Positions 1 to 64,000 of a stretch of 64,000 bases of DNA are shown here, in pieces; within the stretch, counting starts at the first letter, position 1, and each line of letters opens with the position of its first letter. The translations under genes were made by a program, and so were the position numbers. The notes below the pieces were generated by a model. That model was not told where the DNA came from, searched no databases, and saw only the letters and a list, made by a program, of their open reading frames with translations. The stretch covers positions 93,858-157,857 of the IMG/VR virus record IMGVR_UViG_3300027747_004779, one strand, 5' to 3'. Origin of the DNA: a virus.

Positions 1-444
1 ATTTTCTTTTTTAATACGGTTAATGAAAGCATGAAATGCAATAGTAGTAAAATATGAAAAGGGACTAAACCCGGTATCAAGTTTAAATTTTTGATTACGC
101 AATGCTGAGAACATCTTAACGATTGCATCTCCGATCATATCGTCTTTGTAGGAATAATTAATGAAGTTTGGTGCATAGGATAACCCGTTAGCAATTTTAG
201 TTAAGCTCTCTCCAAGTTTTTGTGTTACAACCCCTGACTTATAATATGCGCGTATCTCCTCTTCAAACTCCTTACCATTTACGTAATGAACTTTTTCTTT
301 CGGTTTAAGCTTTCTTCCTGTAGGTGTTACTGTTGGTGGTAAAACAATACCTTTAGAAATAATTTTCTTGAGATCAGGATCGCTCTCAATTATTTCTTCT
401 TTTGAAGGCTTAGCCTTCGAAGGCTTAACCTTTTTAGATTTCAT
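1..444 (-). CDS. gp55: T4 gp55-like late-transcription sigma factor (3' end outside window)
   Basis: Not in the ORF track. Hand translation from ATG 444 reads MKSKK...HYVNGKEF...KIANGLSYAPNFINYSYKDDMIGDA...SPFSYFTTIAFHAFINRIKKE, which are gp55 motifs. It overlaps the uvsW stop. Confidence 0.88.
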   Translation of the reverse strand, partial: MKSKKVKPSKAKPSKEEIIESDPDLKKIISKGIVLPPTVTPTGRKLKPKEKVHYVNGKEFEEEIRAYYKSGVVTQKLGESLTKIANGLSYAPNFINYSYKDDMIGDAIVKMFSALRNQKFKLDTGFSPFSYFTTIAFHAFINRIKKEN

Positions 445-1891
445 TAATTCTTTTGATGGAGTATTTAATTTTTTCTTTTTCATAAAGTGCGCGACGTTTT
501 TCCATATGAGCTAGGCTATATTTGAAATTATCTGCGATGTCGAATATTATAAGCTTATCTTTATCCTTATGCAAGCGAAGACCTCTTCCAATCGATTGAA
601 CTATCTTTATTTTTGCTTTTCCGCCGCATGCAAAAACAATATAATGTAGGTTTTTAATATTAATACCGGTAGAAAATATTTTTGAAATGGCGACAACAAC
701 AATATCAGTTCTTTTCTCCATAAGCTGTCTAATTTCATCTCTCTCTGCTACTTCGACTTCACCGCGTATAAAATAGCACTGTTTCTCCGGACATTGTTCT
801 TTTATTGTCTTGTATAATAATTCTCCATGCTCAATATAATCAACCAGAATTAAGGAATTGTTTGTAAGCTTACAAACAATTTTGCTTATAACATTATTTC
901 TAAACCCGCTTCTCATTAAAAATCTTTGCTCTTCACGATAAAGATTTGACGAAGATATTACGACGTCTTTAAACGGGTCTTCATTATAATTTAGTTCTAT
1001 GATTTGCACCTGCACGCTACTTACATAACTTTCTAATCGAAGTTCGTAGCTGTTCTTCTCGTATATTACAGGGCCGATTTTACCTATAATATTCCACTGA
1101 TCCATTAAGCTCTCAGGCATTGTACCGGTAAAACCAAATCTAAAAGGTGTTTTTATTTTTTTAAGAATTTTGTTTACTTCATTACCTTTACGTATTTTAT
1201 GTACTTCGTCAACTATTAAGACATCAATTGTTTCAAGCCAAGATAAATCTGTATTTTTACTTTGTAAGATACCTAGATTTGCTATAGTAACGTTGGCTTC
1301 ATTTTTTAATTCATAACTCCCTGTCCATTTTCTAACAGAAAATGGAACGTTATAAGAGAAAAAATCTGAAGATGTCTGTTCTACTAGCCCTAAATCAGGC
1401 ACTATATATAAGCAATTAAATTTTGATCCGTACAATAAAAATAATTTTGTAAGTAAAGAGGCAGCAGTAAGTGTCTTTCCGCCTGCTGTAGCAAGTATGA
1501 TTGTACCGCGGCCAATTGATAAAGCTTTTTTAACAATTTCTTCTTGATAATCTCTCAATGGTAGTTTAAGAGGTATCGGATCGTATGAAAATCTTGTATC
1601 GGATTGAAGATTTTTAACAGGCATAATAACCTCAAGAAGAGATTCGTCTGTCTTTACTTCACCGACATATTGATTGTTATTAAGATATTTTCTTATTTCA
1701 AAATAAAGACCCGGGTCAAATCTACCTGTTGGCGTTATTGCATAAGTTCTTTGCGGTAAAAATCTCCCGTATCTTTTTCTCATAAAAAAAGCAGCTTCAT
1801 TTTTAACAGAAAATGCTTCTCTTATTTCTTCAAATTTATCACCAGAAATAATACCGACCCCTTTATTAGAGTCAAAAGAAAAATTAATCAT
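434..1891 (-). CDS. uvsW: UvsW-like SF2 DNA helicase
   Basis: LRDYQ, ATAGGKT, DEVH, GFTGT and QSIGRGLR motifs; adjacent to uvsY. Confidence 0.93.
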   Translation of the reverse strand: MINFSFDSNKGVGIISGDKFEEIREAFSVKNEAAFFMRKRYGRFLPQRTYAITPTGRFDPGLYFEIRKYLNNNQYVGEVKTDESLLEVIMPVKNLQSDTRFSYDPIPLKLPLRDYQEEIVKKALSIGRGTIILATAGGKTLTAASLLTKLFLLYGSKFNCLYIVPDLGLVEQTSSDFFSYNVPFSVRKWTGSYELKNEANVTIANLGILQSKNTDLSWLETIDVLIVDEVHKIRKGNEVNKILKKIKTPFRFGFTGTMPESLMDQWNIIGKIGPVIYEKNSYELRLESYVSSVQVQIIELNYNEDPFKDVVISSSNLYREEQRFLMRSGFRNNVISKIVCKLTNNSLILVDYIEHGELLYKTIKEQCPEKQCYFIRGEVEVAERDEIRQLMEKRTDIVVVAISKIFSTGINIKNLHYIVFACGGKAKIKIVQSIGRGLRLHKDKDKLIIFDIADNFKYSLAHMEKRRALYEKEKIKYSIKRINEI

Positions 1892-2280
1892 GTTGTCTCA
1901 AGCTTAATAATATCAACAAGATTTTTTATATCATAAGATGTCGAGCTCAACGTCTTTTCTGACTTTTCTAGTAGCTCAATAATAAGCTCTAATTCTTTTA
2001 TTTGCGTATCGATCACAATTACTTCGCTATGCTTTTCTGCAGTACGCTCAACAACCGGTGTAGCTAATTTTACCGGGCTTTGTTCTTGTATCTTATCAAC
2101 TAATGTACGTTTTAATAGCTCGCGCTTCTTACGTAACTCATTGATTTGTAATTTGTGTCTAATGCATCTGCCGGCCCATTTATGCTTAATACCAGGCAGT
2201 TTTAACTGATAATCTTTGAGAATAAGCTCGTCTATTTTTAAGTCGTTCTCAAGTTCTTTTATGTAATCTTCTAGTAGCAT
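1888..2280 (-). CDS. uvsY: UvsY-like recombination mediator
   Basis: Helical protein ending DIKNLVDIIKLE, upstream of uvsW. Start moved to ATG 2280, behind a TTGATT..TATTAT promoter-like site. Confidence 0.7.
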   Translation of the reverse strand: MLLEDYIKELENDLKIDELILKDYQLKLPGIKHKWAGRCIRHKLQINELRKKRELLKRTLVDKIQEQSPVKLATPVVERTAEKHSEVIVIDTQIKELELIIELLEKSEKTLSSTSYDIKNLVDIIKLETT

Positions 2281-2306
2281 TAACTTAAATAATAGTATAC
2301 ATCTAT

Positions 2307-2567
2307 ATGAAATCAATAGGTTTATTCGAATCAAAGTTTTGCAAACTTCTTGAAGAAGATAATGTTGCAGGTGGTACGGGCAGCGCTTTTGGTTCCGGTA
2401 CTTTAGCTCCTATAGGTAATTTTGGAAATCAATTTCCATCACAAAATGATGATGCTTACGCGCCAAATGATGCTAGAGTACCAAAGATATTAGGCACTAA
2501 AAAGAAAAAAAAGAAAAAAGATAAATTCTTAGTTCAGCGCCGTCCGCTTCCTGGTCTTAGCCTTTAA
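2307..2567 (+). CDS. small late protein containing a copy of the major capsid protein N-arm plus a poly-Lys tail
   Basis: IGNFGNQFPSQNDDAYAPNDARVPKIL matches gp23 residues 82-108 at 22/27; TAAATA upstream. Confidence 0.8.
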   Translation: MKSIGLFESKFCKLLEEDNVAGGTGSAFGSGTLAPIGNFGNQFPSQNDDAYAPNDARVPKILGTKKKKKKKDKFLVQRRPLPGLSL

Positions 2568-2589
2568 TAGGTAATTAGCTAAATATAGT

Positions 2590-3003
2590 ATGGATCTTGG
2601 ACATTGGTTACTTTCAGAAGGTATTTTTCTAAATGAAGATACATTCGGCTTCATTTATGAAATAACAAATACAGTTACAAGTAAGAAGTATATTGGTAAA
2701 AAGCAGTGTAAATCAAAATTAAAAAGAAAACCATTGAAAGGTAAGAAAAACAAACGTATAGAAATAAAAGAGTCGGATTGGAAAGAATATACTAGCTCAT
2801 CTAATGAATTAAATGAAGATATAAAGAAATACGGTAAAGATAGATTTATATTTAAAATCTTGCGTGCATGCGGATCAAAATGGGAATTGGCATATTTTGA
2901 AATAAAAGAACAATTAGAAAAAAACGTTCTCTTAAGAGATGACTATTATAATGGTATTATTAATGTTCGTATTGGCCGTCCTCCAAAAAGTTTTCTTGAT
3001 TAG
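2590..3003 (+). CDS. GIY-YIG family nuclease-like protein
   Basis: GFIYEITN...KKYIGKK, later E and YYN motifs. Confidence 0.75.
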   Translation: MDLGHWLLSEGIFLNEDTFGFIYEITNTVTSKKYIGKKQCKSKLKRKPLKGKKNKRIEIKESDWKEYTSSSNELNEDIKKYGKDRFIFKILRACGSKWELAYFEIKEQLEKNVLLRDDYYNGIINVRIGRPPKSFLD

Positions 3004-3029
3004 TTTGTATGTTTCATACATAATGTAGC

Positions 3030-3593
3030 ATGCTCAAAAAACTTGAGTTTAAGCAATATAACTTTCGTATAGTCGACTTTAATTCTATTTTTATTAAAAA
3101 AATTGAAGTTGATCTGATCAACGATCTGCATCGGTTTGAGCTATTTAAAAATAGAATAACATCGCATACAAAAAAGTTTTTTTATCACCATATAATTTTC
3201 GGTTTATGTGAGTTCTTATTACATGAAAAAGCTAAAGAAAAAACAATTATATATTTTAATAATACACAAATGTCTGATTTAGAGCTTTTTAAGTATTTTA
3301 AAGAGGATGAAGTGCGAGATGTAGTAGAACAAATAGTAAGAAGAATAAAGATACTACTACCCATTAGAGTCTTTATTACAAATATTTCTTATGATTTCCT
3401 TCAGCATCTTATAGACAGAAAAGATGGTAGAGGCGTGGAAGCTATAAACAGTCTTAGAACATATATCGATAGTGTTAATTATGAAAAATATACATTTAGT
3501 AGGGTTTTAACATTTACAAAGCGCAATGATCTTATTTTTTTAAGTAAAGAATATTTTGATAAGCTTAAAGCAAAGCAACTTATAATAGTTTAA
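3030..3593 (+). CDS. hypothetical protein
   Basis: 187-aa ORF with CATAAT 5 nt upstream of ATG. Confidence 0.6.
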   Translation: MLKKLEFKQYNFRIVDFNSIFIKKIEVDLINDLHRFELFKNRITSHTKKFFYHHIIFGLCEFLLHEKAKEKTIIYFNNTQMSDLELFKYFKEDEVRDVVEQIVRRIKILLPIRVFITNISYDFLQHLIDRKDGRGVEAINSLRTYIDSVNYEKYTFSRVLTFTKRNDLIFLSKEYFDKLKAKQLIIV

Positions 3594-3609
3594 AACAATA
3601 AATAATATT

Positions 3610-4050
3610 ATGACCTTTAATGAACGTATGGCAAAATACAAATCTCTTCTAAATGAACAAGAGCCAGTTCCGCAAGATGCAGCTGCCCCTGCACCGCAAG
3701 CAGAGCAACCTTCAGCACTACCTGCAAAAGCTGCACCAATGGCTGTTCCACCCGAGGGATATGTAGATATGGTGAGATTACTTGCTAAGGCTTTAGTGAT
3801 GAATGTACCTGCAGGGTCGGTTGATACATTGTTTACAAAGCCTATAACAAAAGAGAACGCAATAGAAATGAGAGAGCAAATTGAAAATGCTATTTCAACA
3901 AGCGAGAGTGTAGGTGATAATGAAATGCGAATAACAAATCCTAACGTTGAGAAATTTGTTAATTCAATTAATGAAAATAATTTTATGGCGAAATATAAGC
4001 AAATTCTTGCTATGATGAGAAATTATAGTAACGACCCGAAGTTAAAATGA
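3610..4050 (+). CDS. putative internal head protein
   Basis: ATAAATA at 3598-3604; N-terminus MTFNE..SLLNE followed by a P/A-rich linker. Confidence 0.55.
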   Translation: MTFNERMAKYKSLLNEQEPVPQDAAAPAPQAEQPSALPAKAAPMAVPPEGYVDMVRLLAKALVMNVPAGSVDTLFTKPITKENAIEMREQIENAISTSESVGDNEMRITNPNVEKFVNSINENNFMAKYKQILAMMRNYSNDPKLK

Positions 4051-4051
4051 T

Positions 4052-5158
4052 ATGGAAAAATATCGAAGCTTACAGGATATTTATTTAAAAGAAAGCTTTG
4101 CAAAGTCACTACCCCCTTTGCCTAGACAGACAATTAATTGGTTAATGGAAGCTATAGCTGATGCCCCGCCTCCTGCTCCCAATTCAGCTTATGTACAGCT
4201 TTACGTAAAAGATCCTTCAAAAAATGAACAACAATTTGTAGGTAATATCGATATAGATTATTTTAATAAAGTTGTTAAGCCTGTTTTAAATAGAGGATCA
4301 GAGGGTGCAATTAATGTTAATAAGTTAATAGAAAAAAGACTTAAAGATGCAAATATAACAACTGAGAATTTAAATATAATTTTTGATTATATACAGAACA
4401 CAGGAATAAAAATTTCTTCTGAAAATTTTGCTAAATGTCAGAGTATACTTAAAACTGCGATTGCTTCAGAAACACCTTTTAACATAACTACTGTTTTATC
4501 AGAGAGTTTTGATACACCTGTAGAGAGCATTTCAAATAAATCAAATGAGCTTCTAGGCCTTATGCGCTTAAAAGCACAAAGTGGTTCTGCAACATTTGAA
4601 GATCGTAGTCAGGTTGCGGGTCCTGGTGAAGTTGTTTTGAGCTTCTTTGGTAACGGTAGAAAGCTTATAACATCGAAAAAGAAAACAGAAGCCGCTACAG
4701 CAGAAAAAGGAGATATATCTTTAGGTGAATTGAGAATAGAGCTTAAAGGAACGCAGGGAAGAATATACCCAGCAACAAAAATTACTTATAGTCAGCACGG
4801 TACTCCGGGTGATTTTGCAAAGAAAAACTTACAGAATAATCCATTAGATGTAGTAAAGTATTATACGTTCGGTGAAGAGGGGCTATCAATTGATAGATTC
4901 GATAATGAAATTAATGCTGGCCTGAAGCAAAATATAGATGTAAGACTTTTAGCAACAGGGCTAGCATTAAGAGAGTATCAAGTAAAAAGTGGATTTCATT
5001 ATTATGGTTTTGTAGATTCAAAAACATTTAATTGTGTAGCTTTAACAAGCGCAGATAAAGATATTATCGCTATAGGTAAATTTTATACTTCTTATATTGG
5101 TAATTATTTAAGCTTTGATAGAGGCGGTCATAAATTACCGCCCGCTTTTAAAATATAA
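4052..5158 (+). CDS. late protein with PD-(D/E)xK nuclease-like motif
   Basis: GPGE...KGDI...IELKG; N-terminal YLKE and WLME sites resemble prohead-protease sites. Confidence 0.45.
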   Translation: MEKYRSLQDIYLKESFAKSLPPLPRQTINWLMEAIADAPPPAPNSAYVQLYVKDPSKNEQQFVGNIDIDYFNKVVKPVLNRGSEGAINVNKLIEKRLKDANITTENLNIIFDYIQNTGIKISSENFAKCQSILKTAIASETPFNITTVLSESFDTPVESISNKSNELLGLMRLKAQSGSATFEDRSQVAGPGEVVLSFFGNGRKLITSKKKTEAATAEKGDISLGELRIELKGTQGRIYPATKITYSQHGTPGDFAKKNLQNNPLDVVKYYTFGEEGLSIDRFDNEINAGLKQNIDVRLLATGLALREYQVKSGFHYYGFVDSKTFNCVALTSADKDIIAIGKFYTSYIGNYLSFDRGGHKLPPAFKI

Positions 5159-6378
5159 TGATGACGTTTAAACAGTTTCTGCTTGAAGGCGGAGTTGCTG
5201 GTCATATGGCACATCCTTACGATCTGCCTAATGTTAATACAGGAAGAGATCTTATTAACGTCTTTAATAAAATAGCTACTAGCTTAGTTAAAAAGCCTTC
5301 TGTAGTAAAAATAGATGGTGTTAATGCCTCTATTAAGCTTATTACAAATAAAGAGGGTAATAAAGAGTTTGCTATGGATAGAGGCTCAAATAAGCCAGAA
5401 GATGTAGAGGGTGTTACTATCGATAAGCTCAGCTCACGCTTTCCAGAGGGTCATGGTATGAGAGAAACGGGTAAAGTTGTATTAGAAATTTTTAATCAAG
5501 CTTTACCTTCAATAGAAAAGGAGCTCAAACAATTAAAGATGTGGGATAATAATCGCATTCTCTTTAATATGGAATTTGTTAAAGGTGCGACAAACGTAAT
5601 TGGATATGCAAATAACTTTCTTGCTATTCACGGGTTAAATGAAATAGTTGAGGTTAAAAGCCCTGTTCGAGGAAGTGTAAGTCGTGCATCGCGTGAAATA
5701 CCTTATGATAAAAAAGCTTTACAATCGCTAATAGAAAAAGTCAAACCAATTGCTGAAAAATATAATTTTGACGTGGTAAATGAGTTTGTTGTTACACTAG
5801 CGAATAGGATTGATTTTAATCCAGAATTAAATTCAAAATTTTCTGTTAGTTATGATTCACGTAACATTCAAACAAAACCTTTAAAAGATTGGCTTAGTGA
5901 GGCAAAAAATCCTCGTGCTGATAAGATTAAGCTTGCATCAGGTAAATCTATTAGTGCGGTGAGTTTAGAAAATTATAAGAACATGTCTGCAGGGGTGCCT
6001 TTAGATCATTATCTTGGTAAGAATACAAAGGATTATCAAAAAGCAATTGATGGTGCGGTATTAATACACGCAACAATTTTAATGGGTCAAAAGATAAAAG
6101 ATACTGCAACTTCAGAATTAGGTAATGTAGGTACACAAGAGGGTATTGTTATAAGAGATTCAAGTATATCTGTTAATCCGTTAAAAATAACAGGTAATTT
6201 TTTTACCGGCAAGGAAACAGGTCGTATTAAGCAGCTTAAAACACAAGAGGAAGAAGAGGGTATTAAGGGTCAGCTCTCAAATACTAATAAAGTATTAAAT
6301 TATAAAAACTATCAAACTAACCCCCCTTACGGAAAAGAAGGTGCGCGGTTAACATTAACACCAGGAATGAGTCTATGA
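5158..6378 (+). CDS. RNA/DNA ligase-like nucleotidyltransferase with capsid-targeting-like N-terminus
   Basis: MMTFKQFLLE; KIDG (motif I), MEF (III), EGIVIR (IV), LKITG (V). Confidence 0.55.
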   Translation: MMTFKQFLLEGGVAGHMAHPYDLPNVNTGRDLINVFNKIATSLVKKPSVVKIDGVNASIKLITNKEGNKEFAMDRGSNKPEDVEGVTIDKLSSRFPEGHGMRETGKVVLEIFNQALPSIEKELKQLKMWDNNRILFNMEFVKGATNVIGYANNFLAIHGLNEIVEVKSPVRGSVSRASREIPYDKKALQSLIEKVKPIAEKYNFDVVNEFVVTLANRIDFNPELNSKFSVSYDSRNIQTKPLKDWLSEAKNPRADKIKLASGKSISAVSLENYKNMSAGVPLDHYLGKNTKDYQKAIDGAVLIHATILMGQKIKDTATSELGNVGTQEGIVIRDSSISVNPLKITGNFFTGKETGRIKQLKTQEEEEGIKGQLSNTNKVLNYKNYQTNPPYGKEGARLTLTPGMSL

Positions 6379-7028
6379 AGTTTGATACATTAGTAGAGCA
6401 GATATTACAGCCACAGAAAAATAATCTTATTGTTATTTTTCCCGGGCGGTTTCAACCTTTTCATGTTGGTCATAAAAAGCTTTATGATGCTGCAAAACAG
6501 AAATTTCCTGGTGCCGATTTTTATATAGCCACAGCAGATACAACAGAAAATAGCGCTAAAGAGCCTGATCGTTATCCTTTTAATTTTGCAGAAAAAAAAG
6601 AAATTATTAAAGCGACGGGTATACCGGAAAAAGAAATTGTACTTACAAAACAACCTTACAAGCCTATTGAAATTTTAAAAAACTATGATCAAAATGTTGC
6701 AAAAGTAATTTATATTGTAGGTGAAAAGGATATGAGAGAGGATCCGCGATTTTCCTTTAAGCCTAAAAAAGATGGCTCTGCTCCTTACTTTCAGCCATTC
6801 AAGAGCTTAAATGAGCTCGAACCGTTTAAAGAACAAGGTGGTCATGGCTACATCTATGCACCGGGTACAATACAGTTTAATCTCGGTGGTAAAAATATTA
6901 CTAGTGCAACAGAGCTGAGAAATATGTATAAAGCAGCTGACGAGGCTACAAAAAAGCAGTATATAAAAGACGTTTTAGGTAAATTTGATCCAAAAGTCTA
7001 TAATCTGTTTAACACAAAATTGCGTTAA
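6375..7028 (+). CDS. cytidylyltransferase-like (HxGH) nucleotidyltransferase, NMNAT-like
   Basis: PGRFQPFHVGH, YPFNFAEK, SATELR. Confidence 0.8.
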   Translation: MKFDTLVEQILQPQKNNLIVIFPGRFQPFHVGHKKLYDAAKQKFPGADFYIATADTTENSAKEPDRYPFNFAEKKEIIKATGIPEKEIVLTKQPYKPIEILKNYDQNVAKVIYIVGEKDMREDPRFSFKPKKDGSAPYFQPFKSLNELEPFKEQGGHGYIYAPGTIQFNLGGKNITSATELRNMYKAADEATKKQYIKDVLGKFDPKVYNLFNTKLR

Positions 7029-7678
7029 TTTTTATTTTCAAGTAAAACAATGGTTTCTAGTAATACCTTTTCGAGTGTTTCTCTCGATTCTTTTCTCAAT
7101 ACCGTCCTAAGCTGGCTTACTAAAGAATCACCGCCATTTGCAATTGCTTTATAAAGATCTTCTTCGTTATTTTCTTCAACGCCCATCATCTCCATCTGAC
7201 TACGAGCGGCTTCGTAATCCTTATAATCAAATACGGATTCAAGGTCATCATGAGCATTAGTAAGCTTGCTTAATACCCATGCTTCAACATTACCGCCCTT
7301 GCGTATAATATCGTGAAGCATTGCTGAAAGTTTAAAAATTCTAAATAATAACTGTTTGGACATGTATTCATTCTTTTCAGTTTCCTCAAGACCGTCTTGA
7401 AGGTTCATTCCGCCGTCACATCCCTCGCATTCTTCATTTTTTTGATTTGCTTGACATTCCTCACATTCACTACAATCACATCCTTTAGCAGCATAAGGAC
7501 AATGAGCGTCTTCTTCGTTTTCGCAGCCGCATTCTTTTTCTGGAACCTTAAAGCTCTGTATCTTCGAAGGTGTAGGTGTTACACTCTGATTATCAGCTTC
7601 TGGTCCAAGACCGAGATTCTCCTTAACGATCTTTTGATTATAGATCTCATTTAAGAGGTGAAAGTCCTTATGGAACAT
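7025..7678 (-). CDS. acidic Cys-rich putative internal head protein
   Basis: ATAAATA upstream; MFHKDFHLLNEIY; Cys cluster; WVLSKLT..DDLESVFDY segment. Confidence 0.55.
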   Translation of the reverse strand: MFHKDFHLLNEIYNQKIVKENLGLGPEADNQSVTPTPSKIQSFKVPEKECGCENEEDAHCPYAAKGCDCSECEECQANQKNEECEGCDGGMNLQDGLEETEKNEYMSKQLLFRIFKLSAMLHDIIRKGGNVEAWVLSKLTNAHDDLESVFDYKDYEAARSQMEMMGVEENNEEDLYKAIANGGDSLVSQLRTVLRKESRETLEKVLLETIVLLENKN

Positions 7679-7686
7679 GTAATTAT

Positions 7687-8094
7687 TTATTCTAATTCGA
7701 TAAAATTATTACTGTTAGTTGAGTAAAATATCTTCTTAAAGTTCAACTGTTTAACGAGGTTTAAACAGCTTTTGCAAGGTTTTGACAAGTCTAATTGATT
7801 ATTTCTATTAATACGAGTGTTTACTAGTGTATATTTACTGCAATCTTCTTCGCCTAATCTTAATATTGCTGACAACTCAGAATGAACTCCTACGGTATGT
7901 GATATGTCGTCACCAGTACGGCTAAAAAAACCTATTTCCAAATTCTTTGGGTGTGTTTTAGTAGGGTTATTAATACCTATAGAAAGAAGTCTATTTTTAT
8001 GAAATATAAAAGAGAAGTGTTTACATCTGTAGTTTCCATGCTTCTTTAATAAAGCATAAGATATTTCTGTTGTCTTTCTAAACAGGTTTTCCAT
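7687..8094 (-). CDS. zinc-dependent cytidine/dCMP deaminase-like protein
   Basis: HSE...SKPCKSC. Confidence 0.75.
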   Translation of the reverse strand: MENLFRKTTEISYALLKKHGNYRCKHFSFIFHKNRLLSIGINNPTKTHPKNLEIGFFSRTGDDISHTVGVHSELSAILRLGEEDCSKYTLVNTRINRNNQLDLSKPCKSCLNLVKQLNFKKIFYSTNSNNFIELE

Positions 8095-8139
8095 ACTTAA
8101 TGTTAAATGAAAAGTGTTTAAAAATCAATAAATATTACT

Positions 8140-8541
8140 ATGGAAGCGTTTAAAGATTTTTACAATAAACCAGTACTAGGTGTTGATGAAGTTATTGACG
8201 TTGAGGGATTAGGTGAGGTAAAGGCAAAAGTCGATAGCGGTAATGAGGCGTATAATGTTATTCACGGTATAGATATCTCGCAAGAAGGGGATAACATATC
8301 TTTTACAACAGTAGGTGGAAAAAGAATGACAGCACCAAGAGATGGTGAAATAAAAATACATATAGGAAGTGGTGTTAAGGAAGATAGGCCTACGGTAAAG
8401 CTTAATATTAAAATCGGCGATAAAGCTTATAAGGGTGTAACGTTTAGTGTTGCAGATCGATCTGAGAATCAAGATCCTATCTTAATAGGTGAACCGTTTC
8501 TTAAGCAATTAAACGCTGTTATCGACGTAAATAAAAAATAA
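8140..8541 (+). CDS. retropepsin-like aspartic protease (RimK-associated type)
   Basis: AKVDSG catalytic motif, DRS and ILIG; late promoter at 8128-8134. Confidence 0.75.
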   Translation: MEAFKDFYNKPVLGVDEVIDVEGLGEVKAKVDSGNEAYNVIHGIDISQEGDNISFTTVGGKRMTAPRDGEIKIHIGSGVKEDRPTVKLNIKIGDKAYKGVTFSVADRSENQDPILIGEPFLKQLNAVIDVNKK

Positions 8542-8543
8542 AA

Positions 8544-9185
8544 TTAATTCTGCGCAAACTCGACAAACTTGTAAAACTCAGCTCGTGAATTATCATTATT
8601 ATCTAGAAACGCACCAGACATTCTGGCTGTACGCATCGTTGAATCATGTCTAATACCACGATTAGAACAGCAGGTATGATTGGCTTCAATCATTACAGCT
8701 ACCCCATTATTTTTTTCACATACTAGATCAATATGAGCATGAATTTGCATGGTAAGGTTTTCCTGTACCTGCGGACGGCGGGCAAACCAATCAACAATAC
8801 GATTGAGCTTGCTTAAACCAATAACCTTACCTTCCTTAGATGGTATATAAGCTACATGAGCTACACCAGTAAAAGGTGCATGATGATGTGAGCAAAGCGA
8901 AGTCAATTTAATATTATTTTGACAGACCATGCCATCATATTGATCGATATTATCAAAGGCTGTAATTTTCGGTGGTTTACTATAACAGCCCCATGCAAAG
9001 TCTTCTACAAAGGCCTTAGCCACGCGATGTGGGGTATTATCGCTGTTAGGATCATTTCTCCAATCATAACCTAATGCATCCATGTATGCTTCATAAGCTT
9101 TAGATGCTCTTTCAATTATTTGTTCTCTTTCTTCTTGAGTATGAGGATGATTATGATTAGCGAAAGCGAGTTTTACTTTAGACAT
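8544..9185 (-). CDS. folE: GTP cyclohydrolase I
   Basis: TPHRVAK, SLCSHH, GLSKLNR, RRPQVQE, HTCCSNRG. Confidence 0.95.
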   Translation of the reverse strand: MSKVKLAFANHNHPHTQEEREQIIERASKAYEAYMDALGYDWRNDPNSDNTPHRVAKAFVEDFAWGCYSKPPKITAFDNIDQYDGMVCQNNIKLTSLCSHHHAPFTGVAHVAYIPSKEGKVIGLSKLNRIVDWFARRPQVQENLTMQIHAHIDLVCEKNNGVAVMIEANHTCCSNRGIRHDSTMRTARMSGAFLDNNDNSRAEFYKFVEFAQN

Positions 9186-9233
9186 ATCTACGATTATATG
9201 ATAAGATGTAACGAGATCAACATAAATAATTAT

Positions 9234-9671
9234 GTGAAGTATAATGACGTAATATTAGAAAGTCTAAAGAAAACAGCTTTAAAGCGTATTCGAATTAAAG
9301 TAGATCCTGCGCAAGTAAGTGCTGAAGCTGACTTTTCTAAAGTAGATGGTTATGAGGGATATGTATTAGAAGAAGGCAAAGGTCATTTAAAGATATTAGT
9401 TCTTTCACCAGAAATGTGTATACAAGATATACCGGAAGAGTTTATTGAAGCGCTAGCAGCAGAAGCAGATTATGATTCATTTTGCTGTTTTAAAGAATAT
9501 CTAATTAAGCATTTACTTAAGGATGGTAAAGTAATGAACGATCCGATAATCATACAAATAAATAATACAAGCTGCTTAAGTGATATTGAAGTTATTATTC
9601 GTCAATGTGGGTATACCGGAGATAAACTAGCAGACTTATATAGAGGATTTTTAACAGATGAAGAAGCTTGA
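9234..9671 (+). CDS. hypothetical late protein
   Basis: Start moved to GTG 9234 (MKYNDVILE), 5 nt after ATAAATA at 9222-9228. Confidence 0.6.
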   Translation: MKYNDVILESLKKTALKRIRIKVDPAQVSAEADFSKVDGYEGYVLEEGKGHLKILVLSPEMCIQDIPEEFIEALAAEADYDSFCCFKEYLIKHLLKDGKVMNDPIIIQINNTSCLSDIEVIIRQCGYTGDKLADLYRGFLTDEEA

Positions 9672-10281
9672 ATTTAACGATCTTGTAAATGCTGTCCTTA
9701 ATGAAGATAATTTTCTTCAAAAAATAGGTAAAGGTGCAGCAAATTGGGCCTCAAAACCATCTAATTGGGTTGGAGCAGCTGCAGCAGCTGTAAATGCACC
9801 AAAAGCTATACACACTGCTGTAACGGGTAGAGGTCAAATAGGGAGAGGTTTGAACGCATTACAGGGTGCGTTGGCTAAAAGAGAGCAAAAAAAGGAAGAA
9901 GAGCGTAAAAAGCAAGAAAAAGATGCAAAGGGACAGAGGCCAACGAGAACAGCAACTGATACAAAGATAGAAGATTTTGATAAAGATGTTATAAAGACAC
10001 TTCTTGCAAAGTCAAAAACAGGAACGTCTGCAGCACAGCAAACAACAACGGGTACTGTACAAGCACCCGGGCAAGTAGCAGGGGGCACTGCAACACCGAC
10101 TTCTGCTAGCGGGACAAGTTCCGGAGCAGTATCGGCTCCGATAACGCAATCACCTTCCGCGACTCAAAGAGATCCTAAAGAAGGCGATGTATTTGCTTTA
10201 GTTGGAAAATACGGTCGTGTAAAAAGATATCAGGTTAAAAAAATAGATGGAAACATTGTAAGTGCAGCACCCATGATATAA
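9658..10281 (+). CDS. putative internal head protein, low complexity
   Basis: MKKLEFNDLVNAVLNE; A/G/T-rich body. Confidence 0.55.
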   Translation: MKKLEFNDLVNAVLNEDNFLQKIGKGAANWASKPSNWVGAAAAAVNAPKAIHTAVTGRGQIGRGLNALQGALAKREQKKEEERKKQEKDAKGQRPTRTATDTKIEDFDKDVIKTLLAKSKTGTSAAQQTTTGTVQAPGQVAGGTATPTSASGTSSGAVSAPITQSPSATQRDPKEGDVFALVGKYGRVKRYQVKKIDGNIVSAAPMI

Positions 10282-10284
10282 ATA
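10277..10284 (+). promoter_or_regulatory. T4-type late promoter TATAAATA
   Basis: Exact consensus 5 nt before ATG 10290; representative of more than 20 (A)TAAATA sites in the window. Confidence 0.8.
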
Positions 10285-10289
10285 CTAGT

Positions 10290-10484
10290 ATGCCATCAAA
10301 ATCTGAAAAACAAAGAAAATTCTTTGGTGCCGTAATGAGTGCTAAAAAAGGTGCTAAAGGTGTAACTGGCGCGGCAAAAAAAGCTGCTAAAGAAATGCCA
10401 GAAAAAAAAATTAAAAAATTCCTTAAAAAAGAATCATTTGACAGCACGGTTAATAATATATTAAAAGGTCTTTATAATGTCTGA
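10290..10484 (+). CDS. small basic phage protein (MPxKSxxQ-type)
   Basis: MPSKSEKQRKFFGAV; late promoter. Confidence 0.65.
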   Translation: MPSKSEKQRKFFGAVMSAKKGAKGVTGAAKKAAKEMPEKKIKKFLKKESFDSTVNNILKGLYNV

Positions 10485-10638
10485 AATACCAGCATATCTC
10501 CAGAAAAGAGGCTTTTTAATTATTGACTCGAATAATAAAGTTTTACTCGACGAAAAGCTTTATCCTCTTATCTTTAACAGTAAAGAGGCGGCCGATTCGT
10601 ATATAAAAGAAAATAATATTATTGGAACTGTAAAATAA
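10477..10638 (+). CDS. hypothetical 53-aa protein
   Basis: Hand-translated MSEIPAYLQKRGFLIID...GTVK; overlaps the upstream stop. Confidence 0.45.
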   Translation: MSEIPAYLQKRGFLIIDSNNKVLLDEKLYPLIFNSKEAADSYIKENNIIGTVK

Positions 10639-10716
10639 CAGTTGATTTTTAAAAAAATATCCTTATAATAATACAGGATATAGAAAAGACAGTTACTACA
10701 CATTCTTTGTTGTTAG

Positions 10717-10745
10717 TTGATATAGTAGTTAACTAGGTATATAAT
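10717..10745 (+). promoter_or_regulatory. sigma70-type promoter of queD
   Basis: TTGATA-17nt-TATAAT, ending 6 nt before ATG 10752. Confidence 0.7.
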
Positions 10746-10751
10746 AAAAAT

Positions 10752-11417
10752 ATGAAATACGAGAGTACAAAGATAATTGAATTAGGTAGCTGTGCATTTA
10801 GACAATGGAAAGCTGATAGTCATTGCAAATTTATACATGGATATAGATTAGTAGCTAAATTTTGGTTTGCATGCAATTATTTAGATGAAAAAAATTGGGT
10901 AGTAGATTTTGGTGGGTTAAAAGGTCTTAAGCAAGTTTTGGAGAAACAGTTTGATCATACATTATGTATTGCAGCAGATGACCCTTTACTTGAAGTGTTT
11001 AAACAGCTACATTCAACAGGAGGATGTGATTTGAGAGTTATGTCTAAAGGTGTTGGAATTGAAAGAACTGCGGAATGGTGTTTTGATGTAGCTGATGGGC
11101 ATGTAAGAGGTATTACAAATAATAGATGTTGGGTCGAAAAGGTAGAAGTATGGGAACATGATAAAAATTCTGCTATTGTTTCTTTTAGTACTACGGCTGA
11201 AGTTCACCAATCGATTGGTGAGACGGTTGCAACAACAATACAAGCACCAATAAATCAAGTTAGAGACTTTTTAGAGGATGTAGCAGAAGAGACAGGTGTT
11301 AATGTTTCTAATGTACTCAAGAATGCACCTCCAACAGAGTCTCAGGCTGCGCGTGTAGGCAATAAGATAACAACAGGTTATGCAAACTTATTTGGCGGTA
11401 CAAGCTGGGGTCAGTAA
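10752..11417 (+). CDS. queD: 6-carboxytetrahydropterin synthase with C-terminal extension
   Basis: HCKFIHGY, VVDFG, FDHT, E..AE, VEVWE. Confidence 0.9.
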   Translation: MKYESTKIIELGSCAFRQWKADSHCKFIHGYRLVAKFWFACNYLDEKNWVVDFGGLKGLKQVLEKQFDHTLCIAADDPLLEVFKQLHSTGGCDLRVMSKGVGIERTAEWCFDVADGHVRGITNNRCWVEKVEVWEHDKNSAIVSFSTTAEVHQSIGETVATTIQAPINQVRDFLEDVAEETGVNVSNVLKNAPPTESQAARVGNKITTGYANLFGGTSWGQ

Positions 11418-11593
11418 TGGATGCTGAAACAAAGCAGCAACTTTATGGCGGTGAAATAACCGATTTTTTACCAAAACCTCAAGAGAAGGAATTAAAAGAC
11501 GATTATAAAGCAATTGAGAATATATATCTTAATTTAAAGAAAAAATCATTTGGTCTTGATACCGGCGATAACTTTAACAATAAACTTAAGTAA
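11417..11593 (+). CDS. hypothetical 58-aa protein
   Basis: TAATG coupling to queD; overlaps the phoH 3' end. Confidence 0.35.
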   Translation: MDAETKQQLYGGEITDFLPKPQEKELKDDYKAIENIYLNLKKKSFGLDTGDNFNNKLK

Positions 11594-12286
11594 CTTACTT
11601 CTCGTTATATCTTCTTCTGTAAAGTGAAAAGTCTGAATACCGTTTTCCCTGCTTACATCTGTATCAAATGCTTTCATAATATTTGCAAAACCTGATTTTT
11701 GAATATCAGATTGCAAGGAATCACCTATAACAAATAATTTACAATTTTTACCAAATCGCGTAAGAATAGTAACTAATTCGCTATGCTCGAGATTTTGAGC
11801 TTCATCTACTATTACCACATTATTCATAAACGTTGCACCGCGTAGAAAATTTACCGGTATACTTTTTAAATAATCGCTTTGAAATAACATTTCTGTAATT
11901 TGTTTTCCAACCAGTTCATCGCATTTCTCAATTAACGGAATACTCCATGGTTTAAATTTTTCATCTACTTCTCCGGGTAGACTGCCTAGTTTACGCGTTG
12001 CAGATTCAACAATACTTCTAATGTATACAATCTCGTCTATTTTTTTATCTCTAAGCATACTAAGAGCAACAAATACAGCCAGATAGGTTTTTGATGAGCC
12101 TGCAGGTCCATCACAAAAGATAATTTGTGAAGCATCATCTATAGCTTTTTCAACAAAGGCTTTATGATGTTCGTTTAAATGAAATTTCTGGTCAATTTTA
12201 AAGTTAAGAAAGATATCATTCTTAATAATACCGTTCTCATCTTTAGCTTTGGCAGCTTTTTTAAGCTGTCTGTCTTTTTTTGACAT
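11546..12286 (-). CDS. phoH: PhoH-like ATPase
   Basis: GPAGSSKT, LPG, FLRGATF, DEAQN, GDSLQSD. Confidence 0.93.
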   Translation of the reverse strand: MSKKDRQLKKAAKAKDENGIIKNDIFLNFKIDQKFHLNEHHKAFVEKAIDDASQIIFCDGPAGSSKTYLAVFVALSMLRDKKIDEIVYIRSIVESATRKLGSLPGEVDEKFKPWSIPLIEKCDELVGKQITEMLFQSDYLKSIPVNFLRGATFMNNVVIVDEAQNLEHSELVTILTRFGKNCKLFVIGDSLQSDIQKSGFANIMKAFDTDVSRENGIQTFHFTEEDITRSKLLKFIVKVIAGIKTK

Positions 12287-12338
12287 CTATATATATTTAT
12301 TCTGGATAATCTTCTTTTGTAACATATAATAATAATAA

Positions 12339-13292
12339 ATGAACATTGTTGTTACTGGTGGCTTGGGGTTTATTGGCTCGCATTTAATTGAGGTTCTTTT
12401 AGAAAAAACAGATGCAGATATACATTGTTTAGATAATGAAACATATGCAGCAGATCTTGTTTTTAAGGGTAAAACGAGTCATAATAATAGAGTATTTTTT
12501 CACAGGGTAGATGTAGCTAAGAGCGATCAAATTAAATTTGTTTCACCTTATTTAAATGATATTGATTATGTGATTCACTTAGCAGCTGAATCGCATGTGG
12601 ATAATAGTATAAATGGACCTGAGATATTTGTTTTAACTAATGTCCTCGGTACCTTTAATATGCTAGAGTTCGCTAAGAGAAAGAATGTCCGGAGATTTGT
12701 ACACGTCAGTACAGATGAAGTTTATGGCTCTATTAATACTCTAGAGCAACAAGCTTTTTTAGAATCTACAATACTTGATCCAAGCTCTGTTTATTCCTCT
12801 ACTAAAGCATCCTCTGATCTTATTGTAAAAAGCTATAATAGGACATATAATTTAGATGTTTGTATTACAAGATGCTGTAATAATTATGGACCGAGACAGA
12901 ACAAAGAGAAACTACTACCAAAATTAATAACCAATGCTTTAACCGATCAGCAAATACCTGTTTATGGTAATGGTCAAAATGTAAGAGAATGGATATATGT
13001 TGTAGATCATTGTAACGCGATTTTATCTATATTGAATAAGGGTAAAACAGGCGAAATATACAATATAGGAACAGGGTGTACAATTTCAAATATAGATCTA
13101 GTAAAACGTGTACTTAACAAATTAGACAAAAAAGATGATCTCATAACATATGTTGAGGATAGAAAGGGCCACGATTTAAAATATGAGATTAACTCTAATA
13201 AACTAAGAACAGAGCTTAATTGGCAGCCTGAGGTTGATTTTTTTGACAGTGGATTAGATTTAACTATTGATTATTATAAAAATACGCTATAA
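12339..13292 (+). CDS. rfbB: dTDP-glucose 4,6-dehydratase
   Basis: TGGLGFIG, HLAAESHVD, STDEVYG, YSSTK, NNYGPRQ, DRKGHD. Confidence 0.93.
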   Translation: MNIVVTGGLGFIGSHLIEVLLEKTDADIHCLDNETYAADLVFKGKTSHNNRVFFHRVDVAKSDQIKFVSPYLNDIDYVIHLAAESHVDNSINGPEIFVLTNVLGTFNMLEFAKRKNVRRFVHVSTDEVYGSINTLEQQAFLESTILDPSSVYSSTKASSDLIVKSYNRTYNLDVCITRCCNNYGPRQNKEKLLPKLITNALTDQQIPVYGNGQNVREWIYVVDHCNAILSILNKGKTGEIYNIGTGCTISNIDLVKRVLNKLDKKDDLITYVEDRKGHDLKYEINSNKLRTELNWQPEVDFFDSGLDLTIDYYKNTL

Positions 13293-13301
13293 TAAAGGCT
13301 A

Positions 13302-14039
13302 ATGAACGATAAGACTATTTTTTTGAGTGACGATAAACTCTTTTATACCCTCGAGGGTGAAGGTGAATATGTAGGATATCCTTCTGTGTTTATGCGTCTC
13401 TCTATGTGTAACTTGACATGTAAAGGCTTTGCATCTGCAGATTCGCCTAATGGTTGTGATAGCTTTATTAGCTGGTCGGTGAAAAATAGAATGACTTTTG
13501 ATCAAGTATTTGACTATATGACACAACGCGGTTATCAATGTCATTTAAAGGACGGTGCTATTTGGAAGATTACTGGCGGCGAGCCGCTTATTCAGCAGAA
13601 AGCTCTTCTTGAACTTGTGGATCAATATATTTTTAGATTTGGATATATACCTAAGATTGACTTTGAAACTAATGCAACAATATTACCTGATCAACAATGG
13701 AAAGACTGGGGTGCTACTTTTACTACATCACCTAAGCTTAGCAATAACGGCGACCCTGTTGAAAGGAGATATAAGCCCGAAGTTTTAAAATGGCATGCTC
13801 AAAACCGATCCGGATTTAAATTTGTAGTCAGTAGTGAGGATGAAGTAAAAGAAATTTTAGAAAAATATGTATATGAATGTAAAGTGCCAACAGATCGCAT
13901 TTGGCTTATGCCATGCTGTGGCAGTAGAGATGAACATACCGAAAAATGCCCGGGTGTCGCCGACTTATGTAAAAAACATAATCTTAAATTTAGTCCGAGA
14001 TTGCAGCTTGTAATTTGGAATAAAGCTCTTAAAGTATAA
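13302..14039 (+). CDS. queE: 7-carboxy-7-deazaguanine synthase (radical SAM)
   Basis: TLEGEG..G.PSVFMR, CNLTC...CDS, TGGEPL, ETN, SPK, PRLQ. Confidence 0.92.
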   Translation: MNDKTIFLSDDKLFYTLEGEGEYVGYPSVFMRLSMCNLTCKGFASADSPNGCDSFISWSVKNRMTFDQVFDYMTQRGYQCHLKDGAIWKITGGEPLIQQKALLELVDQYIFRFGYIPKIDFETNATILPDQQWKDWGATFTTSPKLSNNGDPVERRYKPEVLKWHAQNRSGFKFVVSSEDEVKEILEKYVYECKVPTDRIWLMPCCGSRDEHTEKCPGVADLCKKHNLKFSPRLQLVIWNKALKV

Positions 14040-14040
14040 C

Positions 14041-14781
14041 ATGAGAATTGCAATATCAGGCACAGCATGTCAGGGCAAGTCGACATTTATTAATGATTTT
14101 ATCAAATATTGGCCTGCATATAGTCGATCGCAGGAATCATACAGGAAAGTTCTTAAAGACGAAAAACTTAATATTAATAAAAAAGTTGATAAAGAGGGGC
14201 AATGGAAAATTTTAAATTGTTTAATTGATGATATTCAAAAAACAGAAAAAGGAGATAAGATTTTATTTGATAGATGTCCGCTAGATAACCTTGTATATTC
14301 ATTATGGAGTGAAGAAAAACAAACTTCAGATATTGATAAAAAATTTATTGATAAATGTATACCGCTTGTACAAGAGAGTATGCGTGCAATTGATATTATT
14401 CTTTTTATACCTATTACAAGAGCTGCACCGGTTAAGCTTGAAATAAAAGAGAATAGAGAGCTTGATAAGGAATTTATTGAAGAGATAGATAATATTTTTA
14501 AAGCCATAGCACGTAATTTAATGTCTAAAGGGGTCTGTCCATTTATGAAAGAAGATGATAGACCTCCTATGATAGAAGTCTTTGGTAACCCTGAACAACG
14601 CGTTGAAATGTGTAAACTTTATATTGATAATCAAGGAGATCTCATTGATGAAGGTAAAAGTATTCTTGATGCAGATAACTTAAGTAAGATGGAGCAACTT
14701 TTAAATATGCAGAAAGGCATTTTAAAAGATGAAAAATTAGAAGCAGCTATTGCAAATAGAATCATTACTGGCCATAAATAA
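14041..14781 (+). CDS. P-loop nucleotide kinase-like protein
   Basis: ISGTACQGKST, DRCPLD; 1 nt after queE. Confidence 0.7.
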   Translation: MRIAISGTACQGKSTFINDFIKYWPAYSRSQESYRKVLKDEKLNINKKVDKEGQWKILNCLIDDIQKTEKGDKILFDRCPLDNLVYSLWSEEKQTSDIDKKFIDKCIPLVQESMRAIDIILFIPITRAAPVKLEIKENRELDKEFIEEIDNIFKAIARNLMSKGVCPFMKEDDRPPMIEVFGNPEQRVEMCKLYIDNQGDLIDEGKSILDADNLSKMEQLLNMQKGILKDEKLEAAIANRIITGHK

Positions 14782-14785
14782 TAAC

Positions 14786-14998
14786 ATGGCACAGTTTAAT
14801 GATAAGTATGAAGAGCTTTTAGAAAGCTTTAAATACATTAAAACAGTTAAAAGAGAGTTTTATCCTAAAAACTTTAGGCTATCAGAAACGTTTGTTAAAG
14901 CTTTTAGAGCAGAATATAAGCGCTTACTTGATGAAGGTATTCATCCTCGCAAAGCTTTAATTAAGCTTAATAAAGCGCTCTTGTTTCACTCAAATTGA
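14786..14998 (+). CDS. small late protein
   Basis: Start moved to ATG 14786 (MAQFNDKYEELLE), 5 nt after ATAAATA. Confidence 0.6.
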   Translation: MAQFNDKYEELLESFKYIKTVKREFYPKNFRLSETFVKAFRAEYKRLLDEGIHPRKALIKLNKALLFHSN

Positions 14999-15700
14999 TT
15001 CTGAGTAAAAGATGCGCCAGAGTAGCGGAGTATCATAACGCACTCTATAGCCAGTATTGACAGTAAAAACTAAATTATCAAAATTAGCTCCTCTAACATC
15101 GCGACTAATATCAAAAGCGTATGGGGCACCAGAAAGAGCATTTTGTGGCATGAAACGAAAATGGTATGATTTTAAATCCGCAACATTAACTCTTGGATAT
15201 TTGATAAAAAAGCCTGATACAATACATTTTCTAGAATCTGTGTTTTGTAAAATAGTAAAAGGGTCCGGATTACTAATAAGACCGCCCGAAGCTATTGGTG
15301 TGTTATTTGATACATCAACAATATATTTGTATAAGCTATTTTGATATGCCGTAAGTGCAGGTAAAATTGTACCTGTTAATGTTTTAAACTCTAATGACCC
15401 TATAGCACTAAATGCGCTTGTAATTAACCCACCGTTAACGGTAAGTTTATTATATGATCCTGGTCCCGACCAGACACCTGAAAGGCCATTAAGACTGTAA
15501 TTTTTACTCGATATAAGTGTTGTGGCAGAAACTTTTGAAAAAAAACTATCGCTACCTGTTAAATTACCAAACACTGTAGCGTTTTTATTTGCATCCGTCT
15601 TTACAACGTTAAAATTTTCGAAATCTATTGTTTTAGTATAATTACTTGATTGAATGACAAGTAAATCGCCATTATTCACAATCGAAATTTGCGTACGCAT
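14990..15700 (-). CDS. virion/fibre-like protein, paralog of 15705..16424
   Basis: Shared GDLL.IQ...TIDF.NFNVVKTDA, GGL.TSA and GYRV....PL.WR motifs. Confidence 0.6.
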   Translation of the reverse strand: MRTQISIVNNGDLLVIQSSNYTKTIDFENFNVVKTDANKNATVFGNLTGSDSFFSKVSATTLISSKNYSLNGLSGVWSGPGSYNKLTVNGGLITSAFSAIGSLEFKTLTGTILPALTAYQNSLYKYIVDVSNNTPIASGGLISNPDPFTILQNTDSRKCIVSGFFIKYPRVNVADLKSYHFRFMPQNALSGAPYAFDISRDVRGANFDNLVFTVNTGYRVRYDTPLLWRIFYSESI

Positions 15701-15704
15701 TTAA

Positions 15705-16424
15705 TTATGTTGTTGTATATGTATACAACAATCTCCAATACAGAGGCGATTCTTCTTTAACTCGGTAGCCCGCATTTGCAGTAAATGTTAAACCATTTAA
15801 CCCATCGTTAAGAACATTAGTTACATATGGGCAGGTTGAAAGCGGTACTGTAGATGTGAGTAGAATATGTTGTGGTTGTATTGAGCCTGGCGATATATCA
15901 GGATGACGATTAAAGAACCCTGCAATGTTATATGCTTGTGAGACATTATTTGCATTAATTGTTACATAGCTTTGACCCGGATCGTTGCTTGATTCATCAA
16001 CAACAATTCTATATATAGTATTTTGAAAAGTAGTTAATGCTGGTAGAACAGTATTATTTATATATTGATATTCTGGAGACCCAAGCACATAAGATGCACT
16101 AGTAACCAGACCACCGGTAATTGTAAAGACGTTGTAATAACCAGCAGGCGCAAAAACACCCGCTTTATCATTAGCAGTAAAATTTAAGCTCGATACTGTT
16201 TCACTGCTCTTAATATTAGTAAAGTTACAACTACCACCAGAAAGACCACCCTCAACAGTAGCATTACCAGCAGCATCTGTCTTTACTACATTAAAATTTT
16301 GAAAATCTATTGTTTGAATACCGCTATCTGTTTGAATAAGCAACAGATCACCGTTAACTGCTTCTTGTGTTTGCGGTAAATCAGCTATATTAATACTATT
16401 ACTATTTGAAGAGGTAATTGCCAT
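15705..16424 (-). CDS. virion/fibre-like protein with N-terminal anchor motif
   Basis: TATAAATA on the minus strand at 16431-16438; INIADLP...GDLLLI resembles the anchor of the 56849-63215 array. Confidence 0.6.
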   Translation of the reverse strand: MAITSSNSNSINIADLPQTQEAVNGDLLLIQTDSGIQTIDFQNFNVVKTDAAGNATVEGGLSGGSCNFTNIKSSETVSSLNFTANDKAGVFAPAGYYNVFTITGGLVTSASYVLGSPEYQYINNTVLPALTTFQNTIYRIVVDESSNDPGQSYVTINANNVSQAYNIAGFFNRHPDISPGSIQPQHILLTSTVPLSTCPYVTNVLNDGLNGLTFTANAGYRVKEESPLYWRLLYTYTTT

Positions 16425-16451
16425 TTCTTTTATTTATACTAATATATCTGA

Positions 16452-17254
16452 ATATGCAAAAGATTGGAGTAGGTATAGTCACTTGTAATCGACCCAAATT
16501 TTTCTTAAAATGCTTTAAATCTATACCACAAAACGTTGAACTTGTAGTTGTTAACGATGGCGCTGATTTTGAAGACATTATAAAACTGCACAACATACGT
16601 AAATTTGAATACATGCATAACAAGGAAAACCTTGGTGTTGGTAAAACGAAGAATAAAGCTTTAAAATATCTTCTCGAACAGAATTGCGATCACATTTTTC
16701 TTATTGAAGATGATATTATTATTAAAGACTCCACTGTTTTTGACAAATATATAGAAGCACGAAATATAACAGGAATACAGCATTTTAATTTTGGTTATCA
16801 CGGACCAGCTAATAAAAACAATATATCCGGTGGTAAGCCATGTCCGCGGTTTATTGTTGACTATGGTAGTATAAAGATAGCTATTAACTCTGCCAGTGTT
16901 GGCGCTTTTTGCTATTACACACGCGAGGTACTTGAAGAAGTTGGCCTGATTGATGATGATTTTCTTAACGCGTTTGATCATGTAGATCATGATTATAGAA
17001 TACATAAAGCCGGCTATACGACACCTTATTGGAATTGGCCAGATCTTGCTAATAGTATGGACTATCTAGACGAAATTGAATGTTCAGAAAAGAGTAGCGC
17101 AATAAGACCAAGAAAAGATTGGCAAGAAAATTTTACAAAAGGAGCTGAATGTTTTAGGAAAAAACACGGGTATATGCCTGCATGGCAAGGTTGTGTACCA
17201 GATACATCAAAAGAAGACGTTATTAAGTTTCTTAAATCAATAAAACCAAAATGA
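16452..17254 (+). CDS. glycosyltransferase family 2
   Basis: GIVTCNR, VVNDG, NLGVG, IEDD; likely start MQKIG. Confidence 0.8.
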
Positions 17255-18000
17255 AAATAAGTTTATTAGTACCGAGTAGAGAGAGACTAAATCTGAAGCT
17301 AACACTTATAAGCTCAATTATTACTACCGTAAGCGATATTAATAATGTTGAGTTAGTTTTTGGTGTCGATGAAGATGATCCTAAGAGAGACATTGTTTAT
17401 AAAATTGCTCAAGCAATACCGTTCGTACGTATTGTTGATATTAAGAATAATGGAAAGTTTATAGGTATAAATCGTATTTGGAATATTTTAGCAGCTAATA
17501 CAAATAATGAGCTTTTTGGCTACATAGGTGATGATATGATTTTTATGACACCTGATTGGGATAAAAAAATTCTTTTAGAATTTAACAAAACGCTTTGTCC
17601 TGCAGATAACATAAAACTTTTACATTGTTATGATGGACATCGTAATTTTGATGAAATTTGTGTTAATGCTTTTGTACATAGAAAATATTATGAAGTGCTT
17701 GGTTACTTTTGTAAAGAGGACTTTTTAATTAATTGGTCTGATCAATGGATGTATCAAACATTTAATGCATTTGGCAGGATAACTTACCGACGAGATATAC
17801 ATATACAGCATAATCATTGGATTTACGGGGGTAGAAAGAAAGATAATACTGCTGACAGAATGCTTTCAGATAATCATGATACAATAAGCGATCAACTTTG
17901 GCATGACTTAGCACCGGAGCGAGTTGAAGCAGTAAAAACTCTTAGTAAGTATCTTAATATATCTCCCGATTGGTCAAAAGTCGATTGCGGAAAAAAATAA
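17251..18000 (+). CDS. GT-A fold glycosyltransferase
   Basis: ISLLVPSR, VDEDD, GDDM, WSD. Confidence 0.75.
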   Translation: MKISLLVPSRERLNLKLTLISSIITTVSDINNVELVFGVDEDDPKRDIVYKIAQAIPFVRIVDIKNNGKFIGINRIWNILAANTNNELFGYIGDDMIFMTPDWDKKILLEFNKTLCPADNIKLLHCYDGHRNFDEICVNAFVHRKYYEVLGYFCKEDFLINWSDQWMYQTFNAFGRITYRRDIHIQHNHWIYGGRKKDNTADRMLSDNHDTISDQLWHDLAPERVEAVKTLSKYLNISPDWSKVDCGKK

Positions 18001-18003
18001 TCT

Positions 18004-18606
18004 ATGAGCAAACATTCACCGAAACCAAAATTATCAATTTTAATTCCGAGTACACCCAACCGTGTAGCTAATAAAATGCTTAAATTATTTACTAATCTTG
18101 AAGCGCAGGTTGCTAAGCTTGCTAACCCGGATGATGTCGAGCTGCTTGTATTTTTGGATAATAAGAGACGTTCAATTGGATTTAAACGCGAATCACTTCT
18201 TTATATAGCTCGTGGGGATTTTGTGGCATTTATGGATGATGACGACGTGGTGCATGATTTTTATATTGAAGAAGCTATTAAAGCTATTAATAGTAATCCT
18301 GATGTTGATGTGATAACGTTTAAAGAGTACGTTTATATAAACGATTCACCACGCTATGAACTTACATTTGAACTTGGATATCCAAAAAACGATTCTGTGC
18401 AAATACCGAATGCAAAGCGCCCGCCATGGCATTGCTGTTTTTGGAAGCGTAAACTAGCACAGAAATATCATTTTCCCGATCTTATGTATGGTGAAGATTG
18501 GGCTTGGGCCTCAGAAATTAATAAAGAAGCAAAAACAAGCTATCATATTGATAAGTTTATGCGCACATACATATATAATGATAAAGTTACAGAAGCTATT
18601 GAATGA
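18004..18606 (+). CDS. glycosyltransferase family 2
   Basis: LSILIP, ARGDFVAFMDDDD, GED. Confidence 0.8.
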   Translation: MSKHSPKPKLSILIPSTPNRVANKMLKLFTNLEAQVAKLANPDDVELLVFLDNKRRSIGFKRESLLYIARGDFVAFMDDDDVVHDFYIEEAIKAINSNPDVDVITFKEYVYINDSPRYELTFELGYPKNDSVQIPNAKRPPWHCCFWKRKLAQKYHFPDLMYGEDWAWASEINKEAKTSYHIDKFMRTYIYNDKVTEAIE

Positions 18607-18617
18607 GGTAACATAAG

Positions 18618-19265
18618 TTGCGCCTACAAGATTTAAATCAATATTTAAAAAATAAGTGTTGTCTTGAAATAGGCGGTCCAAGTCGACTACTTTTTTCACT
18701 CTATAGTGATGTTAATGCAATTTCATTTTTTAATTATAAAGTAGCTATGGATCGACATGCATCTGCTGAATGTCCCTCTAATACAACAAATACGTTTTTT
18801 GGCGATGCAACAGAAACAAAAGATTTTGTACAATTAAACAATCAGCAATTTGATACAATAATTTCCTCACATACCTTAGAACATATTGCAAATCCTGTTA
18901 AAGCTCTAAAGCTTTGGTATACGCATGGTAGCAATTGCGGTACCATAATTACAATAGTTCCAGAAAAACAGTGTTGCTGGGATCGCTCAAGAGATTATAC
19001 AACTAAAGAACATTTAATGGAAGATTATAATAATGATATAACAGAACAAGACATGACACATCTACATGAAGCTTCATGTATGCAAGAGTCAAGACCTACC
19101 TATTATAGTGATGTCGGTGATACCAATAATGCTAGAATTATACACCATCATACATTTTGTAGAGAGACCTTAATCGCAATTCATAAAGCTGCAGGATTTG
19201 AGGAAATATTCTGTAATAATCTGGAAGATGATAAATTACAATTAATTTATATAGGTAAAAAATGA
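18618..19265 (+). CDS. class I SAM-dependent methyltransferase
   Basis: LEIGGPS, GDAT, FD..SSHTLEHIANP. Confidence 0.75.
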   Translation: MRLQDLNQYLKNKCCLEIGGPSRLLFSLYSDVNAISFFNYKVAMDRHASAECPSNTTNTFFGDATETKDFVQLNNQQFDTIISSHTLEHIANPVKALKLWYTHGSNCGTIITIVPEKQCCWDRSRDYTTKEHLMEDYNNDITEQDMTHLHEASCMQESRPTYYSDVGDTNNARIIHHHTFCRETLIAIHKAAGFEEIFCNNLEDDKLQLIYIGKK

Positions 19266-19903
19266 AGAACGTTTGCTTTCTACATGTCGCTACTGTCGGT
19301 AAATATCAAGCTGTAGTTAATGATATTTTTACAAAACTTAAGACAAGCGGGCTACTCGATGAGCTTCATCGTATATATGTAAACATCGCCGGGGATGAGA
19401 TGGTAGTTATACCGCCTGAAGATAAAATAAAAATATTTCCTGATAAATGTGATTTAGGGATGTATGAGTTAAGCACCCTTAACTTACTCAAGCAATATTC
19501 TGATATTAAGAATGCAAATATTCTCTATGTACATACAAAGGGTGTGACATCTTTTAATAATCCCTGTATAGAAGAATGGAGAGAGTATATGCTATATTTT
19601 AATATTTTAAAATATAAAAACGCTATTAAACAGCTCGAGACAAATGATGCGGTAGGAGTAGATTTAGTTGACACACCGACCAAGCATTTTTCAGGCAACA
19701 TTTGGTGGTCAAAGACGTCACATATTAAAACTCTTCCTCCGGTATCTTGCTTACCGGTAATATTGAGTGAACGACATAAATGTGAATTTTGGGTTTGTAG
19801 TAAAACAACAGGAACGTATAAATCATTGCACAATAGTAACATTGATGTATATAGTAGACACTTAACTCGCTATCCTAAGGAAAAATATGAAAATATCAAT
19901 TAA
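19262..19903 (+). CDS. putative glycosyltransferase-like protein
   Basis: LYVHTKG...WREYM...FSGNIWW; located in the glycan cluster. Confidence 0.5.
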   Translation: MKNVCFLHVATVGKYQAVVNDIFTKLKTSGLLDELHRIYVNIAGDEMVVIPPEDKIKIFPDKCDLGMYELSTLNLLKQYSDIKNANILYVHTKGVTSFNNPCIEEWREYMLYFNILKYKNAIKQLETNDAVGVDLVDTPTKHFSGNIWWSKTSHIKTLPPVSCLPVILSERHKCEFWVCSKTTGTYKSLHNSNIDVYSRHLTRYPKEKYENIN

Positions 19904-20834
19904 TTATATCCCACATGATAGATATTTATATGTCGATAGTTTCTTAAAAGAAATTACTAAAATCTCTAGCAGCCTAAAAAAAGATATTGTTGTTAATTTC
20001 TTAATATCATCAACTAAAAGGGACTGGAGAGCAGATAAAGATTTTCTCGCTTCTAAAGATGTTTACTCTAACGTCTTTTTGATTAATAACGGCGACTACA
20101 TGACGAAGATTAAAACAGCACTAGAAAACAGCGATCAATATGCTATTAAGCTTGATGAAGATATTTTTGTACCAGCTAATGTCTGGGAATATATGCTTAG
20201 TAATTTAAATGTTCTAGAGGATAAAAATAATCTATTTATTTCACCAATACTGTCTACCGGAATCCCTACGGTAGATAAATTTGCTAATCAATTTCTTGCA
20301 CAAGAAGAGCGTGAAACATTATATAATATTTTTCTTAAAACAGCATTACCGAGCATATGGGGCGCAAATTATGAACCTCTTATTGAACACACATTCAATG
20401 CAAAAGAATGGAATTCAGATAATTTTTATAACGAGGTAGGCAGAATTCAACATTATTATAAAGGTGTTCACCCTGTACGGTTTTCATCTGCTGCACAGAC
20501 ATTTCTTCTTAATTGTGTATTGAAGAATCTAGATAAAATATTAAACGAAACAAATTTTTCTCTCTATACAGATCAAAAGCCATATTTTTGTAATAGTGTT
20601 TTTGGAATTAAAAAAGACGTCTGGACAAAAATTTTAAATGATACAAGCCTATTTAAAGACGGGTTTGATGAAGTACCTCTTAATCTATATCGAGAAGATA
20701 ATAAGTTGAATATGGTATTTATTAATAACGGCTTTAGTGTACATCCATCCTATAATACAATAAACGTTTTTGGCGATAATTATAAAGTTCTTTCTGATAG
20801 GTTCTTTAATCATGAATACTTCAAGCAACAGTAA
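19887..20834 (+). CDS. putative glycosyltransferase
   Basis: IKLDEDIF DxD motif; context. Confidence 0.5.
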   Translation: MKISINYIPHDRYLYVDSFLKEITKISSSLKKDIVVNFLISSTKRDWRADKDFLASKDVYSNVFLINNGDYMTKIKTALENSDQYAIKLDEDIFVPANVWEYMLSNLNVLEDKNNLFISPILSTGIPTVDKFANQFLAQEERETLYNIFLKTALPSIWGANYEPLIEHTFNAKEWNSDNFYNEVGRIQHYYKGVHPVRFSSAAQTFLLNCVLKNLDKILNETNFSLYTDQKPYFCNSVFGIKKDVWTKILNDTSLFKDGFDEVPLNLYREDNKLNMVFINNGFSVHPSYNTINVFGDNYKVLSDRFFNHEYFKQQ

Positions 20835-21525
20835 TTGGACTTTTGGCATTATTACTGAAAATATTACGCTTACAGAGAGCGGTGATATTTGTAAAGAGCA
20901 AAACCAGATTTTATATAGTGCTATTCAAAGTATCTTAGATCTCAATATATCTTTAAACAAATATGAGCTTATTATTATTGGTGGTAATAACCTAAAGAAA
21001 GATATTCAAAAAGATAATATTACTATCTTATATTTTGACGAAAATATTAAAAAAGCCTGGATAACAAAAAAGAAAAATATTATTTTTAATAGAGCGCAAT
21101 TTGAAAATACTATTATTATTCATGACTATGTTTCGTTCGATAAAAACTGGTATAGCGGGTTTCTTTCTTTTGAGACAGATTGGGATGTTTGTATGTGTCA
21201 AATAAGAAATAAGGATAATATTAGATGGCGGGATTGGCTTCTTTGGTGGTGTGGTACAGCTCCCTATAGATTAGAGCATAACGGAAAGCGGCTTCCTGCT
21301 AACAGATTATTATACGACGACTATCAGTTTGTTAATAATGATATGTATATAAACGGTACCGTTATTATTGGAAAAACAAACTACTTAAAAAATAATAAAT
21401 TTGATGAAAATCGCTGCTGGGGACAAGGTGAAGACTGTGAGTGGTCCGCGCGTTGCAGACCTACATGGAAATATAAGATGAATGTTAATTCGACCTTAAG
21501 ATTATTAAAACAAAAAGAGGATTAA
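20812..21525 (+). CDS. putative GT-A glycosyltransferase
   Basis: WITKKKN, IIHDY, FDE..WGQGED; start at ATG 20812. Confidence 0.6.
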   Translation: MNTSSNSNWTFGIITENITLTESGDICKEQNQILYSAIQSILDLNISLNKYELIIIGGNNLKKDIQKDNITILYFDENIKKAWITKKKNIIFNRAQFENTIIIHDYVSFDKNWYSGFLSFETDWDVCMCQIRNKDNIRWRDWLLWWCGTAPYRLEHNGKRLPANRLLYDDYQFVNNDMYINGTVIIGKTNYLKNNKFDENRCWGQGEDCEWSARCRPTWKYKMNVNSTLRLLKQKED

Positions 21526-22245
21526 GTGAACGTTGCTCTTTGTTTTTACGGACAACCTAGATATCTTGAAAACTTAAACTCTGTACAGTCACATAAAGAG
21601 CATATATATTCACAAGCTACTGTCGATGTGTATACTCATTTCTGGTTTAGTGAATCACAAAAATCATATCCTGTTTCCGATTGGTGTAGAGCAAGTGATC
21701 TTAAAGTTCATAAGAATACAGTAGAAGCGATTAAGGCATTTTATAAACCTATTGCTTTAGCATATGAACAACAAAAAGAATTTACCCCTAGTAACGAAAT
21801 TAAAGAAATATTAAAAATAAAACCATATTATACAGAAAATAATGTTTTTAATTTATTATCTCACCTCTACTCACTACAAAAATGTATTGAATTATTCGAA
21901 GAGCGAAAAAATAAAAGTTATGACTTTGTTATTGTCTCTAGATTCGACAACAAAATACATAAATTTCCTAACTTAACGCAACTATTAAAAAATAAATTCT
22001 ATTTAACGGATTTTTACGGCAAAGGGTTTAATGACTATATATACATAACGGATGAAAAATACCTTAGTGGGCTAAAAGTATATGAAAATTTTGATAGTAT
22101 TTCTAAATTAACAATTGGTTGCGTACCGGAAGAATATAAGCAAATCAATTTTCATCGAACTCATGGAAAAGATATCATCGAGTATATACCAAATTTGCAA
22201 GCTGGCATATTAAGATCTAGTCACGATACTATTGGACAGATATGA
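21526..22245 (+). CDS. glycan-cluster protein, putative transferase
   Basis: VALCFYGQPR, HFW, YDFVIVSRFD. Confidence 0.5.
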   Translation: MNVALCFYGQPRYLENLNSVQSHKEHIYSQATVDVYTHFWFSESQKSYPVSDWCRASDLKVHKNTVEAIKAFYKPIALAYEQQKEFTPSNEIKEILKIKPYYTENNVFNLLSHLYSLQKCIELFEERKNKSYDFVIVSRFDNKIHKFPNLTQLLKNKFYLTDFYGKGFNDYIYITDEKYLSGLKVYENFDSISKLTIGCVPEEYKQINFHRTHGKDIIEYIPNLQAGILRSSHDTIGQI

Positions 22246-23615
22246 TAAAACATATTATTTTTGATTTAGACGGTGTCTTAGTCGATGCACGTGAATTACA
22301 TTACTATTCGCTTAACAAGGCCTTAGAGTCATTTGATAAAAAATATATTATTACCAAGGAAGAGCATTTCTCTATATATGACGGCCTACCTACTAGTAAA
22401 AAATTAGAAATGTTGACGCAGCTTAAAGGCCTACCGGTAGAATTTTATAAAGATATTTGGTCAAAAAAACAAGAATATACTGCGGAATTTATACTTTCTA
22501 ATATTGATCCTGATGAAAGATTAATAACTGTTTTGGATAGATTAAAGCGAGAAGGTTATTCAATTAGTGTTGCATCAAATTCTATTCGTGAAACAGTAAA
22601 AAATATATTATTTAAAAAAGGATTTTTACCTTATATAAATTTTTTCCTATCTAATGAAGATGTCAAAAGAGCAAAACCGAATACAGAGATTTTTTTGCGT
22701 AGTATGATTCAGGCAGAAGTTGATCCAAAAGAGTGTCTTATTATAGAAGACTCTAATATAGGTAAAAAAGCAGCACAAAATTCTGGAGCTTACCTCTGCC
22801 CTGTATTATGTACTAATGATGTTACGTATGAAAAAATACGTACAGCTATTGATATGGCAAACAATACAGCACAAACTCATAAATGGGTAGGGGGTAATAT
22901 TAATGTTTTAATTCCTATGGCGGGCGCTGGAACGCGATTTGAAAAAGCTGGATATACGTTTCCAAAGCCTCTTATTGAAGTAAGAGGTAAGCCTATGATT
23001 CAGGTTGTCGTTAATAATATAAATATTGAGGGACAGCATATTTTTATAGCGCAGCGCGCTCATAGCGAAAAATATAATTTAAAAGATACCTTAAATTTAA
23101 TTTCACCTGGATGCAAATTAACAATTTCTGATAGCTTAACTGAAGGTGCTGCATGCACTACATTGCTAGCAAAAGAATATATTAATAACGATACGCCATT
23201 AATTATGGCAAATTCAGATCAATATATTGACTGGGATAGTAGTGAATTTATGTGGTCAATGATGGCTGATCACGTCGATGGTGGTATCCTGGTATTTGAA
23301 TCAACTCATCCTAAATGGAGCTTTGCAAAACTTAATAATGAGGGGTATGTATGCGAAGTTGCGGAGAAGCGGCCTATAAGCAATCTTGCTACTGTAGGTA
23401 TATACTTTTGGCGCAAAGGATCAGACTACGTAAAATATGCAGAACAGATGATAAAGAAGAACATTCGTGTTAATAATGAATTTTATGTTTGCCCGGTTTT
23501 TAACGAAGCAATTCAAGACGGTAAAAAAATAAAAGTATTTAAAATTGCTAATGATAAGATGTGGGGTATCGGTACGCCGGAAGATTTAAGTTATTTTCTT
23601 GAAAATCATCCATGA
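22242..23615 (+). CDS. HAD phosphatase fused to sugar-phosphate nucleotidyltransferase
   Basis: FDLDGVL, KP, EDS; PMAGAGTRF..PKPLI, AEK, NNEFYV, GTPEDL. Confidence 0.88.
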   Translation: MIKHIIFDLDGVLVDARELHYYSLNKALESFDKKYIITKEEHFSIYDGLPTSKKLEMLTQLKGLPVEFYKDIWSKKQEYTAEFILSNIDPDERLITVLDRLKREGYSISVASNSIRETVKNILFKKGFLPYINFFLSNEDVKRAKPNTEIFLRSMIQAEVDPKECLIIEDSNIGKKAAQNSGAYLCPVLCTNDVTYEKIRTAIDMANNTAQTHKWVGGNINVLIPMAGAGTRFEKAGYTFPKPLIEVRGKPMIQVVVNNINIEGQHIFIAQRAHSEKYNLKDTLNLISPGCKLTISDSLTEGAACTTLLAKEYINNDTPLIMANSDQYIDWDSSEFMWSMMADHVDGGILVFESTHPKWSFAKLNNEGYVCEVAEKRPISNLATVGIYFWRKGSDYVKYAEQMIKKNIRVNNEFYVCPVFNEAIQDGKKIKVFKIANDKMWGIGTPEDLSYFLENHP

Positions 23616-24043
23616 AGATTATATCACACCGCGGTAATATTTTTGGTCTCGATCCAAAAAGAGAGAATGTGCCTGAAATAGTAGAGGAATGTATTGATAT
23701 GGGGTTTGATGTCGAAGTAGATGTATGGCTCAAGGATAACGTGTACTATCTTGGTCACGATGCGCCCAAGATACCAATAGCAAAAGAATTTTTATTGAGA
23801 GAACAGCTCTGGTGTCATGCGAAAAACCTTGAAGCACTTCATCACATGCTTAATGATAATATACATTGCTTCTGGCATCAGGAAGACGATTTTACACTAA
23901 CATCGAGAGGCGTTATATGGACATACCCGGGTAAGGAGATTACCGATAAATCTATTCTGGTAACAAACGTTTTTCCAAAAGAAAAATGTTATGGTATATG
24001 CACCGATTTTCCCTTTAAAATGCACAATGAAAAGAATAGCTAA
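23612..24043 (+). CDS. GDPD/PLC-like phosphodiesterase
   Basis: ISHRGN, EN, DVEVDV, GHD, ICTD. Confidence 0.75.
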   Translation: MKIISHRGNIFGLDPKRENVPEIVEECIDMGFDVEVDVWLKDNVYYLGHDAPKIPIAKEFLLREQLWCHAKNLEALHHMLNDNIHCFWHQEDDFTLTSRGVIWTYPGKEITDKSILVTNVFPKEKCYGICTDFPFKMHNEKNS

Positions 24044-24842
24044 TTTTACTCAAACATATAAGGGTACGCTACGTTGGTCTCCAGGCAGTGATGGTAAGAA
24101 TAGAGATTTTTTAATTGATGCACTTTGCCATAATGAAGGAAAGATTGAGAGCTACAAATTGCTCGATTTACAGACGTTTAATTTTCATAATATAGATGTT
24201 GAACATAGCAAACAATTAGCTAATAAAATTAAAACTGTCTTACCATCTTGTGAGTTTTTTGTTTATCAAGATATGAGTCTTGGCAGTACTATATATAAAC
24301 ATCTTAACTTTTTAAAAGAGCGTGGTATGACAGATTTCATCTGGATACAGGACGATGAATTTTTTACATATAATAATTTTAATGATTTTAGGGATGTTAT
24401 TAATTTTTACAGAGCACACAATGATATTAAACATATAAACCTATTACATAGATTAAATGAGGGTGTACAGAGCGATGCATATTCAAATCATCCTGGAGTT
24501 AGACAAGCAGACAATATAAAAATATCTAATAATATAAATTTAACTAAAACGCGCGCAAAAGATATTGAGCCTGCGAATAATTATGTAATGGACTTTTCAG
24601 CATTTATTTGTGACATTGATTATTTTCTTAATAATATGTTTCACGAAACGTTTGCCGAACATCTTGATGCATATAGGCTAGAGGGTGCAGTAAATGAATT
24701 ATGTCTTAAGAATAATATTCAAAGATGTTTTGTAAATGTTAATTTTTTTGAATCATTTAATATTGTCGGCATGCCGCCTTCGCTTGGCAAGAGCGATGTC
24801 GCTTTGCAAAAACTTAAAAATTTAGTTAAAAAACCTTCTTGA
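24027..24842 (+). CDS. putative glycosyltransferase
   Basis: WIQDD motif; end of glycan cluster; start MKRIANF. Confidence 0.45.
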   Translation: MKRIANFTQTYKGTLRWSPGSDGKNRDFLIDALCHNEGKIESYKLLDLQTFNFHNIDVEHSKQLANKIKTVLPSCEFFVYQDMSLGSTIYKHLNFLKERGMTDFIWIQDDEFFTYNNFNDFRDVINFYRAHNDIKHINLLHRLNEGVQSDAYSNHPGVRQADNIKISNNINLTKTRAKDIEPANNYVMDFSAFICDIDYFLNNMFHETFAEHLDAYRLEGAVNELCLKNNIQRCFVNVNFFESFNIVGMPPSLGKSDVALQKLKNLVKKPS

Positions 24843-24872
24843 ACTTTAAAGAATTGACGTTATTATATTAAT

Positions 24873-25460
24873 ATGATTTTAAACGATGTTAAATGCTACG
24901 ACGGTAAACTTCTTCATTCTAGATTCGCTTACAAATATTTCCGTGAAAGGACACTCCCCATTGGTAATATAATTGCATTTCGCGCGCCAATGAAAGTAGA
25001 GGCTGAAGGGATGATTGATAGTGAAGATGTCCTTAACAACGACTACATTTACAGCGATGATGCAATTAATTTTCTTTGGGAGATTCCTAACCTTGATCCC
25101 TTTGGCGCTGTCGCTTGGCAGCGTCTTTTTAATACTCAAATTGCACAAATTCTTAGTACGAGATATCTTGAAACGCCCATTGAAGTCGATGGAGACGATT
25201 TGATTGTACATAAAGAGCATATGCAAGCTGGTATTGCGCAACCTAAAGGTAAGTGTAGCGTGAGCATTACATATTCCTCAAATAATGTTGCTCTTGGTCA
25301 TACAGGTATTAATATTACGGCTGGTAAAAAAGCGCCTGCGTTTGCTTATTCAACCAATCTTTCAAATGAGCAAGCAATTGCTTTCATGAAAGATATCGTA
25401 GAGTTGTTCTATAAAATGAATGATGATATTTTTATCGCGACGTCAAAAGTTATTTGTTAA
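24873..25460 (+). CDS. DUF366-like protein (biotin/lipoate ligase-like fold)
   Basis: YDG, D.ED, I.SDD, Q-R-L, GDDL, K.SVSI, H.GIN. Confidence 0.65.
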   Translation: MILNDVKCYDGKLLHSRFAYKYFRERTLPIGNIIAFRAPMKVEAEGMIDSEDVLNNDYIYSDDAINFLWEIPNLDPFGAVAWQRLFNTQIAQILSTRYLETPIEVDGDDLIVHKEHMQAGIAQPKGKCSVSITYSSNNVALGHTGINITAGKKAPAFAYSTNLSNEQAIAFMKDIVELFYKMNDDIFIATSKVIC

Positions 25461-25831
25461 TGACAATATTTGATTTTATTTCAAATATTGCTTATACAAA
25501 AAATAAAAACTGTCTTAATACTGTAGATGAAGAATCAGAGTTTCAGCCTTTTTTGGTTAATCGCTGGCTTAGTATGTATTCTCCGTCTATGGCTAAACTT
25601 TCGAACACTTTAAACAAATATATAGGTATATTTGAATCTAAGAAAGATCTCTTTTCATTATTTTGTGCAACCTTTCCTAAAGTACCGGCTAAAAAAATAA
25701 CATATTTTAAGAAAAATAAAGAGCAAAAAAACGCTCAAGATGAAGAGATCGTAACACAAATATCAAAAAATATAGAGCTGTCTAAAAGAGAGATTCGTAA
25801 TTATATCTTTGAACTAAATAAAAAAGATTGA
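25460..25831 (+). CDS. gp62-like clamp loader small subunit
   Basis: FQPFLVNRWLSM; C-terminal ELSKRE. Confidence 0.6.
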   Translation: MTIFDFISNIAYTKNKNCLNTVDEESEFQPFLVNRWLSMYSPSMAKLSNTLNKYIGIFESKKDLFSLFCATFPKVPAKKITYFKKNKEQKNAQDEEIVTQISKNIELSKREIRNYIFELNKKD

Positions 25832-25860
25832 TTAAATAGCCAGATTAATTAAATTACTTT

Positions 25861-26322
25861 ATGCCTATAGATATAGATGTTTTGCCAACACAAAAAAGCT
25901 TGTTAGATTTATCAGAATTACCTAAAAATACATTCAATTCAGTGTTTTATGGTTATAACCTTAAAGCTCTTTTAGATGATATTCTCTTAGTACAATATAT
26001 GGATGAAACCTCAGATGGTACATCTATTGTACGCAATGGTATTGTTATACCAATTAACGCAGATACAAAAGCGTGGAGAATTGGTGAAGTGGTTTTGTGT
26101 GGGCCCAATGCCAAATATGTTAAGAAAGGCGACTATGTTTGTTTTCCAAACAATTTAGGTGTGCCTGTTGCTAACTTAGATATTGATGGTTTTGGTACTC
26201 TAAAGAAAGGGCTGTTCTTAAACGAGCAGCGTATTTTTGGTATTTGTTCTTTAAGAAAAGACGATGAAAGTGTCGCTTCCCACATTAAAAAATCTTCTTC
26301 TAAGCAACGTGGCGGAAATTAA
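25861..26322 (+). CDS. GroES-like co-chaperonin
   Basis: DILLV, GIVIP, GEVVLCGP..VKKGDYV, LNEQRIFG. Confidence 0.7.
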   Translation: MPIDIDVLPTQKSLLDLSELPKNTFNSVFYGYNLKALLDDILLVQYMDETSDGTSIVRNGIVIPINADTKAWRIGEVVLCGPNAKYVKKGDYVCFPNNLGVPVANLDIDGFGTLKKGLFLNEQRIFGICSLRKDDESVASHIKKSSSKQRGGN

Positions 26323-26641
26323 ATTTCTGCGCCGACGTCCTCGGGCAGGAGTTCCACCAGCAAGAAGAATGCTGTGTACTAATTCGCTTGCATTGCTAAT
26401 GAGCCCAGAAGGCAGAATTGCATTAAATTATCGTCGGGCGATTAATTATCCGAAATTTGATCCTAACGTAAAAAATCTTTTAATTACTTGGGATATTTTT
26501 ATGCAGGACTATAGATGTATTAACATGTCTGCTTGTGATTTAATTAATGTAATTCCTGCAAATAAGCAGTTTTGGAAATTTTTTAACGAGCGTCTTTCTT
26601 TACTCGATGCGCAGCAAAAAATGAGGTTTATGAACTCATGA
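26264..26641 (+). CDS. conserved phage protein (WYL/SH3-like)
   Basis: RRMLCT...TWDI..QDYRCI. Confidence 0.5.
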   Translation: MKVSLPTLKNLLLSNVAEIKFLRRRPRAGVPPARRMLCTNSLALLMSPEGRIALNYRRAINYPKFDPNVKNLLITWDIFMQDYRCINMSACDLINVIPANKQFWKFFNERLSLLDAQQKMRFMNS

Positions 26642-26985
26642 CATCAATTGAACAAATAGAGGTGGGTGTCAATAAGCTTCTGCAAAGTAATATAATTTTT
26701 GCACTAGAAAATAAAATTGTAAAAAAAGGTAAGCTTATTTTATTTTGTGTAAAAGATTTCTTTTGCGTCTTTACGCTTATATGTGAAGAAAAGAACAACA
26801 AAAAAATTATTTATGAAATTCCGTACCCATTTGCATTGAATGTGCTTAATAATAAAGTTATTTTTGACTATACAGTTAATACCTTTTGCGAAAAAAATAA
26901 ACAAGTGGCAGATATTATTCGAACTCTCGGGATAGAGAAGACGTCAAAGCTCTTTAATAAAAGATTATCGATAACTGCAGTTTAA
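26638..26985 (+). CDS. hypothetical protein
   Basis: ATGA-coupled ORF. Confidence 0.55.
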   Translation: MTSIEQIEVGVNKLLQSNIIFALENKIVKKGKLILFCVKDFFCVFTLICEEKNNKKIIYEIPYPFALNVLNNKVIFDYTVNTFCEKNKQVADIIRTLGIEKTSKLFNKRLSITAV

Positions 26986-27014
26986 TTTTTGTTTTTATAG
27001 TATATAATTAACAC

Positions 27015-28646
27015 GTGTTTAGCAGATATCTTTCGCATTTTCCAAGAGAGTATGAACCGAGTAATCAGCAAGTCAAACTTATTCGTGGCGTTGAGCGCGC
27101 GTTCAATAACGGAAAAAAATTTGTAATTTGTTGCGCTCCAACTGGGACAGGCAAAAGTTTTCTTGCTAAGACATTATCCGGGTTAGGTTCAAAGCCAAAT
27201 ACAACATTTGTTAACAGTATTGAGAGCTATGCAGCTTATAAACAAGACTTTGCCGGTAATTATATTAATGAAGTTGATTGTTTGTCACAGCCACCATTTG
27301 GGACATTTGCTCTGACAATTACCAAATCACTGCAAGATCAATATTTAAAGCTCTTTCCAGATACAGACATCCTTAAAGGTAAATCGAATTATATTTGTGA
27401 TGTTGATCAAAATTTTGATGTTGAAACCGCACCGTGTGTATTAGTTTCAAAAATACGTGATGAGTGTTGGGAAAAAAACCGATGTCCTTATTATAATGCG
27501 CGTAACACATCACTCCTTTCAAATTTTTCTGTTTTAAATTATAAGATGTTTCTTGCATTACCAAATCATGTAAAGCGCAAAAATTTTATTATTTGTGACG
27601 AAGCTTCAGAATTAGAAGACGAGCTGGTTAAACGGTTTTCAGCTGAAGTTACCTATGACCGCTTGAAGCAGTATGGTATTAGCTTTAGCTCGCTTATTAC
27701 CGATAATAAAGATAAAACAAGAGCGTGGATTTATGATTTAGTTTTTAACGTTAGTGAACAAATTAATACTTTAATTAACCGGGTAAATAAAAAACAACGA
27801 ACTCTTTCGCAGCCTGAAAAGATAAAATTACAGTATCTAAAAAACTTACACAATTCATTGACAACCGTTGACGGCCTTTGGAAGGATTGCGAATTTATTA
27901 TTGATAAAGACAGCAAAAGGGTAACTTTTACTCCGCTAAAAGCTGATAGACTTACAAAATTTATTTTTGATTATGCTGAAAATGTATTGTTAATGTCAGC
28001 TACAATTATTGATCATAAGAATTTCGCAAAAACACTAGGCATTAAAGATTATGAATATGTAGAGGTTGAGAGCGATTTTGACCCTGCTAAATCGCCTATA
28101 TACGTGTCATCAAAGCATAAGTTAAATTATAAAAACCTAACAAATGTTCTGCCCGATATTTGCGAACAAATAAAAACAATTATTGAGTATCATAAGAACG
28201 ATAAAGGTATTATTCATACACATTCGCGAGATATAACAAATTTTCTTAAAACGAAACTATCTAATAATAAACGATTCTTGTTTAGGGACGATCTAGCAAA
28301 TAATGAGGAGATTCTTAAACAGCATTATGAAGCTGACTTTCCAACGATTCTAGTTTCCCCCTCTCTGTCTTTTGGTGTCGATTTAAAAGACGATCTAGCA
28401 AGATTTCAGATTATTATTAAACTTCCATTCCCTCCTTTATCATCAAAGCGTATTAAAAAATTATTTGAAACAGATAAAGATTGGTATGAAAATAAGATGT
28501 TAAATTCATTAGTACAAGCATGTGGCCGAGCGACTCGTAGTAAAAATGACTTTTCAACTACTTATATACTTGATGGTAATATAGTTAATTCGCTTAAACG
28601 TACAAAAGATAAGTTACCCAAATCTTTTATAGAGCGCATTTGCTAA
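27015..28646 (+). CDS. DinG/XPD-family helicase
   Basis: APTGTGKS, Fe-S cysteines (C..C..C..CPY), DEAS, MSAT, GVD, QACGR..R. Confidence 0.88.
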   Translation: MFSRYLSHFPREYEPSNQQVKLIRGVERAFNNGKKFVICCAPTGTGKSFLAKTLSGLGSKPNTTFVNSIESYAAYKQDFAGNYINEVDCLSQPPFGTFALTITKSLQDQYLKLFPDTDILKGKSNYICDVDQNFDVETAPCVLVSKIRDECWEKNRCPYYNARNTSLLSNFSVLNYKMFLALPNHVKRKNFIICDEASELEDELVKRFSAEVTYDRLKQYGISFSSLITDNKDKTRAWIYDLVFNVSEQINTLINRVNKKQRTLSQPEKIKLQYLKNLHNSLTTVDGLWKDCEFIIDKDSKRVTFTPLKADRLTKFIFDYAENVLLMSATIIDHKNFAKTLGIKDYEYVEVESDFDPAKSPIYVSSKHKLNYKNLTNVLPDICEQIKTIIEYHKNDKGIIHTHSRDITNFLKTKLSNNKRFLFRDDLANNEEILKQHYEADFPTILVSPSLSFGVDLKDDLARFQIIIKLPFPPLSSKRIKKLFETDKDWYENKMLNSLVQACGRATRSKNDFSTTYILDGNIVNSLKRTKDKLPKSFIERIC

Positions 28647-28657
28647 TAAATATTATA

Positions 28658-29473
28658 GTGAAACTCGAGACCTTTCATTTTGAGATTAAAGACCTTATAA
28701 CACAGTTTGTAGCTGCGTTTGATGATATTATTATAAAAAGGTATGATAAAAACCGTGTACCGCAAAATAAAGTACAAGTAAGATATGTTTATGCTCCCAA
28801 AGAGCGGGTTTTATATGATCTAGTTAACAAAGCACAAAATCTCACAGTACCTGTAGTTGCTGTCAGTATAACAAATGTAGCTCGCGATGAAGATCGCGTT
28901 TTTAATAAAAATAGCGGGTTTTATCTAACAAGAGGACCTACAGATAATTCAATAAGCTCTACATCACAATATTACAGAACACCAGTACCAGTTAATATAG
29001 GCGTCTCCATGTCTATTATAACAAAATTTCAATCAGATATGGATCAAATTATTTCAAATTTTGTTCCATACAATAATCCTTATATTATTCTTTCTTGGCA
29101 GATTCCAAGTACAGTTGTACCAAGCGGGTTTGATCTTCCACAAGAAATACGAAGCGAAGTTTTATGGGATGGTGGAATCAATCTTTCTTATCCAATTGAT
29201 ATTCAGGCGAACGAAAAATATCGTCTTATTGGCGATACATCTTTTATAGTAAAAGGCTGGTTATTCCCATATATGCAACAGCCCGTTGGAAACATATATT
29301 TTATTAATAATAACTTTAATTCATCATCAATTATTACTGATTATGACGCGCTTACTGGTAATACATATACATATCCAACTAGCACAAACCTTGTAAGCGA
29401 TACAGAAACTGTATCAATTTCTGGAATTCCACAATTTACCAATGTTGACTATACTACATCGCTCAATCAATAA
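28658..29473 (+). CDS. gp15: gp15-like tail terminator/sheath stabiliser
   Basis: F..II.R, YAPKE, PVPVNI, DQI...PY, F.VKGWLF; GTG start 5 nt after ATAAATA. Confidence 0.8.
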   Translation: MKLETFHFEIKDLITQFVAAFDDIIIKRYDKNRVPQNKVQVRYVYAPKERVLYDLVNKAQNLTVPVVAVSITNVARDEDRVFNKNSGFYLTRGPTDNSISSTSQYYRTPVPVNIGVSMSIITKFQSDMDQIISNFVPYNNPYIILSWQIPSTVVPSGFDLPQEIRSEVLWDGGINLSYPIDIQANEKYRLIGDTSFIVKGWLFPYMQQPVGNIYFINNNFNSSSIITDYDALTGNTYTYPTSTNLVSDTETVSISGIPQFTNVDYTTSLNQ

Positions 29474-29528
29474 AGTTAATATTTATAGTTTAAGTTTAGA
29501 ATAGAGCACATAAATATAATAAAACAAT

Positions 29529-31334
29529 ATGGCAAACCAGGATTCAAATAGAGAAAGTACATTCGGCAGAGACTTAATGAAGTTTGTTTCTTCGAAATTA
29601 CCCTATCAGTCTCTTAATATTGAAGATAAGATTAACTCGCTTAATCCAAAGTACGAGGAATTCTTTGATAAAGGTACAAAACGCGAAGAAGCATTGTCCA
29701 GACAATCGATTTCTTCATCGCTAGCTTTCACAGATGATTTATATGCCAATGTAATTCAGAATAAAGATTATCATAACTACATGTATGCAAACTTGCAGCC
29801 TGATAAAGGTCGCAGGTTAATGGATTATAGAGTAATGGCGGCTTTCTCTGAAGTTGCAGATGCATTAGATGAAATATGCGATGAATTTATTAACAAGGAT
29901 GATAACGGTGAAATTGTTAAACTAAGACTAAAAACAGATGCGCTTTCTGAAGAGCAGAAAGAAAAGCTTAAAAAAGAATTTCAAAAGTATATTAGTTACT
30001 TTGACCTTGAAAATAAAGGTTGGGAGTACTTGAGACAGCTCTTAGTTGATTCTGAGTTATACTTTGAACATATTGTTCATAAGAAATATCCTCAAGAAGG
30101 TATTCTTGGTGTTGTTGCTATTCCACCCGACCTTATTGACCCAATCTTTGAAAATGTACAAAACCAGATTGTAAGAGGTTATTTGTTGCGTAAAAATATT
30201 TACGATGCTAAGAACCCTGGCAAAGTATCAAAAGTCGAGCTCGTACCGATGGATGTTAATCAAGTTACATACATTAATTCAGGCATATGGAATGAGTCAA
30301 AGACAGTTAGACTTCCGTTCATAGAAAATGCTAGAAGAGCTTACAGACAGCTATCACTTATTGAAGATGCGATCGTAATTTATCGTTTAGTCCGTGCACC
30401 AGAGCGTTTGGTTTTTAACGTAGATGTAGGTAATATGCCCCCACCTAAGGCAGAAGCATATCTACGCAAATTAATGACAAATTACTGGTCAAAAAGAACT
30501 TATGATGCTGATCAAGGTGCATCAGTACAGAAATTTAATCCACAATCAATGCTCGATAGCTTTTGGTTTGCAAAACGCGCTGGTAGTGAGGGTACAACAG
30601 TTACCCAGTTGCCTGGCGGTGCTAATCTTGGTGAACTTACCGATCTAATGTATTTTGTACAAAAGCTCTACAAGTCGCTTAAAGTACCAGTAACACGTCT
30701 CAATGTTGAGGATGTATTTAAAGATGGAACAGACATTCTTCGCGAAGAGCTAAAATTTGCACGATTTATTATTCGACAACAGCAGCGCTTTGCTTCCGGA
30801 CTTAAGAACGGTTTTGTTACACATCTCAAGCTAAAAAAGTTTTGGGAAGAATATAAACTTAAAGAAGCAGAAATTGATATTACGCTTAATGTACCAACAA
30901 ACTTTTATGAGCTTAGAGAAAATCAGAAGTTCCAGCTTAAAGCAGAAAACTTTAATTCTATTACACAAAGCGATCTTGTTTCTAAAACATATGCACAGAA
31001 AAAATATCTTGGCTGGACAGATACCGATCTTATGGCTAATAGAGAGTTTTTAAGAAAAGACAGAGAACTACTTTGGGAGTTAGATCAAATTACAAATGGT
31101 GGACCAAATTGGAGAGAGCAAGGCGCTGTAGCGCCTGGTCAAGGGCCTGAAGCAGGAGCCGGAGGAGCAGGAGGCGGTACAGCAGGTGGTGGAGGATCAA
31201 GATTACCACCAGAATTTGGCCCTGGGCCTGGTGGTGCTGGTGGAGAAGCAGGCGCAGCTACGCCAGCAGCTGGTGGAGGTACGACTTCTAATAGTGCAGC
31301 TGCGGGAGGCGAAACCGCTACTCCCGCGGCATAA
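29529..31334 (+). CDS. gp20: portal protein
   Basis: YRVMA, IEDAIVIYRLVRAPERLVFNVDVGNMP, LPGGANLGE, REELKF. Confidence 0.96.
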   Translation: MANQDSNRESTFGRDLMKFVSSKLPYQSLNIEDKINSLNPKYEEFFDKGTKREEALSRQSISSSLAFTDDLYANVIQNKDYHNYMYANLQPDKGRRLMDYRVMAAFSEVADALDEICDEFINKDDNGEIVKLRLKTDALSEEQKEKLKKEFQKYISYFDLENKGWEYLRQLLVDSELYFEHIVHKKYPQEGILGVVAIPPDLIDPIFENVQNQIVRGYLLRKNIYDAKNPGKVSKVELVPMDVNQVTYINSGIWNESKTVRLPFIENARRAYRQLSLIEDAIVIYRLVRAPERLVFNVDVGNMPPPKAEAYLRKLMTNYWSKRTYDADQGASVQKFNPQSMLDSFWFAKRAGSEGTTVTQLPGGANLGELTDLMYFVQKLYKSLKVPVTRLNVEDVFKDGTDILREELKFARFIIRQQQRFASGLKNGFVTHLKLKKFWEEYKLKEAEIDITLNVPTNFYELRENQKFQLKAENFNSITQSDLVSKTYAQKKYLGWTDTDLMANREFLRKDRELLWELDQITNGGPNWREQGAVAPGQGPEAGAGGAGGGTAGGGGSRLPPEFGPGPGGAGGEAGAATPAAGGGTTSNSAAAGGETATPAA

Positions 31335-31360
31335 CCCGCTAAATTAATTAAATAATAGTT

Positions 31361-33445
31361 ATGGCTGTATATTATCCATCTTTTGATAATTACAGACGCG
31401 CACAAATTCGTCAAAAACAACTCTTACACACTGATTATAAAACAGTTATACAAGAAGGTATTGGTGTAGGGGCTATTCCAGCAGTAAACACTTCGCCTAC
31501 ACCAACGCCTACCCAAACAATAACGCCTTCATTAACTCCTTCATTAACTAACACACAAACACCGACATTAACACCCACTATTACGCAAACAATAACACCA
31601 ACAACAACACAAACAGCTACACCTTCTGAGACGCCCACGAATACACCAACACAAACACCTACGTTGACTCTTACACAAACACCCACTGTAACCAAGACAT
31701 CTACTATAACACCGACACAAACGCCCACAGTAACACCAACAATAACCCAAACACCAACCATTACACCAAATTTGGTAACGGTATATTATTATTCCGATTC
31801 TACAACATCTTTCAGCATGGATACTACATTAACAAGTACAAGTCGCGATACTAATAAAACTCTGATTGCAGTTAATATTGGGAGTGTAGTAACTAGTATT
31901 GGTACTGCTTTTGTTAATTGTACAGAGCTTACTGATATTATTATTCCTAGCAATGTGACTATTATTGAGTATGGTGCATTCCAAGGCTGTACCGGTCTAA
32001 CTAGTGTTACCATTCCTAGCAGTGTGACGGCCATTGGGTCTTATATGTTTTTTTATTGCACTAACTTAGTTAGTGTATATTTCTTAGGCGATGCTCCTAC
32101 TGGGGGATTTGGAGCGTTTGAAGGTACAACGTGCACAGTGTATTATTGTTCAGATAAAGTTAACTTTACCAACCCATTCCTAGACCGGCCTGCGGTCGCT
32201 ATTACATGTGGCATTAATACACGTACACCTACCCCAACACCTACTTCAACACCAACACCTACACAGACTCTTACTCCCTCAATAGGGTCATCACCTACTC
32301 CTACAAATACACTTACACAGACACCAACACCGTCAGTTACACCCACTATTACTCAAACACCGACAAATACACCTACACAGACACAGACCTCCTCTGTAAC
32401 ACCAACACAAACACCTTCAGTCACACAAACCACCACAGTAACACCTACCAATACCATATCGCCTACACCAACCAACACTTCGACATTAACCCCTACACCC
32501 ACACAGACACCTACTCTAACAGTTACACCCTCTGTAACGCCTACGAATACACAAACATCGACCAATACACCAACCAATACACCTACAGTAACACCTACTG
32601 TCACAGTAACCAACACGCCTACTATGACATTAACACCAACCACTCCACCATATACTATTAGTTATCTCATAGTAGCGGGCGGAGGAGGAGGCTCAAACGG
32701 TGGAGGCGGTGGCGGGGCAGGCGGTGTATTAACATCATCCATACAAGTCTATCCTAATGCAGCATATAGTTTTGTAGTTGGAGCTAGCGCTATAGGTAGA
32801 ACCGATGGTTCAAATATTCTCGATAGTGTAGGAAAAAATAGTATAGCATTTGGCTTAACAGCAATTGGTGGAGGCACATCATATGGTGTGTTAAACGCAG
32901 CAATTAGCGGCGGTAGCGGATCTGGATCTGAAATGTATAATACCATCCAAGGTCAGGGAACATTAGGACAAGGAAACAGTGGCGGTGATGGTGGATATAC
33001 TGGTGGCGGGGGTGGAGCAGGTGCACCAGGAGGATGGAGCATAGGGTTTTCACAACCAGGCGGTAATGGAGGTATAGGTATAATTAACCCTATAGCAGGT
33101 TCAACAGTGGGTCAGCTTTCTGCAGGTAATTATTGGATTGGTGGTGGTGGAGGTGGTGGGTGTAATAATAACAACATTGGAGGTAAAGGTGGCCTAGGTG
33201 GTGGCGGCGTAGGTAAAGCAGACAATACTAAGGGTGGCAATGGTCTTGCAAACACCGGTGGTGGTGGAGGTGGTACATCAGGTTATTCCGGAAGCCCGGG
33301 TGGCGGTAATGGTGGATCAGGTGCTATAGTTTTGTCTATACCTACTTCACGCTATACAGGTATTTTTACAGGAGCACCACAAGTACTTACATATGGTTCA
33401 AATACAATTTTACAGTATTTGACATCCGGAAGCTACACAGCATAA
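31361..33445 (+). CDS. Thr/Pro-repeat virion protein with BspA-type LRR and Gly-rich C-terminal domain
   Basis: Two TPT tracts; IP.SVT.I..AF.GC..L repeats; GGGGG domain ending GSGAIV. Confidence 0.75.
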   Translation: MAVYYPSFDNYRRAQIRQKQLLHTDYKTVIQEGIGVGAIPAVNTSPTPTPTQTITPSLTPSLTNTQTPTLTPTITQTITPTTTQTATPSETPTNTPTQTPTLTLTQTPTVTKTSTITPTQTPTVTPTITQTPTITPNLVTVYYYSDSTTSFSMDTTLTSTSRDTNKTLIAVNIGSVVTSIGTAFVNCTELTDIIIPSNVTIIEYGAFQGCTGLTSVTIPSSVTAIGSYMFFYCTNLVSVYFLGDAPTGGFGAFEGTTCTVYYCSDKVNFTNPFLDRPAVAITCGINTRTPTPTPTSTPTPTQTLTPSIGSSPTPTNTLTQTPTPSVTPTITQTPTNTPTQTQTSSVTPTQTPSVTQTTTVTPTNTISPTPTNTSTLTPTPTQTPTLTVTPSVTPTNTQTSTNTPTNTPTVTPTVTVTNTPTMTLTPTTPPYTISYLIVAGGGGGSNGGGGGGAGGVLTSSIQVYPNAAYSFVVGASAIGRTDGSNILDSVGKNSIAFGLTAIGGGTSYGVLNAAISGGSGSGSEMYNTIQGQGTLGQGNSGGDGGYTGGGGGAGAPGGWSIGFSQPGGNGGIGIINPIAGSTVGQLSAGNYWIGGGGGGGCNNNNIGGKGGLGGGGVGKADNTKGGNGLANTGGGGGGTSGYSGSPGGGNGGSGAIVLSIPTSRYTGIFTGAPQVLTYGSNTILQYLTSGSYTA
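31488..32650 (+). repeat. degenerate Thr-Pro coding repeats (about 31488-31770 and 32218-32650)
   Basis: ACN/CCN-rich tracts encoding TPTxT. Confidence 0.85.
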
Positions 33446-33495
33446 TATTATAACTCTAGTTGTATATTTTAACGATAATAAATTAAATAATATAT

Positions 33496-34572
33496 ATGGA
33501 CTGTTCTGCAATTACACCTATAACAGCGTTTCAAAGCACTAATCTTAATAGTAAGATAGATACATTTTCACGCCTTGGAGATAGAATTACACGTAGCCTT
33601 GGCGCGCCATTAATTAATCTGGAACTGCATCATGATCAATTATTTGAAAATATTTCTATAGCTTGTGAGATGTTTGCAAGATATGCAGGATATACAGAAG
33701 AAATTTTAGTTTTTGATTCCAATTTATATGTAGACGGTAAGGGAATTAAGATGGATGAGTTGTTTAGTATTACCCCGTTTTTTAATAAAACGATTACACC
33801 ATCTAAAACAGTTTACGCTGCAACATCATCAATTACTAGTAGTGTCTTTACCTCGTCAACTACACTATCAAGCATATATTCCGACGGCATCTTTAACAAT
33901 CAAATCTTAACTACATCAAGCTATCTTAGCGTAATTAATTTTAACGGTACATTAGCACAATATTTTAGTCCATCATCTAATAGTCAAGAGAAGTTCGTTA
34001 ATAGTTTTGACTATGATATAATGGATTATAGAAAAGTAATCGATGTTATTGACTTCGAAGAAGGAAGCTCTGACGGTGTTAATACCTTGTTTACTATTGA
34101 ACAAACACTAGCACAGCAAACATATTTTAGCTATGCGATGGGTAATTATGGTTTTGATCTTATTAGCTGGTATACACTTAAGAATTGGTTGGAAGTACGT
34201 GAAAAATTACTTGCAACGCGTAGGTATTATACTTTCGATGATAGGACTCAGTATCTTGTTTTCTTCCCACCACCTCGTACACCGGGATCAGGAAGCCGTT
34301 TCTACGGTGCAATGCCATGCTATGTTGAAAGACCTTTAAGGGATATTATTAAAGAGCCTTGGGTATATCAGTATGCACTTGCATTAAGCAAAATTTCAGT
34401 AGGCAATGTACGAGGTAAATATACCGGTACAACACTCTTTGGAGGGGGACAAATCAATTATACTGATCTTCTTTCGCAGGGACTTGCAGAAAAAGAAAAG
34501 CTCGAACAAAAGCTCTACGAAGGTGCACCGGGACTAGGCGCTGCAGCGCCACCACAGTTCTTTGTTGGATAA
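33496..34572 (+). CDS. gp13: gp13-like neck protein
   Basis: LGAPLINLEL..QL; WVYQYALA..K...RGKY.G.TL.GG. Confidence 0.85.
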   Translation: MDCSAITPITAFQSTNLNSKIDTFSRLGDRITRSLGAPLINLELHHDQLFENISIACEMFARYAGYTEEILVFDSNLYVDGKGIKMDELFSITPFFNKTITPSKTVYAATSSITSSVFTSSTTLSSIYSDGIFNNQILTTSSYLSVINFNGTLAQYFSPSSNSQEKFVNSFDYDIMDYRKVIDVIDFEEGSSDGVNTLFTIEQTLAQQTYFSYAMGNYGFDLISWYTLKNWLEVREKLLATRRYYTFDDRTQYLVFFPPPRTPGSGSRFYGAMPCYVERPLRDIIKEPWVYQYALALSKISVGNVRGKYTGTTLFGGGQINYTDLLSQGLAEKEKLEQKLYEGAPGLGAAAPPQFFVG

Positions 34573-35030
34573 TGATTCCGTTAAACAAAACAGACAAATA
34601 TAGACAAGGTCTTTTTAGACCGAGAAATGTATCAAAATACGTTGGACGTAATCCGCCAGTTTATAGATCGGGTTGGGAATTAAAGTTTTTTAGATGGTGT
34701 GATGAAAATACTAATGTCCTTGAATGGGCTAGTGAAGCAATTGTTATACCGTATATTAACCCTATTGATGGTAAAGCACATAGATATATTACCGATGGTG
34801 TTGTTGTAATAAAAGAAGCGGATAAGGTTAGTAAATATATTATAGAAATTAAACCAAGCGATCAGTTATTACAGCCTGTTGCCGGAAAAAAGAAGAATAG
34901 TACTGTCATTTATGAGAATAAACGATATATACAGAATATGGCTAAGTGGAAAGCTGCTAAAACATGGTGTGACAAAAGAAATTACAAATTCTTAATTTTG
35001 ACAGAAAAGGAATTAGGTCTAAATAAATAG
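34572..35030 (+). CDS. gp4: gp4-like head completion nuclease
   Basis: YRSGWE, WCD, WASE..IPY, EIKP, KW.AA, LTE. Confidence 0.9.
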   Translation: MIPLNKTDKYRQGLFRPRNVSKYVGRNPPVYRSGWELKFFRWCDENTNVLEWASEAIVIPYINPIDGKAHRYITDGVVVIKEADKVSKYIIEIKPSDQLLQPVAGKKKNSTVIYENKRYIQNMAKWKAAKTWCDKRNYKFLILTEKELGLNK

Positions 35031-35053
35031 ACATCTAAATAATAAATAATAAT

Positions 35054-35725
35054 ATGGCTTTACGTCTATTAGTCGAAACACCGGCTCCGGAAGAGCAATT
35101 TGAATATATACTAGAAGAAAAAAATTCTAAAGAGCCAGCACGTCTTTGTATTCAAGGACCTTACATGGTCTGTAATGAAGTAAATAAAAATCAAAGAATT
35201 TATGAAAAGTCAGATATGGAGCGCGAAGTTAATCGTTACATTAAAGAGATGGTTAATTCTAAGCGCGCCATGGGTGAATTAAATCATCCTACATCTGCTG
35301 AAGTTAATCTCGAAAGAGCTTGTCATATAGTAACTAATCTAAAGCTAGAAGGTAATTATGTTATCGGTAAGTCACAAGTGCTCTCTACACCGATGGGACA
35401 AATTGTTCGCTCTCTTATTAATGACGGGGTTAAAGTTGGTATGTCAAGCCGCGCTCTTGGTAAGTTAAACGAAGAAGCTGGCGGTGTTAATCGCGTTACC
35501 GATATGCGCCTTATTGCTGTTGATTGTGTTGCAGATCCATCGTGCCCCAAAGCCTTTGTTAACGGTATTCTTGAGAGTAAGCAGTATGTACTCGCTGCCG
35601 ATGGCCAGCTAGAAGAAGTATTTGAGCGTTTTGAGAATGCACTTAAAAATTTACCTGGTAAGGAAATACAAACATATCTTAAAGAGCAAATTCTTTCTTT
35701 CTTTAGGCATTTAAAGACTAACTAA
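35054..35725 (+). CDS. gp21: prohead core protease
   Basis: NKNQRIY, GELNHP, GMSSRALG, VADPS. Confidence 0.95.
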   Translation: MALRLLVETPAPEEQFEYILEEKNSKEPARLCIQGPYMVCNEVNKNQRIYEKSDMEREVNRYIKEMVNSKRAMGELNHPTSAEVNLERACHIVTNLKLEGNYVIGKSQVLSTPMGQIVRSLINDGVKVGMSSRALGKLNEEAGGVNRVTDMRLIAVDCVADPSCPKAFVNGILESKQYVLAADGQLEEVFERFENALKNLPGKEIQTYLKEQILSFFRHLKTN

Positions 35726-35772
35726 ATATGAAAAAAGAGAAGAAAACACTCAAAGGTAAGATAAATAATAAT

Positions 35773-35943
35773 ATGGCCAAGAAAGCTGCTAAAAGCAAGA
35801 TTAATGAAAGTTCAGAAATAGTTAAGTTTTTACGCTCAATTTCTCAAAAAAATTATTCCGAGGCCAATAAATATTTACAGAACGTTATCGAATCGAAGCT
35901 TAAAGCTAAGATGGCTAACGCTCTAAAAGAAAACATTTTTTAA
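35773..35943 (+). CDS. small prohead core protein (gp67/68-like)
   Basis: ATG 5 nt after ATAAATA; lies between protease and scaffold. Confidence 0.5.
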   Translation: MAKKAAKSKINESSEIVKFLRSISQKNYSEANKYLQNVIESKLKAKMANALKENIF

Positions 35944-35944
35944 T

Positions 35945-36835
35945 ATGGAAAACAACAACAATATATCAAGCGTTCTTAGAGAAGCAACCAAAGACATTCT
36001 TACAGAGGATGTTCTTAAGGAAATCGAAGCCGCTTTTAATAGTACAGTAAATGAAAGAGTACAATTACATGTTGAGAAAGCTTTATCAGAACAAGATGCT
36101 GATTATTCAAAGAAGCTCGAAACACTTGTTGAAGCTATCGATACTGATCATACAGATAAGCTCAAAAAAGTTGTTGAAGCTATTGATGCTGATCGCGCTG
36201 AGAAGCTTAAGACTGTTGTTGAAAAATACGAGGCAGCGCTAAACAAAGAAGCCGCTGCATTTAAATCTTCTATGGTAGACAAAGTAAGTAAGTTCCTCGA
36301 TCTTTATATTGATGAGAAATTACCTACTACTGCTATTAATGAAGCTGTGAAGAACAAGAGAGCTGTTGGGCTTCTCGAAGATCTTCGCAAGGTTCTTTCT
36401 GTTGACATGATTCTCGCGAAAGATAATATTCGTGATGCTATTGTTGATGGAAAGACAAAAATTGATGAAGCTGCTAGTCAGCTTGAAGCCGCTAATAAGC
36501 AGGTTACAAAGTTAACTGAAGAGAATAAGAAGTTAACTTCTAAGATTGTCTTAGAAGAAAAGATTTCTAATCTCGATGAAGACGAAAAGACTTATATGAA
36601 GAAAATGCTTAATGGTAAGTCTGCAGAATTCATTAAAGAAAACTTTGATTACACACTCAATTTATTTGAGAAAACTGAAGAAGAGCGGCTTTCGAATCTT
36701 AAAACAGAAGCCGTAACAGAATCTGTATCAACCACAGTTGATAGACCTGTTATTGAAGAGAAGGTTTCTGAGCCCGTTAATGAAGAAGTTGCCCCTGCGT
36801 TTGGCCTCTACATGAGCGAGCTTAAAAAATACTAA
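35945..36835 (+). CDS. gp22: prohead scaffolding protein
   Basis: Acidic coiled coil directly upstream of the capsid gene; ends YMSELKKY. Confidence 0.85.
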   Translation: MENNNNISSVLREATKDILTEDVLKEIEAAFNSTVNERVQLHVEKALSEQDADYSKKLETLVEAIDTDHTDKLKKVVEAIDADRAEKLKTVVEKYEAALNKEAAAFKSSMVDKVSKFLDLYIDEKLPTTAINEAVKNKRAVGLLEDLRKVLSVDMILAKDNIRDAIVDGKTKIDEAASQLEAANKQVTKLTEENKKLTSKIVLEEKISNLDEDEKTYMKKMLNGKSAEFIKENFDYTLNLFEKTEEERLSNLKTEAVTESVSTTVDRPVIEEKVSEPVNEEVAPAFGLYMSELKKY

Positions 36836-36918
36836 TTTTTTAATAAAGATTTAATTGAGGGCTTTGCCCCTGAATAGTTTATAAAAGGTCGACAAGTTAC
36901 ATAGGAAATTATTATTAT

Positions 36919-38424
36919 ATGTCAAAACAAATTCGTCCTACACAGGCTTACATCGATGAGTCTCGCGCGAAAGTATTGCTCGAAAAATGGGGTCCAGTAT
37001 TGGATTACTCTTCGAACAATGTTGCCGCGATTGAAGATGATCACACTCGTTTGAACACCGCCATCCTTTTGGAAAACCAAGAGAAGTGGTGTTTCGAGGC
37101 AAGCAATATTGCTGGAAGTTCAAGTTCTGTTTTCAATGCTACAGGCACTGGTAACCCCAATGTCGGTAACTACGGAAATCAGTTCCCTTCCCAGAATGAT
37201 AGCGCTTATGCTCCTAACGATTCGCGTCTTCCGAAGATTCTAATCCCGATGATCCGCCGTACGTTCCCTGAGTTGATTACTAACGAAATCGTTGGTGTTC
37301 AGCCCATGAGCGGTCCTGTAGGTCTCGCTTTTGCTCTACGTTATAAGTACGAAGGTTCTGCTCTCGGTGCTACTAATGCAAAAGGTCTTGATGGCTCTCT
37401 AGCCTCAGGAGCTCTCGCTGGTGGTCCTCAGAGTCAGTCCTCTGGTGCCGAATTAGGTTATCAATACCTCGATTCACGCTTTACTGGCGTTTCTTCTGCT
37501 GCCCTCTCGGGTAACAGTTTCTTCTCCGTACAGGCTCAGGATCAAGGTGTTGCTCAGTTGCTAGCCAACTTTGAGTTAACCTCAAACATTCCCCAGGTCG
37601 TAGTTAGCTTCGAAAAGACAGCCGTTGAGGCTGGTACTCGTAGGCTCGCCGCCCGCTGGTCTGTTGAACTCGAGCAGGATCTTAAGAACATGAACGGCAT
37701 TGATATCGATACCGAACTCACCAACGCTATGTCGTATGAGTTGCAGGCCGAAATCGACCGTGAAATGATCATTCGTATGATCCAGACAGCCCTAAACGCT
37801 GGCTTAGGAACAGGCTTCTCAGTCTGGTCCCCTGCCTCCGCAGACGGCCGTTGGCTCGTTGAGCGCAATCGCGACTTCTATCAGAGACTAATTGTTGAAG
37901 CTAACAGAATTGCTGTCCGTAACCGCCGTGGTTCGGCTAATTTCATCGTCGCTACACCTCGTGTATGCGCAATCCTTGAAATGTTGCCCGAATTCCAGTG
38001 GGTACCGGTCCAGGGTAATGTTAACACCCAACCCGTTGGCGTCGCCAAGGTAGGTTCACTTGCTGGTCGTTTTAACGTATACCGCGATACACGTACAGAA
38101 GCACAGGCTGAAGCTAACGCCGGAGGAAACTTCGGTGGTAACGGTGGGTTCCCCGCTGGTACAACACGCACAACCCGTCTCGAGTACGCTCTCCTTGGTT
38201 ACAAGGGTCCGGAATTCTACGACACTGGTATCATCTATTGTCCGTATATTCCGGTAATGGTTCAGAGAACTATTGGTCCTAATGATTTTGCTCCTCGTGT
38301 TGGTCTATTAACCCGTTATGGCGTTGTAGATAACATCTTTGGTGCAAATCTTTACTACCACGTAATTATCTTGACCGGTCTCGGTGTTGCGTTTACACCC
38401 GGCACACAATCAGTCTACTTCTAA
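36919..38424 (+). CDS. gp23: major capsid protein
   Basis: LLEKW.PVL, LLENQ, GVQPMSGPVGLAFALR, ELEQDLK, YCPYIP, TRYG. Confidence 0.97.
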   Translation: MSKQIRPTQAYIDESRAKVLLEKWGPVLDYSSNNVAAIEDDHTRLNTAILLENQEKWCFEASNIAGSSSSVFNATGTGNPNVGNYGNQFPSQNDSAYAPNDSRLPKILIPMIRRTFPELITNEIVGVQPMSGPVGLAFALRYKYEGSALGATNAKGLDGSLASGALAGGPQSQSSGAELGYQYLDSRFTGVSSAALSGNSFFSVQAQDQGVAQLLANFELTSNIPQVVVSFEKTAVEAGTRRLAARWSVELEQDLKNMNGIDIDTELTNAMSYELQAEIDREMIIRMIQTALNAGLGTGFSVWSPASADGRWLVERNRDFYQRLIVEANRIAVRNRRGSANFIVATPRVCAILEMLPEFQWVPVQGNVNTQPVGVAKVGSLAGRFNVYRDTRTEAQAEANAGGNFGGNGGFPAGTTRTTRLEYALLGYKGPEFYDTGIIYCPYIPVMVQRTIGPNDFAPRVGLLTRYGVVDNIFGANLYYHVIILTGLGVAFTPGTQSVYF

Positions 38425-38482
38425 AAAAAGTAGTCGGGATATAAAAAGAAACCATTTTCACCTAGTCCGTCCTAGGAAATTT

Positions 38483-38516
38483 AAAAAAGGGCCTCTTGCG
38501 GGGCCCTTTTTTTTTT
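38483..38516 (+). terminator. intrinsic terminator after gp23
   Basis: AAAAAAGGGCCTC-TTGC-GGGGCCC-T11. Confidence 0.9.
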
Positions 38517-38558
38517 GGGTTGTCATAAAAAAATATATGTAAAAGAATAAATATTTGT

Positions 38559-38939
38559 ATGGCAACAAAAGTATTTTCTAATCAAGTAGCAGATCCAGCA
38601 GCTACATTTCCTACATCTTTAAACCTCTCACTAACGTCAAATGGTGTTGATTTGCAAACATTAGGTAGTAATGCAAAAAGCTTGTTGTTTAATGCAGTTT
38701 CTCCATTAGCAGGTTCAACAACAACATGTTCTGTAACTGCTAATAATATAAAGACAGTCTTTAGAGCAGATAATAACTATAACGGCGGTGTATTTGCTTT
38801 ACAGCTAAATGACGGTACATCATATACATTCACATTAGCAACTGCTACGCCAAATGCACAGACTTTAACTTTAAATAATTACGATTCTGTAAGTCCTGAA
38901 AAGCTCCGTAAGTGGGGCCAAGAAAACGGCGGCTTCTAA
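38559..38939 (+). CDS. late virion protein, possible capsid decoration protein
   Basis: Own ATAAATA promoter; beta-rich; follows gp23. Confidence 0.5.
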   Translation: MATKVFSNQVADPAATFPTSLNLSLTSNGVDLQTLGSNAKSLLFNAVSPLAGSTTTCSVTANNIKTVFRADNNYNGGVFALQLNDGTSYTFTLATATPNAQTLTLNNYDSVSPEKLRKWGQENGGF

Positions 38940-39860
38940 TTATTGCCGTACAGTCTTCGGAAAATACTTAAACTTATCCCACATAGCATGATTCTGTTTT
39001 AATAGCTCTTGGCTATTAGCTCTAATAGGATTAATGTCAATACCGCCTCGTCTAACGTATAAGCACGATACCATCAGTTCTTCTGGTTTAACTAAATCAT
39101 ATAACCGTTTGTATATAGTCTCACAAATCTCTTCATGAAAATGACATTCATCTCTAAATGAGACAATGTACTGTAATAACGAGGTTTGATTAAGCTGATA
39201 AGGTCCTTTATAATGAATATAAACGTCCCCCCAATCCGGTTGAGATGTGACCCTGCAATTACTCTTTAAAAGAGCTGAATGAAAGCGTTGCACTTTATTA
39301 GAATCACCTTCTGTCCAACCAAGCAAAGAAGGATCTTCCTTATAGCCGCGGGATTTAATTGACGTAACGTCAATATTATTTTCCAATGTAGGGTAGTTAG
39401 CGCTAGAAAACAAAGGCGGATAATACATCGCGTCATCAATAGCTTTTGTTAGTTTAACACATACTCTAACTTCTGTTTCTAATAGTTTAGATAAATCATT
39501 CTCCATTACTGCCTCTAGCTGTTGCAATATGCTAATAATATTACCCTGATACGTCTCCATATTAAATGAATTCATATAGAGCTTAATAGACTTTGATTCA
39601 ACAATATATTTGTTAGTAGCCGGATATACAACCTTAGCAATAGCAGCAATTGGCATACCTTCATTGGTTAAACAAGATACTTCATACGCATTCCATACAT
39701 CGTAACCACAAAATGGGGGATTATCATCAGAGATATCTAAATGCTTTCTATTATTCTGTCTTGGCTCGCGAACTAAAAGTGAAGGGTCATAGGTGCATTT
39801 ATACCCTGTTATTTTACCAAGATGCTTTGATATATTACTATTATCTAATTCCGTATTCAT
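38940..39860 (-). CDS. queF: bimodular preQ0 reductase
   Basis: D.WNAYE, VESKSIKLY.NSF (QueF motif), LKSNC.VT.QPDWG, FHEE, RRGGIDINP. Confidence 0.93.
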   Translation of the reverse strand: MNTELDNSNISKHLGKITGYKCTYDPSLLVREPRQNNRKHLDISDDNPPFCGYDVWNAYEVSCLTNEGMPIAAIAKVVYPATNKYIVESKSIKLYMNSFNMETYQGNIISILQQLEAVMENDLSKLLETEVRVCVKLTKAIDDAMYYPPLFSSANYPTLENNIDVTSIKSRGYKEDPSLLGWTEGDSNKVQRFHSALLKSNCRVTSQPDWGDVYIHYKGPYQLNQTSLLQYIVSFRDECHFHEEICETIYKRLYDLVKPEELMVSCLYVRRGGIDINPIRANSQELLKQNHAMWDKFKYFPKTVRQ

Positions 39861-40419
39861 TAAGTTTTATTTTAATTGCTTCCATTCGTTCTTCAACTGT
39901 TCCTTTTAAAATAGTTACCTTACCTTTTAATCTTTCATCAGATAACCAAAAGTTCTCATACTTATCAATAATTGCATCTCTAAATTCTTTATTTGTACTT
40001 CTCTCACCATCGTCAACTAGCGGCACATCATGAGGACTCGGATAAAAGATATGATCATATTTGTGAATATAGTTTACATAGTACATTAATCCTAAACTAT
40101 TAGATACAGGAAAATCATTTAGCCTGTCTCTAGCAAAATAACTTGTATAAACCATCCCATCCATTAAGCAGCGATCATGCAATATACCTTGAAAATTAAA
40201 ACCTTTATAGTTGTAAAATAAGTTCTCAAACTCTTTATTGAGAATTAATGTCTGCGTCACATCATTTGCACCCTCTTCATTTATATCACAATTATGCCAA
40301 CGCTTAATTAGCCTAGTTACTTCATCAATATAGCAAAGCTTAGATCCATAATATTCTTTACACTTTTTTAAAAGAGTAGTCTTACCCGAACACTGAGGAC
40401 CTGTAAACGTAAATATCAT
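39841..40419 (-). CDS. P-loop nucleotide monophosphate kinase-like protein
   Basis: GPQCSGKTT, DRCLMD, DDGER. Confidence 0.75.
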   Translation of the reverse strand: MIFTFTGPQCSGKTTLLKKCKEYYGSKLCYIDEVTRLIKRWHNCDINEEGANDVTQTLILNKEFENLFYNYKGFNFQGILHDRCLMDGMVYTSYFARDRLNDFPVSNSLGLMYYVNYIHKYDHIFYPSPHDVPLVDDGERSTNKEFRDAIIDKYENFWLSDERLKGKVTILKGTVEERMEAIKIKLNEYGIR

Positions 40420-40547
40420 TCTTTATCTAATTCTATACCATATAACAAATTCTTCAAGATAATAATCTCTGCTTTTAATATTTTGTTTTCTTCTTTTAGA
40501 CGACGTATTTCATTGTTTTTTTGAGTAAAAATATGCACTAAAGACAT
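40416..40547 (-). CDS. 43-aa coiled-coil peptide
   Basis: Hand-translated MSLVHIFTQKNNEIRRLKEEN...; ATGA overlap with the kinase. Confidence 0.4.
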   Translation of the reverse strand: MSLVHIFTQKNNEIRRLKEENKILKAEIIILKNLLYGIELDKE

Positions 40548-40604
40548 ACTTTAGTATAGTTGTTCTTTGCTAAAAAGCAAAGCTAAATATTAAATATTAA
40601 TATT

Positions 40605-41597
40605 ATGACTAATGATAATTCATTAATTTTTGAAGCCTATTCAAAAAATAAATCTAAGTCAAAAGTTAAATCTCTTCCTGCTCCCAGTAGCCCCGGTACA
40701 AAATCTCTTCCACCACCTAGAAAGCCTAAGCCAGGTACAAAATCTCTTCCACCACCTAGAAAGCCTAAGCCAGGTACAAAATCTCTTCCACCACCTAGAA
40801 AGCCTAATACTGAGACCGGGCCTGGGGTATCTAGGCAAAAATGCGCTAACAAAACAAAAGAAGAACTTTGCGATCTTAATTATGCACTAAAAAAGAAGAG
40901 CGAAGCTAATACTCCAGAAGCAAAAACATTTAAAGCATATTACAACAAATTTTTAAATACATGTGGTGATTTAGTGAGCAAATATGGTTGTAATAAAGAT
41001 GATGACGAGATTCCCGATAATGAGGCGCCAGATGATGACGAGATTCCCGATGATGAGACGCCAGATGATGACGAGATTCCTGATGACGAGATTCCTGATG
41101 ACGAGACGCCAGATGATGACGAGATTCCAGATTTCGAACCCGACCCTACTATTAATACCCCAATACCTTTAAAATTATGCGTTTCAAACGCAAAAGAAGA
41201 ATCAGCAAATGGTACTTATACCTTAAAATCAAAAGCTAACAGACCAATTTATATACATGATAATAAAGTAGCTACTATAGATGCAGATGTTTGGCCCGAA
41301 CCAAATTATTGGTATATACATGCCGTTGGCGGAGTTCCAGTTACATATGCTAAAGATGTATTTGACGTAGATTATAAAGGCCCGGAAGGACGATTTAAAG
41401 CTGCAGGTTATTCTCAAACCGACACTAATGTAACAGTTAAACGCGGTGAATGCGAGCAACAAAAACCAAAGCCGACACCGACACCTGAATCACCGGCGCC
41501 TAATACCCCTGCAGGTACTCAACCAACAGGAAATAAAAATAAAGATTTTGATTGGGATAAAATAGCTGACTGGATTATGAATGGAAGTAAAAAATAA
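40605..41597 (+). CDS. late repeat-containing protein with basic and acidic tracts
   Basis: TAAATA upstream; MTNDNSLIFEAY; KSLPPPRKPKPGT x3; DDDEIPD repeats. Confidence 0.65.
   Translation: MTNDNSLIFEAYSKNKSKSKVKSLPAPSSPGTKSLPPPRKPKPGTKSLPPPRKPKPGTKSLPPPRKPNTETGPGVSRQKCANKTKEELCDLNYALKKKSEANTPEAKTFKAYYNKFLNTCGDLVSKYGCNKDDDEIPDNEAPDDDEIPDDETPDDDEIPDDEIPDDETPDDDEIPDFEPDPTINTPIPLKLCVSNAKEESANGTYTLKSKANRPIYIHDNKVATIDADVWPEPNYWYIHAVGGVPVTYAKDVFDVDYKGPEGRFKAAGYSQTDTNVTVKRGECEQQKPKPTPTPESPAPNTPAGTQPTGNKNKDFDWDKIADWIMNGSKK
40695..40808 (+). repeat. 39-bp tandem repeat, about 3 copies
   Basis: ggtacaaaatctcttccaccacctagaaagcctaa at 40695, 40734 and 40773. Confidence 0.92.
40998..41131 (+). repeat. 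15/18-bp acidic coding repeats
   Basis: gatgatgacgagattcc and gatgacgagacgcca units. Confidence 0.85.
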
Positions 41598-41600
41598 TTT

Positions 41601-41948
41601 TTATTTTCCCCATTTACCATTATATACTATTTCTGCAATAATGCCGTATACTGCGGAATCTCTAAATGCATCCATAACCGGCTCATTTGCAGAGCTCATT
41701 GCTTTCTTCTTTAAAACTAAATTAATTAAGCGCTGAATTTTATCATTAAGACGAACCACAATAGCGGATATAGCAGCAAATTTATCTTCTTGTTTTACTA
41801 AATCTGAGCCAAGAGAAATATTACCAGGACCGTAATCAAACTGTTTCTTACAAAATGTCTCATATAATTCTGTCTGTATTTTCTGAAACTCTTTACACGT
41901 TTCTGGAAAATTTTTTTCTACGTATTTAATGGCATCCTCTTTATTCAT
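41601..41948 (-). CDS. DUF1599/nucleotide-modification-associated helical protein
   Basis: F.KKQ.DYG..NI, VRLNDK..RL, E...D.F.D...Y. Confidence 0.7.
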   Translation of the reverse strand: MNKEDAIKYVEKNFPETCKEFQKIQTELYETFCKKQFDYGPGNISLGSDLVKQEDKFAAISAIVVRLNDKIQRLINLVLKKKAMSSANEPVMDAFRDSAVYGIIAEIVYNGKWGK

Positions 41949-42904
41949 AATCTCACTCCGTAATTCACTTTATTTAAATTTAACGAACCGAGATTGCAAC
42001 CACCTGCATAACTAATCGCACTCTGTAAATCTTGTTTTATTTCTTCAAGCTTTTCAATATATGTAAAGGTATCAGTATCCATAAGCTTCATTGTACCTTC
42101 AATATTTTTCTTTTCGATTTTATTATGTACACTAGCAGATCCAAAATATTGCTTGAACCGTCTCCCGCTTGCATCTTTAACGAGAGGTGCAGGGCTATCT
42201 GAACATGCAGCAAATATAGAACCACACATCACCATATTAGCGCCGGCAACTAACGCCTTAGCAATATCACCATTACTACGCACACCGCCATCTGCAATAA
42301 TAGGAATATTTTTATCTTTAGCACACTCCATAACACAGCTAAACATCGGATAAGTAAATCCGGTTTTATCTTTTGTTGTACATGCATAGCCACCACCAAT
42401 ACCAACCTTTACAGCATCAGCTCCTGCATCGTGTAAATATTCTACTCCTTGAAACGAAGCAACATTACCGGCAATAATTTTAGTAGATGGTAACACTTGC
42501 TTAATATGTCTGATTTGCTCCGCTACTTTTAAATGATGACCATGCGCAACATCTATTGTAATAAAATCAACTTTCATCATGCTTTGCCCTATAGCTGTTA
42601 GTATGCTTTTATCTTTCTGCTGTATGCCAATGCTAATAGATATAACGTTAAATTTACGTAGATTTGCATATCGTACAAAGCTTTGTATATCATTATCAAA
42701 CCGGTGCATAACATAGAAATAACCGTGTTTATCCAAAAGCTCGCATGTGTTCTCATCGATACAGCACTTCATATTAGCCGGGAGAACAGGTAGTTTAAAA
42801 TCGTAACCGCAAAATAATACGTCTGTATCTATTTCTGCTCTAGACTTTACTGTATTAAAATTGGGTTTGAGAAAGACATTCTCATAATGTAAAGATATAT
42901 CCAT
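41945..42904 (-). CDS. guaC: GMP reductase
   Basis: PANM, YVMHRF, ITIDVAHGH, IAGNV, KVGIG.G..CTT, IADGG, ISYAGG; no CBS domain. Confidence 0.9.
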   Translation of the reverse strand: MDISLHYENVFLKPNFNTVKSRAEIDTDVLFCGYDFKLPVLPANMKCCIDENTCELLDKHGYFYVMHRFDNDIQSFVRYANLRKFNVISISIGIQQKDKSILTAIGQSMMKVDFITIDVAHGHHLKVAEQIRHIKQVLPSTKIIAGNVASFQGVEYLHDAGADAVKVGIGGGYACTTKDKTGFTYPMFSCVMECAKDKNIPIIADGGVRSNGDIAKALVAGANMVMCGSIFAACSDSPAPLVKDASGRRFKQYFGSASVHNKIEKKNIEGTMKLMDTDTFTYIEKLEEIKQDLQSAISYAGGCNLGSLNLNKVNYGVRL

Positions 42905-42905
42905 T

Positions 42906-43475
42906 TTAACGTTCTAAAATTTTATATGCTGTAAAGAAGCTTTTCCAGAGGTCTAAAGCAGTATCTCTTAAAGCACCGTATACACCATCTAAATTCATAC
43001 CTTCAATCCCTACCCCCTGGCTCATTAATATCTCACCTTCATCTACACCTGGTGTAACTTTGTGAATCACACAGCCCGCTAATTTATATCCCTCTGTAAA
43101 CGCTCTTTCTTGTGGATTAAATCCTTTAAGTGAAGGAAACTTATCAATAAGTCCTGGATGTAAATTATATATTTCATAATGCTCACAAATCTCCTTAGGA
43201 ATAATTCTTAAATACCCATGAAGAGTAATTACTGGGTTATCAAAACACTTTAAGATTTTTAAATAATTACTTGCTACCGGTTTACTAGGTAAAGATATCA
43301 AAATAGTTTTATTAAGCTTATGCTCTCTAAACTGTGTTGTGTTCAATAACCCATTGTTAACGTTTTTAAAATCTGGCTTATTAGTTACAATTGCATCTGG
43401 GTATACACCTAGCGTATTTGATATATCATGTATCTCAGTACCGGTTTGAGAGAAAAATGTTATCCAAGGTCTCAT
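42906..43475 (-). CDS. PurN-like formyltransferase (DpdN-like)
   Basis: FFSQTG, GYLRII, NLHPG, GCVIH.V..VDEG. Confidence 0.8.
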   Translation of the reverse strand: MRPWITFFSQTGTEIHDISNTLGVYPDAIVTNKPDFKNVNNGLLNTTQFREHKLNKTILISLPSKPVASNYLKILKCFDNPVITLHGYLRIIPKEICEHYEIYNLHPGLIDKFPSLKGFNPQERAFTEGYKLAGCVIHKVTPGVDEGEILMSQGVGIEGMNLDGVYGALRDTALDLWKSFFTAYKILER

Positions 43476-44284
43476 CTACGAATAATCTTCTTAAACATTG
43501 TAGTATTATACTTTACTAGTTCAAGCTGATCATCTGTAAAATTGTGCGTAATAAGGTCAGCTAATTTTGTTGACGGTTTATTATCAAGCCCATAATCAGC
43601 ATCGTACTTTAATCCATGTATAGCAGCAACAACGGGATTGCTGGTATCGCAACTAACAATATTGTGAATATCTCTATCAACATAAAATCTAAACTCCTTA
43701 GCTAAAGAACAACCAAGCAAGTGATGGGGTTTGTTCCAATTCCATATCCCATTACTTATTAAATCGCTTATAAAGCGCTGACGACCAGTACACCATTTTT
43801 CAAGATGAGACTTACCTTCGCCGATAGCTTGATAATAGCTAAAATCAAAACTTATCGCGATCATATCAGCGTTATCTGACATAAATTTGTAACACTCTTT
43901 TAATTCATGCCAAGTTTTACCCTGCACAGCACCTATAGCTTTTGTTAAAAAGCTTTCCTTAATATTAAGTGTGTAATTTTCAAATGCTTTAAAGCTTTGT
44001 ATTGTACCTTGAGTATCTTCAAGTACATCCGGTACAATGAACATGTTGGGTTTAATTTCTTTAACCTTTACCCAGAACTCATGACTATCAAAAGCTTTGC
44101 CTAATTCAAAGATAGAATTGTCAAGCAATACTTCTCTATTGTAAGCAATTCTGGCAAATTTAAAAAAATCACTATATACAGGGTATTGATCTAAGAGATG
44201 TACTAAACAGTAATCAAAATCGTTATATTCTTTAGAGATATCAAGTATAGATATAGGCGATTCATGTGATACTTTCATTAGCAT
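43472..44284 (-). CDS. TGT-like deazaguanine transglycosylase (DpdA3-like)
   Basis: SHE.P, DY.LVHL, LDNS.FELG, PDV, VQG, HHLLG, DTSNP; heads the operon leading to queF. Confidence 0.72.
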   Translation of the reverse strand: MLMKVSHESPISILDISKEYNDFDYCLVHLLDQYPVYSDFFKFARIAYNREVLLDNSIFELGKAFDSHEFWVKVKEIKPNMFIVPDVLEDTQGTIQSFKAFENYTLNIKESFLTKAIGAVQGKTWHELKECYKFMSDNADMIAISFDFSYYQAIGEGKSHLEKWCTGRQRFISDLISNGIWNWNKPHHLLGCSLAKEFRFYVDRDIHNIVSCDTSNPVVAAIHGLKYDADYGLDNKPSTKLADLITHNFTDDQLELVKYNTTMFKKIIRR

Positions 44285-44290
44285 ATCCTT

Positions 44291-44319
44291 ATTATAAATG
44301 TAAATAATAGATAGATCAA
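44291..44319 (-). promoter_or_regulatory. sigma70-type promoter of the DNA-modification operon
   Basis: TTGATC-17nt-TATAAT, 6 nt before ATG 44284. Confidence 0.7.
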
Positions 44320-44320
44320 C

Positions 44321-47242
44321 ATGAATTATCCAAAATATTTCGGTAATTATCTAGGTATAGTTGTACAGAATAATGACCCGCTTAAGAGGGGCCGTGTTAA
44401 AGTATTTGTACCACATATATCGCCTACAGTTTATAATAAGTGGGTAGAGACAGGCAAAGATAAATGCTTTAAATTTTTAGGTAAAAATGTATATAGTGAC
44501 CTTTCAGATGTTCATGATGAACTTAAAAAAATTCTTCCCTGGGCTGAAATTGCAGCTCCTCTTGCCGGAGAGAGCGGTAGCGGAAGATTTAATGCACATT
44601 TTAATATTGGTACAATTAGTGATAGCAGTAATATAAAGCAAGCTTTTAGTAACGCAGATAATTGTGAAATTGATTACTCAAAAACAAATGAGTATAGTCA
44701 AAATTTAGATAATATTGGCGAAAAACCAGGCTTTATATATGATGTTTCATATTATAAGCTAAAAGATGCATTCGCAGATCCACAAGAAAATAATGCAAAT
44801 AATGTAAATATTTTTACATATAATTATACCCCAGAATGTTATAGTAATTGTGCAAAAGGCGCATTTCCTGTTATAAATGTTGGCGCGCATGTATGGGTGT
44901 TCTTCAATAATGGCGACCCTCTTAAACCGGTAATATTTGGCACATCTTACGGGTCTGATGACTGGGGAAGTATTTTCGGTATTGCGAATACAGAAGGTAC
45001 ACAATTATCTGCTGCACCAGATGAGGGTATGGATTACCCCGGAGCATTTGAAAATGCTGCGCTATCCGGAAGCAATGTAGGTTATGATATTAATACTGAT
45101 ACATATCGTAACAAATATGTGTTAAATCAAAAAGGTGGTACTATAGCTATTGTTAATACCGACAATCGTGAAATGCTTAAGTTTACGCATTACTCCGGTT
45201 CATTTAAAGAGTTTAATAATCATACTACAATTGAGCTGGCTACAAACAACGACCAAAAGCTAGTTCTCGGTGATTCATTTCTTACTATCCGAGGATCGAG
45301 AAATGAATTTACACAATTTGATTACGATTGTATTGTAAAAGGTGATTTATATAAAAAAGTTGGTAACTTAGATAGTGAACTGCACAAACAGTGGCGGGAA
45401 ACTGCAAGAGAGATTGCAGATATAAGACAGTTATTTGATATACAGAGAACGGGTAGCTACAGTAGCGTCGGTGGTTCAGCGCGCACTGCACCGGGTCAAT
45501 CTAAAAGCGGCACACCGGATAAGTGCCCTGTTTGTAATAAGGATACAAACAAATATAATGCTGTTAATACATCGTACAAGAAGACATATGTAAATAAGAC
45601 CAACAGAACAACAGCAAATTCACAAGGCGACTTTACATTTGCGCAGACTATTCTACCTGGTGTTGGTGGAGGTAGAGTACCAAGTGTGCCTAACCTTGGA
45701 AACCTTGCCACACCTCTAAGAGTCTCGCCTACCGATGGGCTAGGTGGATCTGTAGATGGAAGCACAGGAATGAATAGACCGGGTATGATTTTTGGTGAAA
45801 CATGCCCCGCATGCGGTGGTTCAGGTTTGAGCCCTAGCTCTCAAGGTGGAAAATGGTCAACAGAAACAAGAAAAGCAAACCTACAAAACATTTTACAACA
45901 AAAAATTTGTGAATTAGCTGACATTGAGAAGAAGATGGGTATTGGTGGGAGTGAGATTGTTAATATTACAAAGCATAAGGTTGAAAATATTGGACAAGCA
46001 ATGAATGATTATGGTGCTGTTCGAATTGATCCAAAAGGTAAAATGTATGTATCGGATGTTAAAGTTGCAAAGTACGGAACGTACTACAATAGAACACCGA
46101 CACCTCTTGTTGAAATGGTGCAAGTACCAGATCTGCCTTCCGGTAATTATACCCTTAATGTTGGTAACAAATACAATTGCATGGTAGGCGCTGGTGGTAT
46201 GAATATGAAGTCTTACGGTGCAGTTAACATTAGCGGCGCAATGACAAACGTTGCAGGTTCACAAGTTAATATTTCTAGTGAAAACGAAGTTACTATTGAC
46301 GGTGGTAAGCGTATTAATATTACCGGTGATGTTGTAAGTCTTAAGCAACGAGATAAAAAACAAGTTGTTGTTGAAGGATCTCTGGGTATTACGAATAACG
46401 CTGCGGTTGCAGGAGGCTTGCATGTTGAGGGTGAAGGTACATTTAATCATATAACAATGCCTAAACAAATTATGGCTACCGAACAAGCACAAGTCTTCGG
46501 TGCAGCTGCTACAGATCAATCAAACGGTAACGGAAAAATTATAGGCTTTGGTGCGCCGTTAGCAGATTATGCTACAGAAGCTACTGATCCTAATGGTGGT
46601 CTATATTTTAGTCCAGATGTACCGGGCGCTCCAGCGTTTATCGGAATTACAGATATGAAGCTTACGATTGGACGTATTAGAGGTTCAACTAGTACAGGCC
46701 CAGGCACCGGTACATTTGATATAATAGGATATATTCCGGTTGGCGGTACGTCAACATTAAATCCCGCGTTTGGGTGGTCTCCAACGAATGTGGCTAAAAA
46801 TGTAGCTGATGCTGGTCCTGCTATACCTGTACCAATGCCTAATACAGTACCTATACCAATTTACGGTGGTGTACCGGATAGTTTCGGTGCAGGTCTCTCG
46901 CCTGCTGCAGCTACAGACGCGTATATTTACGGTACTGGAACACCAACTATTAGGGGCGCTTTTACGAAGAGTGGGGGTGGTACGGCAGACGGAGGTGTTA
47001 TACAATCTATAGCTATAAATAATCAAACAGCAGCTAGAATGCCTTTAGCTTTATTCGGTACCGGACGTCAAGCAGATTCATTTGTATTTGAACCGCATAG
47101 TCATTTATTCCCTGCACCTGCAATGACATTAACTGATACTAATATGGCCACAAGAGAAAAAGCGGTTGGAAAAGATGCGCCTATTAACGCTGAGCCACCT
47201 GTTAATGCTCCAACATTAACAAACGAACCAGTGACTAATTAG
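44321..47242 (+). CDS. gp5/VgrG-like baseplate spike
   Basis: GIVVQNNDP..RGRVKV, LPWA, GAHVWVFF..GD...PV OB-fold; H.SG; beta-helix repeats; CxxC pairs; C-terminal HSH. Confidence 0.8.
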   Translation: MNYPKYFGNYLGIVVQNNDPLKRGRVKVFVPHISPTVYNKWVETGKDKCFKFLGKNVYSDLSDVHDELKKILPWAEIAAPLAGESGSGRFNAHFNIGTISDSSNIKQAFSNADNCEIDYSKTNEYSQNLDNIGEKPGFIYDVSYYKLKDAFADPQENNANNVNIFTYNYTPECYSNCAKGAFPVINVGAHVWVFFNNGDPLKPVIFGTSYGSDDWGSIFGIANTEGTQLSAAPDEGMDYPGAFENAALSGSNVGYDINTDTYRNKYVLNQKGGTIAIVNTDNREMLKFTHYSGSFKEFNNHTTIELATNNDQKLVLGDSFLTIRGSRNEFTQFDYDCIVKGDLYKKVGNLDSELHKQWRETAREIADIRQLFDIQRTGSYSSVGGSARTAPGQSKSGTPDKCPVCNKDTNKYNAVNTSYKKTYVNKTNRTTANSQGDFTFAQTILPGVGGGRVPSVPNLGNLATPLRVSPTDGLGGSVDGSTGMNRPGMIFGETCPACGGSGLSPSSQGGKWSTETRKANLQNILQQKICELADIEKKMGIGGSEIVNITKHKVENIGQAMNDYGAVRIDPKGKMYVSDVKVAKYGTYYNRTPTPLVEMVQVPDLPSGNYTLNVGNKYNCMVGAGGMNMKSYGAVNISGAMTNVAGSQVNISSENEVTIDGGKRINITGDVVSLKQRDKKQVVVEGSLGITNNAAVAGGLHVEGEGTFNHITMPKQIMATEQAQVFGAAATDQSNGNGKIIGFGAPLADYATEATDPNGGLYFSPDVPGAPAFIGITDMKLTIGRIRGSTSTGPGTGTFDIIGYIPVGGTSTLNPAFGWSPTNVAKNVADAGPAIPVPMPNTVPIPIYGGVPDSFGAGLSPAAATDAYIYGTGTPTIRGAFTKSGGGTADGGVIQSIAINNQTAARMPLALFGTGRQADSFVFEPHSHLFPAPAMTLTDTNMATREKAVGKDAPINAEPPVNAPTLTNEPVTN

Positions 47243-47432
47243 GTCTTGTTTTACGCCAGGCAGTTCTATGATTAGAAACCCAGTCAATTAAAGCTCGCTC
47301 AAAACCAACATCCCTACCCTCACGTTCAGACATACACCATTTATGCTTATGTATCTCGTCTCTCTCAGCATGAAACTCTCTATATAGAGCTGTATTTTGT
47401 ATTAACACGCAAACTGACGATAAGGTCGTCAT
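47235..47432 (-). CDS. DUF4032-like small protein
   Basis: EIHKHKW.MSE..G.DVGFE.A..DW. Confidence 0.65.
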   Translation of the reverse strand: MTTLSSVCVLIQNTALYREFHAERDEIHKHKWCMSEREGRDVGFERALIDWVSNHRTAWRKTRPN

Positions 47433-47461
47433 GTTATTATTTAATCATCTTTACAATAAAA

Positions 47462-47514
47462 TATATACATCAGTAACCTCAAAGGTTCCCACCTACCCAC
47501 CCCTGATGTATATA
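47462..47514. repeat. 12-bp inverted repeat enclosing an inner hairpin and G-tracts
   Basis: tatatacatcag (47462-47473) and ctgatgtatata (47503-47514). Confidence 0.8.
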
Positions 47515-47542
47515 ATACAACTTCTCCTTCAAGGTTTATTTA

Positions 47543-47761
47543 TTATTGGGCGGATAATTTTTCTTTAAGCTTGTCAAATATTTCTTGTTTCTCTTCTAGC
47601 GCTTGAGGTTTAAGTACATCAATTAATTTTAATACTACAGGAATGCGTAACGTTTTTAATGTAGTAAAATTAGGCTCGAAAGGTAAAAATTTATTAGCTA
47701 TAAGATACAAAATAGAAATTTCTTCTTCTGTGAGGCTGTTAAGCGTATAAGAATAAATCAT
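47543..47761 (-). CDS. hypothetical protein
   Basis: ATGA-coupled to nrdB. Confidence 0.55.
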   Translation of the reverse strand: MIYSYTLNSLTEEEISILYLIANKFLPFEPNFTTLKTLRIPVVLKLIDVLKPQALEEKQEIFDKLKEKLSAQ

Positions 47762-48822
47762 AACTTGATATCATCAAATGTATCTTCAGTTATATTAGTA
47801 TCACGTGCACCAATCTTATAAGCAGATATCTCTGTCTCCTGAGGAGCGACCTGTACTTTACTACTGTCTAAATAGCTATCAAGCCATCCTGCAATTGGAT
47901 TTTCTTTCTGATTAAAAAGTTTCTTATACCCTAAAGAGCGTAATCTATTATCACAAAGCCACTTTGTATAACCACCAAGAACGTCAGGGTTGAGCCCTAG
48001 TAGAGAACCTTTGCTAAACAAATATTGTGCCCACTCAATTTCATTCTTTACAGCTTGCTCATAAACTGCATATACTTTATCTTCACTCTTTTTAGCGATA
48101 CTTGTAAATCCCTCTCTATCTTCTTCACGGAATATCTTTAAAAGATTTTGAGTAATACCGAAGTGTAGCGCTTCATCGCGCTGAATAAACTTAATAATTT
48201 TCGCATTGCCTTCCATTTTACCTCGGTAGCCGAAATAAAAACTACAAGCAAAAGAGACATAAAATACAAGACCTTCCATTACATTTGTCGATAAAACGCA
48301 ATCATAAATTTTCTCTTTTTTATCTTTCTTTTCATCTGAGCCAAGAATTTTGTCATAATTACCTCTAATTAATTCTGCTCTACTTACAATTTCTTTATCC
48401 TCCATAATGCTGTCAAAAAACTTTGTAGCGTCGGGATGAACGTTATTAAGCAAATAAGAGTAGCTGTAGCTATGAATACCTTCAAATCGTGCCCAAGTAT
48501 TCATACATATCTCTACTTCGGGATTAGTAACGTACTCTTTTAACGAATGTATAGACCTAGAGAGCATGCTATCCCCTAATGTTTGGAATCTTAAGTTCTG
48601 ATCAAATACAAAGCGCTCTTCTGCAGTTAACTCTTTATAATCACTTCTATCTTTTTGCAAAGCAATTTCATGTGGCCACCAAAAAAATTCTTCTTGTTTT
48701 TTAAACAACTCAAAAAAGACTGGATACTTAAATCTATCATATCTCTGTAAATTCAAGTCTTCGCCAAAAAATATTGGCTGTTTTGTATAGTCAACATTCT
48801 TGAGATTAAGTACAGATTTCAT
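47758..48822 (-). CDS. nrdB: ribonucleotide reductase class Ia beta subunit
   Basis: FWWPHEI, E.IHSYSY, EGLVFYVSF, RDEALH, VAPQETEI..Y. Confidence 0.95.
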   Translation of the reverse strand: MKSVLNLKNVDYTKQPIFFGEDLNLQRYDRFKYPVFFELFKKQEEFFWWPHEIALQKDRSDYKELTAEERFVFDQNLRFQTLGDSMLSRSIHSLKEYVTNPEVEICMNTWARFEGIHSYSYSYLLNNVHPDATKFFDSIMEDKEIVSRAELIRGNYDKILGSDEKKDKKEKIYDCVLSTNVMEGLVFYVSFACSFYFGYRGKMEGNAKIIKFIQRDEALHFGITQNLLKIFREEDREGFTSIAKKSEDKVYAVYEQAVKNEIEWAQYLFSKGSLLGLNPDVLGGYTKWLCDNRLRSLGYKKLFNQKENPIAGWLDSYLDSSKVQVAPQETEISAYKIGARDTNITEDTFDDIKL

Positions 48823-48833
48823 AAGAGTATTTA

Positions 48834-51092
48834 TTATAGCTTACAGGCACCACTAGAGCAATCAGCTTCTTTGTTTGTTGACTGCTCTTTATCACCATCA
48901 TCTGTATTGTTGTAATATAAGCTTATGAGTCCCATACTATAAGCATACATTAACTCTTTCATTACTCTAGCATCAGGTAAAACATTATTTTCATAATGAC
49001 TGTAATTATAATAAATGTTTGTAGAAATAGCCATGTCAATATATTTCTGAATAACAGCATTAACATTTATAATACCTGTATTATCTTTAAAGTTATAAGC
49101 TAGTTCGTAGTTACTATCAAATTTACCAATACCCGGGACTAATACCGGCAACTTACCCATCTTAGATGTTTTATACGTCATTAAAGAGCGTACAGGTTCA
49201 ACGCCGTTAGTAGAGCTTTGAATAACGGAACTTGATTCACAAGGCATACAGCATGATAATGTTGAATGACGTAAGCCATGCTCTTTTATTTCTTTTCTTA
49301 ATACTTCCCAATCTAGGTCGAGCTTTCTTTTACAAATAGTATCAACATTCTTTTTATATGTATCGATAGGTAGAATACCTTTAGCATATTTTGTATGCTC
49401 ATACTTCTCACATCTACCTCTTTCTTTTGCAAGGTTTAGACTTGATTTTAAAAGATAATATTGGAAATGCTCCATATATTCATCAAGCAAACTTAATGCT
49501 TGCTTGGAGTCATATGATACTTCGTTCTTTGCAAAAAAAGCAGCAAGATTAGTAATACCAATGCCTAAGCTGCGTCTCTTCTTAGCAAAATTTTCTGCTG
49601 CCTTATTAAAGTATGTCTGTATATCAATAATTTCCTCTAAGAAGCGAACAATTAAATCAGTAGTCTTTTCTAAGTCTTTCCAGTCCTTTATTTCAAGCAT
49701 ATTAATGGCAGATAAAATACACATACCAATTTCTGCATCTGGGTCATGATAGTCATTAAGAGGTATAGTAGGATGAATGACTTCTGTGCAAAGATTACTC
49801 ATAGTAATCTTATCTAACCATGAACTATGCTCATTAGCGGTATCGACATTGAGAATATAAATTCTACCTGTCTCTACACGCTCTTTAACAATAAGAGAGA
49901 AAAGCTTTCTCGCGGAAATCTTCTTTTTTATCTTTATTTTTCTATCTACTTCACATTCTTCGTATACTTTATTAAATTTAGAAGTACCCCATGCTTCGTA
50001 AAGATGCGGTACTTCGTGCGGACTAAATAACGTTAAATCCTCATTCTTAATAACTCTGTCATAAAATAACTTTGACATACCTACTGTATAATCTAATTTT
50101 CTTACTCTATTATCATCTGTACCTGCGTTGTTCTTTAAAACAACAATATCGTCGATCTCGTAATGCCACCATTGAATATTGGTAGTTGCTGAACCGCCTC
50201 GGAGGCCATTTTGCTGCCATGCTTTTACTGAAGCCTCAAATATCTTTAAGAAAGGAATAATACCTGTGTGTACTACTTCACCATTATTAACTGGTGAGCC
50301 AATTGCTCTTATTTTAGACACATCAATGCCAATACCACAACGACTTGCAGTAGCAATTGATACCGCTGTTCCGGATGCTGTGATAGATTCTTTATTATCG
50401 TCAACTCCGATCAAGCAGCAGCTAGCATAACTTTTAGAATTTGTTCTCAATCCTGCCATAATAGGAGTCGGTAAATTTATTTTATGTCTTGATATAGCGT
50501 TATAAAAACGATGAACATATTCTAAACGAGTCTCCTTGGGGTAATTTATAAACGCATATGCAGCGATTAATACATATGCAAATTGTGGTGTTTCAAAAAT
50601 TTTTCCTGTAACACGATTTTTGATGAGGTATTTGTCACATAACTGCTTTATACCCGCGTATGTAAAATTTAAATCTCTATCGTGATCGACAAATTCACCG
50701 ATTTTGTTTATTTCATCTTCTGAGTATTTTTCAATAATAGCACCATCGTAAACTTTCTTTTTTATACCTGCATGTATTACGTCAATAAGTCGAGGGGCAT
50801 GTTTTCCACCCCATACATCTTTTCTAAGCTGATAATTGAGTAGCCGGCTGGCTACATATTGATAGTTTGGTTTTTCAAGAGAAATTAAATTAGCGGCCGA
50901 ATCGATAATAACTTGATGAATGTCTTGCGTTGTTATATTTTCTGTAATATTGAGTTTTGCATTAATTTCAACCTCTGATAAACTAACACCCGAAATCCCT
51001 TCTGTAGCCCAGTTTATTACTTTATTAATTTTTTCAATATTAAATTTTTCAAACTCCCCGCTTCGCTTCTTAATCATTATTTGTGTGTTCAT
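48834..51092 (-). CDS. nrdA: ribonucleotide reductase class Ia alpha subunit with ATP cone
   Basis: IKKRSG, PTPIMAG, SCCLI, SNLCTE, MPCESSS, C-terminal CSSGACKL. Confidence 0.96.
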   Translation of the reverse strand: MNTQIMIKKRSGEFEKFNIEKINKVINWATEGISGVSLSEVEINAKLNITENITTQDIHQVIIDSAANLISLEKPNYQYVASRLLNYQLRKDVWGGKHAPRLIDVIHAGIKKKVYDGAIIEKYSEDEINKIGEFVDHDRDLNFTYAGIKQLCDKYLIKNRVTGKIFETPQFAYVLIAAYAFINYPKETRLEYVHRFYNAISRHKINLPTPIMAGLRTNSKSYASCCLIGVDDNKESITASGTAVSIATASRCGIGIDVSKIRAIGSPVNNGEVVHTGIIPFLKIFEASVKAWQQNGLRGGSATTNIQWWHYEIDDIVVLKNNAGTDDNRVRKLDYTVGMSKLFYDRVIKNEDLTLFSPHEVPHLYEAWGTSKFNKVYEECEVDRKIKIKKKISARKLFSLIVKERVETGRIYILNVDTANEHSSWLDKITMSNLCTEVIHPTIPLNDYHDPDAEIGMCILSAINMLEIKDWKDLEKTTDLIVRFLEEIIDIQTYFNKAAENFAKKRRSLGIGITNLAAFFAKNEVSYDSKQALSLLDEYMEHFQYYLLKSSLNLAKERGRCEKYEHTKYAKGILPIDTYKKNVDTICKRKLDLDWEVLRKEIKEHGLRHSTLSCCMPCESSSVIQSSTNGVEPVRSLMTYKTSKMGKLPVLVPGIGKFDSNYELAYNFKDNTGIINVNAVIQKYIDMAISTNIYYNYSHYENNVLPDARVMKELMYAYSMGLISLYYNNTDDGDKEQSTNKEADCSSGACKL

Positions 51093-51136
51093 GGGTACTA
51101 GAAAAAGTATTTAATCTTTCTTACAAAGAAAAAAAA

Positions 51137-51718
51137 TTAAAAATTATAATTTTTTACTACGGAGTGAATAAAGTTTTTTGTTGTTGTATTGTATATATTT
51201 TTATTACTTAAAACATAAATAACAAAATACCCTAGCGCCTGAAATCCGTTAACAGAGTTAACATCTAACATGTTTGTATATAAATCATTTTGCTTTAATT
51301 TAGTATTCGAAAAAATATCGAGGTGCTCACTGTCAATGGGGTATATACCTTTACGTAAATAAGCAAAACAATTGTTACAGCTTAAATTATATTCATTAAG
51401 TAACTCCACATAATATTCCTTATTAATTTTTTCACCGCTCGATGTACCGAGCGCTTCGAGCTTATTAACTAGATAATTAAACTTAGAGTTAAGATTTATT
51501 TTTACCCCTCTAAAAAATTTGGGCATTATTGATTCACCGGGTACAAGATGAATAACATTAACAGGATTATATTCCGGCTTTATAATCAAACGCTTTTGAT
51601 CATATAGATTTTTTAATTGAAACCCCAGTAAGCAAAGTGGGTAGTCTCTATCTTCAAGATAAGAAAAAGAATCAATATCGAGCGGCTGCTCAGCGAGATC
51701 GGTATCTAACAAATTCAT
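51137..51718 (-). CDS. hypothetical protein
   Basis: 193-aa ORF. Confidence 0.55.
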   Translation of the reverse strand: MNLLDTDLAEQPLDIDSFSYLEDRDYPLCLLGFQLKNLYDQKRLIIKPEYNPVNVIHLVPGESIMPKFFRGVKINLNSKFNYLVNKLEALGTSSGEKINKEYYVELLNEYNLSCNNCFAYLRKGIYPIDSEHLDIFSNTKLKQNDLYTNMLDVNSVNGFQALGYFVIYVLSNKNIYNTTTKNFIHSVVKNYNF

Positions 51719-51748
51719 AACTCGATTATATGAACTTGTTTATCTATA

Positions 51749-52240
51749 TCAACCCTTAAAGTGTCTCAAGAATTCTGTAAGTAATACAACCGCTACAGAC
51801 GTTAATGAAGCGAGTACGGATGTTGTAAGCGCAGTCTTAAAGTTCCATGCACTTGAATTTTCCGAATTACGGCGTCCGAATTCACTCGCTATTTGTGCAG
51901 AAATATTGTTAAACCGCTCAGTAACAACTTCAGTTACATGTTTAAACTTAAGTTCCATTTCTTTTTCGAGATTAACTAGCTTGTCATCAAAATTATTATC
52001 TAAATTTTTAACTTTATCATTTACAAAATTCACTAAATCGCCTGTACGCGCTTTTATTTCACCCTCAAGATTTTCAATTTGTGATTCAAGAGTTTCGTGA
52101 TGAGATTTTAATTTACCCTCAAGATTTGATAGCTGTGTAACAATAGAAGGCTTCCCGTTACCTTGATAAATTGCTTTATAAACTTGCTGCACTTCATCCT
52201 GCAGTTTTTTTACTGTTGAGCTTCCAGATCTCTTACGCAT
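51749..52240 (-). CDS. coiled-coil protein with C-terminal hydrophobic helix
   Basis: GNGKP, heptads, TM-like TALTTSVLASLTSVAVVLL. Confidence 0.55.
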   Translation of the reverse strand: MRKRSGSSTVKKLQDEVQQVYKAIYQGNGKPSIVTQLSNLEGKLKSHHETLESQIENLEGEIKARTGDLVNFVNDKVKNLDNNFDDKLVNLEKEMELKFKHVTEVVTERFNNISAQIASEFGRRNSENSSAWNFKTALTTSVLASLTSVAVVLLTEFLRHFKG

Positions 52241-52241
52241 A

Positions 52242-52475
52242 TTACCTTACCTGAAATGAATATGACAAAATTCCTTTTGGTAAAGAGTAAACCTTTCCAC
52301 GAAGGGAACCAGTCTGATCTTTGACAACAATTGTCATTTTATTTTGTGTAACTACAGGGCCATTAACTATTTCCACATTACCAAGATTAATAGTATATGA
52401 CTTAATACCTTTTCTAATATCAAAAACATTTACCTTATTTTTTCCTGATAAAACTGCAGAATAGAGCTTCTCCAT
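52242..52475 (-). CDS. small late hypothetical protein
   Basis: ATAAATA upstream. Confidence 0.55.
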   Translation of the reverse strand: MEKLYSAVLSGKNKVNVFDIRKGIKSYTINLGNVEIVNGPVVTQNKMTIVVKDQTGSLRGKVYSLPKGILSYSFQVR

Positions 52476-52527
52476 ATTAAGTATTTATCGTTGTTAACCA
52501 GAAAAAATGCATAAATAATATAAACAT

Positions 52528-53718
52528 ATGGCAGATACAATTACAAAAATTTTAATTAGACAGGGAACAGATGTACAAAGACGTACAGCAGATTTAACAG
52601 GTGTTGTTTTTAGTAGCGGTGAGCCAGGCTATTGTGTTGATACAAAGCGACTATTTATTGGTGATGGAAGTACCCCTGGTGGATTTGCTATCGGTATTCA
52701 AAACCTTGGCTCCGTTGGCACACTATACGGAACTTGGCAAAACGGTTTTTCATTTGATGCAATAACACAGTTTAACAACAAAGGTGCTTTTGTTGGAGAT
52801 ATTATCTATGATAGAGATACACGTGGATTATATTCACTAACTAGCGTTACTACATTTCCACCACTGACAACAGACATCGTTAAGTATGATTTTGCTACAT
52901 TAATTAATAATCAACAATTTGTGTATGATGAAAATAACACACTCAATATTAAAAACGGCGGTGTAGGTAACAATCAGCTAAGTCTTAGCATTGTTGACGG
53001 TGTAACATTATTTAAACCTGCATATAGTTCGCCAATGTCTATTAAGCAGGGTGGTGTAGATAATACGCGACTCGCTTTCGTACCACCAAATACCCTTAAG
53101 GGTAATAATTCGTATTATGATGCTTACCCTCAAGACTTAGATATCGGGGCAGGATGTGTAGTCGGTAGAACTAACACCTCGCAACTTACTGCATTTCCTT
53201 TTAGCGTTATACTTTCTGAAGCAACATTTAATTATACAAACGGTATAATTGTTGATCAAGCTGCAACCCCGCCGGTCTTTAAGCTGGATGAAACATATTT
53301 TACTGTTGGTGGTAACAGTATTACATTGCGCAAGGCAACAACAGTTAGCCAGGCGTTCACAGTTAATAATAATGCTACTGTTAACGGTACATTTCGTTGT
53401 ACCGGTGATATTGTTGCATACTATGCGCCTTCCGATATAAATCTAAAAGAAGACTTTAAACAAATTGAATCACCTTTACAGAAAATACTTAACATCACGG
53501 GATATAGCTTTACATGGAAAAAGGGAATACAAAATAGCGACATTCTTGTTGGTAGGGACTATGGTGTAATTGCGCAAGAAGTAGAGAAAGAATTACCAGA
53601 GGTTGTAGCTACACGTGAAGATGGAACAAAGTCGGTAAGTTATATTAAATTAATACCTTTGCTAATTGAAAGTATTAAAGAGCTTAAAAAAGAAATTGAC
53701 TCTTTAAAAAGTAAATGA
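52528..53718 (+). CDS. tail fibre with C-terminal S74 intramolecular chaperone
   Basis: GEPGY..DT.RL.IGDG N-terminus; SD..LK, F.WK, GVIAQEVE..PEVV, V.Y..L. Confidence 0.85.
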   Translation: MADTITKILIRQGTDVQRRTADLTGVVFSSGEPGYCVDTKRLFIGDGSTPGGFAIGIQNLGSVGTLYGTWQNGFSFDAITQFNNKGAFVGDIIYDRDTRGLYSLTSVTTFPPLTTDIVKYDFATLINNQQFVYDENNTLNIKNGGVGNNQLSLSIVDGVTLFKPAYSSPMSIKQGGVDNTRLAFVPPNTLKGNNSYYDAYPQDLDIGAGCVVGRTNTSQLTAFPFSVILSEATFNYTNGIIVDQAATPPVFKLDETYFTVGGNSITLRKATTVSQAFTVNNNATVNGTFRCTGDIVAYYAPSDINLKEDFKQIESPLQKILNITGYSFTWKKGIQNSDILVGRDYGVIAQEVEKELPEVVATREDGTKSVSYIKLIPLLIESIKELKKEIDSLKSK

Positions 53719-53912
53719 AGTTCGAAGAAACAATAAAAAGGCTTCTAGAAGGGTTTATTGAATTCCCTCAATCACAAGCAGCTCCAAGTACCGGACCAGA
53801 TCAGGGCATGACATCAGGAGATCAGCAAAATACATTTCCCAGTAAGATGGAAACATTACAATTAAAATTACCTAAGAAAAAAAAGAAGAAAAAAATTAAC
53901 GAACGTTCTTAA
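53715..53912 (+). CDS. small putative internal head peptide with poly-Lys tail
   Basis: MKFEETIKRLLE...NTFPS...LPKKKKKKK. Confidence 0.55.
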   Translation: MKFEETIKRLLEGFIEFPQSQAAPSTGPDQGMTSGDQQNTFPSKMETLQLKLPKKKKKKKINERS

Positions 53913-54429
53913 GAAATGTATGATGACCGATTGTATTGGTTACAACAGCTTCAATATTTTTACCACCAACTGTTGGGTTACTCCATTTAGGCGCTACTTT
54001 ACCGGGACCACTTGATACATGATAATGTGTTGCACCATCTGTAATATCTTTGAGCTTACCGGATAATCCTGCAAGAGCTACTTCGCGCGCTTTAGCCCAA
54101 TTAGAGTGTTTTGAGGCGCGTTGAATAATTTGACTCATTTCCTCTTTACCTACATTATAATTATTAAAAAAACTAAATTGCTTAGGTTTTAAAACATTGC
54201 TTACAGCACTACGTACAAGGTCATTGGATCCTTTTGCTCTGTTTACAATAACATTCATTACAGCATGCATACCCTTTTCACCTTCCCCACCTGCTTCACC
54301 AATTAATGCTGCTGCAATTACATCGATGTTTGTAATAGGTGCTTGAGCTTTCTGTACAATAGCTGGAGGTTGTGGAGGTAGGTCAACAGCTGCTTCTAAA
54401 AGCTTCTCAAATATCTCTTTAAATCGCAC
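53896..54429 (-). CDS. SleB/Hydrolase_2 cell-wall hydrolase
   Basis: EAGGEG..GM.AV..VI.NR, QFS, GATHYH, IGHHTF; MRFKEIFEKLLE N-terminus. Confidence 0.85.
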   Translation of the reverse strand: MRFKEIFEKLLEAAVDLPPQPPAIVQKAQAPITNIDVIAAALIGEAGGEGEKGMHAVMNVIVNRAKGSNDLVRSAVSNVLKPKQFSFFNNYNVGKEEMSQIIQRASKHSNWAKAREVALAGLSGKLKDITDGATHYHVSSGPGKVAPKWSNPTVGGKNIEAVVTNTIGHHTFLKNVR

Positions 54430-54437
54430 CTAATTAT

Positions 54438-55013
54438 TTAATTTAAAACAGCGACCTTTACAATTTTTGGATGTGAGTCTGCAAAATCAATAGCATCACT
54501 TTTATTAACAAAGAATACATCAATAACAGGAAGTTTACCACCAGATGCCACCTTATCTTTAACTGCAGTACCGGTGTCAACTGCTTTAACAAGACCAACG
54601 TTAGGTATAATAACTTCTTTATCATAGGGAATAATACGCGGATCCACGGCAATAGAATCGCCTTGCTTAAGTGTATAACCTGTTGAGCTTCTCATTCTAC
54701 GACTATCAGCATCTGTACCACTACCGCGAGCCCAATAAACAGTTAATCTTACAGTAAGTACTTTATATTCACTACTATCAGTCTTCGGAATAAAGGTACC
54801 ATTATATTTTATACCGTCTTTCTTTACTTCTATCTTTTTAGCGACCTCTTGTTCTTTTGTAGGTGTTAATGCCTTTAGCTCTTTTTTTACATCACTAACT
54901 GTTAGCTTTTTCTCTATACGCTGAAAAGCAGACATGCTTATAGGATTAGCAGTTAGAATTAAACCAACTATTATTAGGACTAGCTTGTTTGTTTTTGTGT
55001 TTTTTGTTTTCAT
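54438..55013 (-). CDS. 3D-domain (MltA-like) protein with N-terminal signal/anchor
   Basis: AVDPRIIPY, AVDTG.AV, IDVF; hydrophobic N-terminus. Confidence 0.8.
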   Translation of the reverse strand: MKTKNTKTNKLVLIIVGLILTANPISMSAFQRIEKKLTVSDVKKELKALTPTKEQEVAKKIEVKKDGIKYNGTFIPKTDSSEYKVLTVRLTVYWARGSGTDADSRRMRSSTGYTLKQGDSIAVDPRIIPYDKEVIIPNVGLVKAVDTGTAVKDKVASGGKLPVIDVFFVNKSDAIDFADSHPKIVKVAVLN

Positions 55014-55071
55014 AAATTAAAAAGAAGTCGCTTTGCGACAGGCCTTAAAGGCGTAATGTGTGTTTTAATAT

Positions 55072-55533
55072 TTAATCTAGTCTAACGGATTCCCAAGGAA
55101 AGTCAAGCCATATATTGTCGTCAAATTCTTTAATATAGAAATTAGGAATAAATTGTGTCGACTTTTTAATATAAAGAGTTGCAAATTTAAAGTTTGTAAA
55201 CTCACATGATTCAAAATAATCCTTTGCAGCTAGAAGTGTTTTACCTTTATCAGAAAGGTCGTCAACAATAACTACCCTCTTTTCTCTAAATTCTGAATTA
55301 AATTTAAACCCTGGTATCTGACCAAATTCTAACTCCCCTGCTGTAAATTCACTATAAGATTTAATAGCAAAATTAACAACCGGTATATCATATATGTAAG
55401 AAATAATAGTACCGGGAACTAGGCCGCCGCGACCAATAGCAGCTATAGCATCACACGGTCCAATTAAATTTGCTAATTCTTTGCAGTCTTTATTAACCTG
55501 CTCCCAGGTTAAATTAATACGTTCAGGCATCAA
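55072..55533 (-). CDS. type I purine phosphoribosyltransferase (Gpt-like)
   Basis: RGGLVP, VVIVDDLSDKGKT, W..FPWE. Confidence 0.85.
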   Translation of the reverse strand: MMPERINLTWEQVNKDCKELANLIGPCDAIAAIGRGGLVPGTIISYIYDIPVVNFAIKSYSEFTAGELEFGQIPGFKFNSEFREKRVVIVDDLSDKGKTLLAAKDYFESCEFTNFKFATLYIKKSTQFIPNFYIKEFDDNIWLDFPWESVRLD

Positions 55534-55560
55534 TATATTATATTTTAAAATCTAAAATAA

Positions 55561-55836
55561 TCAAACTTTATCAAATATATTTGCTATATCTTTGTGAAGA
55601 GTATTCATATTAACCATAATATATTCATAATCTTCTTTGAGACCGCGGGCAGCTCTCTTGGACATATTGTTGAGCTCTAAAGCAATTCGCTTCTTTAATG
55701 CATCTGCCTTCTCTTCATTCTCACTTCTTACACTACTGTATTCGCGAGGTGAATATGTATATGAATCGGTATTACGTGTGGTATGATTAATACCAGCGTT
55801 ATATGCTTCTGCTATAGCTTTATGATCCGGGGTCAC
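55561..55836 (-). CDS. putative internal head protein
   Basis: MTPDHKAIAEAY N-terminal motif. Confidence 0.5.
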   Translation of the reverse strand: MTPDHKAIAEAYNAGINHTTRNTDSYTYSPREYSSVRSENEEKADALKKRIALELNNMSKRAARGLKEDYEYIMVNMNTLHKDIANIFDKV

Positions 55837-55851
55837 CTAAATACTTATGCT

Positions 55852-56085
55852 GTGGCTGACCACGAATCTATAAAAAAACGTAAAGCTACAGCTAAAAGAA
55901 TACTTAGAAATATTGATTTTTATAAGGTTTGTGTTGGTTGTGAATCTGTAATTTACAGAGAAGATATTTTTTGCCCGGTATGTGATGCGTATAGGTTCAA
56001 CGAAGATATAGATTATATTAAGAAAGTAGTTGAAGTGTTAGCTAATAAAGAGCAATCAACTATATTACCGGACGATTTTATCTAA
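55852..56085 (+). CDS. small zinc-ribbon protein
   Basis: CVGC...CPVC; GTG start after TAAATA. Confidence 0.55.
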   Translation: MADHESIKKRKATAKRILRNIDFYKVCVGCESVIYREDIFCPVCDAYRFNEDIDYIKKVVEVLANKEQSTILPDDFI

Positions 56086-56226
56086 GGGAATGTAGTCGTT
56101 AAGATATCTGGAAAGCAAAATAACCCTTTTCATCATTTCATCTTTTTTCATACCTTTATTTTTTTTAGCCTTCTCGTAAAGGTCTAAAATTTCATCTGCG
56201 GTGACTTTTTTTCTGTCCACCTTCAT
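56065..56226 (-). CDS. small basic protein
   Basis: ATG 56226 (MKVDRKK) after TAAATA. Confidence 0.45.
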   Translation of the reverse strand: MKVDRKKVTADEILDLYEKAKKNKGMKKDEMMKRVILLSRYLNDYIPLDKIVR

Positions 56227-56283
56227 AATAATATTTAATCTTATTCTAGTTGCATTCCTATGCAAGCATCATAATATAAACAT

Positions 56284-56478
56284 ATGTCAAACATCAATCC
56301 TCTCACACTACAAGAACATGTCGCAACCTTCACTGCCGAATACGAAAAGTTTTCTGGTGGTAACAATGCCGCTGGTACTCGTGCCCGTAAAGCTCTTCAA
56401 GAAGTAATTAAGTTTGCTCGCGAAGCACGTAAGGGTGTTCAAGAAGAAAAGAACGCTCGTAAAGCTTCTAAGTCTTAA
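56284..56478 (+). CDS. Hc1/histone-H1-like small basic protein
   Basis: GNNAAGTRARKAL...RK.VQEEKN. Confidence 0.7.
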   Translation: MSNINPLTLQEHVATFTAEYEKFSGGNNAAGTRARKALQEVIKFAREARKGVQEEKNARKASKS

Positions 56479-56813
56479 GCTTTCTTTGCTAAACGCTTCC
56501 GTTCATTTCGGTGGACGGAAGCTATAGCTTGTACAACTTGAGTTGCGCGATCTAAATTGTCTACAGTTCTATAAATCGCTTCAACAATATCGTAAGCTGC
56601 ATGTATAGCTTTACGATCTGTATCAACATCCTCAAGAGTTATTGATTTTGTCTTATTAGGTTTTTCGGCATCTTCTGCTTTAATGGCTCCTGCTACAGGT
56701 CCTGTTGGCTTAGAAATTGCTTGTGCTAGAGGCGATGTCTTATTAATAGGAGGTGCAACCGGTACACCGGGCATTGAATAAGCTTCATATATAAGATGAC
56801 AGTCCTTATGCAT
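56475..56813 (-). CDS. putative internal head protein
   Basis: ATAAATA; MHKDCHLIYEAY. Confidence 0.55.
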   Translation of the reverse strand: MHKDCHLIYEAYSMPGVPVAPPINKTSPLAQAISKPTGPVAGAIKAEDAEKPNKTKSITLEDVDTDRKAIHAAYDIVEAIYRTVDNLDRATQVVQAIASVHRNERKRLAKKA

Positions 56814-56848
56814 ATTAATATTTATGTAAATAATAAATAATATTACAT

Positions 56849-57718
56849 ATGGCTGATATAACTATCTCTGGATTAGATGCTGCAGTACCTCCTGCGGGAG
56901 CTGTTATTCCGTTTTCTGATGGAACGACTACAAATAAGGTCGACATTAATAGTATTGTGGGATTAACTACAAACGGTACTTTTAGAGGAACTCTTCAAAG
57001 AGGCTCTTATGGCTCTTTGTCAGTTGCAGGATCTACTAATACATGGGCTGGTATAGACTTTACTGATGCTTCTGCCACGTTGATGGTACGTACTTCAGAT
57101 CAATATTCTGGTATATTTAAAACTAACAATGCATGGATATGGGCATTTGACGGGAGCGGTAATTTGGTAACTGGAGCTATTCCATGGGCCAATATTACCG
57201 GTAAACCAACAAATACAGGCTTAGGGGGCATGCAGGCTTTTACTTCTGGAAGTGGGACATGGACAGTACCAACAAGTGTAACAAAAATTAAGGTAACAGT
57301 TGTTGGTGGTGGAGGGGGAGGTGCTGGAAACACACAAAACGGTGGTACCGGGGGTAGTTCTTTAGCTACATATTCTGGCGTAACTATTACAGGCTATGGT
57401 GGTACCGGTACCAGCGCGGGGGGATCAGCTTCAGGAGGAGATTTAAATATTGCCGGTGGAGTGCCAACATCTAGGTCAAACTCCGGAGGCGGTTCAATAT
57501 TTAATAATAACAGTTACGGTACGGGTGGTAATTCAAACGCTGTAGTTTGGTCTAGTGGAGGGGGAGGCGGTGGGGCAGGCGGTGTAGCTATAAAATATTT
57601 TTCAGTAACACCAGGCACTACATTAGATTACTCGGTAGGTGGTGGTGGGAGTAGAGGAAGCAACGGTACATATAGTGGGACTAGCGGTATCGGCGGTATT
57701 GTAATAATTGAATGGTAG
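56849..57718 (+). CDS. adhesin/fibre, anchor plus Gly-rich domain
   Basis: MADITISGL anchor; WTVP..VTKIKV..GGGG...IIEW. Confidence 0.7.
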   Translation: MADITISGLDAAVPPAGAVIPFSDGTTTNKVDINSIVGLTTNGTFRGTLQRGSYGSLSVAGSTNTWAGIDFTDASATLMVRTSDQYSGIFKTNNAWIWAFDGSGNLVTGAIPWANITGKPTNTGLGGMQAFTSGSGTWTVPTSVTKIKVTVVGGGGGGAGNTQNGGTGGSSLATYSGVTITGYGGTGTSAGGSASGGDLNIAGGVPTSRSNSGGGSIFNNNSYGTGGNSNAVVWSSGGGGGGAGGVAIKYFSVTPGTTLDYSVGGGGSRGSNGTYSGTSGIGGIVIIEW

Positions 57719-57913
57719 TTACCAATGGTGTATAGCGTTTGCTATAATAAAACCACACGTAATAAAGTTAACTAAAACAATAAGCGTACGAATTAAGAGA
57801 CTAATGTTTGCATCTCGTACCCTTAGTGTAGGTACATCCGGCTTACATTCATCGGTTAAACCTACTCGATGATCTACCGCTCGTGACCAAATAAGCCAAA
57901 GCTTAGTAAACAT
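57719..57913 (-). CDS. small membrane protein
   Basis: C-terminal TM segment IRTLIVLVNFITCGFIIAN. Confidence 0.5.
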   Translation of the reverse strand: MFTKLWLIWSRAVDHRVGLTDECKPDVPTLRVRDANISLLIRTLIVLVNFITCGFIIANAIHHW

Positions 57914-58050
57914 TAATATTTCTTACGCTTGGTGCCTTTATCAGAACGCTGGGCCCGAGCCTTCTTTATACCACAAGCATTACGCAAATACTTTGCATAG
58001 CTTTTATTTGCACTGTTACCGTAATATCCAATAATTTTACTTGTTGCCAT
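57913..58050 (-). CDS. 45-aa basic peptide
   Basis: Hand-translated MATSKIIG...RAQRSDKGTKRKKY; TAATG coupling. Confidence 0.45.
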   Translation of the reverse strand: MATSKIIGYYGNSANKSYAKYLRNACGIKKARAQRSDKGTKRKKY

Positions 58051-58074
58051 ATCCTTTATGATAAAGGAATAATA

Positions 58075-58233
58075 TTATTTTTCAAATGTTTTTTTAACAA
58101 GTAACTCTTGTTGTCTCTTGAGCACTTGCTGTACATATTGACATTGAGCCTGACCGCCCAGCTTCTCTATAACAGCTTCACATTCTTTGAGAGAAAGCTT
58201 ATTAACTTTCTTCTTCTTTGCTTTTTCGGACAT
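58075..58233 (-). CDS. 52-aa late protein
   Basis: Hand-translated MSEKAKKKKVNK...TFEK; TAAATA upstream. Confidence 0.45.
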   Translation of the reverse strand: MSEKAKKKKVNKLSLKECEAVIEKLGGQAQCQYVQQVLKRQQELLVKKTFEK

Positions 58234-58271
58234 ACAATTATTTAGTCTTTAATATAACATAAATAATCAAT

Positions 58272-58838
58272 ATGGCCGATGATATTGCAATATCACAATT
58301 GACACCTCGCAATCCCACGAGCTCTGCAGTTGTACCATATTATGAAAGTGGTGAAACATATAGCGCAACATTAACACAGATACGTCAAATAGCTGCTGCA
58401 CCACAGGGGTTAATATTAATCTGGTCGGGATCTATAGCTAGTATACCCACGGGATGGAATCTATGTGATGGAAGCACAGTGGCAGGATATGGCGTTGTAC
58501 CGGATTTAAGAGATAGATTCATAGCGGGGAGCGGATCAACCTATGCACTAAAAGCAACCGGGGGAAGTAAAGATTCAATAGTGGTGGCACATACGCATAC
58601 TGGCACTGCAGGTGCCCATACGCACTCTGCAAATGTATCTGTTAACACCGGTGCAGGTAATTACGCCGCTTGTCAATCAAGGATTCGCCCATGCTTTGGT
58701 GTTACTTTTTACGGCGGATCAACAACAGGCTCCACAGATGCTACAACACCTGCTTTAAGTATAGATTCACAAGGATCTTCTGGTGTTAATGCAAATCTAC
58801 CACCCTACCTTGCTCTAGCATACATAATAAAGGTATAA
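58272..58838 (+). CDS. mini tail-collar/needle adhesin 1
   Basis: Anchor; WSG..IP.GW.LCDG, PDLRDRF, HTH..HTH, NLPPY.AL.YI.K. Confidence 0.78.
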   Translation: MADDIAISQLTPRNPTSSAVVPYYESGETYSATLTQIRQIAAAPQGLILIWSGSIASIPTGWNLCDGSTVAGYGVVPDLRDRFIAGSGSTYALKATGGSKDSIVVAHTHTGTAGAHTHSANVSVNTGAGNYAACQSRIRPCFGVTFYGGSTTGSTDATTPALSIDSQGSSGVNANLPPYLALAYIIKV

Positions 58839-58839
58839 T

Positions 58840-59397
58840 ATGGCAGAAGTAACAATAGATCAATTAACACCGCGGCAGCCAACAACTGCTGCTATTATTC
58901 CTTTTATGAATTCAAGTGCTATCGATGCAAACAATGCAACAGGAAGTCAAGCAAGCTCTCTTGCATTTCCAGCAGGTTTTATTGCAATGTGGTCAGGTAG
59001 TACTGTTCCAGGTGGCTGGTACCTATGTAACGGTGCAAACGGTACACCAGATTTAAGAAATCAATTTATAATCGGATCATCACAAGATAGTGGAGGTCAA
59101 AGCGTAACAACTGTTACAGGGAGCAACACAAAAACTGGCGGTTCAGCTGATGCCGTAAATATTGCTCACACACATACCGGATCCACCTCTCATACGCATT
59201 CTGGATCGGTTGCAAGTGTTTCTCTTGCGGGCGGAGGTGCACCAAATGGCGGTGTGTCAGCAACTACATATGCAAGCTTAAATGCAGGTTTAACTTCATC
59301 AGAAGCACCTGCTTTAAGTATAGATTCACAAGGATCATCAGGAATAAATGCAAACCTTCCACCCTACTATGCCTTGGCATACATAATGAAAGCATAA
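58840..59397 (+). CDS. mini tail-collar/needle adhesin 2
   Basis: Same architecture. Confidence 0.78.
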   Translation: MAEVTIDQLTPRQPTTAAIIPFMNSSAIDANNATGSQASSLAFPAGFIAMWSGSTVPGGWYLCNGANGTPDLRNQFIIGSSQDSGGQSVTTVTGSNTKTGGSADAVNIAHTHTGSTSHTHSGSVASVSLAGGGAPNGGVSATTYASLNAGLTSSEAPALSIDSQGSSGINANLPPYYALAYIMKA

Positions 59398-59400
59398 TAT

Positions 59401-59940
59401 ATGGCAGATCAAACGATAAATGAATTAGTAAATGCAGCTCCGGTAGCTGCCTCACTTGTACCGTATTCAGAAAGCGGTACAACATACTGCGCGACGATGA
59501 CACAGCTTCTTGGCGCACCTGCAGGTATAATAGGTATGTGGAGCGGTACAGTTGCTTCAATTCCCACGGGATGGGCTTTGTGTGATGGGCAATCAGGCCG
59601 GCCAGATTTAAGAAATAAGTTTGTTGTAGGTGCAGGTAATTCTTATGCTGTTAATGCCGGAGGAGGAAATAAAGATGCTATTGTGGTAAGTCACACACAT
59701 ACGGGTACAGTCGCTTCACATTCACACACCGGTGTGTTAAAAACCGTGTACAGTGGAGGAGGATCAAGATTTGGACAAAATTCTTTTCCAACTAATTCAT
59801 GGAGCGATGTGACTGGCTATACTCTAGGAAATACCGGGGCTTCATCTAATTCATCTGCTAGCATCAGCACTGATGGTTCATCTGGTACCAATGCCAATCT
59901 ACCTCCTTACTATGCCTTGTGTTATATAGTAAAGACGTGA
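59401..59940 (+). CDS. mini tail-collar/needle adhesin 3
   Basis: Same architecture. Confidence 0.78.
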   Translation: MADQTINELVNAAPVAASLVPYSESGTTYCATMTQLLGAPAGIIGMWSGTVASIPTGWALCDGQSGRPDLRNKFVVGAGNSYAVNAGGGNKDAIVVSHTHTGTVASHSHTGVLKTVYSGGGSRFGQNSFPTNSWSDVTGYTLGNTGASSNSSASISTDGSSGTNANLPPYYALCYIVKT

Positions 59941-59990
59941 TATACTCACGCGCGCAGCGAACTGGCACGGCCTGAAGCATAAGTATATAT
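59941..59990 (+). repeat. intergenic repeat copy 1 (diverged)
   Basis: tatactcacgcgcgcagcgaactggcacggcctgaagcataagta. Confidence 0.7.
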
Positions 59991-60536
59991 ATGGCCGATG
60001 TAACCATCAATGATTTGGGTGATTTAGTTCCACAAGGATCCCTGTATGTGCCCATAAGTAATGATACAACCACAGGCAGAGCTACAATATCGCAAATAAC
60101 TACATTATTTTCAGGAGTTCCGACCAGTGTAATAGGTGTTTGGTCAGGCTCCACATCGAATATACCTGCAGGCTGGTATCTATGTAATGGCTTAAATGGG
60201 ACGCCTGATTTAAGAGATAGATTTGTGGTAGGAGCGGGTAATGCATATGCTGTAGGGAGTACTGGCGGCTCCAAAGATGCTATATTAGTAAGTCACAATC
60301 ATTCAACTTCGAGCTCGGTATCAGACCCTGGGCATTCACATACTGTAGTTGCATTAGCAGGATCAGGAAGTAAAGGTTGTACTGTTGCTGCTGGTAATAG
60401 AACAACCGTAGGTGATACTACCGGTATAGCATATACCGGAATATCTGTATCAACATCTGTAGCTGCAGCTGGATCAAGTGGAACAAGTGCAAATCTACCT
60501 CCTTATTATGCGCTTTGTTATATAATGAAAGGTTAA
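59991..60536 (+). CDS. mini tail-collar/needle adhesin 4
   Basis: Same architecture. Confidence 0.78.
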   Translation: MADVTINDLGDLVPQGSLYVPISNDTTTGRATISQITTLFSGVPTSVIGVWSGSTSNIPAGWYLCNGLNGTPDLRDRFVVGAGNAYAVGSTGGSKDAILVSHNHSTSSSVSDPGHSHTVVALAGSGSKGCTVAAGNRTTVGDTTGIAYTGISVSTSVAAAGSSGTSANLPPYYALCYIMKG

Positions 60537-60539
60537 TAT

Positions 60540-61082
60540 ATGGCAGATGTAACAATATATCAATTACCTGATCTTACACCATCTAATGCCTCAGTAATTC
60601 CTGTATCGGACGGTACGGTGACTGGTAGAGCTGCAGTATCACAAATAATCTCCCTAGCATCAGGAGCTCCTTATGGACTTGTAGTAATATGGTCGGGCTC
60701 TATTGTTACAATTCCTCAGGGGTGGTATCTATGCAACGGCAGCAATAGTACACCAGACTTGAGAGATAAATTTGTTATTGGAGCAGGTGGCTCTTATGGT
60801 ATAAACGCAACTGGTGGATCAAGTGATGCAATAGTTGTAAGTCATACACATGCAGCTACTAGTTCAGTAAGTGACCCTGGTCATACACATTCCTATACTG
60901 GGACCTCTGGTACCGCGAACACTGGAGGTAGTTCATGTTGTGGGGCGACATATCCTAATACAAATACAGGAAGTTCGGGTACCGGAATATCTGTATCAAC
61001 ATCTGTAGATGCAGCTGGATCAAGTGGAACTAATGCTAATCTACCTCCTTATTATGCTTTGTGCTATATAATGAAAGGTTAA
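60540..61082 (+). CDS. mini tail-collar/needle adhesin 5
   Basis: Same architecture; long DNA-identical blocks shared with adhesin 6. Confidence 0.78.
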   Translation: MADVTIYQLPDLTPSNASVIPVSDGTVTGRAAVSQIISLASGAPYGLVVIWSGSIVTIPQGWYLCNGSNSTPDLRDKFVIGAGGSYGINATGGSSDAIVVSHTHAATSSVSDPGHTHSYTGTSGTANTGGSSCCGATYPNTNTGSSGTGISVSTSVDAAGSSGTNANLPPYYALCYIMKG

Positions 61083-61085
61083 TAT

Positions 61086-61634
61086 ATGGCAGATGTAACA
61101 ATATATCAATTACCTGATCTTACACCAACAACTACCTCATTAATTCCTGTATCAGACGGTACGGTGACTGGTAAACTTACAGTCAGTGTAGTAAATTCTT
61201 TTGTTTCAGGATTTCCTTCAGGTTTTATTGCCATGTGGTACACAACAAATCCTTCTTATACACTGCCTGCAGGGTGGTATCTATGCAACGGTAGCAATGG
61301 TACACCCAACATGATAGATAGATTTGTTGTCGGAGCAGGTAGCAGTTATAACCCAACTAATACTGGTGGATCAAGTGATGCAATAGTTGTAAGTCATACA
61401 CATGCAGCTACTAGTTCAGTAAGTGACCCTGGTCATACACATTCCTACCTTAGGATAACTCAAGCAAGTTCTAAAGGCTGTAGCGGGATAGGAGTAAGAT
61501 ATGGCGTTGCCTCAACCACAGGAAGTTCGGGTACCGGAATATCTGTATCAACATCTGTAGATGCAGCTGGATCAAGTGGAACTAATGCTAATCTACCTCC
61601 TTATTATGCTTTGTGCTATATAATGAAGTCGTGA
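61086..61634 (+). CDS. mini tail-collar/needle adhesin 6
   Basis: Same architecture. Confidence 0.78.
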   Translation: MADVTIYQLPDLTPTTTSLIPVSDGTVTGKLTVSVVNSFVSGFPSGFIAMWYTTNPSYTLPAGWYLCNGSNGTPNMIDRFVVGAGSSYNPTNTGGSSDAIVVSHTHAATSSVSDPGHTHSYLRITQASSKGCSGIGVRYGVASTTGSSGTGISVSTSVDAAGSSGTNANLPPYYALCYIMKS

Positions 61635-61685
61635 TATACTAACGAGCGCAGCGAATCAGCACGGCACAGAACATAAATAATCAAT
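61635..61685 (+). repeat. intergenic repeat copy 2 with late promoter
   Basis: tatactaacgagcgcagcgaatcagcacggcacagaacataaataat. Confidence 0.88.
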
Positions 61686-62411
61686 ATGGCCGATGTAACC
61701 ATCAATGAATTAACTAGTCAAGCTCCTACTACGAGTGATCTGTTTCCTTTTGCTACAGCTGTGTCGCCTTCAACATACAAGGCATCATTAGCACAGATCA
61801 AGACAGCTTTGGCAATATCATGGTCTGATGTGAGTGATAAACCAAGCTTTGCTACTGTAGCTACAACCGGTAGCTATACAGATCTCTCTAATAAGCCAAC
61901 AATACCTACAAATACAGGCATAGGAGGTGCACAATACTTTACTGCTGCAACCACTTCCTGGGTAGTACCAGCTGGTATAACAAAAATTAAGGTTTATTGT
62001 ATTGGCGCAGGTGGTAACGGTGGGGCTAATGACCATTGTAGTGCTGGAGGAGATTCATATATTACCAATATTAGCATTGTAGGAGGCGGTGGTGCAGGTA
62101 ATGGCGGTGGAGCAGGGACTGGTGCTGGTGGGGTAGGCTCAGGTACACTTGCTATAGTAACTAGAACAGGTAGCTCGGGATCATCTAATACAGCTGCAAC
62201 TGCAGCACAAGCAGCAATGATCTTCGGTAGTTCTGTTGGCTATGGGGGGTCGTCAGATGGGTCTAGGATAAGAGGTGGTGGCGCAGGAGGGTACGCCTTC
62301 GGGGTGGCAACTGTTACCCCGGGTACTACGCTAACAGTTAATGTGGGTCAGGTTGGTAGTTTTGCAAATGCCACTAGAGGTACTGTAGGGGCAATAGGAA
62401 TAGAGTGGTAA
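61686..62411 (+). CDS. adhesin/fibre, anchor plus Gly-rich domain
   Basis: MADVTINEL; ATVAT.GSY.DL.NKP; Gly-rich domain ending IEW. Confidence 0.72.
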   Translation: MADVTINELTSQAPTTSDLFPFATAVSPSTYKASLAQIKTALAISWSDVSDKPSFATVATTGSYTDLSNKPTIPTNTGIGGAQYFTAATTSWVVPAGITKIKVYCIGAGGNGGANDHCSAGGDSYITNISIVGGGGAGNGGGAGTGAGGVGSGTLAIVTRTGSSGSSNTAATAAQAAMIFGSSVGYGGSSDGSRIRGGGAGGYAFGVATVTPGTTLTVNVGQVGSFANATRGTVGAIGIEW

Positions 62412-62435
62412 TAGCGCACTTTACCGTAAAAAGGC

Positions 62436-62486
62436 TATACTAACGAGCGCAGCGAATCAGCACGGCACAGAACATAAATAATTATT
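62436..62486 (+). repeat. intergenic repeat copy 3 with late promoter
   Basis: 47 nt identical to copy 2. Confidence 0.88.
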
Positions 62487-63215
62487 ATGGCCGATGTAAC
62501 CATTAATGATCTATCCAGCCAGGCGCCTACTACGAGTGATCTGTTTCCCTTTAGTACTGCAGTATCACCTAGTACATACAAAGCGTCGTTAGCACAGATT
62601 AAGACTGCACTGGCTATACCTGCAGCTCAAATACAATCAGATTGGACTCAAGCAAATACTAGTGCATTGGATTACATTAAGAATAAACCAACAATACCTA
62701 CGAGTACAGGTTTAGGCGGTATACAAGGCTTTACCACTGCAGGTAATTATACATTTACAGCGCCTGCAGGTGTCACCAAGGTGAAGGTAACTGTGCAAGG
62801 AGGTGGAGGGGGTGCAGGTGGAATAACTTCAAATTTTCAATGCGGTGGTAATGTTGGGGCTAGTGGTGGTTATGCTATTGGAATGGTGAACGTGGTTGCA
62901 GGCACAAGCTACGCTGTGGTAGTTGGTGGTGCTGGTGCTGGTGGTGGATTAGGCGGGTGTGGAGGCACTGGTGGCACATCATCCTTTAACGACACAAGCA
63001 TCTATGCCACTGGTGGTACAGGTGGGTGTCCTTGTGGCGCTGCTGGAACTGCGGGTACAGGTGTTAATGGTCAAATAAATATGTCAGGGGCAAGTTTATT
63101 TGGAGGATTTGGTTGGGGTTCAAGTGCACCTGGAACAGGCACTGGTCAAGGGTGTGGTGCTGGTCAACGAAACGGTTGTGCTGGTGGCGCTGGGTTTGTT
63201 ATGGTGGAGTGGTAG
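62487..63215 (+). CDS. adhesin/fibre, anchor plus Gly-rich domain
   Basis: MADVTINDL; QSDW..DYIKNKP; Gly/Cys-rich domain ending VEW. Confidence 0.72.
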   Translation: MADVTINDLSSQAPTTSDLFPFSTAVSPSTYKASLAQIKTALAIPAAQIQSDWTQANTSALDYIKNKPTIPTSTGLGGIQGFTTAGNYTFTAPAGVTKVKVTVQGGGGGAGGITSNFQCGGNVGASGGYAIGMVNVVAGTSYAVVVGGAGAGGGLGGCGGTGGTSSFNDTSIYATGGTGGCPCGAAGTAGTGVNGQINMSGASLFGGFGWGSSAPGTGTGQGCGAGQRNGCAGGAGFVMVEW

Positions 63216-63403
63216 TAGCGTACTTTACCGTAAAGTAACCCTTATAAGAGCTATATAAAAATTCTGCAAAAAAAATTATAAAATTTTTTGGCATGCACCT
63301 ATATAAATTCACAACGCTTTCTTCTATATGTATAAATTCCCGTACTGGGGGATATATCCCCGTGGGGGTTTCTGAGCCCACCTGGGGGTTCTAGAACACC
63401 ATC

Positions 63404-63586
63404 TTATTTTGAAACAGTAGTACTATCTAAGTACCAAGGGCGTGGATCATTCATGTAAGTAAACTCTCTACTACTATCTACATCACCATACCATTTATGT
63501 TCACCCTCTATATACTTCTCTATAGTCTTCTTTCTACTTAAGAAGTACTCCATAGCACTTAACGTCTTTACCTTTGTATCATTCAT
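63404..63586 (-). CDS. hypothetical protein
   Basis: AGGAGGT Shine-Dalgarno upstream. Confidence 0.5.
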   Translation of the reverse strand: MNDTKVKTLSAMEYFLSRKKTIEKYIEGEHKWYGDVDSSREFTYMNDPRPWYLDSTTVSK

Positions 63587-63633
63587 CTATACCTCCTATT
63601 GTATATGCTATCTATCTATCGACAATATCTATT

Positions 63634-63706
63634 TGGGCTCGGAGGGACTTGAACCCCCAACCAAAGCATTATGAGTGCTCTGCTCTGACCATTGAGCTAC
63701 AAGCCC
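63634..63706 (-). tRNA. tRNA with CAT anticodon, probably Ile2 (lysidine); elongator Met not excluded
   Basis: GGGCTTG-TAGCTCAATGGTCAGAGC-GAGCA CTCATAA TGCTT-GGGGGTTCAAGTCCCTC-CGAGCCC-A; G1-C72 paired so not initiator; no encoded CCA. Confidence 0.9.
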
Positions 63707-63712
63707 AACGCA

Positions 63713-64000
63713 CTAGCTAGGCAAGGCATCATACCGCTTTAATGCCTCATCAATACTACAACAAGTCCAAGCCGTAATGCCCCATAACGAACTTCCAGGA
63801 TAGGTCTCTGCAGGCTCAATCATCACACCACCCATCAAGTAACCATTATGCCGTCCGATCTTAACTACCTCATAATTGTTCAATGAGCTATCCTCTCTTG
63901 TCTGTTGGAAGATAGCTTTCTTACCTTCTCTCTTTAGTTGGGTATAGGTGAAGCCCTTCTTCTTGAATTGCGTTGGGATCGTTTTATATTCTTTAGTCTC
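63713..64000 (-). CDS. hypothetical protein (5' end outside window)
   Basis: Open frame ...GFTYTQLKREG...ETYPGSSLWGITAWT...LPS*. Confidence 0.6.
   Translation of the reverse strand, partial: ETKEYKTIPTQFKKKGFTYTQLKREGKKAIFQQTREDSSLNNYEVVKIGRHNGYLMGGVMIEPAETYPGSSLWGITAWTCCSIDEALKRYDALPS

Follow-up and report, generated by a model that had tools for sequence, protein, structure and literature searches.

A stand-alone copy of the N-terminal segment of gp23 encoded by a small gene beside uvsY in a T4-type phage

The window analyzed here (the whole stretch of 64,000 nucleotides from an IMG/VR virus record) holds, beside uvsY, a small gene whose product begins with a short leader, continues as a copy of the N-terminal segment of the phage's own major capsid protein, gp23, and carries a run of lysines. 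It is a genuine gene, widely distributed and under selection, and a late-type promoter motif precedes it. We read it, tentatively and with a little less than even confidence, as encoding a minor head protein built like the product of T4 gene 61.1, which would be loaded by its leader, trimmed by a protease and active at the sites where the N-terminus of gp23 docks. As T4 gene 61.1 shares this design, the mini-protein probably has a small part in head assembly that has so far been missed.

Results

Match of the Mini-Protein to gp23

The mini-protein aligns over residues 8-62 with residues 54-108 of the gp23 encoded in the same window (33/57 identities, E=3e-19, BLASTP), and a profile-profile comparison of its family with gp23 by hhalign gives E=5e-22. 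The core of the match had been singled out in a first-pass annotation, made from the letters alone, as 22 identical residues out of 27; we reproduced this count for positions 2412-2492 against 37162-37242, at a nucleotide identity of 68%. Different codons are used at 14 of the 22 identical residues, and dN/dS is about 0.1-0.3, which bears out the earlier claim that the match is held by selection at the protein level and does not stem from a recent DNA duplication. The similarity was also said to reach back over a protease site, and the alignment indeed crosses a hydrophobic-x-Glu motif in both proteins.

The C-terminal end of the mini-protein lies approximately where the Pfam domain of gp23 starts (residue 105). 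The protein gives no match to the Gp23 profile PF07068 or to the HK97-type fold body, nor to any Pfam or PHROG family at E<=0.01, and its matches in the ESM Atlas are unnamed viral clusters only. Among GenBank phages, neither the small gene nor its region has a DNA or protein match, and the cultured gp23 closest to that of the window is about 32% identical. The window gp23 aligns with the T4 gp23 chains 6uzc and 5vf3 across the region that is copied (phmmer). The coordinates of the small gene, its parts and the relevant head genes are collected in Table 1.

Table 1. Positions of the small gene, its neighbors and the head genes within the window
Feature	Position	Strand	Remarks
uvsY	1888..2280	-	Pfam UvsY, phrog_231; divergent neighbor
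Late-type promoter-like motif TAAATAATA	2286..2294	+	12 nt before the ATG of the mini-protein
Mini-protein ORF	2307..2567	+	ATG start, 86 aa, reading frame open
Leader, residues 1-17	2307..2357	+	amphipathic, ends Leu-Leu-Glu-Glu; resembles capsid-targeting sequence; candidate prohead-protease site
Residues 18-62, N-fist equivalent copied from mature gp23 (its first 48 residues)	2358..2492	+	BLASTP, hhalign
Gly-Thr linker and Lys run, residues 63-72	2493..2522	+	seven Lys at 65-71
Copy of the gp23 N-arm start, residues 73-86 and stop codon	2523..2567	+	VQRRPLPGL against gp23 MIRRTFPEL
gp21-type prohead serine protease	35054..35725	+	Pfam PF03420 Peptidase_S77, 8.8e-34
gp22-type scaffolding protein	35945..36835	+	Pfam T4_CASP 5.6e-6, just below curated cut-off; pI 4.9
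gp23 major capsid protein, template of the copy	36919..38424	+	Pfam PF07068 (Gp23) 5e-88
gp23 candidate cleavage after E60	37096-37098	+	last Glu before E118
gp23 mature N-terminal extension, A61-L108	37099-37242	+	
gp23 N-arm start, I109-L119	37243-37275	+	

Architecture of the Mini-Protein

In T4, residues 66-91 of gp23 form the 'N-fist', which is followed by an extended N-arm (PMC9546572, PMC9958956). Residues 18-62 of the mini-protein correspond to gp23 61-108, and the piece at residues 73-86 resembles gp23 111-119. The first-pass annotation had described a string of seven lysines, KKKKKKK, in place of the capsid fold. The Lys run is there, but the copy resumes beyond it into the start of the N-arm, which indicates that the run is an insertion or an appendix whose position varies. 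The copy thus covers the N-terminal extension of gp23 in full.

The N-arm register after the Lys run is the one chosen by hhalign, and the choice is a weak one (P=0.025), but relatives leave little doubt about it. The mimic of the type found in G001, a complete relative, aligns through VQRR onto gp23 MIRR (BLASTP), and two further family members carry a near-exact N-arm piece: P0185 ends ...PIIRRTLPETL, and P0208 reads PKVITPMMRRTFPETIL followed by poly-Lys. The Lys run precedes the N-arm piece in the window lineage and follows it in others, the basic run being the last element in the G001 lineage. Among the 114 representative clusters that have the core, 109 show a run of at least three Lys/Arg within 60 residues past it. 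The core itself, GNQFPSQND..YAPGD.R.PK.L, is nearly invariant across the family, and the positions conserved in the mini-protein are those conserved in gp23. The predicted mature peptide has a pI of 10.2 and a charge of +6.8, with a tail of +8.8 and an acidic N-fist part.

At the DNA level, the Lys run (2497-2520, + strand) is A-rich and includes an A8 stretch. Judged by the reading frames, a one-base slip at A8 would bring in a stop after 3-6 codons, giving a form that lacks the N-arm piece and would resemble the short tails of T4 and of the G001 type.

Leader and Head Genes

The site in the leader aligns with Cys58-Phe59-Glu60 of gp23, which is followed there by Ala-Ser-Asn-Ile-Ala-Gly. All 40 family members compared have a hydrophobic-x-Glu at position 10-17, located 0-4 residues before the Asn-Val-Ala-Gly-Gly block, and the window protein has no Glu beyond residue 17. 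In T4, the propeptides of internal proteins are 10-19 residues long and end in L/I-x-E; they load the protein into the scaffolding core and are removed by gp21 (PMC9026906, PMC9958956), which cuts after L/I-x-E (PMC9026906). The window leader, with 17 residues and Leu-Leu-Glu-Glu at its end, agrees with this description (PMC9026906). One lineage of the family has a 10-residue leader, MITFNQFCSE, that is close to the T4 capsid-targeting sequence (CTS) MKTYQEFIAE (PMC8442874, PMC9026906).

Cleavage of gp23 and of the mini-protein alike would be expected from the gp21-type protease of the window, and within the prohead the copied segment might dock onto the gp22-type scaffolding protein. Neither the whole record (G000) nor the complete relative G001 yielded a gp24-type vertex paralogue of gp23; the only gp23 matches in the two are gp23 itself and the small mimic. 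The pentons are presumably made of gp23.

Several other genes of the head region deserve mention. Between the protease and scaffold genes lies an ORF (35728-35943, + strand) for a Lys-rich, helical protein of 71 aa with no family match, possibly a small core protein in a position like that of T4 67/68 upstream of 21. A protein with a TnsA-like endonuclease N-terminal domain (34572-35030, + strand; Pfam PF08722, 4e-20) is encoded inside the head module, directly 5' of the gp21 gene. The 694-aa product of an ORF directly after the portal gene (31361-33445, + strand) has extended tracts of Thr-Pro repeats and is rich in Gly in its C-terminal part; TAAATAATA precedes this ORF.

Leaders like the T4 CTS are also found elsewhere. 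Several proteins encoded in window 3610-7028 (+ strand) have them; ORF 5158 begins MMTFKQFLLE, followed by Gly-Gly-Val-Ala-Gly. An 88-aa protein starts with the CTS-like MISFKEFYLE, and in the same record two ORFs with CTS-like leaders lie about 91-92 kb before the start of the window. These leaders suggest a set of head-loaded proteins that would include a ligase-like and a cytidylyltransferase-like enzyme. For the mini-protein, such neighbors lend head-loading circumstantial support.

Spread and Selection

A word-indexed search returned 22 clusters (90% identity) of proteins of 81-89 residues, which are 51-94% identical and of which none has a Pfam domain or an informative name. Scans of IMG/VR gave 13 and then 80 loci, from which 40 distinct DNA versions were extracted. 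An HMM search of 1.8 billion representative proteins yielded 158 clusters at 50% identity (E<=0.001); most of these proteins measure 55-100 residues, and in the few that exceed this length the module occupies one end. Homologues in relatives, whose existence the first-pass annotation had left for later searches, are therefore plentiful. The pooled pairwise dN/dS over the 40 versions is 0.29, the same value as for the capsid-like part alone, and falls to 0.10-0.18 among the closest relatives of the window gene; none of these values is near the neutral value of 1. Even members that share no more than about 45% identity keep the order of leader, copy and basic run.

In about 91 of the 101 representative clusters, the protein starts with a leader that is 8 or more residues long and contains hydrophobic-x-Glu, and about 10 of the 101 have no leader. 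The leaderless P0197, for example, begins Met-Glu-Asp-Met-Val-Ala-Gly-Gly. Such members start at the predicted mature end, which supports the placement of the cleavage site, and their existence shows the exposed copy and the basic run to be the essential module. Three longer relatives (P0232, P0192 and P0155; 166-286 aa) have mimic and Lys run at their N-terminus. After the Lys run, they continue with a second Val-Gln-x-Arg-Asn-Phe-Pro piece, an Ala/Gly/Lys-rich stretch or an extra C-terminal domain, indicating that the module is reused at the head of larger proteins.

Locus and Promoter-Like Motif

The TAAATA reported upstream of the ORF is present and forms part of the motif TAAATAATA (Table 1). 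The window contains 17 copies of this motif, 14 of them on the + strand, against 5.3 expected, and none of 100 shuffles reached 17. Copies are also located a few bases 5' of ORF 3610, ORF 31361, ORF 33496 and the gp21 gene. From this position and the resemblance to TATAAATA, we infer that TAAATAATA is probably this phage's version of the T4 late promoter.

In 40/40 loci, the upstream neighbor of the small gene is uvsY, in divergent orientation. On the other side, 22 nt downstream of the ORF in the window, a SegE-like GIY-YIG gene follows; when the loci were screened with a simple motif test, only 23/37 showed such a gene in this place. Its product in the window (2590-3003, + strand; 137 aa, Pfam PF19835, 4e-31) has no DNA-binding extension. 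Relatives of this protein occur in 338 GenBank phage records (tblastn), mostly of cyanomyophages but also of Melnitz and the Sinorhizobium phiM12 type, where they are often mis-annotated as 'NAD synthetase' (phrog_447). The impression is one of a conserved nuclease that may have been domesticated, and not of a mobile homing gene.

Covariation with the Cognate gp23

If the copy works together with gp23, the two proteins might be expected to co-vary, a test that the first-pass annotation had proposed. Such covariation is clear between T4, the Prochlorococcus phage P-HM1 and the window clade, but it is faint within the clade. In an all-against-all comparison, mimics match the gp23 of their own lineage with E values of 1e-8 (T4), 1e-12 (P-HM1), 2e-18 (window) and 2.5e-7 (G001), whereas matches between the families of T4, P-HM1 and the window clade are at 0.01 or worse and non-collinear. 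The window and G001 lineages cross-match each other's gp23. The fidelity of mimics to their own gp23 across deep lineages speaks for a copy that acts in concert with the cognate gp23 or one of its partners.

Within the clade, we compared the 11 genomes having both a mimic and gp23. The mimics are 52% identical to their own gp23 and 50% identical to the other gp23s (permutation p=0.007, with shared ancestry uncorrected), and the cognate gp23 ranks first in only 4 of the 11 genomes. Both proteins keep the invariant core throughout the clade, and in the lineage of G001 and G003 both have drifted from the consensus, each in a different manner. Judging from these comparisons, what is common within the clade is a shared conserved motif and not tight tracking. 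In the cultured relative Melnitz, whose N-fist is short, a second copy of its own gp23 N-terminus was not found.

Discussion

Proposed Role

The behavior of the copied segment in T4 offers a framework for the role of the mini-protein. In the unexpanded head, residues 66-105 of T4 gp23 are disordered and lie on the inner side, where they probably abut the scaffolding core, and the head-length mutations A66D, A94V and G97S fall among them; on expansion, the segment goes to the outer surface as N-fist and N-arm, where it contacts four subunits and helps to form the Soc site (PMC9546572, PMC9958956). The placement of the gp23 N-terminal region against the scaffolding core is described in PMC9546572. 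Around the T4 portal, the inter-capsomer arrangement of the N-fists is broken, and those of five subunits are disordered (PMC7136217).

We propose that the leader would take the mini-protein into the prohead core, as the CTS does for the internal proteins of T4, and that the gp21-type protease would cut it after Glu16 or Glu17, the position homologous to gp23 Glu60. If the gp21 homologue does cut after Glu, mature gp23 and the mature mini-protein would both keep the shared segment. The released peptide of about 70 residues could then occupy sites used by the N-terminal segment of gp23 itself. The earliest of these would be at the shell/scaffold interface inside the prohead, where the T4 segment influences head length; after expansion, N-fist/N-arm lattice sites may also become occupied. 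The basic run, which gives the mature peptide a net charge of about +7, might contact the acidic scaffold (pI 4.9) or, at a later stage, packaged DNA.

Some of the evidence pulls in the other direction. Leader loading is not universal, as about 10 of the 101 clusters and the P-HM1 protein PHM1_169 have no leader. The T4 gene 61.1 is part of the prereplicative primase operon and has no late promoter directly upstream, whereas the window gene lies beside uvsY and behind a late-type motif; the T4 setting argues against a typical structural gene. A 10-residue targeting sequence suffices for packaging in T4, so the leader leaves the retention of the N-fist copy unexplained. The marginal tracking within the clade (52% against 50%; 4 of 11) also speaks against the proposed role. 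A complex prediction for two copies of gp23(109-501) with the mature peptide (18-86), run without controls, returned a score of 0.00, with the peptide alone predicted at low confidence, and counts neither in favor of binding nor against it.

Alternative Explanations

A related but unlikely possibility, the one put forward in the first-pass annotation, is that the mature peptide serves as a free N-fist/N-arm on the expanded gp23 lattice wherever a neighbor donor is missing, e.g., at the portal vertex, with the Lys run holding DNA or an acidic patch. The copy covers exactly those parts of gp23 that make the inter-capsomer contacts in T4, where the N-fist touches four subunits (PMC9958956), and the disordered N-fists at the T4 portal (PMC7136217) would offer such sites. 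The agreement between the conserved positions of mini-protein and gp23 fits this explanation, as does the failure to find a gp24 paralogue in G000 or the complete G001. However, N-fist and N-arm of T4 end on the outer surface, while a peptide loaded by its leader would be inside. That the Lys run comes before the N-arm piece in some lineages and after it in others argues against one fixed geometry. The published T4 structures consulted describe no such density, those of the capsid and portal vertex reporting no bound extra peptide of this type, which counts against the preferred reading as well. T4 encodes gp61.1 although it has gp24, so that a missing vertex protein does not account for the mimic, and a mimic that replaces missing gp24 was rejected as a general explanation on the same ground.

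[quoted passage not shown] A decoy would have to follow the capsid sequence of the phage that encodes it, as these copies do, T4 61.1 is found among early/middle genes, and some members are leaderless; the longest copies (P0208) even reach the first residues of the region corresponding to the T4 Gol peptide, which we take to lie at about gp23 residues 93-122. A faithful copy, on the other hand, would be expected to trigger a sensor and not to block it, and we know of no defense system that senses this segment of gp23. The late-type motif common to head genes and the protease-type site with a targeting-like leader in about 90% of clusters also sit poorly with action in the cytoplasm. We consider it improbable, too, that the mini-protein is a competitive substrate or timer of the prohead protease, which would share the cleavage site and a downstream exosite with gp23 and pace its maturation. 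The similarity to gp23 does span both sides of the scissile bond, and hydrophobic-x-Glu followed within 1-3 residues by (V/I/Q/T)(A/S)G occurs in only four proteins genome-wide, three of which are gp23, the mini-protein and ORF 5158; yet pacing leaves unexplained the members without leader and site, the conserved Lys run and an N-arm piece far from the site. Hardly credible, finally, is a non-functional relic, i.e., a (foreign) gene 23 fragment brought in by the adjacent GIY-YIG homing-endonuclease-like gene. That gene is indeed close by, and the synonymous divergence could predate the event if both copies were then full-length genes in different phages. Against this stand the dN/dS over 40 versions, an architecture retained at 45% identity, the 158 clusters and a GIY-YIG gene that is detected in part of the loci only, while uvsY is always adjacent. 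Pseudogene status and homing-endonuclease hitch-hiking were ruled out by this selection and synteny.

Significance

The preferred reading is that of a leader-loaded accessory head protein. Few assembly pathways in biology have been studied as thoroughly as that of the T4 head, yet the placement of proteins at the shell/scaffold interface of T4 and the setting of head length are still called unresolved (PMC9958956, PMC9546572). A free-standing, selected copy of the very gp23 segment that carries the length mutations and later locks capsomers would provide a new handle on head assembly, and its role is directly testable in T4, since gene 61.1 has the same design. Scoring of 8000 candidates gave 7378 gp23 relatives at E<=1e-20. 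With the window clade so abundant in metagenomes, the small gene is among the commoner unannotated phage genes there.

A bolder and more doubtful generalization would be that T4-type phages at large, including T4, the cyanophages and the uncultured window clade, carry an overlooked head-assembly component in the form of a free N-fist/N-arm copy. Such a component might set head geometry or seal and stabilize the shell by competing with or replacing gp23 N-termini, either at the scaffold interface or at lattice sites lacking a donor, e.g., at the portal.

Comparison with Known Systems

The closest counterpart in design is the T4 gene 61.1 product, a protein of 54 aa (NP_049649.1, phrog_1823) annotated as 'hypothetical protein', with its parts in the same order as in the window protein: leader, gp23 copy and Lys run. 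Its 10-residue leader is close to the T4 CTS and ends in Ile-Lys-Glu, followed by Asp-Met-Val-Ala-Gly. Residues 2-38 match T4 gp23 57-93, that is, the cleavage site and N-fist, at 17/37 (E=6e-9), and Pro-Lys-Lys-Lys-Lys comes next. The leader junction, Asp/Glu-(Asn/Met)-Val-Ala-Gly, aligns with that of the window protein at E=0.004 (BLASTP). Against phrog_1823, however, the window protein reaches E=3.2, and this only over the Pro-Lys/Lys-run stretch, compared with 3.1e-33 for gp61.1 itself. On this evidence the window protein is of the T4 gene 61.1 type by design and not a detectable member of phrog_1823 by sequence. T4 gp61.1 is also shorter and has no N-arm (RR) piece; relative to it, an extension into the N-arm is what the window protein, as aligned here, adds.

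The first-pass annotation knew of no described equivalent. As to the design this was wrong, because T4 gene 61.1 is built alike, though it is unstudied: we found no functional study of gp61.1 or of such an N-fist copy in the literature, where gp61.1 is mentioned in passing only. Nor did we meet, in the literature searched, a description of any phage that encodes the N-arm of its capsid protein a second time as a free protein.

A search of P-HM1 with its own gp23 N-terminus uncovered PHM1_169, a hypothetical protein of 234 aa (phrog_4187). Its start copies the N-terminus of the mature gp23 of P-HM1 (gp23 residues 53-85) at 64% identity (E=1e-9) and is followed by Lys-Arg-Arg and a basic run. 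PHM1_169 differs from the window protein in that it has no leader, beginning about 5 residues before the copy, which here forms the N-terminus of a long Lys/Glu-rich protein. Its gene also has another genomic setting, close to one annotated as 'head protein'.

With gp23 itself, the window protein shares the N-fist/N-arm segment (66-105 in T4, with PF07068 beginning just after), which it copies from its own gp23 together with the maturation site. It differs from gp23 in having no HK97-fold body and in the Lys run inserted between N-fist and N-arm piece.

[quoted passage not shown] Sequence similarity to them is limited to the leader, and packaging of the window protein is a prediction. They carry their own folded or anti-restriction cargo, whereas the cargo of the window protein is a capsid copy. 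A further likeness, one of function and drawn from the literature alone, links the role proposed here to T4 gp67 and gp68. These are small, gp21-processed parts of the core to which a role in the size and shape of the head is ascribed (PMC9026906). Neither is known to contain a copy of gp23. Taken by its parts, the window protein would belong with the leader-bearing small basic head proteins of T4-type phages, as a putative variant whose cargo is a copy of the capsid protein.
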